A stretch of DNA of 35,318 bases from Limisphaerales bacterium (lineage in GTDB: Bacteria; Verrucomicrobiota; Verrucomicrobiia; Limisphaerales; SXTU01): positions 1 through 35,318 of the forward strand of contig JBAYGL010000002.1 of the NCBI GenBank assembly GCA_041666725.1, in the 5' to 3' direction. Under the pieces are notes generated by a model. That model searched no databases. It worked only from the letters and a program-made list of their open reading frames with translations, and had not been told where the DNA came from. How positions within the stretch are numbered: the stretch's first letter is position 1; each line of letters begins with the position of its first letter. Position numbers and translations under genes: made by a program. Of this stretch, positions 1-35,318 are shown piece by piece.

Positions 1-2515
1 CGACAACCCCGCTGCCGATGTCCGGGCGCTGGCCCTTGTGCCACCACAGCACCAGCGCGCTGGCGATGTAGATGGACGAGTAGGTGCCGGTGGTGACGCC
101 GACCAGGAACATGAAGGCGAAGTCGTTGATGACGCCGCCGCCGAAGACATACAGCACCAGCGTGGCGAGGAACACCGTGCCGCTGGTGATGATCGTCCGG
201 CTCAGTGTCTGGTTGAGGGCCTGGTTCACCAGCTCCAGGAACGTCCCGCGCACGCCCAGTTTCAGGTCCTCGCGGATGCGGTCGAAGATGACGATGGTGT
301 CGTTGATGGAGAAGCCGATGATGGTGAGGATGGCCGCGACGCTGGTGGCGTTGAACTGCCGGCCTTCGCTCCAAAGGGAGGTGAGGCAGTAGATGCCGAT
401 GGTCATGAGCACGTCATGCACCACGGCGAGCACCGCGCCGATGGCGAAGCTGAACTCGTAGCGCACCGCGACGTAGAACAGGATGCCGAAGAGGGACAGC
501 ACCACGGCCCACAACGCGCTGTTCATGATCTCCCGGCCGATGACGGCGCCGACCTGCCGGGACTGCTTGAGGTCAAACTTTGCCTCGGGGAAGGCCTTCA
601 CCAGCGCCGTCTTCACCGCTGCGCCGGACTGCGAGGGGACGGTGATGCGCAGGGTCTCGGACTTGGCCGCGATGTTCTGCTGATACTGGATCGTCGGATC
701 GCCCACCTTGCGCTTCTGCGTCACGGCACCTTCATTGAACTGGTATTCCACCTCGGCCACCGCGTGACGGAGCTTGTCGGTCTCGACCTTCTTTTCAAAG
801 CTGAACATCAACGCGTCGCCGCCGAGGAAGTCCGGGCCAAACACCTGCTTGCCGCGGGCGAAAACGCCCCAGCTGCACCCGATGACGATGATCAGCCACG
901 AGGCGATGAAGGCCGGCCTGGCCCACCGCATGAAGTCGATGTTCGTCGCCTTGATGACGTGCATCATCGGCAGCGCGGTCAGGCCGCGCGTGAGCATCCA
1001 GTCGAAGATCAGGCGCGTGATGACCAGCGCCGTGAACAGGCTCAGGGCCACGCCGATGGTCAGCGCGACGCCGAAGCCCTTCACCGTGCCGGTGCCGAGA
1101 TAAATCAGGATGACGGAGGAAATCAGCGTGGTGATGTGCGAGTCGAAGATGGTCCCGAACGCGCGGTCATAGCCTGCGGCGATGGCACCGCGGATGGACT
1201 TGCCCTTGGCCAGCTCCTCGCGGATGCGCTCGTAGATCAGCACGTTCGCGTCCACCGCCATGCCGACGGTGAGCACGATGCCCGCGATGCCCGGCAGCGT
1301 GAGCGTGGTGCCCACCGAGCACATGACGCCCAGCAGGATCACGCTGTTGAAGATCAGCGCGACGTCCGCCACGAAGCCCGCCTTGCGGTAATACACCAGC
1401 ATGAAGATGGCGACGGCGAGCGTGCCGTAGATCGCCGCGCTCAAGCCGCTCTGAATGGCATCGCGACCGAGCGAGGGGTCCACTTCCTCGGTGTCGAGCA
1501 GGCGGACGGGCGTTTCGAGCGGATTCTCGAGCACGTTGGCGAGCTGCCAGGCTTCCTTCAGGTCAAAGTCGCCGTTGATGACGCCGCTGCCGCCGAGGAT
1601 TGGCTCGTTGATGACCGGCGCGGAGTAAAGCTCGCCGTCGAGCACGATGGCCATGCGCTCGCGGGTGTGCTCCTTGGTCAGTTCGCCGAAAATCCTGCCG
1701 CCCTCGGCATTGAACTTGAAGGTGATCTGCGGACGGTTCGAGACGTTGTCGCGGATGACTCCGGCACGCTCGATGAATTTGCCCGTCAGGCCGCGCTCGG
1801 CCTTGGTCTTCACCAGGACGCGGTCCAGATAATCCCGGCCGTCCTGGCCTTTCCGGCGCTGCATCAGCACTTCGTGGCCCGGGGCCATGAGGCCCTGCGC
1901 CATCATCCGGTCGCTGTCGGGGTGAACCATGCGGAATTCCAGGAAGGCGGGCTTGGTGAGCGCGTCGCGCACGGCGTCGCGCTCGGCCTGGCTCAGGCCG
2001 GGCATCTGCACCACGATGCGGTCCTCGCCCTCGGCGACGATGATCGGCTCGGCCACGCCGAACTTGTCCACGCGCTTGCGGATGACTTCGATGGCCTGGC
2101 TGACGAGCGCCTTCTTGTCCACCGTCTGCGCCATCTTGTTCGTGTCCACGCCCACGAGGAACGACGTGCCGCCGCGCAGGTCCAGGCCGAGCTTGATCTT
2201 GCCGGAGGCCTCACGCTGGAGGCGGCCCAGGATGGTCCGGTTGGGATCCTTTTCCCCGGCCACGCTGTAGGCGACGAAGTTCGTCAGCGAGTTGGTGCCG
2301 ATGGCGTCGCGGAAATTGGCGAAGTTGCGCTCGGGAAACTGCTTGTCCAGCTCGCGCGCCTTTTTGACGACGGCGTTGTAGTTGGTGTCCTTGCGGGTCG
2401 CGCGCTCCTCGAAGACGTCAATCAGGTTGCGGTCGGCGGGCGGGTATATCTCGTAGGCCGCCCAGGCGGTGATGAACAGGACGAGGATGGCGCGCCAGAA
2501 ATTGTTGCGTTGCAT
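1..2515 (-). CDS. secDF: Protein translocase subunit SecDF (fused SecD-SecF), C-terminal end cut by the window edge
   Basis: Absent from the ORF track because there is no stop in the window. Manual reverse translation from ATG (plus-strand cat at 2513..2515) gives MQRNNFWRAILVLFITAWAAYEIYPP...GKIKLGLDLRGGTSFLVGVD, which is SecD-like. Codons near the window start read GFSINDTIVIFDRIREDLKLG...GTYSSIYIASALVLWWHKGQRPDIGSGVV, the canonical SecF C-terminal motif. It lies directly downstream of yajC. Confidence 0.9.
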   Translation of the reverse strand, partial: MQRNNFWRAILVLFITAWAAYEIYPPADRNLIDVFEERATRKDTNYNAVVKKARELDKQFPERNFANFRDAIGTNSLTNFVAYSVAGEKDPNRTILGRLQREASGKIKLGLDLRGGTSFLVGVDTNKMAQTVDKKALVSQAIEVIRKRVDKFGVAEPIIVAEGEDRIVVQMPGLSQAERDAVRDALTKPAFLEFRMVHPDSDRMMAQGLMAPGHEVLMQRRKGQDGRDYLDRVLVKTKAERGLTGKFIERAGVIRDNVSNRPQITFKFNAEGGRIFGELTKEHTRERMAIVLDGELYSAPVINEPILGGSGVINGDFDLKEAWQLANVLENPLETPVRLLDTEEVDPSLGRDAIQSGLSAAIYGTLAVAIFMLVYYRKAGFVADVALIFNSVILLGVMCSVGTTLTLPGIAGIVLTVGMAVDANVLIYERIREELAKGKSIRGAIAAGYDRAFGTIFDSHITTLISSVILIYLGTGTVKGFGVALTIGVALSLFTALVITRLIFDWMLTRGLTALPMMHVIKATNIDFMRWARPAFIASWLIIVIGCSWGVFARGKQVFGPDFLGGDALMFSFEKKVETDKLRHAVAEVEYQFNEGAVTQKRKVGDPTIQYQQNIAAKSETLRITVPSQSGAAVKTALVKAFPEAKFDLKQSRQVGAVIGREIMNSALWAVVLSLFGILFYVAVRYEFSFAIGAVLAVVHDVLMTIGIYCLTSLWSEGRQFNATSVAAILTIIGFSINDTIVIFDRIREDLKLGVRGTFLELVNQALNQTLSRTIITSGTVFLATLVLYVFGGGVINDFAFMFLVGVTTGTYSSIYIASALVLWWHKGQRPDIGSGVV

Positions 2516-2546
2516 GGACGGGTAATGCGGGAAGGTGGGTCGCAGG

Positions 2547-2924
2547 CTACTTGTTCGCGGCGGCGGGAGGGGTGACCGCCGGGTCGGCCTTGTCGAAGTC
2601 CTCGACAACCTGGGCGACGGCGGACTTGAGGATTTCCATCTTGGTGTCCTCGGATCGGACGCTGACGCTGCGGTCCTTGACCGCGATCACGACGGCGAGG
2701 ATGCCGCTGCTGGTGACGATCTTGTCGCCCTTCTTGAGCGCCTTGATCATCTCCTCCTGCTTCTTGCGCTGCTGGTTTTGCGGGCGGATGAGGATGAAGT
2801 AAAAGGCCACCAGCATGATGACCATCATGCCGACGGTCTGCATCATCTGGGCTTTGGGGTTGATCGCCGGCTCTCCCGCGGGAGCGGCCTGGGCGATCAA
2901 ACCTGCGATTGAAAATAACGTCAT
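2547..2924 (-). CDS. yajC: Preprotein translocase subunit YajC
   Basis: This is the C-terminal 125 codons of track ORF 2547..3455. The ATG (cat at 2922..2924) gives MTLFSIAGLIAQA...MMVIMLVAFYFILIRPQNQQRKKQEEMIKALKKGDKIVTSSGILAVVIAVKD, with the single TM and IRPQ..K...L.KGD.V.T.GI signature of YajC. The gene order yajC-secDF is conserved. Confidence 0.85.
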   Translation of the reverse strand: MTLFSIAGLIAQAAPAGEPAINPKAQMMQTVGMMVIMLVAFYFILIRPQNQQRKKQEEMIKALKKGDKIVTSSGILAVVIAVKDRSVSVRSEDTKMEILKSAVAQVVEDFDKADPAVTPPAAANK

Positions 2925-3125
2925 AGGCACAAGAGCGGCCAAATCTAGGGAGGAGCCGCACTTTGGCAAGCACAACCTCCCCGGATTTTTGCTCGTGCCT
3001 CCGCCGGCTTTCCCGCAGTTTGCGGGCATGGCAGTCGTTGCGATCCGAAATGCCGGCATGGAAGAGCAGCCCGTGCCGCCGGTCTTTCCCCTGCCGTTTC
3101 GAGTCGGGATGGCGGACATTCCCGT

Positions 3126-4415
3126 TTGTTTCCCCTCGTGAGCACCCGTGCCCGTCCCTCCACCTTCGCCCTCCTTCGCATCGAGGCGGTGGAGAGCTGC
3201 GTCATGGCCCTGGCCGCGCTGGCCGCGCACAAGCTCCGCTCCGCGCTGACGCTCGTAGGCGTCACCGTCGGCGTGTTCAGCATCATCCTGGTGATGACCG
3301 CGATGCGCGGCCTCCAGCAGAACATCGAGGGCGAGTTGAGCGGGCTGGGTGCGAACACCTTCACCATCGAGCGGTGGCCGGCGATCTCCTTTGAGGGGCC
3401 GTCTGGCTGGGAGAAATATCGCCGCCGCAAGAACCTCACCCTGTCGCACTGGCATGCGTTGCGTGACCAGGCCACGCGCGCCCGGAGCGTGGCCGCCGAA
3501 GCGCCGGTGGCCTCGGGCGAGGTGGCTTCACGCTTCGACACCACGAACCCTGATGTCGGCGTCATCGCCGTCACGCCGGAGGCCTTCGCCGCGCGGAACT
3601 GGATCGTCGAAGCGGGCAGGGGGATCCTGCCCGGGGATCTCGACAGCTCACGCAACATCTGCGTGCTGGGCAACACGGTGATGAAGAAGCTCTTTCCCCA
3701 GGGCTCGCCGTTCGGTGAGAGCGTCAAGTTCATGGGTGTGAACTACCATGTCGTCGGCTACCTCGAACCCAAGGGCGGCCTTGGCGGGCAGGCGCAGGAC
3801 AACTTCATCCTCATCCCCATCACCACGGGCTTGAACCGCTTTGGCGGCACGCAATGGCGCAGCCTGTCGCTCTACGTCCAGGCGCACGGCCAGGGCGACA
3901 TGGACGACACCATGGAGCAGGTGCGCGGCGTCCTGCGCAAGGCCCGCAAAGTCCCGCCCGGCGAGCCGGACGATTTTGAAATCTCATCCAACGACTCGCT
4001 CATCGCGCAGTTCCGGGACCTCACCCTGGCCATCCGCGCGGGCGTGGCGGTGGTCAGCAGCATCGCCCTCCTGGCCGCCGGCGTTGGCATCATGAACATC
4101 ATGCTCGTCTCCGTGACCGAGCGCACCCGCGAGATCGGCATCCGCCGCGCCATCGGGGCGAAGAAGCGGAACATCCTCACGCAGTTCCTCGTGGAGGCCG
4201 TCGTCATCTGTGAAATCGGCGGCGTCATCGGCATCGCGCTCGGCATCGTGGGCGGCAACCTCGGCGCGCTCTACCTGAAGCTCCCGCCCGTCTTCCCCCT
4301 CGACTGGGCCGTCATCGCGCTGGTCATCTGCTCCGTTGTCGGCATCGCCTTTGGCACCTATCCCGCCATCAAGGCCGCAAACCTCGACCCGGTGGAGTCG
4401 CTGCGCTACGAGTGA
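3126..4415 (+). CDS. ABC transporter permease, MacB/FtsX family
   Basis: The 429-aa ORF has an N-terminal TM (KLRSALTLVGVTVGVFSIILV), a large periplasmic domain, and a C-terminal FtsX-type bundle (SVTERTREIGIRRAIGAKKRNILTQFLVEA ... YPAIKAANLDPVESLRYE). The start is uncertain: ATG 3126 or in-frame GTG 3138. Confidence 0.85.
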   Translation: MFPLVSTRARPSTFALLRIEAVESCVMALAALAAHKLRSALTLVGVTVGVFSIILVMTAMRGLQQNIEGELSGLGANTFTIERWPAISFEGPSGWEKYRRRKNLTLSHWHALRDQATRARSVAAEAPVASGEVASRFDTTNPDVGVIAVTPEAFAARNWIVEAGRGILPGDLDSSRNICVLGNTVMKKLFPQGSPFGESVKFMGVNYHVVGYLEPKGGLGGQAQDNFILIPITTGLNRFGGTQWRSLSLYVQAHGQGDMDDTMEQVRGVLRKARKVPPGEPDDFEISSNDSLIAQFRDLTLAIRAGVAVVSSIALLAAGVGIMNIMLVSVTERTREIGIRRAIGAKKRNILTQFLVEAVVICEIGGVIGIALGIVGGNLGALYLKLPPVFPLDWAVIALVICSVVGIAFGTYPAIKAANLDPVESLRYE

Positions 4416-4448
4416 GGCGAGGCCGTCGTAGGCTGCAATTACGACAGC

Positions 4449-5327
4449 TTGGCCACCGAATCGTCTGTCCCTATTCTCAATCCCGTGACTGCTGAAACGC
4501 ATTTCAAAGGCTGGGCCAAACCAGGCCCGGTGCCGCCGGGCTTGAGCGCCGGCCTGACCGTCGCCCCGGACGAGACGCTGGACGCCATCAGCGGGCACTT
4601 CCGCCTGTTCCAATTGCGCGATGGTCATCGCTTCTCAACGGACGACATTCTCACAGCGTGGTATGGCACGAGCTGGTGTCCCACGGCGCGCACGGCGCTG
4701 GACCTCGGCAGCGGCATCGGCACGGTGGGGATGATCGTGGCGTGGCGGTTGGCCGGCGCGCGATTGGTGACGGTGGAGGCACAGGCGGCAAGCGTGGCGC
4801 TGGCCCGGAAGTCGGCGTGCTTCAACGGCGTCGAGGACCGCTACGAAATCCGCGAGGGCGATTTCCGCAGCCCGGACGCGCTGCGAGCGGAGGAGCGTTT
4901 CGACCTCATCACCGGCAGCCCGCCGTATTTTCCGCCCGGCACCGGCGTGGAGAGCGATCATCCGCAGAAGCTCGCCTGCCGCTTCGAGCTGCGCGGGACG
5001 GTGGCGGACTATTGCAGCACGGCGGCACGCCACCTTGCGCTTGGTGGATTCTTCGCCTGCGTGTTTCCCTACGAACCAGCGCAACAGGCGCGTGTGGAGG
5101 CCGGGGCGCGCGAGGCGGGTTTGGTCATCGTGCGCCGGCGTCCGGTCGTGTTCCGCGAAGGCGAAGCACCATTGGTTGGCCTGTTCGGCATGATGCGCGC
5201 GACGGATTTGCCCGAGTGGTTTCGCGGGCAGACCTGGACGGAGCCCGAGCTCATCATCCGCACCCGCGATGGCAAGATTCACCCGGAATACTCCGCCGTG
5301 AAACTGGCCATCGGCTTCCCGCCGTGA
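4449..5327 (+). CDS. Class I SAM-dependent methyltransferase, N6-adenine type (TrmN6/YfiC-like small-domain methyltransferase)
   Basis: Motif I is LDLGSGIGTVG and motif IV is ITGSPPYF, the (D/N/S)PP(Y/F) motif of N6-adenine/N5-glutamine methyltransferases. The start is uncertain: the track uses TTG 4449, there is no ATG upstream of the fold, and GTG at about 4485 is an alternative. Confidence 0.75.
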   Translation: MATESSVPILNPVTAETHFKGWAKPGPVPPGLSAGLTVAPDETLDAISGHFRLFQLRDGHRFSTDDILTAWYGTSWCPTARTALDLGSGIGTVGMIVAWRLAGARLVTVEAQAASVALARKSACFNGVEDRYEIREGDFRSPDALRAEERFDLITGSPPYFPPGTGVESDHPQKLACRFELRGTVADYCSTAARHLALGGFFACVFPYEPAQQARVEAGAREAGLVIVRRRPVVFREGEAPLVGLFGMMRATDLPEWFRGQTWTEPELIIRTRDGKIHPEYSAVKLAIGFPP

Positions 5328-5328
5328 A

Positions 5329-8300
5329 TCATTCCCACGCGCACAGGCTCTCGACGTAAGCCGCCGAGCCGTCACGGAGCCAGCCGTCGAGCTGGGCCTG
5401 ATCCTTGAGCTGCTGGCCGCGGGCGCGGTCCACGACGAGGAAGCGCGAATCAATCTCCGGCAGGGCGGTGAGATCGCCCCAGAGCTTTTCGAACTGCGCG
5501 ACGGGGAAAACGTCTTCCTGCCCGTGGCCCCAGCGCTTCTTCACGTCTTTCGTGGTGATGTAAGTCGGCACCTTCGCGGCAAGCGCACGGATTGCGGCGG
5601 TGATTTTCGTGTCTGCCTCGTCCTGTAGCCGCCGAGGTGAGGAGGCGGATTTCGTGGTTTCACCAAATTCCGCCTCCTGACCTCGGCGGCTACGCAGAAT
5701 GTCTTCGCGCGTCAGACCCAGCGCGCGCAGAAAACCATCCACGTCAATCCATGTTGTCAGCGTGTTGTAATAGCTCAGGCCAAACTCCAGCTCCTCGTGC
5801 GGCATCGCGAGACCCTCGACCAGCCGCGTGCGCCCGTCCACGCGCGCGAGACCACCGCCGCGATCATCGAGCCGGCGCGTGATGACCTCGAAGCTCAAGG
5901 TCGCCCCGCTCGCGAGATGCTGGCCCAGCAACGCCGGGTCGAGGTTTGCGCCGGTGGTGTCAATGTTGTGCAGCAGCAAGGTCTTGAGCTGTGGACGCTC
6001 GCGGAGCAGCGCGGCGAGCGTGCCGTTGCGCAGCAGGTTTGGGACTTCGTAGAAGTGGCCGACGGGGTGGAGGCATTGGAGCGGCAGGTTGTCGCGGTAG
6101 TCCGTGGCTTCGCCGGCGGACTCGGCCCAGCGCAGGAGCGCGGCGCGCAAGGAGTCGCGGACTTTCTGCTGCTGCTCGTCGAGCACCTGCTGCGGCATCT
6201 CCTCCCACGCGAAGCGCAGATCGCGCGCCGTCGGCACCAGACGCAGGCCGACGCTCGCGCCCCGGCTCAGGAGCAGCGAGCCGTCGTAGCCGTAGTTTTG
6301 GTTCGCCCCGAGGAACTCCGAAAGCGGAGCGTGCGTGAGGTAACTCGTCGTGACCACGTGCGGGACGGACTTGCCCGCGAGCCGGGCGACCTTCCGTGAC
6401 TTGGCAAGGTGAACTTCGAGGAACGTGCGGTGCCGTCCGCCGAGTTTGCAGAATGGATGCAGCGACTTCACCACGCCCGCGCCTTGAGTCCAACGGCTGG
6501 CGGCTCCGGCAGCCAGCGTGACCACGGCGGCTTCACCATTGCGGAGAGCGGCGAGCCCGCGCTCCCGTAGTAGCTCGGGCCGCCGGCCCGAGGTTGTAGA
6601 GCGGACTGCCAGTCCGCTTCCTGCGCCCTTTGGCGGTGGCAACGGCTCCGAGGCTGCGGGCTGGCAGCCCGCACTACCTGCCGGGCTGGGAGCCCGGCCT
6701 ACTGTGGCACCGGCTTCGGGCGCAAGCGCGGCACTGCCCCAACCGAGCCGATACGCGCCCTTGGCCAGGCCCGCCTGGGCCGGATTGGCCTCGATGTAGC
6801 GCCCGTAGCGGTCCAGCTCCGCCTCGTTGCGGACGATGTGGTCGAAGGACTCCTCCTGCCACAGCGTGCCGGTGCGACCGAGGCGGCGGTTGATTTCCTT
6901 GGCGGTGTAGGACTTCCAGGTGTGCAGCAGCCTGGTCAGCTCATGGCCCATCACCGGACGCACCAGCAGGTGGACATGGTTGGGCATGATGACAAAGGAG
7001 CCAAGCTCGTAGCGCTGACCGTCGAAGTGCCGCAGACATTCCTCGACCACGTCGGCGATGTCCGAGCGGGTCAGCGCGCAGCTCCCGTGACCTTGGTCCA
7101 GCTCGCGCTCCTGCCATTCCCAGAGAAACTCGGACAGCTCACGTCGTCGCTCTGCGGTCAGGGTGCCGGGATAGCGCTTCAACCACTGCTCCCGCTCTTC
7201 TTGCAACTGGCGAACTTTCGTCTGCGGCAGGGAGTCCGCGAGGCGGAAGGTGACGAAGTAAGTCCCGCCATCCTGCCGCCAGTGCGGCAGGTGCCGGAGG
7301 TAGATGCTGGCGGGGCGTTTGGGGTCGAAGGCGGTGAACCGGGTGCGCCCCACAGACGCGGCCAGTGGCTCGGGCCGCCGGCCCGAAGTTGTAGAGCGGA
7401 CTGCCAGTCCGCCGGGAGGACTGGCGGGCTCAATGGCTGCGGAATGAGCCGCATCAGTTGCGGGCTGGCAGCCCGCGCTACTTGCCGGGCTGGCAGCCCG
7501 GCCTACTACAGCGGGCGGCTCCGCTGCCTCGGGCAGTGTTTGCGTTCGCGCCCCGTCACGCATGTCGGTCACGTCCTCCGGGCGGACGTCTTCGATGACG
7601 CTGTTGGCCGGCAGCCGGTTCTGCGCGAGGCCTATGCGCCCGCTTTTCAAGTCAGCGCGGATGGCTTCGTGGGCTTCGCGGTCGAAGCCATTCGCGGCGA
7701 GCAACTCGTCGAGCGTCTGCGTGCCGGCTCTCTCCTCCTTCAAGCGCGGGAACATCGTGTCGAACAAGGTCTGCACCATGCCGCGCAGCTCGGGCTTGGC
7801 CCGGCAGGCGGCGGCAAACTTGTCCAACTCGGCGCGGCGCGCGGCGGGGAGTTCCTGGCGGTCGGTGCGGAGCAGGCTCGGAACGGTCAGCGCGTAGTAA
7901 CCGGAAGGCATCAGCGCGGCGTCGGTGGCGAGGAGGTCGGCACAGGTGCCGCGCTCGTTGATGGCGTAGTCGAAGACCACCGGCTCCATCGCGAACGGCA
8001 GCGCGTGCTGCAATTCACGCTTTGTCGCGGACATGATTTCCTGCAAGCGCCGCTGGCCCTCGGCCTTTCGCCCGGGCGCGAAGATGAAGCCCATGCCGCC
8101 GCCACTCATGCCGCCGAGCATCCAGAAGCCCCAGAAGTCATCGCCGAACTCGCGACCGACGCGCTCGATGAGCTGCTCGGTGAAGTAAGTCGAGGCCCAC
8201 GGGATGATGGCCTGAATCGGCTCGCGGAAGTTGCGCGTGGTGGCGGCGCCGAGGGCACGGATGTCGCCGGCCTTCAGCGCGGCAAGGACTTCGTCGAGGA

Positions 8301-9792
8301 TGCGAAGCGCGTCCTGGCGTCCGCGCCACTCGGCTTCGCAGCGCAGGAGATACTTCTCCGTGACCATCTCGAGAATCGGCCCGACGTTCTGCGCCATGCC
8401 GCCGTGAACGAGCACGAGGGAGTCTTGCAGTTTGCGGCGCGTCTCGGCGGAGGCGTCGTCGAGGTTGAGGATGCGGTGCTGCGGCATGAGCCGGCCGCGA
8501 GAGACGCCGAACTCGGGGTCGCCTTCGCCGGCGATGACGCCCTCGATGAGCTTCATGCCGGGCCAGACGCCGCCGCTGTCCTGCCAGCCGCCGCCCGAGC
8601 CGCCGAGCCATTCGCCCAGCAACGCGCGGGCGAGCACGATGCGGCGCTCATTCTCCTGCAATTCTCCGGTGAGCGACGAGGCCTGTCCCGTCGCGCGCAT
8701 GAGCACGCTCACGAGCGAGCCGAGCAAGTTCGTGCTGACGGCGAGGCGTGAGCCTTTGGGAATGTCGTTCACACACGAGACGAGTTCCAAACCGCGCCCC
8801 GGCCCGACGATGCGCGCGAGCAGTTCGGCGAGGCTTTGCCCGCTGCCTTCAATGCCCGGCGGCACAACGCCCGCCGCGATGACGGCGGCCTTGAGCAGGC
8901 CGAGGTAATCCTTCGCGAAATCAAACACGTCGGACAGCGCGGTGAGGTCCGCCGTAGCACCCAAGTCCACCGAGGTGAGGCGCAGCACCGGCTCGTCGAG
9001 CACGCGGAGCCACGCGCTGACGGGCGGACGCGGCGCGGTATCGCGGCCGTGGATGCCGAGGTCCACGGAGACGTTGAGCACCTTCGCGCCTTCGGGGAAA
9101 TCCATGCCGAGGAAAAAGATATCGCTCCACGCCGAGTGCGTGAGGTCCATGCGCACGGGCGTCAGCTCGCGGAGAATCGGGTAGGTGCCGTCGGGCGCGC
9201 GCTGAAGCAGCTCGGGGCGGAGGCGGAGTGGCTGGTCGGCGGGATGACCGACGCGGAACATCCACTGGTTGCCGCGCACGCTGCGGACGCTGCGGCGGAC
9301 CTGGTCCGCGAGCGTCTGGAAGGCGAGGCGGTGATAGGCGTTGGCGAGCGCGGAGCAAAGGCCGTCGCTGGGGCCGTGCTTGGCTTGCGCGGCGAGGAAG
9401 GTGTCAATCGCCTCTTCGAAGCGGCGGTGGAGGAGCTGCTCGTAGCCACCGAACGGGATGAGGCCCGTAGCCGCCGAGGTAAGGAGGCGGACCTCGGTGG
9501 CATTGTCAGTCTTAGGAATCCGCCTCCTCACCTCGGCGACTACCAGCTTTGCCGGCAAATGAAACCGATGGATGGCGTAGAGGAAGAAGAGGGCGCGGAC
9601 GCGTTCGTAGAGGTTGTCCGCGCGACGGCGGAAGGCGTCGAGTTCGGCACACTCGGCGAGGAGTTGGGCGGCGGTGAGGTCGCGGCACTGCGCGTCGAGC
9701 GAGGCGTTGCGCCTGGCCGCTTTTCGGGAAGTGATGAGATCAACGAGCATGGGGTGAATTGAGGATTGTCCTACCCTGATTTGCTTCCTCAC
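5329..9792 (-). CDS. Bifunctional sugar kinase-like (fucokinase-type GHMP) / UDPGP-family NDP-sugar pyrophosphorylase, carrying four in-frame REPIN insertions and a nested RAYT
   Basis: A single 1487-codon ORF. The N-terminal module has GHMP/fucokinase signatures: [18 protein letters not shown] (divergent motif II), [12 protein letters not shown], and [12 protein letters not shown] (motif III). The C-terminal module is UDPGP-like: [19 protein letters not shown] ... [29 protein letters not shown] ... [10 protein letters not shown]. The start is either GTG 9792, which overlaps the upstream stop as GTGA, or ATG 9750. The foreign elements inside it are listed as separate features. Confidence 0.75.
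5625..5693. repeat. REPIN-like palindromic element family 2, copy 1 (in frame in the UDPGP module)
   Basis: GTAGCCGCCGAGGTGAGGAGGCGGA (5625..5649) pairs with TCCGCCTCCTGACCTCGGCGGCTAC (5669..5693). This is a 25-nt inverted repeat with 1 mismatch and a 19-nt loop. The total length is 69 nt, which is 23 codons, translated as (R)[23 protein letters not shown]. Confidence 0.75.
6568..6704. repeat. REPIN family 1, copy a (inverted doublet of a ~50-nt REP)
   Basis: Arm A spans 6568/6574..6617 (ctcgggccgccggcccgaggttgtagagcggactgccagtccgc). Arm B spans 6656..6704 (gcgggctggcagcccgcactacctgccgggctgggagcccggcctactg). The reverse complement of A aligns with B along its whole length, and the spacer is 38 nt. 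Each arm contains two short hairpins, for example GCGGACT-GCC-AGTCCGC and GCCGGGCTG-G-GAGCCCGGC. Confidence 0.8.
6736..7353 (-). CDS. REP-associated tyrosine transposase (RAYT, IS200/Y1 HUH family) module, in frame with the host ORF and lacking its own stop codon
   Basis: Host residues 814-1019 read (V/M)[37 protein letters not shown]...[14 protein letters not shown]...[12 protein letters not shown]...[35 protein letters not shown]. The HUH motif HVH is at 6970..6978 and the candidate catalytic Tyr at 6907..6909. A possible own start is GTG at 7351..7353. There is no in-frame stop before the host stop at 5329. Confidence 0.8.
7363..7508. repeat. REPIN family 1, copy b
   Basis: Arm A at 7369..7412 differs from copy a at 1 of 44 positions. 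Arm B at 7460..7508 differs at 4 of 49 positions. The 47-nt spacer is unrelated to that of copy a. The offsets between copies (795 and 804 nt) are both multiples of 3, so both copies are read in the same frame (GRA.SPA.SAGCQPA ... [14 protein letters not shown]). Confidence 0.8.
9467..9543. repeat. REPIN-like palindromic element family 2, copy 2 (in frame in the kinase-like module)
   Basis: GTAGCCGCCGAGGTAAGGAGGCGGA (9467..9491) pairs with TCCGCCTCCTCACCTCGGCGACTAC (9519..9543). The 25-nt arms are the same as in copy 1, with 2 mismatches between arms. The 27-nt loop differs from copy 1. It is translated in a different frame from copy 1, as [26 protein letters not shown]. Confidence 0.75.
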
Positions 9793-10634
9793 TTCGCCCG
9801 CTGCGCCAGCAGCTCCACCAGCCCCGTCAGCACTTCATCCCGGTCCTTGCCGCTGAGGGCCAGCGCGAGTTGCGCGGTGAGCAGGCCGTAGTGCGCGCCG
9901 ATGTCGTAGCGGCGACCGGTCAGTTCGGCGGCGAGGTAACGCTCCTTGCGCGCGAGCTTGGCCAGCGTGGCGGAGAGGTGGACGCCGCCGCGTGTGCCGG
10001 CCGCAGCGACTTCCTCCGCCAGCAACGCCATGACGGTCGGCGTGAGAACGTGCATCCCGAAGAAGCAGAGGTAGTGGCCCGCGCGCAGGCCGGGGACGAT
10101 CAGCCGCTGCTCGGCTTCTGTGGGGGTGGGCTTCTCGACGACCTCGGTGATTTCGTAGAGGCCCTTGCGCGCGGCGACGAGGCGTCCGCCCACTGCACCG
10201 TAGTAAGGCAGCTTGCTCTCGTGCGTGGCCTGCACGGCGGACACGGCGCAATCCTCCTTGGCCGCGACCTCGACAAGCTGCTGCGCACACCGGCGGACTT
10301 CGCCACTGACGTAAAGATGGTCACCGACGAGCAGGAGGAACGGCTTCTTCCCGGCGAACTTCGCCGCGCACGACACCGCGTGGCCGTAGCCCAGCGGCTG
10401 CTTCTGCTCGACGAACTCCAGGCGCTTCGCGTGCTCACCGGCTGCGGCGCGGTAAGCCTTCTCATCGCCGGGGCAGACCACGACGCACAGCTCCTCGATG
10501 CCCGCCGCGAGGACTTCCTCGATGATGATGGCCAGGGCGGTCTTGGTCTGGCCGTCGCGGTCCACGAGGGACTGGAGCGGGAGCGTGCGCTGGCTCTTGC
10601 CGGCGGCGGTGATGATGGCGCGTTTGATGTCCAT
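9789..10634 (-). CDS. Sugar-phosphate nucleotidyltransferase, GalU-like (divergent)
   Basis: Internal ATG (cat at 10632..10634) of track ORF 9789..10802. The product starts [53 protein letters not shown]..., resembling the GalU N-terminus, but the G-x-G-T-R loop is replaced by GKSQR. The PLGYGHAV and VGDH segments are GalU-like. Its stop overlaps the candidate GTG start of the next gene. Confidence 0.7.
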
Positions 10635-10971
10635 GTGGAGAAAGTGATCTGTGTTCTGGCAGCAGCCCGGTCGCCGGGGGACTATGCCGGAAACAGGTCT
10701 TCCGTTGCCAGTTCGGAAGAATGCGGGTCTGGAGGAAGCCGCATCTACAGCCACTTCCCGACTTCCCCTGGCGCCTGCGGTCCGGTATTCATTCCGCGCC
10801 AATTGTCCCGGCCTGATGGAACAACGAGCACAACTTGACGTCCGTGATCGCGAGCCTCATCGGCCCGCTCTTGTGATGACGGCGAAGCCTGGCGACTCGG
10901 TCCGCCTGAACATTTTTGCCGGCAGATTCCGCTTTCTTCACACCTGTTCCACCCTGACACTTTCCTGACCT

Positions 10972-11634
10972 ATGGGCCAACTGATGAACTTCTTCACGCC
11001 GCTGCACAAGCGGACGGCGCGCAAATACATTGACCGCATGGTGGACGACAAGGTCGCCTGCATGCTCAAGGCCAAGGAATACGAGTTCGACTACTGGGAT
11101 GGCGACCGGCGCTTCGGCTACGGCGGCTACAAATACGACGGGCGCTGGAAGGCCGTGGCGGAGCAGATGATCGCCCACTACCAGCTCAAGCCGGACGCGA
11201 AGATCCTCGATGTGGGCTGCGGCAAGGCGCACCTGCTCTACGAACTCCAGCAGTTGCTGCCGAATGCGGAGCTGGTCGGCTTCGACATATCGAAGCACGG
11301 CATGGCCACCGCGCCGGAGCCGGTGCGCCCAAAGCTCATGCGCTACCGTGCGCAGGACGCCTACCCGTGGGGAGACAAGCATTTCGACCTCGTGATCTCG
11401 CTGGGCTGCTTCCACAACCTCCGCATCTTCGAGCTGAAGACCGCCCTGGCGGAAGTCGAGCGCGTGGGCAAGCGCGGCTACGTGATGCTGGAGAGCTACC
11501 GCAACGAGCAGGAGCAGTTCAACCTCCAGTGCTGGGCGCTGACCGCCGAGTCGTTCTTCGACACCGCGGAGTGGATCTGGCTCTACAACCACTTCGGTTT
11601 CACCGGCGACTACGAGTTCATTTACTTCGAGTAA
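10972..11634 (+). CDS. Class I SAM-dependent methyltransferase
   Basis: The 220-aa ORF has motif I ILDVGCGKAHLL and the post-I segment VGFDIS. It is the first gene of the plus-strand cluster. Confidence 0.8.
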   Translation: MGQLMNFFTPLHKRTARKYIDRMVDDKVACMLKAKEYEFDYWDGDRRFGYGGYKYDGRWKAVAEQMIAHYQLKPDAKILDVGCGKAHLLYELQQLLPNAELVGFDISKHGMATAPEPVRPKLMRYRAQDAYPWGDKHFDLVISLGCFHNLRIFELKTALAEVERVGKRGYVMLESYRNEQEQFNLQCWALTAESFFDTAEWIWLYNHFGFTGDYEFIYFE

Positions 11635-11655
11635 ACAGCGGGTTTCACATCACGC

Positions 11656-12714
11656 ATGAAGTTCAGGGCAGCCATTCTCACCGAGCTGAAGCAGCCGCTC
11701 GTGATTGAAGAAATCGAGTCCGGCCCGCTGCGCTTCGGGCAGGTGCTCGTGAAGATCCATTGCAGCGGCATCTGCGGCGCGCAGATCAATGAGATCGAGG
11801 GCGCGAAGGGCCCGGACAAATTTCTCCCGCACCTGCTCGGTCACGAGGCGACCGGCACCGTGCAGGAAGTCGGCGAAGGCGTGACGAACGTAAAGCCCGG
11901 CGACCGCGTTGTGTGTCACTGGCGCAAGGGCGCGGGTCTGCAGGGGCCGGTGGCGGCCTACACGTCGAAGCGTTTCCCCAAGATCAACTCCGGCTGGATC
12001 ACGACCTTCGGCGAGTATTCCGTCGTCTCCGAAAATCGCGTCACGCGCATCCCGGCGGACTTCGACGCCGAGGCCGGCGCGCTCTTCGGCTGCGCGGTCA
12101 CGACCGCGATGGGCGTGCTGAACAACAACGCCAGGCTCGGCATCGGCGAGAGCATCGTCATTCTCGGCACCGGCGGCGTGGGGTTGAACCTCGTGCAGTT
12201 CGCCGCGATGGTCGGCGCTCACCCGATCATCGGCGTGGACTTGCACGACCACAAACTGGCGCTGGCCAGGAAGCTCGGGGCGACGCACACGCTCAATGCG
12301 CGCGGCGTGAATCTCGTCGAGGAAGTCCGCAAGATCGTTGGCGCGGCGGGCGCGGATGTGGCCATCGAGAACACCGGCCTCGCGGACATCATCGAGCAAG
12401 CCTACGAGATGACGGCGTCGCAGGGCCGGGTCATTCTCGTCGGCGTTCCGGCAAAGAGCGCGCGGCATCCGAGTTTTTACACGCTGCCGTTGCACTTCAA
12501 AAAAGTGCTGACCGGTTCCGAAGGTGGCGACTGCCGGCCCGAGGTGGACATCCCGAAACTCGTGCGGCTCCATCAGGCGGGGAAGCTCAAGTTCGACGGT
12601 CTGGTGAGCAAACGTTACCGCCTCGACGACATCAACGAGGCCATCGACGACTTGAAGCAGGGCCGCGCCGCCGGGCGCTGTCTCGTCTGGATGGACGAAC
12701 CGCCGTCTCGTTGA
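11656..12714 (+). CDS. Zinc-dependent alcohol dehydrogenase family (MDR) oxidoreductase
   Basis: The 352-aa ORF has CSGICGAQ and GHEATGTV (catalytic Zn ligand region) and the GTGGVGLNLVQFA dinucleotide fold. Confidence 0.85.
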   Translation: MKFRAAILTELKQPLVIEEIESGPLRFGQVLVKIHCSGICGAQINEIEGAKGPDKFLPHLLGHEATGTVQEVGEGVTNVKPGDRVVCHWRKGAGLQGPVAAYTSKRFPKINSGWITTFGEYSVVSENRVTRIPADFDAEAGALFGCAVTTAMGVLNNNARLGIGESIVILGTGGVGLNLVQFAAMVGAHPIIGVDLHDHKLALARKLGATHTLNARGVNLVEEVRKIVGAAGADVAIENTGLADIIEQAYEMTASQGRVILVGVPAKSARHPSFYTLPLHFKKVLTGSEGGDCRPEVDIPKLVRLHQAGKLKFDGLVSKRYRLDDINEAIDDLKQGRAAGRCLVWMDEPPSR

Positions 12715-12721
12715 GCCACGG

Positions 12722-13633
12722 ATGAGCGAGTGCCTCAACGCGGGGAAGAAGCCGGAGTTCAGCCGCATCGTGGTGTTGGGGAGCGGAGGCTTCATCGGCA
12801 CCCAACTTTGCAGGCGGCTCAAAGAAATTTCTCCCGGCACGGAAATCGTGGGCCGCGCCCTGCCGGCTCTGGACCTCACGAATGAGGAGCACGCGGCGCG
12901 GCTGGCGGGTCTGTTCACGCGGGACGCGGCGGTCATCTCGCTGGCAGCCATCAAGCGGCAGCTGGGCGACAACCTCGACAGTTTCACGGCGAACCTCAAA
13001 ATCTCCACGAACCTCTCGCGAGTGCTCGCGCAGCATCCGGTCGCGCGGTTTGTTTACCTCAGTTCTGCGGCGGTCTATGGGGAAGAGACGACGAACACGC
13101 GCATCACGGAGGAAACCGCGCCGCGCGCGACCTCCTACTACGGCATGGCAAAGCTCGCGTCGGAACTGCTGTTGAGGAAGGCGGCGGAACAAAATGGTCA
13201 CACGGCGCTGCTGTGCGTCCGCCCGCCGCTGATCTACGGTCCCGGCGACCAGGGCGGTTACGGCCCGACGGGTTTCATAAAATCGGCCCTGCGTGGCGAA
13301 CCCATCGTGCTGTGGGGCGACGGGACGGAGCAGCGCGAATTCGTCTACGTGGCGGACGCGGTGCAGGCGCTCGGCGAAGTGTTGTTTCAGGATTGCGCCG
13401 GCGTGCTGAACCTTGCGAGCGGCCGCAGTTACAACTATCTCGACGCCGTTGCGGCGGTGGAGCAGTGCGTGTCATCAAGTCGTCCCGTGACGCAGCGTCC
13501 GCGCTCGAAGGGAAAGGCGGACCACGGGTTCGACAATGCCCGGCTGCGCGCACTTCTGCCGGATCTCCAGTTTACAGACCTGGGCGAAGGCGTCCGTCTG
13601 ACGATGGCTTCACAGCACCTCGCAACCACCTGA
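12722..13633 (+). CDS. NAD-dependent epimerase/dehydratase family (extended SDR) protein
   Basis: The 303-aa ORF has VVLGSGGFIGTQL (GxxGxxG) and YYGMAKL (YxxxK). Confidence 0.85.
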   Translation: MSECLNAGKKPEFSRIVVLGSGGFIGTQLCRRLKEISPGTEIVGRALPALDLTNEEHAARLAGLFTRDAAVISLAAIKRQLGDNLDSFTANLKISTNLSRVLAQHPVARFVYLSSAAVYGEETTNTRITEETAPRATSYYGMAKLASELLLRKAAEQNGHTALLCVRPPLIYGPGDQGGYGPTGFIKSALRGEPIVLWGDGTEQREFVYVADAVQALGEVLFQDCAGVLNLASGRSYNYLDAVAAVEQCVSSSRPVTQRPRSKGKADHGFDNARLRALLPDLQFTDLGEGVRLTMASQHLATT

Positions 13634-13640
13634 TTTCATC

Positions 13641-14852
13641 ATGAGAACCTGTTCTGCCTGCCAGGCCCCCGCAGTGGAATTGCTGCGTGATTACGGTCCG
13701 CATCCCATTTGCAACCGCTACCTCACCACGGCGGATGCGCCGGAGTTTGCGCACCCGATGGTCATCGGCCAGTGCGGCGCGTGCGGGCTGGTGCAGACGC
13801 TCGATCCGGTGCCGGCGGCGGAGCTGGTGCCGGCGGTGGACTGGATTGCCTACAACGAACCGGAGGGCCATCTGGATGCGGTCGCGGAGACGTTGGCCTG
13901 CCTGCCGGGATTGAAACCCGGCGCCGTGTGCGCAGGAGTGAGTTTCAAGGACGACACGTTGCTGGCCCGGATGCAGCGGCGCGGCCTGACTGCATGGCGG
14001 CTGGACATGGAAGCCGATCTTGGCATCACGCGGAAAGGCTGCGGCGTGGAATCCATCCAGGCCCGGCTCGACCTGGCACGGGCGGCGACAATCACCGCGA
14101 AGCGGGGAGGGGCGGACTTGGTCATCGCGCGGCATATTCTGGAACATGCGCACGATCTGCGCGGTTTCATCACGGCGGTGCGCGCGCTGGCGAAACCCGG
14201 CGGCCACGTGGTCTTCGAAGTGCCGGACTGCACGCTGGCGTTCGATCTCAGGGACATCACGACGCTGTGGGAGGAGCACACGGTCTATTTTACCCCGGCG
14301 ACGTTCCAGAGCACGGTTTCCAGCGGCGGCGCGGCGCTCGTGAACTTTTCAATTCACCCGTATCCATTCGAGAACTGCCTCGTAGGCGTGACGCGGACGG
14401 ATGCGGGCGCGCCGGCTGCGGTGGCCTCGAAGGAAACGCTCGCCGCCGAGCAGAGGCGGGCGCGGGCGTTCGCCGAATCGCTGCCTGCCCGGCGTGAGGA
14501 GATGCGCCGGTTTCTGACGGACTTCCGGGCGCGTCACGGAAAGATCGCCGTGCTGGGCGCGGGACATCTGGCCTGCACGTGGATTCACCTGCTAGGGCTG
14601 GCGGAGTTCGTCGAGTTTCTGGCGGACGACAATCCGCACAAGCAAAACCATTTCCTGCCCGGCGCGCGGCTGCCGATCCGCGGCTCGTCCAGTTTGCTCA
14701 CGGAGAACATCAAGCTCTGTCTGCTGGCCGTCAGCCCCGAGGCGGAGCCAAAAGTCATTGCGCGGAACCATGAGTTCGTCGGGCGGGGCGGGCGCATCGC
14801 GTCCATCTTCCCGGCGAGCCGGAACGCGCTTGTCATTGAGAAGCCAGCTTGA
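13641..14852 (+). CDS. NDP-sugar C-methyltransferase family protein (TylCIII-like), divergent paralogue
   Basis: The 403-aa ORF has an N-terminal Zn-ribbon (CSAC...CGAC) and the C-terminal C-methyltransferase domain pattern (KIAVLGAGHLA...FLADDNPHKQNHFLPGARLPI). The SAM motif I region reads CAGVSFKDDTLL rather than the E.G.NDG form seen in the paralogue at 15421. Confidence 0.75.
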   Translation: MRTCSACQAPAVELLRDYGPHPICNRYLTTADAPEFAHPMVIGQCGACGLVQTLDPVPAAELVPAVDWIAYNEPEGHLDAVAETLACLPGLKPGAVCAGVSFKDDTLLARMQRRGLTAWRLDMEADLGITRKGCGVESIQARLDLARAATITAKRGGADLVIARHILEHAHDLRGFITAVRALAKPGGHVVFEVPDCTLAFDLRDITTLWEEHTVYFTPATFQSTVSSGGAALVNFSIHPYPFENCLVGVTRTDAGAPAAVASKETLAAEQRRARAFAESLPARREEMRRFLTDFRARHGKIAVLGAGHLACTWIHLLGLAEFVEFLADDNPHKQNHFLPGARLPIRGSSSLLTENIKLCLLAVSPEAEPKVIARNHEFVGRGGRIASIFPASRNALVIEKPA

Positions 14853-14864
14853 AAAGGTCTGCGC

Positions 14865-15410
14865 GTGCAGCTCAAACCCTACAACGCGGAAGTGGTGTTC
14901 GCCGCCGACAGCATCGTTCAGATCGCCGGGGCGGACATCGAGGCGTTGAAGGTGGAGGCGGCGCAGAATCCCCGGCGTCGCAAGCGGATCTGCGCGCATC
15001 CGGACAGCGGCGACCGGCTGCACGAGATGTTCATCGTCCACGAGCGCGGCTGCTACGTGCGGCCGCACAAGCATGTGGACAAGTGCGAGTCGCTTCATGT
15101 CATCGAGGGCACGGCGGACGCGGTGTTCTTTCACGAAGACGGCTCGCTCCGCGATGTGGTCACGCTGGGCGAGTATCGCACGGACGGACGGTTCTTCTAC
15201 CGGGTTGCCGGGCCGGTCTATCACACGTTGCTGATCAGCTCTCCGGTGTTTGTATTCCACGAAACCACCGGCGGGCCGTTCAGGCGGGAAGACACGATCT
15301 TCGCCCCGTGGGCTCCGACGGAAGATCAACCCGACGCGGTGGGAGCCTTCACCCGGCGGGTGACGGAAGCCGTCGCCGCCTTCAAACGCGGCCGCAATCC
15401 TGAAAGTTGA
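14865..15410 (+). CDS. wbuC: WbuC-family cupin-fold metalloprotein
   Basis: The 181-aa ORF starts at GTG. The segment RRRKRICAHPDSGDRLHEMFIVHERGCYVRPHKHVDKCESLHVIEGTADAVFFHEDGS matches my memory of the WbuC cupin signature found in polysaccharide clusters. Confidence 0.7.
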   Translation: MQLKPYNAEVVFAADSIVQIAGADIEALKVEAAQNPRRRKRICAHPDSGDRLHEMFIVHERGCYVRPHKHVDKCESLHVIEGTADAVFFHEDGSLRDVVTLGEYRTDGRFFYRVAGPVYHTLLISSPVFVFHETTGGPFRREDTIFAPWAPTEDQPDAVGAFTRRVTEAVAAFKRGRNPES

Positions 15411-15420
15411 ATTTCATCCG

Positions 15421-16683
15421 ATGAGCAAGTCCTGTTTCCGCCGCACCACCTGCCGACTTTGTGGCAGTGCCGAACTTGATCTGGCGTTGCGCCTCCGGCC
15501 CATGCCCATCGCCGATGGCTTCGTGCCTGCGGAGCTGAAGGACGTGCCCCAGGAGTGCTTCCCGCTCGACCTGTTTCTTTGCCGCAACTGCGGACATGCG
15601 CAACTGCTGGACGTGGTGGACCCGGAAATCCTCTATCGCAGCTACATCTACACGACCTCGACCTCACTTGGGCTTGACCAGCATTACAAGCAATACGCCG
15701 CCGACATGGTGGCTGTCGCACGGCCGCCGGCGAACGGCCTGGTCATGGAACTGGGCAGCAACGACGGCACGTTGCTCCGTTGCTTTCAGGCACACGGGCT
15801 GCGGACGCTGGGCATCGACCCGGCGCGGGAAGTGGCCCGGCGCGCGACGGAATCCGGTGTCGAGACGCTGCCGGAGTATTTCACCACCGAGCTTGCCCGC
15901 CGGCTGAAACGCGAACGCGGACCCGCCGACATCATTTGTGCGAACAACGTCATCGCGAACATCGACCAGGTGGGTGACGCCTTCGATGGAATCGGCGAAT
16001 TGCTCGCCCCGGAAGGTGTCTTTGTGTTCGAGACGGGATACCAGCTTCCCATCATCCAGAACCTCCTGTTCGAGACGATTTATCACGAGCATCTCGACTA
16101 TCATTCCGTGAAGCCGATGCAGAAGTTTTGCGAGCGGCACGGCCTCCGGCTCTTCGCGGCGAAGCACATCCCGACCAAGGGCGGGTCCCTGCGCGGCCTG
16201 GTTTGTCACGCAAACAGCGGCCGTGCGACGGAAAGTTCGGTGGGCGAACTCATCCGCCGGGAAACCGAGGCGGGCATCCACACCCTCGCGGCCCATCACG
16301 TCTATGGAGCCCGCATCGAGAAGTTGAAGCAGGACCTGCTGACACTGCTGCGCGGCCTGCGGCAGCAGGGAAAACGCATCGCCGCCTTCGGTGCTGCGAA
16401 CGCGGTGACGACGCTGACGCATCATTTCGAGATCGGTGAGTTCATCGAGTTCGTCGTGGATGACAATCCCAGGAAACAAGGCACCTTCAGCCCTGGCTAC
16501 CACACGCCCGTGCTGCCGATGCAGGCGCTCTACGACCGGAAGCCGGACTACGTGCTGGTGCTGGCCTGGCGGTTCCTGGAGCCGTTTCAAAGGAAGAACC
16601 AGGCATACCTGGACCAGGGCGGGCGCTTCATCGTGCCGCTCCCGGAGCTGAGGATCATCCGAGGCGTTACAACAGTGGCATGA
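15421..16683 (+). CDS. NDP-sugar C-methyltransferase (TylCIII-like)
   Basis: The 420-aa ORF has a Zn-ribbon (CRLCG...CRNCG), motif I VMELGSNDGTLL, NNVIANI, and the C-terminal domain RIAAFGAANAVTTL...VVDDNPRKQGTFSPGYHTPV. Confidence 0.85.
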   Translation: MSKSCFRRTTCRLCGSAELDLALRLRPMPIADGFVPAELKDVPQECFPLDLFLCRNCGHAQLLDVVDPEILYRSYIYTTSTSLGLDQHYKQYAADMVAVARPPANGLVMELGSNDGTLLRCFQAHGLRTLGIDPAREVARRATESGVETLPEYFTTELARRLKRERGPADIICANNVIANIDQVGDAFDGIGELLAPEGVFVFETGYQLPIIQNLLFETIYHEHLDYHSVKPMQKFCERHGLRLFAAKHIPTKGGSLRGLVCHANSGRATESSVGELIRRETEAGIHTLAAHHVYGARIEKLKQDLLTLLRGLRQQGKRIAAFGAANAVTTLTHHFEIGEFIEFVVDDNPRKQGTFSPGYHTPVLPMQALYDRKPDYVLVLAWRFLEPFQRKNQAYLDQGGRFIVPLPELRIIRGVTTVA

Positions 16684-17435
16684 AAACAAAGGTTCACACT
16701 TTGGTTGTCGGCGGGACGCGTGGTATCGGCCGTGAGGTGGTGAAGTTTTTCCTGCACGCCGGGCACGGCGTCACGGTGCTGGGGCGGCGCAAGTCCGAAG
16801 AGGCCGGTGTGTGGAGTCAAAGCGTGAATCTGGCTGACAAAAGCGCGCTGCTGCACGCGCTGGCCGGGGCGGTGAGACAGAACGGGCGGTTGACGAACCT
16901 GATTTTTCTCCAGCGCTTCCGGGGTGAGGGGGATGAGTGGGAGGGTGAGTTGAATGTTTCACTCACCGCCACCAAAATTGCCATTGAGAGGCTGTGTGGT
17001 GAATTTGTGCGGGCGAAGCGCAAAGCGCCGAATTCCATCGTCATTGTTGGCTCCAATGCGAGCCGTCTTGTCGCGGGCGAGCAACCCGTCGGCTACCACG
17101 CCGCCAAGGCTGCGTTGCGGCAGATGGCCCGCTACTACGCGTGCTCACTCGCTCCGCGAGGCATCCGTGTTAATTGCGTCACACCTGGAATTGTGCTCAA
17201 GGACGAGGCGCGGGAGTTTTACCGGAAAAACGAAGCGCTGCACGCACTCTACCGTCGTGTTACGCCGCTTGGCCGGATGGGCGCGCCGCGTGACATTGCC
17301 GACGCGGTCGGGTTCCTGTGCAGCTCCGGCGCGGCCTTCATTACGGGCCAGGAAATTGTCGTGGACGGGGGGCTTTCCCTGCTCTGGCAGGGCAGCCTTG
17401 CCAACAAACTCACCTTTCCGAAGTCACCAGAATGA
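16680..17435 (+). CDS. Short-chain dehydrogenase/reductase (SDR)
   Basis: The 251-aa ORF has VGGTRGIGREV (TGxxxGIG-like) and YHAAKAAL (YxxxK). There are ATGA start/stop overlaps with both neighbours. Confidence 0.85.
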   Translation: MKTKVHTLVVGGTRGIGREVVKFFLHAGHGVTVLGRRKSEEAGVWSQSVNLADKSALLHALAGAVRQNGRLTNLIFLQRFRGEGDEWEGELNVSLTATKIAIERLCGEFVRAKRKAPNSIVIVGSNASRLVAGEQPVGYHAAKAALRQMARYYACSLAPRGIRVNCVTPGIVLKDEAREFYRKNEALHALYRRVTPLGRMGAPRDIADAVGFLCSSGAAFITGQEIVVDGGLSLLWQGSLANKLTFPKSPE

Positions 17436-18640
17436 ACGACACCCTCTACGGTTACTATCGCCAGCAAAGTGTCCTGCCCACCGTCGGGCACTTCCAAGGC
17501 GAGTCCGACCTTGTTGCCCATGAGGAGCATCGCCGCCGCCTCTTCACGGACAAGTTGCAACTGCCACCCCAGCTCTTCCGGGGCGCGAGGTTGCTGGAAT
17601 TCGGTCCGGATGCGGGGGAAAACTCACTGGTGTTCGCACTTTGGGGCGCGAATTGCACGCTGGCCGAACCCCATGAAAAGGCGCACGCCACCATTCGCGA
17701 TTACTTCGCCCGTTTCCAGCAAACCGCCCGGCTTCAGGCGCTGCATCCACAGGATGTGCTTCAGTTTCCAGTCCCCACCAGCGAAGCGGAGCGATTCGAC
17801 GTGGTGGATGCCGAGGGGTTCATCTACACGATCCTGCCGACGCGCCTGTGGTTGGACAAATGCGCGCAGTTGACGCGCACCGGCGGCTTCCTTGTCGTCT
17901 TCTACTGCGAGGCCTACGGCTCCTTCATGGAGCTGATGCTCAAGGTCGTCCATGCCCGCTATCGCACTCTGACCGGGCTGGCCCCGCAGCCAGCGGCCGA
18001 AGCATTGTTCCAGCCCAAGTGGGATTCCATTCCCCACAAACGCCGGATGGAATCGTGGACGATGGATGTGTTGGTGAACCCCTTCGTCCGGCTGAAATAC
18101 TTTCCCGAGCCACGCGCGTTGTGCGACGAGGCGCACGCTGCAGGCTGGAGTTTGTATTCCTCCTGGCCGCATTACGCGGATACGCTGGAAGTTCACTGGT
18201 TCAAGCGCACTTTGCCGTCAGAAGCGCTCGCCCGCCTGAGAGCCGATTATGTCGCCCGCAGCCGGCTTAGTCATCTTTTCGGCAGAAAGCACTTCCTCGC
18301 GCGAAACGAACCCGGCCTGGAGACTGCGCTGTGGGATTTGTTGAGCCTGACGGATGGATTGATCGACCGCTACGACGGTGCCGCCGCGGAGCGCTGCGTT
18401 GAGCATCTTGCCCGGCTGGAGGCTCTGCTTCAGTCGGATTCGGTGCTCGCAGAGTCCGCCGACCGCGCAGCTTCCCTGCAAACGGTTCGAAGTTATCAGC
18501 GGCTGTTCCCCCTTCTGACCCGGGGCAGTGCCGACAGCATCTCGGAGTTTTGCCGGACCGATGCCGGGTTTATACAAAGCTGGGGGATGCCGTCACACTT
18601 TGTTGTGCTCCAGAAGACCGCAGCATCCGGTTGCGCATGA
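17432..18640 (+). CDS. Methyltransferase-like protein with a C-terminal domain of unknown function
   Basis: Internal ATG 17432 (ATGA overlap with the SDR stop) of track ORF 17318..18640. LLEFGPDAGENSLV resembles SAM motif I. The remaining ~250 aa are helical and I do not recognise them. Confidence 0.6.
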   Translation: MNDTLYGYYRQQSVLPTVGHFQGESDLVAHEEHRRRLFTDKLQLPPQLFRGARLLEFGPDAGENSLVFALWGANCTLAEPHEKAHATIRDYFARFQQTARLQALHPQDVLQFPVPTSEAERFDVVDAEGFIYTILPTRLWLDKCAQLTRTGGFLVVFYCEAYGSFMELMLKVVHARYRTLTGLAPQPAAEALFQPKWDSIPHKRRMESWTMDVLVNPFVRLKYFPEPRALCDEAHAAGWSLYSSWPHYADTLEVHWFKRTLPSEALARLRADYVARSRLSHLFGRKHFLARNEPGLETALWDLLSLTDGLIDRYDGAAAERCVEHLARLEALLQSDSVLAESADRAASLQTVRSYQRLFPLLTRGSADSISEFCRTDAGFIQSWGMPSHFVVLQKTAASGCA

Positions 18641-19602
18641 ACCCGCCCTCGCTCTCGGTCGTCGTTCCCAACTACAACCACGCAAAACTGCTGCCGCATT
18701 GTTTGGACGCGCTACTGGCTCAGACCGTGCAGCCGCTGGAGATACTGGTTGTGGATGACGGATCAACCGATGGCAGCGTGGCGCTGATTGAGGGCTACTG
18801 CCGGCGGCATTCACATGTCAGGCTGCTTCGCAATGACCAGAACCGCGGCGTGGTTTTCACGGTGAACCGGGGTGTGGAGGCATCTCGCGGTGAACTGATT
18901 TTCTTCGCCCCTGCGGACGACACCTCGCATCCGACGTTGTTTGAAAAGTCCCTGCCGCTCCTGTCCCGGCATCCACAGGCCGCGTTCAGTTGCGGCATCA
19001 GCGATTTTCGTGAAGTGGCCACCGGGTTGAACTGGCACACGGGTGTGGGCATGGGCGACCGGCCCTGTTACCTCTCTCCAACCGATTTGGTCGCTCTCGG
19101 ACGATCCGGAGCTTTGCATCTCGCGCCAAACACGGCCGTCATCCGCCGCGCCGCCTTCATTCGCGCTGGAATGTTCCTGCCGGAGCTGCGCTGGCATTCT
19201 GACTGGTTCACCTTTTACGTTGCTGCCTTCCGTCAAGGTGTCTGTTTCATCCCAGAGCCGCTTGCGACGTTTTATGTCCACGCGGAATCCTACTACAAAC
19301 GGGGGCGGAAGCAGGCGGACCTTCATCGCCAAGTGTTGATCAGCTTGCTGGATCACCTCAATCGTCCCGAGAACGCGGACGTGATGGCTCTTGTGCGCGA
19401 CAGCGGCGAGCTCTACCTCTTCGGCTGGCCGATGCTTTGGCTGGCGTTGTCGCGTTCGGAGGGACGGAGCTTTCTCACTGCCAATTTCCTTCGGCGCTGT
19501 GTCTGGCAGGCGATGAAGCTCTCGGTGAAGGATTATCTGCCGAAGTGGATGGCGAACCTCTACTTTCGACTCGCGGGCTACCGCGCATCGAAGTCCACTT
19601 GA
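18637..19602 (+). CDS. Glycosyltransferase family 2
   Basis: Internal ATG 18637 (ATGA overlap) of track ORF 18550..19602. The sequence LSVVVPNYNHAKLLPHCLDALLAQT...ILVVDDGSTDGS...FFAPADD is the classic GT2 N-terminus with a DxD-like motif. Confidence 0.85.
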   Translation: MNPPSLSVVVPNYNHAKLLPHCLDALLAQTVQPLEILVVDDGSTDGSVALIEGYCRRHSHVRLLRNDQNRGVVFTVNRGVEASRGELIFFAPADDTSHPTLFEKSLPLLSRHPQAAFSCGISDFREVATGLNWHTGVGMGDRPCYLSPTDLVALGRSGALHLAPNTAVIRRAAFIRAGMFLPELRWHSDWFTFYVAAFRQGVCFIPEPLATFYVHAESYYKRGRKQADLHRQVLISLLDHLNRPENADVMALVRDSGELYLFGWPMLWLALSRSEGRSFLTANFLRRCVWQAMKLSVKDYLPKWMANLYFRLAGYRASKST

Positions 19603-19618
19603 ACAATTTTCCGCGCTG

Positions 19619-20395
19619 TTGACGCGAGTCTTCCGCGCTGTTCTCCATCACCCTTGCGTGCTTCAATCCACACCCTTGCAACTGCTCGATCTCACGCTGC
19701 CGACACCCGCCGAAAACCTAGCGTGTGACGAAGCGCTGTTGGACGACTGTGAGGCGCGGGGCGGGATGGCGTTGCGGTTCTGGGAATCGCCAGCGCCCTT
19801 CGTCGTCGTCGGCCATGGCAACGAGGTGGCGCGGGAGGTGAACCTTTCTGCCTGCGAGGCTGATGGCGTGCCGGTCCTGCGCCGGTGCAGCGGCGGCGGG
19901 ACCGTTCTGCAAGGGCCGGGCTGCCTGAACTTCGCGCTTGTGATCGAAGTATCCTCCAATCCGGCGTTGCAGAGCGTGACGAAATCGAACGACTTCATCC
20001 TCGGCCGGAACGTCGGGGCGTTGTCAGGTTTGCTGGGGAGCCCTGTCGGGGTTGACGGGGACACGGACCTGGTCTGGCGGGGACGGAAGTTCTCCGGCAA
20101 CGCCCAGCGCCGCCGGCGCACACATCTGCTGTTTCATGGAACCCTGCTCCTGGGGTTCGTTTTTTCGCTGTTGGAGAAGTATCTGCCTCCGCAGCCTCCG
20201 CGTCAGCCTGGCTACCGCCTGGCGCGTCCGCATCGTGATTTTCTCGTGAACCTCCCGCTGCCGGCGAGTGCTGTGAAACACGCCCTCGCCGAGTCGTGGC
20301 AGGCACGCGCATCCGATCAGCCCTGGCCGGAACAGGAGACACGGCGTTTGGTGCGCGAGCGTTATGGACTTGCCGAATGGAACCGGCGTCTGTGA
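19619..20395 (+). CDS. Biotin/lipoate A/B protein ligase family protein (LplA-like)
   Basis: NLACDEALLD, RRCSGGGTVLQGPGCLNFALV and GRKFSGNAQRR (ligase lysine context) are present. The start is uncertain: TTG 19619 in the track, or GTG at about 19658. Confidence 0.7.
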   Translation: MTRVFRAVLHHPCVLQSTPLQLLDLTLPTPAENLACDEALLDDCEARGGMALRFWESPAPFVVVGHGNEVAREVNLSACEADGVPVLRRCSGGGTVLQGPGCLNFALVIEVSSNPALQSVTKSNDFILGRNVGALSGLLGSPVGVDGDTDLVWRGRKFSGNAQRRRRTHLLFHGTLLLGFVFSLLEKYLPPQPPRQPGYRLARPHRDFLVNLPLPASAVKHALAESWQARASDQPWPEQETRRLVRERYGLAEWNRRL

Positions 20396-20500
20396 GGCCT
20401 CAGACTCGTCTTGGTCTGTGTCCGCGCCATTCGTGCAACGGCGGACGAACTGAACTCTCCTGCGGTTGAGGAGAAGGTGCCTCCGTCCGAATTGCCGGGC

Positions 20501-21310
20501 TCAGACTTCCACTTGTCCCACGAACGCAAAGTCCGCCGGGCCGTTGAGGCGCACGTCGGAGAAGGTTTCGCCGCTGGACTTGAAGCTGACCTCCAGCGTG
20601 TCGCCGCCCTGGACGAGCACTTTCACGGGCGAGGTGAAGCCCTGCACGCGCGAGGCAATCATTGCCGCCGCGCTCACGCCCGTGCCGCAGGCCAGTGTTT
20701 CGCCCTCGACGCCGCGTTCGTAGGTGCGGACGCGGATGTGGTTCGGGCCGAGCACCTGCGCGAAGTTCACGTTCGTGCCCTTCGGCTTGAAGTGGGCGTG
20801 ATTGCGGACCTCGGCCCCGAGCTGGTGGACCATCGCCTTGTCCGCGTCCGGCACGAAAATCACGGCGTGCGGGACGCCGGTGTTGAGCGAGTGAACGGTC
20901 GTGGGGCCGATGGAGAGCGAAATCTGCTCACTGAGGCGCAGGCTGTGCGGGGGCGTGAGGTTCACCGTCACCCGCTCGCCCTGGAAGGTGGCGGTGATGA
21001 CGCCCGCGACGGTCTCAAACGTCACCCGATCCTTCGCTCCGGTGAGCCGCTGGATGTAGCGGGCGAAGCACCGCGCGCCGTTGCCGCACATCTCGGCGCG
21101 GCTGCCGTCGCTGTTCCAGAACTCCCACGCCCAGTCGGCCTGTCCGGAGGTGCAGGGCACGAGGAGCATGAGCCCGTCCGCGCCGATGCCGCGCTGGCGG
21201 TGGCAGAGCCGCGCGACCTGTTCGGGCGTGAGGCGGACGGTCCCGGCGCGGTTGTCGGCCAGGATGAAGTCGTTTCCCGCGCCGTTCATCTTTGTGAAAT
21301 CCAGAATCAT
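20501..21310 (-). CDS. dapF: Diaminopimelate epimerase
   Basis: Internal ATG (cat at 21308..21310). The product reads MILDFTKMNGAGNDFILADN, with both catalytic Cys contexts: EMCGNGARCFA and TLACGTGVSAA. Confidence 0.9.
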   Translation of the reverse strand: MILDFTKMNGAGNDFILADNRAGTVRLTPEQVARLCHRQRGIGADGLMLLVPCTSGQADWAWEFWNSDGSRAEMCGNGARCFARYIQRLTGAKDRVTFETVAGVITATFQGERVTVNLTPPHSLRLSEQISLSIGPTTVHSLNTGVPHAVIFVPDADKAMVHQLGAEVRNHAHFKPKGTNVNFAQVLGPNHIRVRTYERGVEGETLACGTGVSAAAMIASRVQGFTSPVKVLVQGGDTLEVSFKSSGETFSDVRLNGPADFAFVGQVEV

Positions 21311-21483
21311 CGCGCGGGAAGATAACGGCACACGGCGACGGCGCAAGTGGCGAAACACCGGCTCAGCGTCGCATGGCTTGCCAACCAGCCGGCTTCCCCC
21401 TACAACCCCGCGACGCAGAAGTATCTGAAACTAAGGCCGCCCCCGGGGGTTCTCTCCAGCAGCCACCACATCGCTCTCATCAA

Positions 21484-23295
21484 ATGAAATTCAAACACTC
21501 CCTCGCCTGCCTCTGGACAGCCGCTGCGCTGGCGCTGGCGCTTCCCTCCCGGGCCGCTGTTCCGCCGGCCGAAAAGCTGCTGCCCGCCGACACGCTGCTC
21601 ATGCTGACCATCCCGGACTGGGACAGGACCGCCGCCGCCGCGAAGGATTTTTCGCTCGCCCAGCTCTGGCGCGACCCGGCGATGAGGCCGTTTGCCGAGA
21701 AGCTTGAACTGAAGCTGCGGGAGTTGATCGGCGAGCAGGAGAAGAACTTTGAGAAGGACTGGGCGGAGTTCAAGCCGCTCGTCGGCGGGCAGGTGACTCT
21801 GGGTGTTCTGCGCGGCGACTGGCTGGGTGATCCGGCCACCGGGCCGGACGTCGTCGTGCTGCTCGATGTGAAGGACAAGTCCAAACAGCTCCATGACTTC
21901 ATCGAGCGCTGCGAGAAGCGCGATGCGGACGCGGACAAACCCATCCAGCGCGAAACGGTGCGTGGGGTGAAGTTCGCGCGCACGGTGGTGAAGCAGGCTG
22001 ATGACGCGCCGAAGAAGAAACAGCCTTACGTCGGCCAGTCCGGCTCGCTGCTGCTGCTCAGCGAAAGCACGAAGGCACTTGAGAAGGTTCTTGCGCGGCT
22101 CGAAGGCGCGGGCGCGGGGCTGGATGAATCACCGGAGTTCGAGCGCGCCCGCACCACCGTGGGCCGCGACGCGCACGCCTTCGGCTGGGTCAACGTGAAG
22201 GCGCTCACCGGTGTCCTTGCCAAGATGCCCGCCCCGCAGCAGGACGGCAATCCGCTCGCCATGTCGATGGCCCCCGGGCGCATCATTGACGCGCTGGGGC
22301 TCGGCGGGCTGGACGGCGTGGTGTTTGCCGTGCGCCAGTTGCCCGAGGGGACGCAGGGCGAGCTGTTCATCCAGGCTCCGCAGGCCCGGCGCAAGGGCCT
22401 TGTCAGCCTGCTCACACTCGAACCCCGCGAGGCGGGGCCGCTGCCGACCGTCGCGGGCGATGCCACCAAGTTCACCCGCATCCGGCTCGACGGTCAGAAA
22501 GCCTTCGCCACCCTCGAGCGCATCCTCACCGACCTCAACCCGCAGATGGCCGGCATCGTCACGCTGATGATGGAAAACGTAGGCAAGGAGAAGGACCCCA
22601 ACTTCGACCTGCGCAAGCAGATCATCGGCAATCTCGGCGCGGACTTCGTCACGGTTCAAAAGGCCCCGCGTGGGAGGGAGCTGGCCGATCTGGGCTCGCC
22701 ACCCACATTGTTCCTCATCGGTTCGCCCAAGCCGGAGGCGCTTCTCAAGGCGCTGCTCACCATCAACCCGCTGCCGCCGAAGGAACGTGAGTTCATGGGC
22801 CGCAAAATCTACAGCCTCTCGCCGCTGCCCGGCCTGCCTTCGCCCGGCGGACGGGGTGTGATGAACCTCTCCACCGCAGGCGGCTATCTCGCCGTGTCAA
22901 CGGACGTTGCGATGCTGGAGGAGGCGGTCCGGGGCGAAGCCCAGGGCAAGCCGCTCAGTGAGGTGCCCGGTCTGGCTGACGCTGCGAAAAGGGTCGGCGG
23001 CTTCAACACCGGATGGTTTGCCTATGAGAACCAGAGCGAGACGCTCCGCCTGTTGCTGGAGACGTTGAAGAAGGATCCCGGCGCGGTGGAGAAACTGTTC
23101 GCCTCGCCGCTCCCCGGGACGGGCGGGTCGATTCCCTCGCTCCAGCCGTTGAAGGCTCTCATGGACTTCTCGCTGCTGCCGCCCTTTGACGCGATCTCGA
23201 AATACTTCGGCTACACCGTGCATGCCACCACCGACACGCCGGAGGGCATCAACTTCAAGGCATTCACCCCTGTGCCGGCGGGTTTGAAGAAATAG
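21484..23295 (+). CDS. Exported hypothetical protein (possibly DUF3352-like)
   Basis: Internal ATG 21484 gives a clear signal peptide, MKFKHSLACLWTAAALALALPSRAA. The 603-aa product has no motif I can assign with confidence. Confidence 0.6.
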   Translation: MKFKHSLACLWTAAALALALPSRAAVPPAEKLLPADTLLMLTIPDWDRTAAAAKDFSLAQLWRDPAMRPFAEKLELKLRELIGEQEKNFEKDWAEFKPLVGGQVTLGVLRGDWLGDPATGPDVVVLLDVKDKSKQLHDFIERCEKRDADADKPIQRETVRGVKFARTVVKQADDAPKKKQPYVGQSGSLLLLSESTKALEKVLARLEGAGAGLDESPEFERARTTVGRDAHAFGWVNVKALTGVLAKMPAPQQDGNPLAMSMAPGRIIDALGLGGLDGVVFAVRQLPEGTQGELFIQAPQARRKGLVSLLTLEPREAGPLPTVAGDATKFTRIRLDGQKAFATLERILTDLNPQMAGIVTLMMENVGKEKDPNFDLRKQIIGNLGADFVTVQKAPRGRELADLGSPPTLFLIGSPKPEALLKALLTINPLPPKEREFMGRKIYSLSPLPGLPSPGGRGVMNLSTAGGYLAVSTDVAMLEEAVRGEAQGKPLSEVPGLADAAKRVGGFNTGWFAYENQSETLRLLLETLKKDPGAVEKLFASPLPGTGGSIPSLQPLKALMDFSLLPPFDAISKYFGYTVHATTDTPEGINFKAFTPVPAGLKK

Positions 23296-23350
23296 CATCC
23301 GCCGAATGCTCCGGTCCTCAGTGTCTTTGACCGAGGGCGGCTGGGGTCGC

Positions 23351-23737
23351 TCATGCGCGCTTTGAGTTCGCCTTCAACCATTCGGCGAACGCGGCCTCGG
23401 ACATGTCTCCGGCGGCCAGGGCCAGGGTCTGCAAGGTGGCGTCCACCTCGCTCGCCTGCAATCTGCGCCCGTTGAGTTCGAGAAAGGCGACCGCCACGAC
23501 AAAACCTGTCCGTTTGTTGCCGTCTATGAAGGGGTGATTCCTGACAATCCCGAAGGCGTAGCTCGCCGCCAGATCGAAAAGATCGGGCCTGCCGTAGGCG
23601 AAGAGATTCAAGGGTTTCCCAAGTGCCGAGTCCAGCAGCCCCTCGTCGCGCACTCCGGCCGCGCCGCCGAACTGCGCCAGTGACTGTTCGTGTGCAGCGA
23701 ACACCATCTCGCGCAACACCCACTCCGGCTTTTTCAT
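23351..23737 (-). CDS. doc: Death-on-curing (Doc) toxin, Fic/Doc family
   Basis: The 128-aa ORF carries the Fic/Doc motif HPFIDGNKRTG. It overlaps the upstream antitoxin gene by ATGA. Confidence 0.9.
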   Translation of the reverse strand: MKKPEWVLREMVFAAHEQSLAQFGGAAGVRDEGLLDSALGKPLNLFAYGRPDLFDLAASYAFGIVRNHPFIDGNKRTGFVVAVAFLELNGRRLQASEVDATLQTLALAAGDMSEAAFAEWLKANSKRA

Positions 23738-23964
23738 TTGGCCAGTTCCCGCAGGGTGTGGCGATAGCGCTTCATCACATCCTGAACCACCTCCATCTGG
23801 CGGGTGACCTCGGCCTTGGAGGGGCTCAGCCTCAGGCTGCCATCCGGCCCCTCCGTCACGGACACGGAGTCGCCTTCCCCCACCTTGAGATGGGCCAGTG
23901 CTTCCTTCGGCAGGATGACGCCGACCGAGTTGCCGACTTTCCGAAGTTTCAGTTCGAGAACCAT
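23734..23964 (-). CDS. AbrB/MazE/SpoVT-family antitoxin
   Basis: The 76-aa ORF starts MVLELKLRKVGNSVGVILPKEAL, a swapped-hairpin DNA-binding motif. It sits immediately upstream of doc and is translationally coupled to it. Confidence 0.85.
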   Translation of the reverse strand: MVLELKLRKVGNSVGVILPKEALAHLKVGEGDSVSVTEGPDGSLRLSPSKAEVTRQMEVVQDVMKRYRHTLRELAK

Positions 23965-23998
23965 GGCCGCACTGTAGCTACAAATGTTATAACGTCAA
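23965..23998 (-). promoter_or_regulatory. Putative sigma70-type promoter with two perfect palindromes (candidate operators) for the antitoxin-doc operon; probably a leaderless transcript
   Basis: The minus strand reads TTGACG-16 nt-TACAGT-GCGGCC-ATG. The palindrome GTTATAAC (23986..23993) abuts the -35 element and TGTAGCTACA (23973..23982) overlaps the -10 element. Only 6 nt separate the -10 element from the ATG. Confidence 0.45.
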
Positions 23999-24040
23999 TC
24001 TTCGGCACGCGGGGCGGCCGCTTGCTCCGCCAAGGGTCTC

Positions 24041-24076
24041 AACAAAAATCCCCGCCCTCTGACGAGGACGGGGATT
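24041..24076 (-). terminator. Rho-independent terminator downstream of the peroxiredoxin operon
   Basis: AAATCCCCGCCCTC (24045..24058) pairs with GAGGACGGGGATTT (24063..24076). The stem is 14 bp with 1 mismatch and the loop is TGAC. On the minus strand the hairpin is followed by TTTTTGTTG. Confidence 0.65.
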
Positions 24077-24091
24077 TCGGGAAGCGCTTGA

Positions 24092-24643
24092 TTATTTCTT
24101 CTCCGCGACGCCGAGTTCCTTGAGCTTGGCGGCGATGTCCGTCGCGTGGCTGGCGGGTTTCACCGCCCTGTCCACGTGCAGGATTTTGCCATCCTTGCCG
24201 ATGTAGAAGGTCCAGCGCGTCGCCATGCCTTTTTCGTTCAGCACGCCGAATGCCTTCGCGGCATTCTTGTTCGGATCGCTGAGGATCGGGTAGTCGAGGT
24301 CGAGGGACTTCGCGAAGGCTGCGTTGCCTTTCTCGCCGTCCACCGGGTCCACGCTCGCGGTGAAGTAGGCCACGTCGAATTTCTTCAACGCAGCTCCGTC
24401 GGCGCGCATGGATTTGCATTCGGCGGTGCAGCCGCCGGTGAAGGCCTTCGGAAACCAGGCGATGACCACGGCCTTCCTGCCCTTGAAGTCAGCGAGGCTG
24501 TAGGTCTTGCCGTCGCTGGCCTGGAGCTTGAAGTCCGGGGCCGGATCGCCGGCTTTGAGGTCTGCCGCGGCACCGGTCATGCCCGTGAGGGCAAGCCCGG
24601 CGACGGTGGCGCAGAGTAGGGTGAGTGTTTTCATGGGTTTCAT
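24092..24643 (-). CDS. Exported thioredoxin-fold peroxiredoxin (AhpC/TSA/Bcp-like)
   Basis: Signal peptide [27 protein letters not shown], then GDPAPDF and [17 protein letters not shown] 24634 is an alternative start. Confidence 0.8.
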
Positions 24644-24665
24644 GGGCGGCGCGGGGCCGTGCCGG

Positions 24666-25145
24666 TTACTTGAGCTTGGCCAGCACGTCCTTCACGGCGG
24701 CGAAGTTGGGCAGGTCCTTGGGCGTCGCGGTCTGCTCGCTGTATTGGACGATGCCGCTCTTGTCCACGACGAAGGCCGCACGGGCGCTCGTGGAGCCGAA
24801 GCCGCCGAGGTCGGCCAGCAGCACGCCGTAGTCGGCGGCGGTCTTCTTGTTCAGGTCGCTGGCGATGGTGATGCCGATCTTGTGCTGGTTGGCCCAGGCT
24901 TCCTGCGCGAAGGGGCTGTCCACGCTGATGGCGATGACATCGGCGTTGAGGCCGGAGTAGGCGGAGAGGCCGGCGGTGATGTCGCACATCTCCGTGGTGC
25001 AGACGCCGGTGAAGGCGAGCGGGAAGAAGAGGATGACGGTGTTCTTCCTGCCGAAGTTGGCGGAGAGCTTCACGTCACTGACGCCGCTGGCGTTCTTGGA
25101 TTTGAGGCTGAAATCAGGGGCTTTGGTTCCGACTGCGATGGGCAT
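24666..25145 (-). CDS. Peroxiredoxin (AhpC/TSA family, cytoplasmic type)
   Basis: The 159-aa ORF has GTKAPDFSL and [15 protein letters not shown], and no signal peptide. Confidence 0.8.
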
Positions 25146-25401
25146 AGTTTTTTGAGTTTTGGGTTAACTGGGTTGAGCTACCGACGGGCGGACATATACG
25201 ACCCGGCTGCGGGGGTGTCAAACGACCTTTCCGGTGCCGGTGCCCCGCGTGGGTGAGGTGTTTTTCAGCTTCTGCCGGATCGCGTCGAGTGGGGCTGCCG
25301 GTGTCCGCAACAAGTTGAATCCCATTGCTTCCGACGGGCGTCTGTTTAGCGTGATGCCGCTTCCGTTGCGCTGGCACAGGGCGCCGGGGCGTGTTTGAAC
25401 C

Positions 25402-28344
25402 ATGAACTGCAAATTCCTTCTCGCGCTGACCGTCGCGGTCTTTGCCCTGGTTGCGGCGCGGGCCGAGCCGGGGGCCAGCGGCGAGAAGCTGATCCAGCAG
25501 GAAGTCCGGCAGGAGCAGATCAAGGCGACCACCGCGCGTGTGGGAGCGCAGCTCGGCGCGGTCATCGGTGAATACGAACGCAACGGGCTGGCAGGCGACG
25601 ATGTGGTTGTGCTCAAGTCCATCCGCGGCGTGCTCGACAAGCTCAGCGTTCAGGACATCGCCCGCGTCGTCACCCTCCTCCAGCAGGCCCGCACCGCGTC
25701 GGATGCGGATGTTTCCCGCCGCAATGCCCTGGATGCCTTTTCCGGCCAGCAGAACGTCACGGTGCAGCTCCGCTCCCTGCTGCTCGAATACCAGCGCCAG
25801 CAGGCCATGCAGGAGATCGCGTCGCGCATGGCCGCCTTGGCCCGTCGGCAGGGTGACAATTTGAAGGAGGCGGTCGGCCTGGCGACGCTCACCAAGGGCC
25901 GCGATGCCCGGCGCAGCGAAACAGCGCATCAGGTCGCGCTTCAGCTTCAGGAGAGCGAGCAGGGCACCATCGGCGACGAGGCGAAGATCGTCCTGGACCG
26001 GCTTCAGAAGGTGGTCCAGCAGATGGACGGTCCTGCTGGCGAGCGTCCGCGTGCCGCGCTCACCAGGGCCGGGGATTCACGGCTGGCCGCCACCCTGGAT
26101 GCCGCGAGCGGTGATTTGAAGTCTTCCAACCTGCTTTCCGCCGCCGGGAACGAGAAACGCGCCCGCGATGTGATGCAGGACATCGCCAAGATGCTTCTGC
26201 CCGCGCGCGACAATCTCGAAGTGATGAAGCAGGCGTTGCACGATCTGGAAAAGGTCATCCCACAGCAGGCGCGGGCACAGGCGCAGGCCAGTGAGGCGCA
26301 GCGCAACAAGGCCGACATCGCCGAGGCCGAGCGCAAGCAGGCCGACGTCGTGGACCAGACCGACGCCATCCGCGAAGACCTGGAGAAGGCCGCGCCCAAG
26401 GCCGGCGAAGAGTTGAAGGCCGCGGTCGAGAAGATGCAGGAAGCCCGGGCCTTGCTGCAGGAGCAGCCTCCCCGTCGCGCGGCGAAAGGCACCTTTCCCG
26501 CCACCGAAGCCCAGGAGGAGGCGCTGGTCCAGATGCAGTCCGCCAAAAAATCCCTGGAGCAGGCCATTGCCATCGCCGAGGTCCGCCAACAGCAGCCCAA
26601 GGACAAGCTCACCGACCTGAAGGAGCTGAAGAAGAAGGTCGTGGAGATCGCCGCGCAGCAGGAGCAGGTGAAGGTGAATTCCGAGAAAGCTGAAAAGGCT
26701 GTTCCGGTTGAGAAGAAGCCCGGGCTGCTTGCCGAGCAGGCCGCCCGGCAGGGAGCCGTGAAGGCCGAGACGCAGCAGACCCAGCAGGACGCCGCCGCCA
26801 ATGCCCCCGAGGCCGCCAAAACTCTCGGCGACGCCGCACGCCAGATGGAGAAGTCCCAGCAGGCATTGAAAAACAAGGTCAGCGCCCCGATGGCCCAGCA
26901 GGCCGCGATGGATGCGCTCGACAAGGCCGCCGACCAGCTCGATTCGCAGATCGCCCAGCTGGAGAAAGCCAAGGAGGACGTGGCCAAGCTCGACCAGTTG
27001 AGCAAGGAAATCAGCAAGCTGCTGCAGGGACAGCAAAAGGTTGCCATGGAAACCGCGAAGGCCGCCGAGCGTCCCGACAACAAGCCTGCCCCGCAGACTG
27101 CCAGGGAGCAGGGCGAACTGGCGCAGCAGACCGAAGCCACCAAGTCCGGGGCGAAGGAACTTTCCCCCGAGGCCGCCAGCGAGCTTGGCGCGGCTAAGGA
27201 AAGCATGGCCGCCGCGAAGGCGAACCTCGACAAGCCAGACGCTCGCAAGGCCCGGCCCGATCAGGCCCAGGCGATGGCAAACCTTCAGGCCGCCAAGAAC
27301 GCAGTGGAGGCGAAACGGCAGCAGCTCGCGAATGAACTTGGCCAGCCCCTGGCGAATGATCCGGCCCAGCTTGCGAAGGCTTCCGAGACCGTCGCCGCCG
27401 CGCAGCAGCAGGTGAATCAGGCGCTCGCCAAACTCGACCAGCCCGCCGGTTTGCAGGAGGCGGTCAAGCAACAGCAGCAGCAGATCGCCGCCGCGCTGGG
27501 GGAGAAGGCAAAGGCCCTGCCGCAGTCCAAGCCCGTCGCCGAAGCGAAGCAGGCCGCCGAGCGGGCGGTCGAAAAGCTGGGACAGAATGATTTGCCCGCG
27601 GCGCTCGGCGAGATGACGCAGGCGCAGCAGGGCTTGCAGGCTGCCGGGAAGGCGGAGGCGGAGCCGCCCTCATCCCCGCAGCAGCCGTCGCTCCCGCAAC
27701 TGGCCAAACAACAGGCCGAAGTGAAGTCGATGACCGAGGCTTTGGTTGCGATGCAGGCCACCCAGCAGGCCGCGCAGCCGCTCGCCGCCGCCACCGAGAT
27801 GATCGCGCCGTTGACCGCCGGCGAGGCCGGGCCGTTGCCCCAGATGGCGGAGATGGCCTTGCAGAAGGCCCAGCAGGCGCTCACCCACGCCGCTGCGCAG
27901 GCGGGCGCGAACAAAGCGCTGCCTGCGAAGGAAAATGCCGAGGCCGCGCGGCAGGCGCTCGCGCAGGCCGCCGCCGCACTCGCGCTTTCCCAGGAAGGCG
28001 TCGGCCAGCAGATGGCGCAGGATGGAAAAGGACAGAAGGGGCAGGGCGAAAGCCAGCAGAAGGGCAAGGGGCAGGCGAAGGGCCCGGGTGAAAGTTCGCC
28101 GCAGGCCAGCAGCAAGGAAGGGCAGGGCGACGGCAAGAAGGGCAACTGGAGCGCCGAGGCGGGTGCGGACGGCAAGACTCGCGGCGATGTGAAGGGAGCC
28201 AGCGGCTTCCTCGGCCTGCCGGCCCGCGACCGCAACGCGCTTCTCCAAAGCCAGACCGAGCGCGCCCCGGAGGAATACAGCCCGCTCGTCGAACAGTATC
28301 TCAAGAACCTCTCCGACTCCGCCTCGCGCGGACGGAAGCAATAG
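25402..28344 (+). CDS. Exported Ala/Gln/Lys/Glu-rich coiled-coil protein, function unknown
   Basis: The 980-aa ORF has the signal peptide MNCKFLLALTVAVFALVAARA. It is followed by long low-complexity helical sequence and a Gly/Lys/Gln-rich tract. The conserved-looking tail is LPARDRNALLQSQTERAPEEYSPLVEQYLKNLS. Confidence 0.65.
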   Translation: MNCKFLLALTVAVFALVAARAEPGASGEKLIQQEVRQEQIKATTARVGAQLGAVIGEYERNGLAGDDVVVLKSIRGVLDKLSVQDIARVVTLLQQARTASDADVSRRNALDAFSGQQNVTVQLRSLLLEYQRQQAMQEIASRMAALARRQGDNLKEAVGLATLTKGRDARRSETAHQVALQLQESEQGTIGDEAKIVLDRLQKVVQQMDGPAGERPRAALTRAGDSRLAATLDAASGDLKSSNLLSAAGNEKRARDVMQDIAKMLLPARDNLEVMKQALHDLEKVIPQQARAQAQASEAQRNKADIAEAERKQADVVDQTDAIREDLEKAAPKAGEELKAAVEKMQEARALLQEQPPRRAAKGTFPATEAQEEALVQMQSAKKSLEQAIAIAEVRQQQPKDKLTDLKELKKKVVEIAAQQEQVKVNSEKAEKAVPVEKKPGLLAEQAARQGAVKAETQQTQQDAAANAPEAAKTLGDAARQMEKSQQALKNKVSAPMAQQAAMDALDKAADQLDSQIAQLEKAKEDVAKLDQLSKEISKLLQGQQKVAMETAKAAERPDNKPAPQTAREQGELAQQTEATKSGAKELSPEAASELGAAKESMAAAKANLDKPDARKARPDQAQAMANLQAAKNAVEAKRQQLANELGQPLANDPAQLAKASETVAAAQQQVNQALAKLDQPAGLQEAVKQQQQQIAAALGEKAKALPQSKPVAEAKQAAERAVEKLGQNDLPAALGEMTQAQQGLQAAGKAEAEPPSSPQQPSLPQLAKQQAEVKSMTEALVAMQATQQAAQPLAAATEMIAPLTAGEAGPLPQMAEMALQKAQQALTHAAAQAGANKALPAKENAEAARQALAQAAAALALSQEGVGQQMAQDGKGQKGQGESQQKGKGQAKGPGESSPQASSKEGQGDGKKGNWSAEAGADGKTRGDVKGASGFLGLPARDRNALLQSQTERAPEEYSPLVEQYLKNLSDSASRGRKQ

Positions 28345-28499
28345 TCCATGGGATACATTGAGCTGCGCCGATCTTCGGGCAATTGGGGCACGGTGGGGTC
28401 AGCGGAGGCAGCCGCTAGTGCTCCCAAACGCGGGAGTGATAAATCATACCAGTTCCGAATGAGAAGCGGTGGGATGACAGCGTTGGGTCGCTGCGTTCT

Positions 28500-28630
28500 T
28501 TCCTCCCTCTCCCTTCATCGGATGAGGGGAGAGGGCCGGGGTGAGGGGTTGCGTGCGTCGGCGTTGGTGGCCGCACCCCTCATCCGGCCTGCGGCCACCT
28601 TCTCCCCTCGCTCCGCGAAGAGAGAAGGAT
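28500..28630. repeat. GC-rich nested palindromic element in the intergenic region (REP-like, third type)
   Basis: CCCTCTCCCTTCATC-G-GATGAGGGGAGAGGG (28505..28535) forms a 15-bp stem with 1 mismatch. CCTTCTC (28598..28604) pairs with GAGAAGG (28622..28628). Only one copy is in the window, so its repetitiveness is inferred, not shown. Confidence 0.4.
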
Positions 28631-28674
28631 CGAGCCCAGATGCTTCGTTCCTTTCCACCGGCCTTCACAGCGAA

Positions 28675-29865
28675 TTGGTATCACATCTGCAATTCGGGGT
28701 GCTGGTTGCTCTGCTGTTCCTTCTGGCGGACGTCCGGGTCGCCTCCGCCCACACCGCCTCGCTCACGCGCGTGGATGCACAGCTCACCACAAATTCCCTC
28801 GCGCTTACGTTCCAGCTCAACCAGCCCGATCTGCTCCAGTTCCTCGGCATGCGGACGAACGAGGCCGTCGTGCAGATGACCGAGGCCGAGGTGCGCGTCA
28901 ATGCTCCGCGCATCGCCGATTACGTGCAGTCGCGTGTCCGCTTCGCCCTCGACACCAACGCGCCTGTGCGCGGCACGCTCTCCGGCTGGCCGCCCGCGCC
29001 GCTCCAGCTCACCGTCGAGGAGCGCCCCGGCGAAGTTGCCCCCGCGCCGCTCCCGATCACCCTGCGCTGGGAGATTCCACCGACGGCGAAGCAGCTCGAA
29101 CTCTCGCTCTCGCTCTTCAACACCACCGGGTTCGCCGCGCTGTTCGAAATGCTGTTCCACCGCGGCAAGGATGTTGCGCCCGTGCTGCAGCTCGTCCAGT
29201 CGCGCCAGGCGATGGTGATCGATCTCGATGCGTTTCAGGAGGACGCCCGCAGCGCGGAGGCCGTGCCGGCTCCGGCCGGCAGCAAGCAGTCCGCGCCCGC
29301 GCCGGTGAGCGGGAACTCGGCGGCGCAGCTCATCGAGCTGGGATTCACGCACATCCTGCCCAAGGGGCTCGACCACATTCTGTTCGTGCTCGGCCTGTTC
29401 CTCCTCAGTCCGAAGCTCAAGCCGCTGCTCTGGCAGGTGACGGCGTTCACGCTGGCGCACTCGCTCACGCTTGCGCTGGCGGTGCTGGGCATCTTTGCCC
29501 TGCCGGGGCGCGTGGTGGAGCCGGTCATCGCGTTGTCCATCGCGGTTGTGGCGATTGAGAATCTGTTCCGGCAGGACGTCTCGCCGTGGCGCTGGGCGGC
29601 GGTGTTCGGCTTCGGGATGATTCACGGCATGGGATTCGCCGGCGTGCTGAGTGAAGTGGGGTTGCCGCGCGAGCAGCTCGGCATGGCGCTGCTCTCCTTC
29701 AACGTCGGAGTGGAGCTCGGCCAGCTCGCCGTGATCGCGCTCGCCTTCGGTGCGACGAGGTGGTGCGAGAACCGCGCGTGGTATGGCCCGTGGGTGCGCC
29801 GCCCGGCCTGCGTGCTCATCGCGCTCGCCGGCGTGGTGTGGATGGTGGAGCGGCTGCTGGCGTGA
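28675..29865 (+). CDS. HupE/UreJ-family membrane protein with an N-terminal periplasmic domain
   Basis: The C-terminal part, GFTHILPKGLDHILFVLGLFLL...AFTLAHSLTLA...GMIHGMGFAGVL...VGVELGQL, is HupE/UreJ_2-like. The likely start is in-frame TTG 28675 or GTG 28699, giving the signal-like peptide (M)VSHLQFGVLVALLFLLADVRVASA. The upstream 109 codons of the track ORF cover the palindromic element and are probably non-coding. Confidence 0.7.
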   Translation: MVSHLQFGVLVALLFLLADVRVASAHTASLTRVDAQLTTNSLALTFQLNQPDLLQFLGMRTNEAVVQMTEAEVRVNAPRIADYVQSRVRFALDTNAPVRGTLSGWPPAPLQLTVEERPGEVAPAPLPITLRWEIPPTAKQLELSLSLFNTTGFAALFEMLFHRGKDVAPVLQLVQSRQAMVIDLDAFQEDARSAEAVPAPAGSKQSAPAPVSGNSAAQLIELGFTHILPKGLDHILFVLGLFLLSPKLKPLLWQVTAFTLAHSLTLALAVLGIFALPGRVVEPVIALSIAVVAIENLFRQDVSPWRWAAVFGFGMIHGMGFAGVLSEVGLPREQLGMALLSFNVGVELGQLAVIALAFGATRWCENRAWYGPWVRRPACVLIALAGVVWMVERLLA

Positions 29866-29929
29866 GCGGGAGCGGCGGGCGGGTGAAATCGCCGTTGTCA
29901 TTGCCCGGCGCGGCGGTATTCTCGCGGCC

Positions 29930-30385
29930 ATGCGTTGCCTGACCGGATTGATCGCCGTTCTTCTCGCTTCGACCGCCCTGTCCGCCCATGCGGGCAGTGG
30001 CAAGGTGCTGAAGGTGCTGCCCCATTTCCTTGACCAGCAGGGCCGTCACACGCTCTCGCCAAGTTTGTTCGAACGAGACGCGTATCAGGCGCACCTGCGG
30101 AAGAAGCCCGAGGAGATCAGCGCGCTGCGGTTTGATGTAAACTGGTCGGCCGGCGGAGGCGGAACGGCCAATCTCCGTCTCCGCGTCGAGGCGCGCGGAG
30201 GCAAGGCGGCTTCGCAGACCAAGGTGCTCGAAACAAACGTGAAGCCGGGCTGGACCGGGAGTGCGTGGTCGGCGGTGACGTTGGAAAAGGAAGCCTACCA
30301 GCAGCTCGGCGGCGTGACGGCGTGGCGCGTCACGCTTTGGGACGGCGACCAGATGCTTGCGGAACAAAAGTCGTTTCTGTGGTAG
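29930..30385 (+). CDS. Small exported hypothetical protein
   Basis: Internal ATG 29930 of track ORF 29750..30385 gives the signal peptide MRCLTGLIAVLLASTALSAHA. The 151-aa product has no recognisable motif. Confidence 0.55.
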   Translation: MRCLTGLIAVLLASTALSAHAGSGKVLKVLPHFLDQQGRHTLSPSLFERDAYQAHLRKKPEEISALRFDVNWSAGGGGTANLRLRVEARGGKAASQTKVLETNVKPGWTGSAWSAVTLEKEAYQQLGGVTAWRVTLWDGDQMLAEQKSFLW

Positions 30386-30423
30386 GAAGAGCAGGGCAGC
30401 CCGGTGAATTTCCTTCTTGGAGC

Positions 30424-31134
30424 ATGAGCCAGTCACGCAATCCCATCATCGTCGCACTCGACGTCCCGCACCTGGAGTCAGCGCTGGACCTGGCGCGACA
30501 GCTCGCGCCGGTCGTCGGCGCGTTCAAGGTGGGCAAGGAGCTGTTCGTTGCCGCCGGGCCTGAAATTGTCCGGCGCATCCGGGACACGGGGGCGTCCGTG
30601 TTCCTTGACCTGAAATTCCATGACATTCCAAACACCGTTGCGAAGGCCGTCGAGGCGGCGGTGCGGCTGGATGTGCAGATGCTCACCATCCACACCAGCG
30701 GCGGGCTGGCCATGATGCAGGCGGCGCAAAAAGCTGCGGAAGAGGTCGCGCTCCGCACCGGCAAGACCCAGCCGCTTGTGCTCGGAGTCACGGTGTTGAC
30801 GAGCTTGAACACGAACGATCTCGCGGAGGTTGGCATCCCGCATGACGTGGGCAACCAGGTGGAGCGGCTCGCGAGCCTCGCCGCGAAGGCGGGCCTGGGC
30901 GGCCTCGTGTGCTCGCCACTGGAGATCACCCGGCTCCGGCAAATCCTCCCGCGTGACATCCAGCTCGTGACCCCCGGCATTCGTCCTGCGGACAGCAAGG
31001 CCGATGACCAGAAGCGCACCCTGACGCCGAAGGAGGCGATGGCGGCGGGCGCAAGCTGGCTGGTGATTGGCCGGCCCATCTGCGCCGCGCCCGATCCGCG
31101 CGCGGCGGCGGAACAGATTCTGGCCTCGCTGTGA
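30424..31134 (+). CDS. pyrF: Orotidine 5'-phosphate decarboxylase
   Basis: Internal ATG 30424. The product has IIVALDV, FKVGKELF, LDLKFHDIPNTV and LVIGRPI. Confidence 0.9.
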   Translation: MSQSRNPIIVALDVPHLESALDLARQLAPVVGAFKVGKELFVAAGPEIVRRIRDTGASVFLDLKFHDIPNTVAKAVEAAVRLDVQMLTIHTSGGLAMMQAAQKAAEEVALRTGKTQPLVLGVTVLTSLNTNDLAEVGIPHDVGNQVERLASLAAKAGLGGLVCSPLEITRLRQILPRDIQLVTPGIRPADSKADDQKRTLTPKEAMAAGASWLVIGRPICAAPDPRAAAEQILASL

Positions 31135-31153
31135 GAGGGTAAATCCGAACGTT

Positions 31154-31171
31154 GGCAACGCGAACGTTGCC
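31154..31171 (+). terminator. Weak hairpin downstream of pyrF
   Basis: GGCAACG-CGAA-CGTTGCC forms a 7-bp stem, but no U-tract follows. Confidence 0.2.
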
Positions 31172-31301
31172 TCGGTCGCGCATCAACCCGCTCCAAATCA
31201 ACGCACTCGCCGGGGGGCCAGATGTTGCTATGCAATCCGCAGGCCGCTGGTTACTGTCCGCGCCCAGCAAAAACCGTTGTTTCGTTATTGATGGCAAGAC
31301 C

Positions 31302-34300
31302 ATGAAGAAATCGTTGGACAGCAAACTGCCAGTCCTTGGCCGCTGCATGAGGATCGAACCACGGTCCCGTCTGGCGGAGTCGTTTGCTGTCGCCGGCTGG
31401 CGCGTTTTTTTTGCGGCCCTGATCCTGGCATCCTCCATATGCGGTGTAACAGCTGATCCGGGCGACGTGGATCTCACCTTCAACATCGGCACCGGGCCCA
31501 ACGGCGTGGTGTTTGCGACCAAGGTGCGCACCAACGACAACAAGATTTACATCGGTGGTGTTTTCGACATCTACAACGGGAACACCGCCCGGCGCATCGT
31601 GCGGCTGACGCAAACCGGTGCCTTTGACACCTCTTTCACCACCCTTGGCTGCGAGTCCTCGGTGAATGCCATCGTGCTGCAGCCCGATCTCAAGTGCATC
31701 ATTGGCGGCGATTTCACCACCGTCGGAAGCACCACCACCCGGCGGCTGGCCCGTCTGAACGACAACGGATCGCTCGACACCACCTTCACGGCCAACATGG
31801 GCAACGGCCCGGACAACGGCGTGGACGCGCTGGCGGTGCAGGGTGACGGCAAGCTGCTGATCGGCGGACGCTTTTTGAACTTCGACGGCACCGGGCGAGT
31901 GCGCCTGGCCCGGCTCAATGCGGACGGTTCGCTGGACACGGGATTTGTGCCGGGGCTGGGCCCGAACCAGCCGGTGGTGTCCATCAACGTTCAGTTGGAT
32001 GGGAAAATCCTGGTGTGCGGCAACTTCACCTCCTTCAACGGCGTTGCCCGGTCCGGCATTGTGAGATTGCTGGCGGACGGCTCGGTGGATACCTCGTTTG
32101 ATCCCGGCACGGGCGCGTCCGGACTGGTCAACGGCGCGATCATCCAGGGCGACGGCAAGATCATCGTTTACGGCGGGTTCACCGCGTTCAACGGCCAGGC
32201 CCGGGTGAAGATTGTCCGGCTTCTTGCCAATGGGACGATTGACACGGCCTACGCCCAGAACACGGCCATCAACTCGGACATCCGCGATGCCCAGCTTCTG
32301 CCCAGCGGCAAGCTGCTCATCGTGGGCGTGTTCTTCGACATCAACGGCATCTCCCGCCGCAGCGTCGCACGGCTGGATGTCAATGGCGCCCATGACACGT
32401 TGTTCAACCCTGGCACCGGTGCGGGCTATCTCGACAGCCTCGCCAACGCCGCCGTCAACGCCAGCGGCCTGGACAGCAACGCCAGGCTGGTGGTCGTCGG
32501 CGAGTTCCGGCAGTTCAACGACATCCCCTTCAACTTCATCACCCGCGTCAACACCGCCGACCCCACGCCACCGCTGGTCATCACGCATCCCGTGGATGTG
32601 TTCATCCCGACCGGATCGAACGCGACCTTCTCCGTCACCGCCAGCGGCACGGAGCCGTTGAGCTACCAGTGGCGCTTCGGCGTCGTGAATCTCGCCGGGG
32701 CCACGAACGCGTCCGTGACCATCACCAACGCGCAGGCCGGCAACGTCGGCAATTATTCGGTGGTCGTGGCGAACACCGCCGGTTCCGCCACCAGCTCGAA
32801 CGCGAGCCTCACGCTCGGCACGTTTCCGTTCTTCGTCACGCCGCCCGCGTCGCAGACGAACGTCGTGGGGGCGAACACGAACTTCACCGTGGTCGCGGGC
32901 GGGACCGCGCCGTTGTTCTATCAATGGCTTTTCAATGGCGCGGTGCTGGCCAACCAGACCAACGCGACGCTCAACCTGACCAACATCCAGCTCACCAACG
33001 GCGGGCCTTACACCATCATCGTTTCGAACTTGTTTGGTGCGGTGACGAACTCCGCGACGCTCACTGTGGCCGCGCCGCCGGCCATCGTCGCCGGTTCCAA
33101 CGGCGGCGGGGCGGATGGCCAGCCGCAGTCGCTCACGGTCGTGCAGGGGCAGAACGCCACGTTCAGCGTCAACGCCATCGGCAGCGCGCCGCTCACATAC
33201 CAGTGGCGCTACGGGGGCGCGAACATCACCGGCGCGACCAACACCTCGGTCACGCTGACCAACGTGCTTGCGGCGCAGGCGGGCCTTTACTCCGTCGTCA
33301 TCGGCAATTCCTTCGGCAACGTGACCAGCTCCAACGCCACGCTCACCGTGTTGCTGCCGCCCACCATCATCGTGCAGCCGGTGTCGCAGACCATCACGCA
33401 AGGCGCGACACTCAACCTCTCCGTCACCGCCACCGGCTCGCCGACGCTCACGTATCAGTGGAGCCTGAACGGCACGGCCATCCCCGGCGCGACCGCCGCG
33501 GCGCTCTCGCTCTTCAACGCGCAGGAAAGCTTGGAGGGCAACTATGTCTGCTTGGTGACGAACCCCTATGGCACCGCGACGAGCGTGGTGGCGGTCGTAA
33601 CGATCCAATCGCCGCCCGTCATTTACGCGCCTGGCCAGCCCCAGCCGCAGACGGTCATCCAGGGCAGCAACGCGACCTTCAGCGTGAGCGCCGTTGGCGA
33701 CCTGCCGTTCACGTATCAGTGGCGGTTCGGCGGAACGAACATCGCCGGTGCGACCAACAACCCGCTCGTGCTGACCGCCGTGCAGACCAACCAGGCCGGC
33801 AACTATTCCGTCGTCGTGAGCAACGCGTTCGGCTTCACCATCAGCTCCAACGCGCTGCTCACCGTCCGCGTGCCTCCCTTCATCATCACGCAGCCGACAC
33901 CGGCGAATCAGACCGTGGTGGCCGGCAGCAACGCGACCATCACGGTCGTCGCCGGCGGCGATCCGACGCTGGCATACCAGTGGCGGCTCAACGGCACGGC
34001 CATCACGGGCGCGACCAATGCGACGCTGACGCTGACCGCCGTGCAGACGAACCAACTTGGCCTCTACTCCGTTGTCGTCAGCAATCCCTACGGCACGGTC
34101 ACGAGCGGCAACGCCACGCTGGATGTGAAGACCGCGCCGTTCGTCGTCACGCAGCCGCAGTCGCTCGCGGTGTTGCAGGGCAGCCCCGCCGCCTTCTCCG
34201 TCACGGCGGGCGGCGACGGGCCGTTCACTTACCAGTGGCGCTTCGGCGGGACGGACATTGCCGGCGCGAACACCGCCGCTTTCGGGCTGGCCAGCGCGTT

Positions 34301-35318
34301 CACGACGAATGCCGGCCTTTATTCCGTGCTCATCACCAGCGCCTACGGCTCGGTCGCCAGCTCGAACGCGACGCTCACGGTGAACGTGCCGCCCACCATT
34401 GTTGTGCCCCCGGTTTCGCAGACCGTCGTGGCGGGCAGCAACGCGACTTTCACCGTCACCGCGACGGGCGACGCGCCTCTCAGCTACCAGTGGCGCTTCG
34501 GCGGCACGGCCATCACGGGCGCGACCAGCGCGACGCTCACCCTGGCCGCCGTGCAGGCGGCGCAGGCCGGGGATTACGCCGTCGTGGTCACAAATCCGTT
34601 CGGCACCGCCACGAGCACGAATGCGACGCTCACGCTGAAGACACCGCCGTTCGTGGCGACGCAGCCGCAGTCATTGACCGTGCTGAAGGGGACCAATGCC
34701 TCCTTCTCGGTCACGGCGGGCGGCGACGGTCCGTTCACCTACCAGTGGCGCTTTGGCGGAACCATCATCACGGACGCGACCAATGCGACGGTCACGTTGA
34801 CAAACGTCCAGACCAACCAGGCCGGCCTTTACTCGGTGCTCATCACCAGCCTCTACGGCTCCGTGACGAGTTCGAACGCTACGCTCACGGTGCTTGACCC
34901 GCCGGTCATCGTTGTTCAACCCGTGTCCGCTTCAGCGCTGGCAGGGGAGACGGTCGCCTTCAGCGTGGTTGCCACCGGGCGGCCCACGCTGCTCTATCAA
35001 TGGTGCAAGAACGGCGTGGACATCGCCGGCGCGACCAACACCACGCTGACGCTCACAAACGTCTCGGCCGCGGATGTGGCGGACTACTGCGTGAAGGTGA
35101 CGAATTCCGACGGTTCCGTCACCAGCGTGAACGCGACCTTCACGTTGTCGTTGCGGACACTTCAAGTCGTCACGACGCAGACGACGAATCTGACGGCGGG
35201 CGCGGCGGTTTCCGTGCCGGTGGCGCTGCTGGCCGAAGGGGGCGAACATCGCGTGACAGGCAGTGTTGCCTACGACACCAACAAGCTCGCGTTCGTCAGC
35301 GTGACCACCTCCGCAGCC
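31302..35318 (+). CDS. Giant surface protein: delta-60 (beta-propeller type) repeats, 10 tandem Ig-like domains, and the start of a cohesin-like domain; 3' end beyond the window
   Basis: Absent from the ORF track because it has no stop in the window. Manual translation from ATG 31302 (alternative ATG 31347) stays open to 35318 (1339 codons). After the hydrophobic leader ...FFAALILASSICGVTA come 7 repeats of the type (L/V)ARL..DGS(L/V)DT.F ... GDGK(I/L)(L/I)(I/V)GG.F. These are followed by 10 units of ~86 aa with ..Y(Q)W(R/L)(F/L)(G/N)G..I.GAT...L.L..V....G.Y.V(V/L)(V/I).N..G..TS..A.LTV. The tail AVSVPVALLAEGGEHRVTGSVAYDTNKLAFVSV is cohesin-like. Confidence 0.85.
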   Translation, partial: MKKSLDSKLPVLGRCMRIEPRSRLAESFAVAGWRVFFAALILASSICGVTADPGDVDLTFNIGTGPNGVVFATKVRTNDNKIYIGGVFDIYNGNTARRIVRLTQTGAFDTSFTTLGCESSVNAIVLQPDLKCIIGGDFTTVGSTTTRRLARLNDNGSLDTTFTANMGNGPDNGVDALAVQGDGKLLIGGRFLNFDGTGRVRLARLNADGSLDTGFVPGLGPNQPVVSINVQLDGKILVCGNFTSFNGVARSGIVRLLADGSVDTSFDPGTGASGLVNGAIIQGDGKIIVYGGFTAFNGQARVKIVRLLANGTIDTAYAQNTAINSDIRDAQLLPSGKLLIVGVFFDINGISRRSVARLDVNGAHDTLFNPGTGAGYLDSLANAAVNASGLDSNARLVVVGEFRQFNDIPFNFITRVNTADPTPPLVITHPVDVFIPTGSNATFSVTASGTEPLSYQWRFGVVNLAGATNASVTITNAQAGNVGNYSVVVANTAGSATSSNASLTLGTFPFFVTPPASQTNVVGANTNFTVVAGGTAPLFYQWLFNGAVLANQTNATLNLTNIQLTNGGPYTIIVSNLFGAVTNSATLTVAAPPAIVAGSNGGGADGQPQSLTVVQGQNATFSVNAIGSAPLTYQWRYGGANITGATNTSVTLTNVLAAQAGLYSVVIGNSFGNVTSSNATLTVLLPPTIIVQPVSQTITQGATLNLSVTATGSPTLTYQWSLNGTAIPGATAAALSLFNAQESLEGNYVCLVTNPYGTATSVVAVVTIQSPPVIYAPGQPQPQTVIQGSNATFSVSAVGDLPFTYQWRFGGTNIAGATNNPLVLTAVQTNQAGNYSVVVSNAFGFTISSNALLTVRVPPFIITQPTPANQTVVAGSNATITVVAGGDPTLAYQWRLNGTAITGATNATLTLTAVQTNQLGLYSVVVSNPYGTVTSGNATLDVKTAPFVVTQPQSLAVLQGSPAAFSVTAGGDGPFTYQWRFGGTDIAGANTAAFGLASAFTTNAGLYSVLITSAYGSVASSNATLTVNVPPTIVVPPVSQTVVAGSNATFTVTATGDAPLSYQWRFGGTAITGATSATLTLAAVQAAQAGDYAVVVTNPFGTATSTNATLTLKTPPFVATQPQSLTVLKGTNASFSVTAGGDGPFTYQWRFGGTIITDATNATVTLTNVQTNQAGLYSVLITSLYGSVTSSNATLTVLDPPVIVVQPVSASALAGETVAFSVVATGRPTLLYQWCKNGVDIAGATNTTLTLTNVSAADVADYCVKVTNSDGSVTSVNATFTLSLRTLQVVTTQTTNLTAGAAVSVPVALLAEGGEHRVTGSVAYDTNKLAFVSVTTSAA
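32566..35150 (+). repeat. Tandem coding repeat array (10 Ig-like domain units, period ~255-280 bp)
   Basis: The Y-Q-W core recurs near 32664, 32920, 33198, 33452, 33712, 33975, 34230, 34485, 34738 and 34995. Units 5-9 alternate between two subtypes, giving a two-domain super-repeat. Confidence 0.8.

Follow-up and report, generated by a model that had tools for sequence, protein, structure and literature searches.

RAYT transposases and the REP sequences associated with them are defined, and usually sought, as extragenic elements. In the so-called REPtrons, genes encoding RAYT (TnpA-REP) proteins are flanked by REP/BIME or REPIN sequences, as for yafM of E. coli and in Pseudomonas (PMC3333891, PMC3479197, PMC3116915, PMC5581495). 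Known REPtrons are free-standing and extragenic with a start and a stop codon of their own, are usually present in single copy, and have been described as vertically inherited. In surveys of the family, RAYT proteins that were 'unexpectedly long' have been dropped on the view that they were fusions or mistakes of annotation (PMC6006769). Palindromic GTAG repeats which are read in frame are documented in proteins where they add 20–80 residues presumed to form loops (Di Nocera et al. 2013, PMC3733652). That study met such intragenic REPs most often in the verrucomicrobium Opitutus terrae, and the genes affected include those for DnaE, tRNA synthetases, and repair functions (PMC3733652). While in-frame REPs are thus already known, the literature searched contained no description of a whole REPtron nested in frame within a gene, and this is the new feature of the locus described here.

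The window, i.e., the entire stretch of 35,318 nucleotides from a Limisphaerales bacterium that was analysed, contains an ORF in which a fucokinase-like kinase, a REP cluster, a RAYT core, a second REP cluster, and a UDP-sugar pyrophosphorylase core follow each other in one 1487-codon frame (Table 1). According to the ORF list there is no stop codon within 6568–7508 of this frame. Homologues of the ORF share 62–78% identity across 99% of its length. Residues 211–589 are similar to the fucokinase portion of FKP, a bifunctional fucokinase/guanylyltransferase (NCBIfam profile NF009948). The Pfam UDPGP match covers residues 1243–1351, and Foldseek aligned the C-terminal part with UAP1/AGX/UGP structures (E 3e-12); both types of matches to the UDPGP fold are confined to residues located after the insertion. 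The host module was confirmed by a Foldseek search with a 787-residue model that retrieved UDP-sugar pyrophosphorylases only, the RAYT domain being without structural match in that search. The window is GC-rich and displays long spurious ORFs on all strands, e.g., one of 637 aa opposite the host gene.

Table 1. Features of the host gene and of the nested cassette (REP, hairpin repeat; aa, residues of the host ORF).
Feature	Position	Strand	Basis or remark
Host ORF, with all other parts in one frame	5329..9792	(-)	1487 codons + stop; ORF list
Host N-terminal part, aa 1-744, fucokinase-like GHMP-type kinase and following segment	7561..9792	(-)	NF009948 match; many invariant columns
Left junction segment with small hairpin at 7522-7538	7508..7560	(-)	Replaces short loop (..HTSQKKPLVE) of empty alleles
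Upstream REP cluster, 144 nt, read in frame	7364..7507	(-)	Two forward and two reverse REPs
Upstream forward REP 1, GTAG-GCCGGGCTGCCAGCCCGGC	7506..7484	(-)	Hairpin scan; covariation
Upstream forward REP 2, GTAG-CGCGGGCTGCCAGCCCGC	7481..7460	(-)	Hairpin scan
Upstream reverse REP, GTAG-AGCGGACTGCCAGTCCGC	7391..7412	+	Hairpin scan
Upstream reverse REP, GTGG-CTCGGGCCGCCGGCCCGAA	7365..7387	+	Hairpin scan
RAYT core, aa 818-1020, HUH Y1 nuclease domain, without own start or stop	6733..7341	(-)	Pfam, NCBIfam, TnpA-REP alignment, pLDDT, dN/dS
HUH motif H939-V940-H941	6970..6978	(-)	Aligns with H59-M60-H61 of TnpA-REP; both His in 89/89
Catalytic tyrosine Y999, motif YIxxNP	6796..6798	(-)	Aligns with Y115 of 4ER8; Tyr in 89/89
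N1003, metal-ligand equivalent	6784-6786	(-)	Matches N119 of TnpA-REP; Asn in 88/89
Downstream REP cluster, 135 nt, read in frame	6569..6703	(-)	Direct repeat of upstream cluster; D1 96%, D2 94% identical
Downstream forward REPs	6702..6680 and 6677..6655	(-)	Hairpin scan
Downstream reverse REPs	6596..6618 and 6570..6592	+	Hairpin scan
Host C-terminal part, aa 1078-1487 + stop, UDP-sugar pyrophosphorylase core	5329..6561	(-)	Pfam UDPGP; Foldseek

Judging from sequence comparisons, we consider it probable that a REPtron lives in frame in a variable surface loop of a gene for a bifunctional sugar-1-kinase/UDP-sugar pyrophosphorylase and is translated along with its host. The inserted enzyme resembles that of known REPtrons. 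The Pfam Y1_Tnp profile, suggested as a check when the DNA was first inspected, matches residues 924–1002 above its cut-off (33.2 vs. 23 bits) and is the only domain match inside the insert. The NCBIfam model REP_Tyr_transpos scores 71.3 bits, i.e., under its equivalog cut-off of 80 and far higher than transpos_IS200 (19.9 bits; cut-off 55). TnpA-REP of E. coli (4ER8), with the catalytic residues H59, H61, Y115, and N119, is the only PDB sequence match and the best match among solved structures. The HUH motif, the single tyrosine in a YIxxNP helix, and the asparagine ligand are kept; their conservation was counted over 89 distinct in-gene RAYT copies (Table 1). The sequence-only reading of this DNA had correctly identified HVH at 6970–6978 (residues 939–941) as the HUH motif. 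It had placed the catalytic tyrosine at 6907–6909 (Y962 in WKSYTA), a position occupied by Tyr in just 6 of the 89 homologues and by Phe or Val in most; the true residue is Y999. The RAYT dN/dS was 0.05 for L083 vs. L098 and 0.17–0.20 for the window vs. L083/L098, and that of the host ranged from 0.06 to 0.28, with ~0.09 for the window vs. the empty allele L081. Purifying selection on the catalytic residues and fold of the RAYT is thus as strong as on the host domains, and the RAYT in the fusion may well stay active as a single-strand DNA nuclease/transferase on REPs.

The likeness to REPtrons extends to the hairpins. The flanks at 6569–6703 and 7364–7507 are two copies of one ~140-nt unit (94–96% identity), and the repeat periods of the two clusters (795 and 804 nt) are each a multiple of 3. 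Each unit comprises two forward and two reverse hairpins, preceded on their own strand by 5' GTAG in seven of the eight cases and by GTGG in the eighth. The seven GTAG-tagged hairpins compare with 0.47 expected in the window from shuffles, and none was found in the rest of the 35-kb window outside the two RAYT flanks. Cognate REP hairpins are therefore present in both orientations on both sides of the RAYT, and the type of REP changes with the RAYT lineage, with GTAG hairpins in the window and in L083 and CTAGT hairpins in L082. In the hairpin comparison 99.3% of cells are paired, four of eight pairs of REP 1 are changed on both sides, and the observed score was reached by none of 500 shuffles. 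The REP hairpins are kept as nucleic-acid structures via compensatory changes. The earlier description of flanking REPIN doublets was right in that REPs are present in frame on both sides, and it missed that the two flanks are direct repeats of each other.

As palindromic repeats that are read in frame, the clusters of the window (144 and 135 nt) and those in L097, L109, L114, and L115 are like the intragenic REPs mentioned above (PMC3733652) and the Rickettsia palindromic elements (RPEs) cited in the same paper. However, the latter two are short repeats only, whereas the insert described here includes a transposase gene of ~200 codons and amounts to ~310 residues with a folded catalytic domain. 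The four-REP unit is not restricted to RAYT flanks: in L003 a copy lies directly upstream of the host gene, and the OFDN01 assembly, which also contains L098 (a RAYT-bearing host allele of the window's lineage), harbors the unit at three other loci where it is in frame within IleRS-like, pyruvate carboxylase, and other ORFs. The metagenome loci that resemble the REP clusters of the window are only L088, L095, L097, L098, L109, L114, and L115. Matches to GTAGYGCGGGCTGCCAGCCCGC in the metagenome scan derived mostly from an unrelated MITE-like element with the same hairpin.

Homologue alignment, proposed earlier as a way to find the empty site, revealed that empty alleles exist and that they possess a variable loop of 8–16 residues at the insertion site. 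In the empty alleles nearest to the window this loop is short and clean, with no REPs, and that of the empty allele L018 contains solo REPs. Junctions were read by eye, as MAFFT mis-aligned filled and empty DNA in a global alignment. The junction segments are hypervariable in both length and sequence, and the linkers range across copies from 12 to 141 and from 13 to 77 aa. Structure prediction assigned pLDDT values of 25–44 and no secondary structure to the REP-encoded linkers, and values of 76–96 to the RAYT. The REP-encoded linker peptides are hypervariable and predicted to be disordered, and the RAYT is predicted to fold as a domain of its own. The variable loop, the disordered linkers, and the self-folding RAYT support one of the explanations considered at the outset, namely a tolerated insertion of ~310 residues in a loop or linker. 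Read-through translation would then yield the RAYT as an additional domain of the host enzyme, to which the two floppy REP-encoded linkers would tether it.

A RAYT is present at the same host site in 87 of the 120 best protein clusters and in seven of 80 species genomes (L001–L006, L008). In every RAYT-bearing homologue seen, the N part, the RAYT, and the C part are in one frame, and the length of the cassette preserves the frame of the host. The central claim of the sequence-only reading, that a kinase/pyrophosphorylase gene contains, in frame, a RAYT and both its REP flanks and that this RAYT lacks its own stop codon, thus describes a conserved and widespread state, and its estimate of a few percent for such a frame to arise by chance is superseded by the fact that all RAYT-bearing homologues seen are in frame. 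As independent ENA, JGI, NCBI, and Logan assemblies show the same in-frame state, the nested frame evidently is neither due to chance nor an assembly artefact. A dead host gene is excluded by the host dN/dS of ~0.09 and by invariant host motifs, and with the frame kept in ~90 clusters the former proposal of a recently killed gene is refuted. In a GC-rich window with long spurious ORFs, such as the one of 637 aa opposite the gene, one might still think of a frame that is open by chance in a recently inactivated gene or of an assembly or annotation artefact. This is hardly conceivable for an architecture found in 87 protein clusters and seven species genomes from independent assemblies, with a host dN/dS of 0.09 and invariant RAYT catalytic residues. 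Selection for the C-terminal pyrophosphorylase core would purge frameshift and nonsense mutations from the cassette, so that the host gene may offer the RAYT a safe harbour from its usual decay.

Unlike an extragenic RAYT gene with its own start and stop, the cassette seems to have neither a start codon nor a stop codon nor a detectable promoter of its own. A Met precedes the RAYT in only 9 of 89 copies, and neither a conserved Met nor a conserved residue of another kind is found at its N-terminal boundary; no allele seen has a stop codon after the RAYT, and a scan found no sigma-70-like promoter for it, with the proviso that verrucomicrobial promoters may differ. Among the explanations put forward initially, a RAYT that hitch-hikes on host translation fits these features best. 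Alternatively, the RAYT may be expressed separately, with an internal start (e.g., GTG 7353 or a leaky site) or proteolysis in a linker giving rise to free RAYT or a RAYT–pyrophosphorylase protein, in which case nesting would be mainly a transcriptional rather than a translational piggy-back. GTG and TTG codons are indeed present in the N-side linker, long linkers predicted to be disordered are good protease substrates, and this RAYT family most commonly occurs as stand-alone relatives of ~200 aa. Given that there is no conserved Met and no promoter-like site, and that an internally started product, with the RAYT followed by a stop in no allele, would still include the whole pyrophosphorylase core, we regard separate expression as unlikely.

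In contrast to known REPtrons, the cassette, which is nested in frame and devoid of its own start and stop, is frequently gained, lost, and replaced by another lineage at one site. About 30 clusters with 90–96% host identity, including the closest host alleles, are without RAYT, and RAYT-positive and RAYT-negative alleles are interleaved in the host tree (neighbour-joining, no support values). Some pairs whose hosts are 95–97% identical have RAYTs with just 44–54% identity, and in other pairs at the same host identity the RAYTs are 86–98% identical. Likewise, host and RAYT identities are 93% and 55% for the window vs. P0001, and dN is 0.047 for the host and 0.45 for the RAYT for the window vs. 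L082; the nearest RAYT relative of the window is L083. The same loop in near-identical hosts is occupied by different RAYT lineages, each of which has a REP family of its own. Since close host alleles are empty and RAYT identities are discordant, the cassette evidently has been gained, lost, and swapped at one loop of the host gene, a conclusion drawn mainly from pairwise identities, as both the host and the RAYT tree are neighbour-joining trees without support values. Vertical descent with loss only is rejected on account of the contrasting RAYT identities among the 95–97% host pairs, and the vertical inheritance of groups 2/3 (Bertels et al. 2017) is at odds with the discordant identities and patchy presence found here.

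Import by homologous recombination through the host flanks is not favoured, as the window residues adjoining the cassette are of the local clade type and not of the L083 type. Because the adjoining host sequence stays local, gain or swap of the cassette would be limited to the loop and may proceed via re-integration or REP-level recombination. Loss would occur by in-frame deletion, possibly by recombination between the direct-repeat clusters with their periods of 795 and 804 nt. These same repeats, ~140 nt long, 94–96% identical, and spaced by multiples of 3, together with the coexistence of empty and filled alleles among close relatives, might also be taken to mean that the cassette is a conditionally excised interruption, such that RAYT- or repeat-mediated DNA excision leaves some members of the population with an uninterrupted gene and an open frame is incidental. 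We consider this highly improbable. Such an element would not need an open frame, yet all ~90 clusters keep the frame open although their linkers are hypervariable, and recombination between repeats would leave a solo REP cluster, whereas the loop of the empty alleles near the window is clean.

The same pattern of gain and loss bears on whether the HUH domain now serves the host enzyme in a new role, such as tethering it to DNA or nucleotides or regulating it, and no longer processes REPs. The strictly conserved catalytic residues, the low dN/dS, and the fact that in-gene RAYTs of this host form a nearly exclusive clade (in a neighbour-joining tree without support values) are compatible with recruitment. 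However, close host alleles manage without the insertion, RAYT lineages are swapped in near-identical hosts, and each lineage retains cognate REP hairpins with compensatory changes on both sides. Moreover, members of the RAYT family are nested in functionally unrelated proteins: in 39 of the best 150 cluster representatives a RAYT is flanked by at least 120 aa on each side in a protein other than the present host. Hosts identified include a DinG-like helicase, LeuRS, AlaRS, ValRS, HypF, RecG, methylases, and DnaE, the last as a full-length protein of 1474 aa (P0391). This intact protein was used in place of the dnaE locus L084, whose several frameshifts are typical of an error-prone contig. 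A new host function therefore is very unlikely, and the domesticated HUH domain envisaged at first is disfavoured by a cassette that is patchy, swapped between lineages, and moves with its cognate REPs.

Two further systems invite comparison with a REPtron that is nested in frame. The IS200/IS605 elements likewise have a Y1 HUH enzyme between similar hairpin-bearing ends in direct orientation, an arrangement that would allow excision and integration via single-strand intermediates. In contrast to them, the cassette lacks tnpB, shows no sign of multiple identical copies, and ends in multi-REP clusters. An IS200/IS605 insertion sequence was rejected on the basis of the transpos_IS200 score, of the ORF list, which has no tnpB nearby, and of a tblastn search that found no second RAYT copy in the window. 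With inteins the cassette shares that it is a selfish element in frame in conserved and often essential genes (DnaE, aminoacyl-tRNA synthetases), that it is patchily distributed among close relatives, and that its phylogeny is incongruent with that of the host. It differs from inteins by the absence of a Hint fold and of conserved splice-junction residues, by hypervariable junctions, and by an HUH single-strand DNA transposase in place of a homing endonuclease, and the insert presumably is kept in the mature protein. With such junctions and Y1_Tnp as the only domain match, an intein was dismissed. It is plausible, in an evenly poised judgement, that we are dealing with a REPtron lineage that has an obligate intragenic in-frame lifestyle, whose frame is guarded by host selection and which moves in frame between alleles and genes. 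Lacking a start, stop, and promoter, its RAYT and REP clusters would be translated as an added domain of housekeeping proteins (the present kinase/pyrophosphorylase, DnaE, LeuRS, AlaRS, ValRS, RecG, and HypF), and the lineage would be a non-splicing counterpart of inteins that is based on an HUH single-strand DNA transposase.

At present the nested genes go by several names without consistency ('transposase', 'RayT', and 'UTP--glucose-1-phosphate uridylyltransferase'). As HUH domains become covalently attached to DNA in protein-DNA adducts, their natural fusion with an enzyme poses the question of how the host enzyme behaves while it is tethered to DNA. DnaE and aminoacyl-tRNA synthetases with nested RAYTs provide natural examples of proteins that tolerate domain insertions of ~300 residues. 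If whole REPtrons live in frame in essential genes, a sizeable niche of this family has been overlooked (39 of the best 150 representatives are nested), and the policing of the reading frame by host selection would explain in concrete terms why a domesticated transposase has persisted for so long.

The sequence-only reading had placed a REP-associated tyrosine transposase (RAYT) and both its REP flanks in one open frame of the host gene, and this architecture is real: a single ORF runs through kinase part, RAYT and pyrophosphorylase part, with GTAG hairpins in the flanks. The REPs on both sides stood, while their geometry had to be corrected: the two clusters are direct repeats of 94–96% identity whose periods, 795 and 804 nt, are both multiples of 3. 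Each cluster comprises two hairpins with 5' GTAG on the coding strand followed by two on the opposite strand; one of the eight carries GTGG instead. The seven GTAG-tagged hairpins of the window (0.47 expected from shuffles) all lie within the cassette flanks, and the hairpin scan found none in the rest of the 35 kb.

Features of the host ORF and its cassette in the window, and in-frame copies of the four-REP unit in metagenomic loci (L-numbers)
Feature	Position	Strand	Remark
Host ORF	5329..9792	-	single 1487-codon frame
Fucokinase-like kinase region	aa 211-589	-	match to kinase part of bifunctional fucokinase/guanylyltransferase model NF009948
Conserved stretch after kinase region	ends aa 744	-	
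Junction segment	18 residues, after aa 744	-	between host stretch and upstream REP cluster
Upstream REP cluster	7364-7507, 144 nt	-	four hairpins
RAYT core	aa 818-1020, 6733-7341	-	
Downstream REP cluster	6569-6703, 135 nt	-	second copy
UDP-sugar pyrophosphorylase core	from aa 1078	-	Pfam UDPGP; Foldseek of model hits UAP1/AGX/UGP structures, E about 3e-12
Four-REP unit, L115	~1150-1290	-	in frame in IleRS-like ORF, 868 aa
Four-REP unit, L109	~1430-1600		in frame in pyruvate carboxylase ORF, 1088 aa, reverse orientation
Four-REP unit, L097	~4400-4560	-	in frame in 466-aa ORF
Four-REP unit, L114	~12270-12430		in frame in 708-aa ORF

An open frame by itself is poor proof in this GC-rich genome. 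Many long ORFs occur in all frames, among them one of 637 aa antisense to the host gene (6838-8751, +), and these are spurious products of the high GC content. Directly upstream of the host ORF lies an NTP_transferase-like gene (9789-10802, -) whose stop overlaps the GTG start of the host ORF (GTGA, 9789-9792). Because this neighbour also precedes the host gene in an empty (L081) and a RAYT-bearing (L083) allele, the two genes probably belong to one sugar-activation operon.

Conservation shows that the nested RAYT is not accidental. Searching with the full protein returned many homologues of 1340–1540 aa spanning 99% of the query, and a RAYT occupies the same site in 87 of the 120 best clusters. 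Scanning a single genome for each species found the host gene in at least 595 Verrucomicrobiota-type genomes, and the RAYT in seven of the 80 best loci; in all seven, kinase part, RAYT and (where the contig extends that far) pyrophosphorylase part share one frame, which supports the original interpretation. According to Nei-Gojobori estimates, dN/dS of the RAYT is 0.05 between the RAYT-bearing loci L083 and L098 and 0.17–0.20 between the window and either of them, similar to the host domains (0.06–0.28). The host value of 0.09 against the closest empty relative indicates that the host gene is alive, contrary to the earlier suggestion of a recently killed gene; that the arrangement is an artefact or a dead gene has a next to negligible probability.

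The enzyme matches Pfam Y1_Tnp above the cut-off. The NCBIfam model REP_Tyr_transpos scored 71.3 bits, slightly below its cut-off of 80, and the IS200 model 19.9 bits. The sole solved structure matched by sequence was E. coli TnpA-REP (4ER8), in whose alignment HVH 939-941 corresponds to H59-M60-H61, Y999 to the catalytic Y115 and N1003 to the metal ligand N119. Among 89 distinct in-gene RAYTs, diverged to about 42–45% identity, H939, H941 and Y999 show no variation, and 88 retain N1003. The tyrosine originally nominated, Y962 (6907-6909), is a Tyr in only six of the 89 and was rejected as the catalytic residue. In the favoured reading the RAYT would still be an active enzyme, its catalytic function kept under selection; that the HUH domain has instead acquired a new host-related function we regard as improbable.

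The linkers that join the RAYT to the host are 12–141 aa long on the N side and 13–77 aa on the C side; they have nearly no conserved residues, and a Met is found in only nine of the 89 sequences. They are made up of GC-rich hairpins read in frame: among ten copies of the REP pair of the window, pairing holds in 99.3% of cells, and REP 1 shows double-sided changes at four of eight pairs, one position occurring as CG, AU, GC and UA, a covariation reached by none of 500 shuffles (REP 2, which served as search pattern, is invariant by construction). A different RAYT lineage, that of L082 (protein P0001), has another flanking hairpin family with the tag CTAGT. Structure prediction of aa 701-1487 with AlphaFold yielded a confident RAYT (pLDDT 76–96) between REP-encoded linkers without secondary structure (25–44). 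The linkers are nucleic-acid elements that would be translated incidentally. We favour, with fair confidence, an in-frame nested REPtron: the cassette, lacking its own start, stop and promoter, would be translated with the host enzyme, to which it would add a domain on flexible tethers. Separate expression or processing of the RAYT appears unlikely.

Two further repeats deserve mention. In the P0026 allele (L083), another pair of forward GTAG REPs, likewise in frame, lies close to the host N-terminus (10227-10285), in a region variable across all homologues (window aa ~83-110). The same GTAG hairpin also occurs in an unrelated MITE-like repeat of ~100 nt, ctggtggttacccacaagtct-GTAGCGCGGGCTGCCAGCCCGC-aggcgagccgcctgcgccacagagatgtgtacaatcaccag, which was found in L086, L087, L089, L090, L093, L094, L099, L104, L107, L110, L113, L116 and others; samples Ga0163200 and Ga0163199 contain many copies of it, frequently at contig ends.

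Turnover at the insertion loop is extensive. Orthologue comparison confirmed the empty site: about 30 clusters, with host parts matching the window at 90–96% identity, lack the RAYT and have only a short loop, e.g. HTSQKKPLVE; the loops of some empty alleles (L018) hold solo REP hairpins, and others are clean. A neighbour-joining tree of the host parts has alleles with and without RAYT interleaved throughout; within the tight clade around the window, only the window itself and P0001/P0002 carry one, and these are not sisters. These share 92–94% identity in the host but 54–55% in the RAYT (host dN 0.047 vs RAYT dN 0.45 for window and L082). Where host identity is 95–97%, the pairs split into those with RAYTs 44–54% identical and those with RAYTs 73–98% identical, and the opposite discordance (host 75%, RAYT 80%) was also seen. 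The host residues adjoining the window's cassette are of the local type, unlike those of its nearest RAYT relative, which argues that cassette entry acts inside the loop. Selection on the downstream pyrophosphorylase core would police the reading frame of the cassette, as expected of a safe harbour; loss would be an in-frame deletion, possibly by recombination between the flanking direct repeats, and gain or swap would be restricted to the loop. Together, such events would explain the patchwork. Conditional DNA excision of the cassette is a very improbable alternative.

In some homologues (P0053, P0060, P0067, P0088 etc.) the kinase part is 71–75% and the pyrophosphorylase part 84–86% identical to the window, and in others the pattern is reversed or even. 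This inequality suggests, at the level of sequence identity, recombination in the host gene, the breakpoint lying close to the loop.

The RAYTs of this host gene form one nearly exclusive clade. Since that clade also includes copies nested in dnaE (P0123, P0243), an XdhA-like gene (P0242) and one other ORF (P0241), the cassette seems to jump between genes. A same-clade RAYT likewise lies in dnaE of L084 (6001-6996), a contig with several frameshifts that are probably sequencing errors, and in the intact DnaE P0391 (1474 aa) Y1_Tnp occupies aa 1014-1087 between finger and HhH domains. Nesting is general: a RAYT-core search of 1.84 billion cluster representatives gave 13,910 matches, and among the best 150 of these, 65 exceed 390 aa; in 39, none of them this host gene, the RAYT is flanked by 120 aa or more on each side. 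Hosts include a Rad3/DinG-like helicase, LeuRS, AlaRS, ValRS, HypF, RecG, an ADH-GFO two-domain oxidoreductase and an N6/N4 methylase (P0244, P0284/P0387, P0337, P0340, P0383, P0342, P0309/P0390, P0322, P0341; in P0309, P0340 and P0390 the domain was found by phmmer, below the Pfam threshold used). Judged by source names, several come from Akkermansiaceae/Verrucomicrobiales, and direct repeats of REP-encoded peptides flank RAYTs in other hosts too. Many Eco57I/MmeI-type (type IIG or BREX-like) methylases carry this RAYT domain (e.g. P0245, P0247, P0248, P0264, P0269, P0281, P0315, P0367, P0376), either because nesting recurred or because nuclease and methylase form a genuine joint architecture. 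A metagenome scan located the window's four-REP unit in frame in four long ORFs (see table); L097, L109 and L115 belong to the OFDN01 assembly, home also of the RAYT-bearing host allele L098. RAYTs of the stand-alone sister group are fused to neighbours (P0130, P0135, P0152, P0169, P0134, P0228), including D-Tyr-tRNA deacylase, a PF01954 protein and a CPSase large-subunit D3 domain, so that read-through into neighbours is common beyond the nested clade too.

Di Nocera et al. 2013 (PMC3733652) reported GTAG and CGTC REPs lying in frame within genes, those for DnaE, tRNA synthetases and repair functions among them, and counted most in the verrucomicrobium Opitutus terrae; a RAYT together with its REPs was already called a REPtron there. 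Here these known parts are combined. The full-text literature searched, which did not cover every journal, yielded no account of a RAYT lying in frame within another gene; the nested REPtron thus seems to represent a widespread lifestyle, undescribed within that scope, of a well-studied class of elements.

Follow-up and report, generated by a model that had tools for sequence, protein, structure and literature searches.

Palindromic repeats that lie in frame within functional protein-coding genes are said to have been described by Ogata and colleagues in 2000 as the Rickettsia palindromic elements (RPE). The intragenic RPE-4 and RPE-6 of R. conorii carry a CGTC tag and lack a transposase of their own, and RPE-1 is a longer repeat (PMC3733652). 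In Verrucomicrobiota, in-frame REP pairs have been known since 2013, when intragenic GTAG REP dimers encoding 20-30 amino acids were described in Opitutus terrae (Di Nocera, De Gregorio & Rocco 2013, BMC Genomics 14:522, PMC3733652). Here, we analyzed a 35,318-nt stretch of a Limisphaerales contig (JBAYGL010000002.1, positions 1 to 35,318), hereafter the window, in which a 77-nt palindrome lies inside a gene. This palindrome is very probably one copy of a dispersed, non-autonomous family of REP/REPIN type whose in-gene copies are tolerated.

The palindrome occupies positions 9467-9543. A repeat search of the window gave two arms of 25 nt each (9467-9491 and 9519-9543) that are 92% complementary and lie 27 nt apart, in agreement with the preliminary description of 25-nt arms around a 27-nt loop. 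The left REP arm is on the plus strand and comprises a GTAG head, the 5-bp stem CCGCC/GGCGG and a 10-nt loop (GAGGTAAGGA). The right arm is inverted, reads GTAGTCGCCGAGGTGAGGAGGCGGA on the minus strand and has two mismatches against the left arm, and the spacer (9492-9518) separates the two tail-to-tail REPs. When the 25-mer was searched with up to three mismatches, four occurrences were found in the window, compared with 0.00 expected from 100 dinucleotide-preserving shuffles. As DNA, the 77-mer folded into a single long hairpin of -28.2 kcal/mol (z = -8.15) that was equalled by none of 200 shuffles, and a single arm folded alone gave GTAG, the 5-bp stem and the 10-nt loop. No RNA family in Rfam matched the element, and sub-threshold matches were to microRNA precursors only, which is the generic long-hairpin type. 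An integron attC site was rejected based on the GTAG head in place of a RYYYAAC/GTTRRRY core, and a plain terminator was rejected because the element has no T run and lies inside an ORF.

The host gene (5329-9792, minus strand) is a verrucomicrobial sugar-activation gene and encodes a protein of 1487 aa in which a fucokinase-like module is fused to a UDPGP-type pyrophosphorylase. A RAYT cassette belonging to another REP family lies in frame within it, at about 6568-7508. The protein shares 91-94% amino-acid identity with its orthologues while 4-fold sites are less conserved (70-75%), which indicates purifying selection on the host gene. On the coding strand, the right arm is read as VVAEVRRR, the spacer as ...IPKTDNATE... 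and the left arm as ...VRLLTSAAT. Six-frame translation showed that the frame in use is the only one open across the element, as had been claimed; on the coding strand, the second frame runs into the head's TAG and into a TGA, and the third meets TAA and TGA within the loop. The 26 extra amino acids correspond to residues 84-109 of the ORF, close to the earlier figure, but the element is 77 nt long and 26 codons need one extra base. Similarly, the site had been placed in the kinase-like module; it does lie inside the fusion ORF, but N-terminal to the stretch aligned with fucokinase structures, which begins about 85 residues further on. Solved structures matched by sequence span the fucokinase-like core (profile positions 180-392 in the numbering of orthologue P0004) and the UDPGP core, and the insertion site is outside all solved-structure coverage found by this sequence search. 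In the AlphaFold2 model of P0004, an orthologue without the RAYT (40-sequence alignment, mean pLDDT 53, pTM 0.41), the insert falls in a stretch below pLDDT 50, as does half of the whole protein. The metatranscriptome runs contained fragments of related genes and other family copies, and no RNA contig in them spanned the element.

A second copy of the same family is present in the same gene at 5625-5693 (69 nt with a 19-nt spacer, residues 1367-1390). This copy, denoted as site 4, uses a different register from the copy at 9467-9543, denoted as site 1, and its fold has z = -11.1. When filled and empty orthologues were compared at site 4, the difference was a clean 72-nt insertion, which is exactly 24 codons.

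A scan of genome contigs found the family, referred to as family 2, on at least 112 stretches, almost all from MAGs of Verrucomicrobiota (Limisphaerales, Pedosphaera), and relatives such as SXTU01, CALQJI02, CALBIE01 and JBEBFV01 have many family-bearing contigs per assembly. In the source metagenome, the depth of the run rises from ~6.5 to 52 across the left arm, and at least five contigs carry the same arm with different flanks. Based on these relatives and the source metagenome, we infer that the organism of the window has multiple copies and a cognate RAYT. Among the matches listed, 94 paired elements and 49 single arms were present in 113 sequences. The paired elements among them have modal lengths of 70 and 76 nt, and the spacers range over 10-93 nt with modes of 20 and 26 and are unrelated in sequence. 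Almost every position of the arm consensus is 95-99% conserved in the 188 arms among these matches (for the head, G 97%, T 95%, A 98% and G 99%), and both arms in the window carry GTAG. The arm motif of the family, as a search pattern, is GTAGYCGCCGA[GC]GTNAGGAGGCGG. When only head and loop were fixed in the search, the 5-bp stem was fully paired in 299 of 333 arms, in line with the small hairpin that had been noted in each arm of the window element. Thirteen fully paired stem types were found, with double compensatory changes in CCACC/GGTGG, CCGCT/AGCGG, CCCCC/GGGGG, GAGTC/GACTC and GAGAC/GTCTC. The arm is GTAG with a covarying 5-bp stem and a conserved 10-nt loop. The logo of the flanks had no target-site consensus except C at -1, present in 50% of ends, and no target-site duplication was evident around the family copies among the matches listed.

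Genic and intergenic classes were assigned with a home-made codon-bias score and a Pfam check on 10 ORFs. Among the matches listed, 25 of the 86 evaluable copies (~29%) are in frame inside genes, 49 are intergenic-like, eight give the TAG stop of an adjacent ORF and four read through near gene ends; while most of these copies are extragenic, the genic share is unusually high. The in-frame hosts are real enzymes (molybdopterin oxidoreductase, aminotransferase, carbamoyltransferase, P-type ATPase, sulfatase and DUF6298). The 5' arm is translated in two registers, as VAAEVRRR or xSRRGxEA, and the 3' arm in three (PPPHLGGY among them), and the 25 in-frame copies use all six combinations but never the TAG register. 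Considering that all six frame combinations are in use, the conserved unit is the DNA, not the peptide. When VAAEVRRR...RLLTSAAT, xSRRGxEA...SASSPRRL or ...PPPHLGGY turns up in an annotated protein, it marks this DNA element and is not to be taken for a protein motif. A second family of REPIN type had been proposed from the window alone, and the genic and intergenic copies found elsewhere bear this out: they are dispersed GTAG-REP doublets, distinct from the REPs that flank the RAYT in the window.

The RAYT in the window was rejected as the partner of this family because it belongs to the other REP family and has no close relative beside family-2 copies; tblastn and a profile search with its domain gave no close relative among the at least 112 family-2 loci listed. 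The second family had been expected to have its RAYT outside the window, and indeed we found none of the cognate clade, the L108 type, in the window and found this clade elsewhere. In the family-2 locus L108, the ORF at 6418-7020 of that locus probably encodes such a RAYT, based on its match to NF047646, the REP-associated tyrosine transposase (E = 4e-18, profile positions 4-145 of 146; 65.6 bits, under the curated cut-off of 80), and to PDB 4er8, TnpA-REP (E = 4e-4); it has no Pfam match at E <= 0.01. Family-2 doublets flank this ORF on both sides, at 6375-6453 and 7017-7092 of the locus. Arms lie within 250 nt of L108-type RAYT genes in 34 of 42 metagenome loci and on both sides in 19 of the 28 loci with both flanks available, and just three arms occur in 58.6 kb beyond 400 nt of these genes. 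A distinct RAYT clade is thus flanked by family-2 arms, as seen in relatives and in metagenome loci.

At site 1, the orthologues have a length-variable loop of 8 to 30 residues between the invariant motifs RFHLP and LIPF.GY. The loop is occupied by this element, by another REP family, by heptamer repeats or by a short linker alone, and most orthologues have unrelated sequence or just 8-15 residues there. The site holds a sister REP family with the stem GAGCC/GGCTC in P0010 and a family-1 REP peptide in P0027. The segment is therefore lacking or replaced in orthologues, as insertion predicts. No clean empty-site orthologue was found for site 1, and the short linkers of the other orthologues are unrelated sequence.

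In the family that we regard as very probable, the unit is two GTAG-headed REP hairpins, tail to tail, with a variable spacer between them. By analogy with what has been proposed for E. coli TnpA-REP, the RAYT may bind GTAG and the hairpin in single-stranded DNA and may thereby mobilise or multiply the doublets. Genic copies would persist only if they leave the reading frame open and the protein can accommodate an additional loop. The tolerant place in this gene would be the length-variable loop between RFHLP and LIPF.GY, and the 26 residues would be a by-product of the DNA rather than an evolved protein feature. It seems extremely improbable that these residues belong to the protein natively and are selected for their function, the DNA palindrome being a coincidence. 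In favour of this reading, the host gene is intact and kept by purifying selection, the segment is translated, and some of the distant orthologues (P0036, P0055 and P0120) have similar peptides there. However, the same DNA occurs between genes and in unrelated genes, where other frames give unrelated peptides, and the site is short or unrelated in most orthologues. Distant carriers of the similar peptide (P0120) also retain the palindromic DNA signature, whereas native sequence had been expected to leave the peptide without the palindrome. The 25-nt terminal inverted repeats and the size of 60-90 nt would suit a MITE derived from a conventional IS, in which a DDE transposase acts on the terminal repeats independently of a RAYT. 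However, the GTAG head is conserved, the hairpin within the arm covaries independently of arm-to-arm pairing, single arms occur (the 49 among the matches listed), a target-site duplication is not evident and the arms are tightly and specifically tied to a RAYT clade, all of which make a MITE very improbable.

Whether the in-gene copies are neutral passengers is a separate matter. Among orthologous copies, the arms are 94% identical at site 1 and 88% at site 4, compared with 73% and 41% for the spacers and about 70-77% for 4-fold sites; the 27-nt spacer is 63-70% identical except in one identical pair, which is approximately the neutral rate. An arm identity of 94%, set beside 70-75% for 4-fold sites, would not be expected of a purely neutral passenger, and the element could instead be a feature maintained under dual constraint, with its arms kept by selection or homogenisation and its loops re-occupied as landing pads. 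Selection would act on DNA or RNA structure, such as mRNA stability or ribosome pausing, and homogenisation with the genomic pool would be driven by the RAYT or by gene conversion. Several observations point this way. The elements of P0005 and P0008 differ at 1 of 77 nt while their genes are 88% identical. The site 4 copies of P0120 and P0121 have the compensated stem CCACC/GGTGG in one arm only, so that the small hairpin is kept and arm-to-arm pairing is broken. The same family fills the same two sites in clades that are ~65-76% identical in protein, with at least four state changes on the tree at site 1 and at least seven at site 4, although these counts are soft because branching inside the closest clade is poorly resolved; the sister and family-1 REPs of P0010 and P0027 at site 1 fit as well. 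On the other hand, the conservation of the arms could partly reflect peptide selection or recent re-insertion, the flanks have no target motif and no RNA contig in the metatranscriptome runs spans the element. We consider a maintained feature unlikely. With the same reserve, we suggest that in-gene REP doublets of Limisphaerales may not be decaying, their arms being kept by RAYT-linked homogenisation or hairpin selection while permissive loops are repeatedly refilled. The loops RFHLP...LIPF and LTREDIL...KITAAIR may be such landing pads, refilled by family-2 and sister REP families; if so, conserved enzymes would regularly gain variation in loop length from REP traffic. Whether the in-gene hairpins are maintained or merely tolerated is a testable question, and the conserved 10-nt loop with its swappable 5-bp stem offers material for tests of RAYT-REP recognition.

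Taken together, dispersed and tolerated REP doublets can be set beside the known systems. Comparison with the Rickettsia elements, as drawn in the preliminary description, is fair with regard to in-frame residence and to the added peptide being a by-product of DNA, but the present element differs from RPE in its GTAG head instead of CGTC, its associated RAYT clade and its free-living phylum. The intragenic GTAG REP dimers of O. terrae (PMC3733652) are a closer published precedent, and the closest one. Like family 2, they belong to Verrucomicrobiota, have a GTAG head with a short stem-loop, form inverted dimers within ORFs and can occur twice in a single ORF. They also lie tail to tail around spacers of variable length, provide adjacent ORFs with a stop codon through the TAG in their head and flank RAYT genes. 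In contrast, the O. terrae families GTAG-17 to GTAG-20 are a different sequence family with peptides such as VGPALAAG and GTGVPPV, and none of TSAAT, VRRR, PRRL and HLGGY is in the supplementary list of REP-encoded peptides (PMC3733652). The hosts are Limisphaerales and Pedosphaera here and Opitutus there, and a cognate RAYT clade, stem covariation and orthologue history are documented for the family described here. With the REPIN-RAYT systems of Pseudomonas and Enterobacteria (Bertels & Rainey 2011, PMC3116915), the family shares two inverted REPs as the unit and a RAYT flanked by its REPs. While classical REPINs are essentially extragenic, ~29% of the evaluable copies among the matches listed here are translated in frame, and the spacers, unlike those of classical REPINs, are unrelated between copies. 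With E. coli TnpA-REP (structure 4ER8, PMC3479197), the family would share the GTAG tetranucleotide and hairpin as the recognised module, and the L108 RAYT matches 4er8 and NF047646 in sequence. As such, a well-documented family joins the few mobile palindromes known from within functional genes of bacteria.

The element occupies window positions 9467-9543, where the preliminary description had placed two 25-nt arms around a 27-nt loop. Repeat finding returned the same arms, GTAGCCGCCGAGGTAAGGAGGCGGA and TCCGCCTCCTCACCTCGGCGACTAC, at 92% complementarity and with 27 nt between them. Four arm matches with up to 3 mismatches were present in the window versus 0.00 expected from shuffles, and the 77-mer folded as a single hairpin (-28.2 kcal/mol, z = -8.15). 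The element lies inside the minus-strand ORF 5329-9792 (1487 aa, denoted as P0001). As had been proposed, the only open frame on the coding strand is the one in use: the second frame meets the TAG of the head, the third meets TAA and TGA in the spacer, and the encoded 26-residue peptide corresponds to residues 84-109 of P0001. An Rfam search with the element gave generic hairpin noise only, no sequence in the RNA runs searched spans the element, and the structure model of the host protein was too poor to place the insert.

A single arm folded as GTAG followed by a 5-bp stem with a 10-nt loop. When the head GTAG and the loop GA[GC]GT.A[GC]GA were fixed and both 5-nt stem halves were left free, all five stem positions were paired in 299 of 333 arms, in agreement with the earlier view that each arm is GTAG plus a small hairpin. 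There were 13 distinct fully paired stem types; CCGCC/GGCGG was the commonest listed (249), and the others included CCACC/GGTGG (11), CCGCT/AGCGG (6), CCCCC/GGGGG (5), GAGTC/GACTC (4), GAGAC/GTCTC (3) and CAGCC/GGCTG (2). In the P0120 and P0121 orthologues, the copy at a second site of the gene (site 4) has one arm with CCACC/GGTGG and the other still with CCGCC/GGCGG, so that the small hairpin is kept at the cost of arm-to-arm pairing. The arms have the architecture of a GTAG REP, and the doublet, with its heads pointing outward, is a tail-to-tail dimer.

An exact-pattern scan of one genome per species yielded at least 112 stretches with this family, denoted as family 2. Among those listed, nearly all carriers were Verrucomicrobiota MAGs (Limisphaerales, Pedosphaera, 'Verrucomicrobiales'), and the same assembly often supplied many contigs. 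The listed stretches and the window hold 94 paired elements and 49 single arms, with modal doublet lengths of 70 and 76 nt. Almost all arm positions are 95-99% conserved in the listed stretches, and the spacers are unrelated from copy to copy. In the source metagenome run, the left arm coincided with a rise in contig depth from about 6.5 to 52, and this arm recurred in at least five contigs that then continued into different sequence. The flanks of the copies showed no target motif beyond C at -1 (50%). Several carrier MAG records (L008, L011, L016, L025, L075 and others) are titled Klebsiella pneumoniae, Akkermansia muciniphila, Bifidobacterium sp., Chitinophaga pinensis, Haliangiales or Limnocylindria; mislabelling or contamination of the bins is the probable reason. 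At arm position 15 (GGT-N-AGG), G, A and C occur 94, 54 and 37 times in 188 arms, and T only 3 times. With T at this position, the second translatable register would contain TAG (xGT AGC CGC CGA GGT TAG), and the scarcity of T could be due to recognition by the RAYT or to selection for compatibility with coding.

The RAYT of this second family had been expected outside the window. The RAYT in the window belongs to another clade, none of which adjoins family-2 copies in the listed loci, and RAYTs of a different type are flanked by family 2 in relatives. Using a profile built from RAYT domains of P0001 homologues, we detected, as a weak match, a candidate cognate RAYT of 200 aa at L108:6418-7020, with the HUH-type motif PDHLHML and a Y...NP motif. 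This ORF matched NF047646 (REP-associated tyrosine transposase) at E = 4e-18 over profile positions 4-145 of 146, although at 65.6 bits it falls short of the curated cut-off of 80, and matched PDB 4er8 (TnpA-REP) at E = 4e-4. Family-2 doublets at 6375-6453 and 7017-7092 bracket it, and the TAG in the head of the downstream REP serves as its stop codon. Within L108:6375-7092, translation from the first start would begin inside the upstream REP arm (…PPPHVGGY…). Scanning metagenomes with this RAYT gave 42 loci encoding relatives (47-77% identical), 34 of which have family-2 arms within 250 nt of the RAYT gene. The arms flank the gene on both sides in 19 of the 28 loci where both flanks were available, and only 3 arms were found in 58.6 kb lying more than 400 nt from RAYT genes. 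The 8 armless loci comprise 4 with the most diverged RAYTs (47-52% identical) and 4 short or partial matches.

To classify genic and intergenic copies, a tabulation that the preliminary description had proposed, we scored codon bias as log-odds, with long ORFs of family-2 loci as the training set; P0001 reached +0.30 per codon in its true frame and no more than +0.03 in any of the other five. Among 86 evaluable doublets in the listed stretches and the window, 25 are in frame, with coding-like sequence on both sides in one uninterrupted frame, 8 give a TAG stop to a neighbouring coding-like ORF, 4 sit close to a gene end and are read through, and 49 are intergenic-looking. None of the 25 in-frame copies comes closer than 96 residues to an end of its ORF. 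Their 5' arms are read in two registers (GTA GCC..., giving VAAEVRRR, and xGT AGC..., giving xSRRGxEA) and their 3' arms in three; all six combinations are present and the TAG register is never used. Pfam confirmed 8 of 10 host ORFs as real enzymes, the domains of which span the insert, are split by it or lie next to it; among the hosts are molybdopterin oxidoreductase, class I/II aminotransferase, carbamoyltransferase, P-type ATPase, sulfatase, DUF6298, DUF7133 and DUF455. Considering the enzyme hosts together with the register combinations, the conserved unit is the DNA, with the peptides as by-products.

The host gene in the window, homologues of which are abundant in Verrucomicrobiota, encodes a fucokinase-like module with profile matches to the Fkp structures 5yys and 9iip, and its C-terminal part is a UDPGP-type pyrophosphorylase. 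It is under purifying selection (91-94% amino-acid identity versus 70-75% at 4-fold degenerate sites). The same ORF holds a second family-2 copy (site 4) at 5625-5693, a 69-nt element formed by the other two arm matches and read as 24 residues in a different register. The linker between the two modules contains an in-frame RAYT (Y1_Tnp) cassette from a different REP family, occupying 6568-7508 with its flanking REP doublets; the cassette is absent in the closest orthologues (91-95% identical by best local alignment) and present in most of those 62-67% identical. Elsewhere in the window, at 32586-34937, at least seven tandem repeats of about 255 nt (85 aa) lie within the 3'-open ORF 31152-35318; the repeats are diverged, with 62-72% identity, and the product of the ORF resembles a large surface or secreted protein rich in repeats.

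Between the invariant RFHLP and LIPF.GY (site 1, that of the 77-nt element), orthologue content is very diverse. The element is found as in the window (77 nt, 27-nt spacer) in P0004, P0005 and P0008, and with a shorter spacer in P0036, P0055 and P0120. P0002, P0010, P0018 and P0022 carry a sister REP family with stem GAGCC/GGCTC (VGDDVRSL...SLLTSAPT), P0027 and P0064 carry a peptide of family 1, the REP family flanking the RAYT in the window, and other orthologues have just 8-15 unrelated residues. Two close orthologues carry in-frame tandem heptamers after RFHLP instead of a REP, namely (CCCATCT)n, read PISHLPSPISS, in P0006 (L116:1501-4914) and (CATTC[GC]T)n, read IRHSSFLIRHS, in P0009 (L117:1501-4842). 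Heptamers preserve the reading frame only when their number is a multiple of three, so the length of this loop may vary in a contingency-like manner. Orthologues with site 4 filled (P0001, P0004, P0005 and P0006) are longer there by exactly 24 codons than those with it empty (P0008, P0009 and P0010), which equals the length of the 69-nt element and 3 additional nt. A third loop, located after MRATGQA, has Ala/Pro/Gly-rich inserts of 30-60 residues (e.g. SGAGVPPA...GGTPAPL) in P0002, P0022, P0027, P0028, P0032 and P0036 and none in P0001; these look like translated REPs of other families. We also looked for distant orthologues with the peptide but without the palindromic DNA, which would mark the segment as native; since distant orthologues with a similar peptide still bear the palindromic signature, no such case was found.

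Arm conservation among orthologous copies in the gene far exceeds that of neutral sites. At site 1, identity is 94% in arms and 73% in spacers, and at site 4 it is 88% and 41%, respectively, against 70-77% at 4-fold sites. On a FastTree tree of 121 orthologues with insert columns excluded, family-2 presence requires at least four changes at site 1 and at least seven at site 4, counts that are soft because the closest clade is poorly resolved, and carriers occur in clades only about 65-76% identical. The site-1 elements of P0005 (L114) and P0008 (L115) differ at 1 of 77 nt, with identical spacers, in genes whose DNA is 88% identical, a pattern suggestive of recombination or gene conversion that was recent and limited to the element. 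The arm conservation, the change counts and this near-identical pair are left unexplained by a simple passenger model. They would fit repeated insertion into two permissive loops, as well as retention of the elements together with homogenisation from the genomic pool, or selection acting on the hairpin.

Taken together, the original observation is confirmed and its interpretation as an in-frame REP doublet is supported. GTAG REPs inside ORFs are already known: Di Nocera, De Gregorio and Rocco (2013; PMC3733652) found the highest number in the verrucomicrobium Opitutus terrae, with inverted dimers that encode 20-30 amino acids and some ORFs holding two inserts, and described tail-to-tail dimers tending to variable spacers, termini that often form the TAG stop of flanking ORFs, and repeats flanking RAYT genes. 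Family 2 itself appears undescribed there, since none of its four peptide signatures (TSAAT, VRRR, PRRL, HLGGY) is in the supplementary peptide list of that paper. The Rickettsia palindromic elements, suggested earlier as the closest analogy, hold as such loosely: the intragenic RPE-4 and RPE-6 are CGTC-tagged, and CGTC repeats are without a known dedicated transposase (PMC3733652), whereas family 2 has a GTAG head and an associated RAYT clade.
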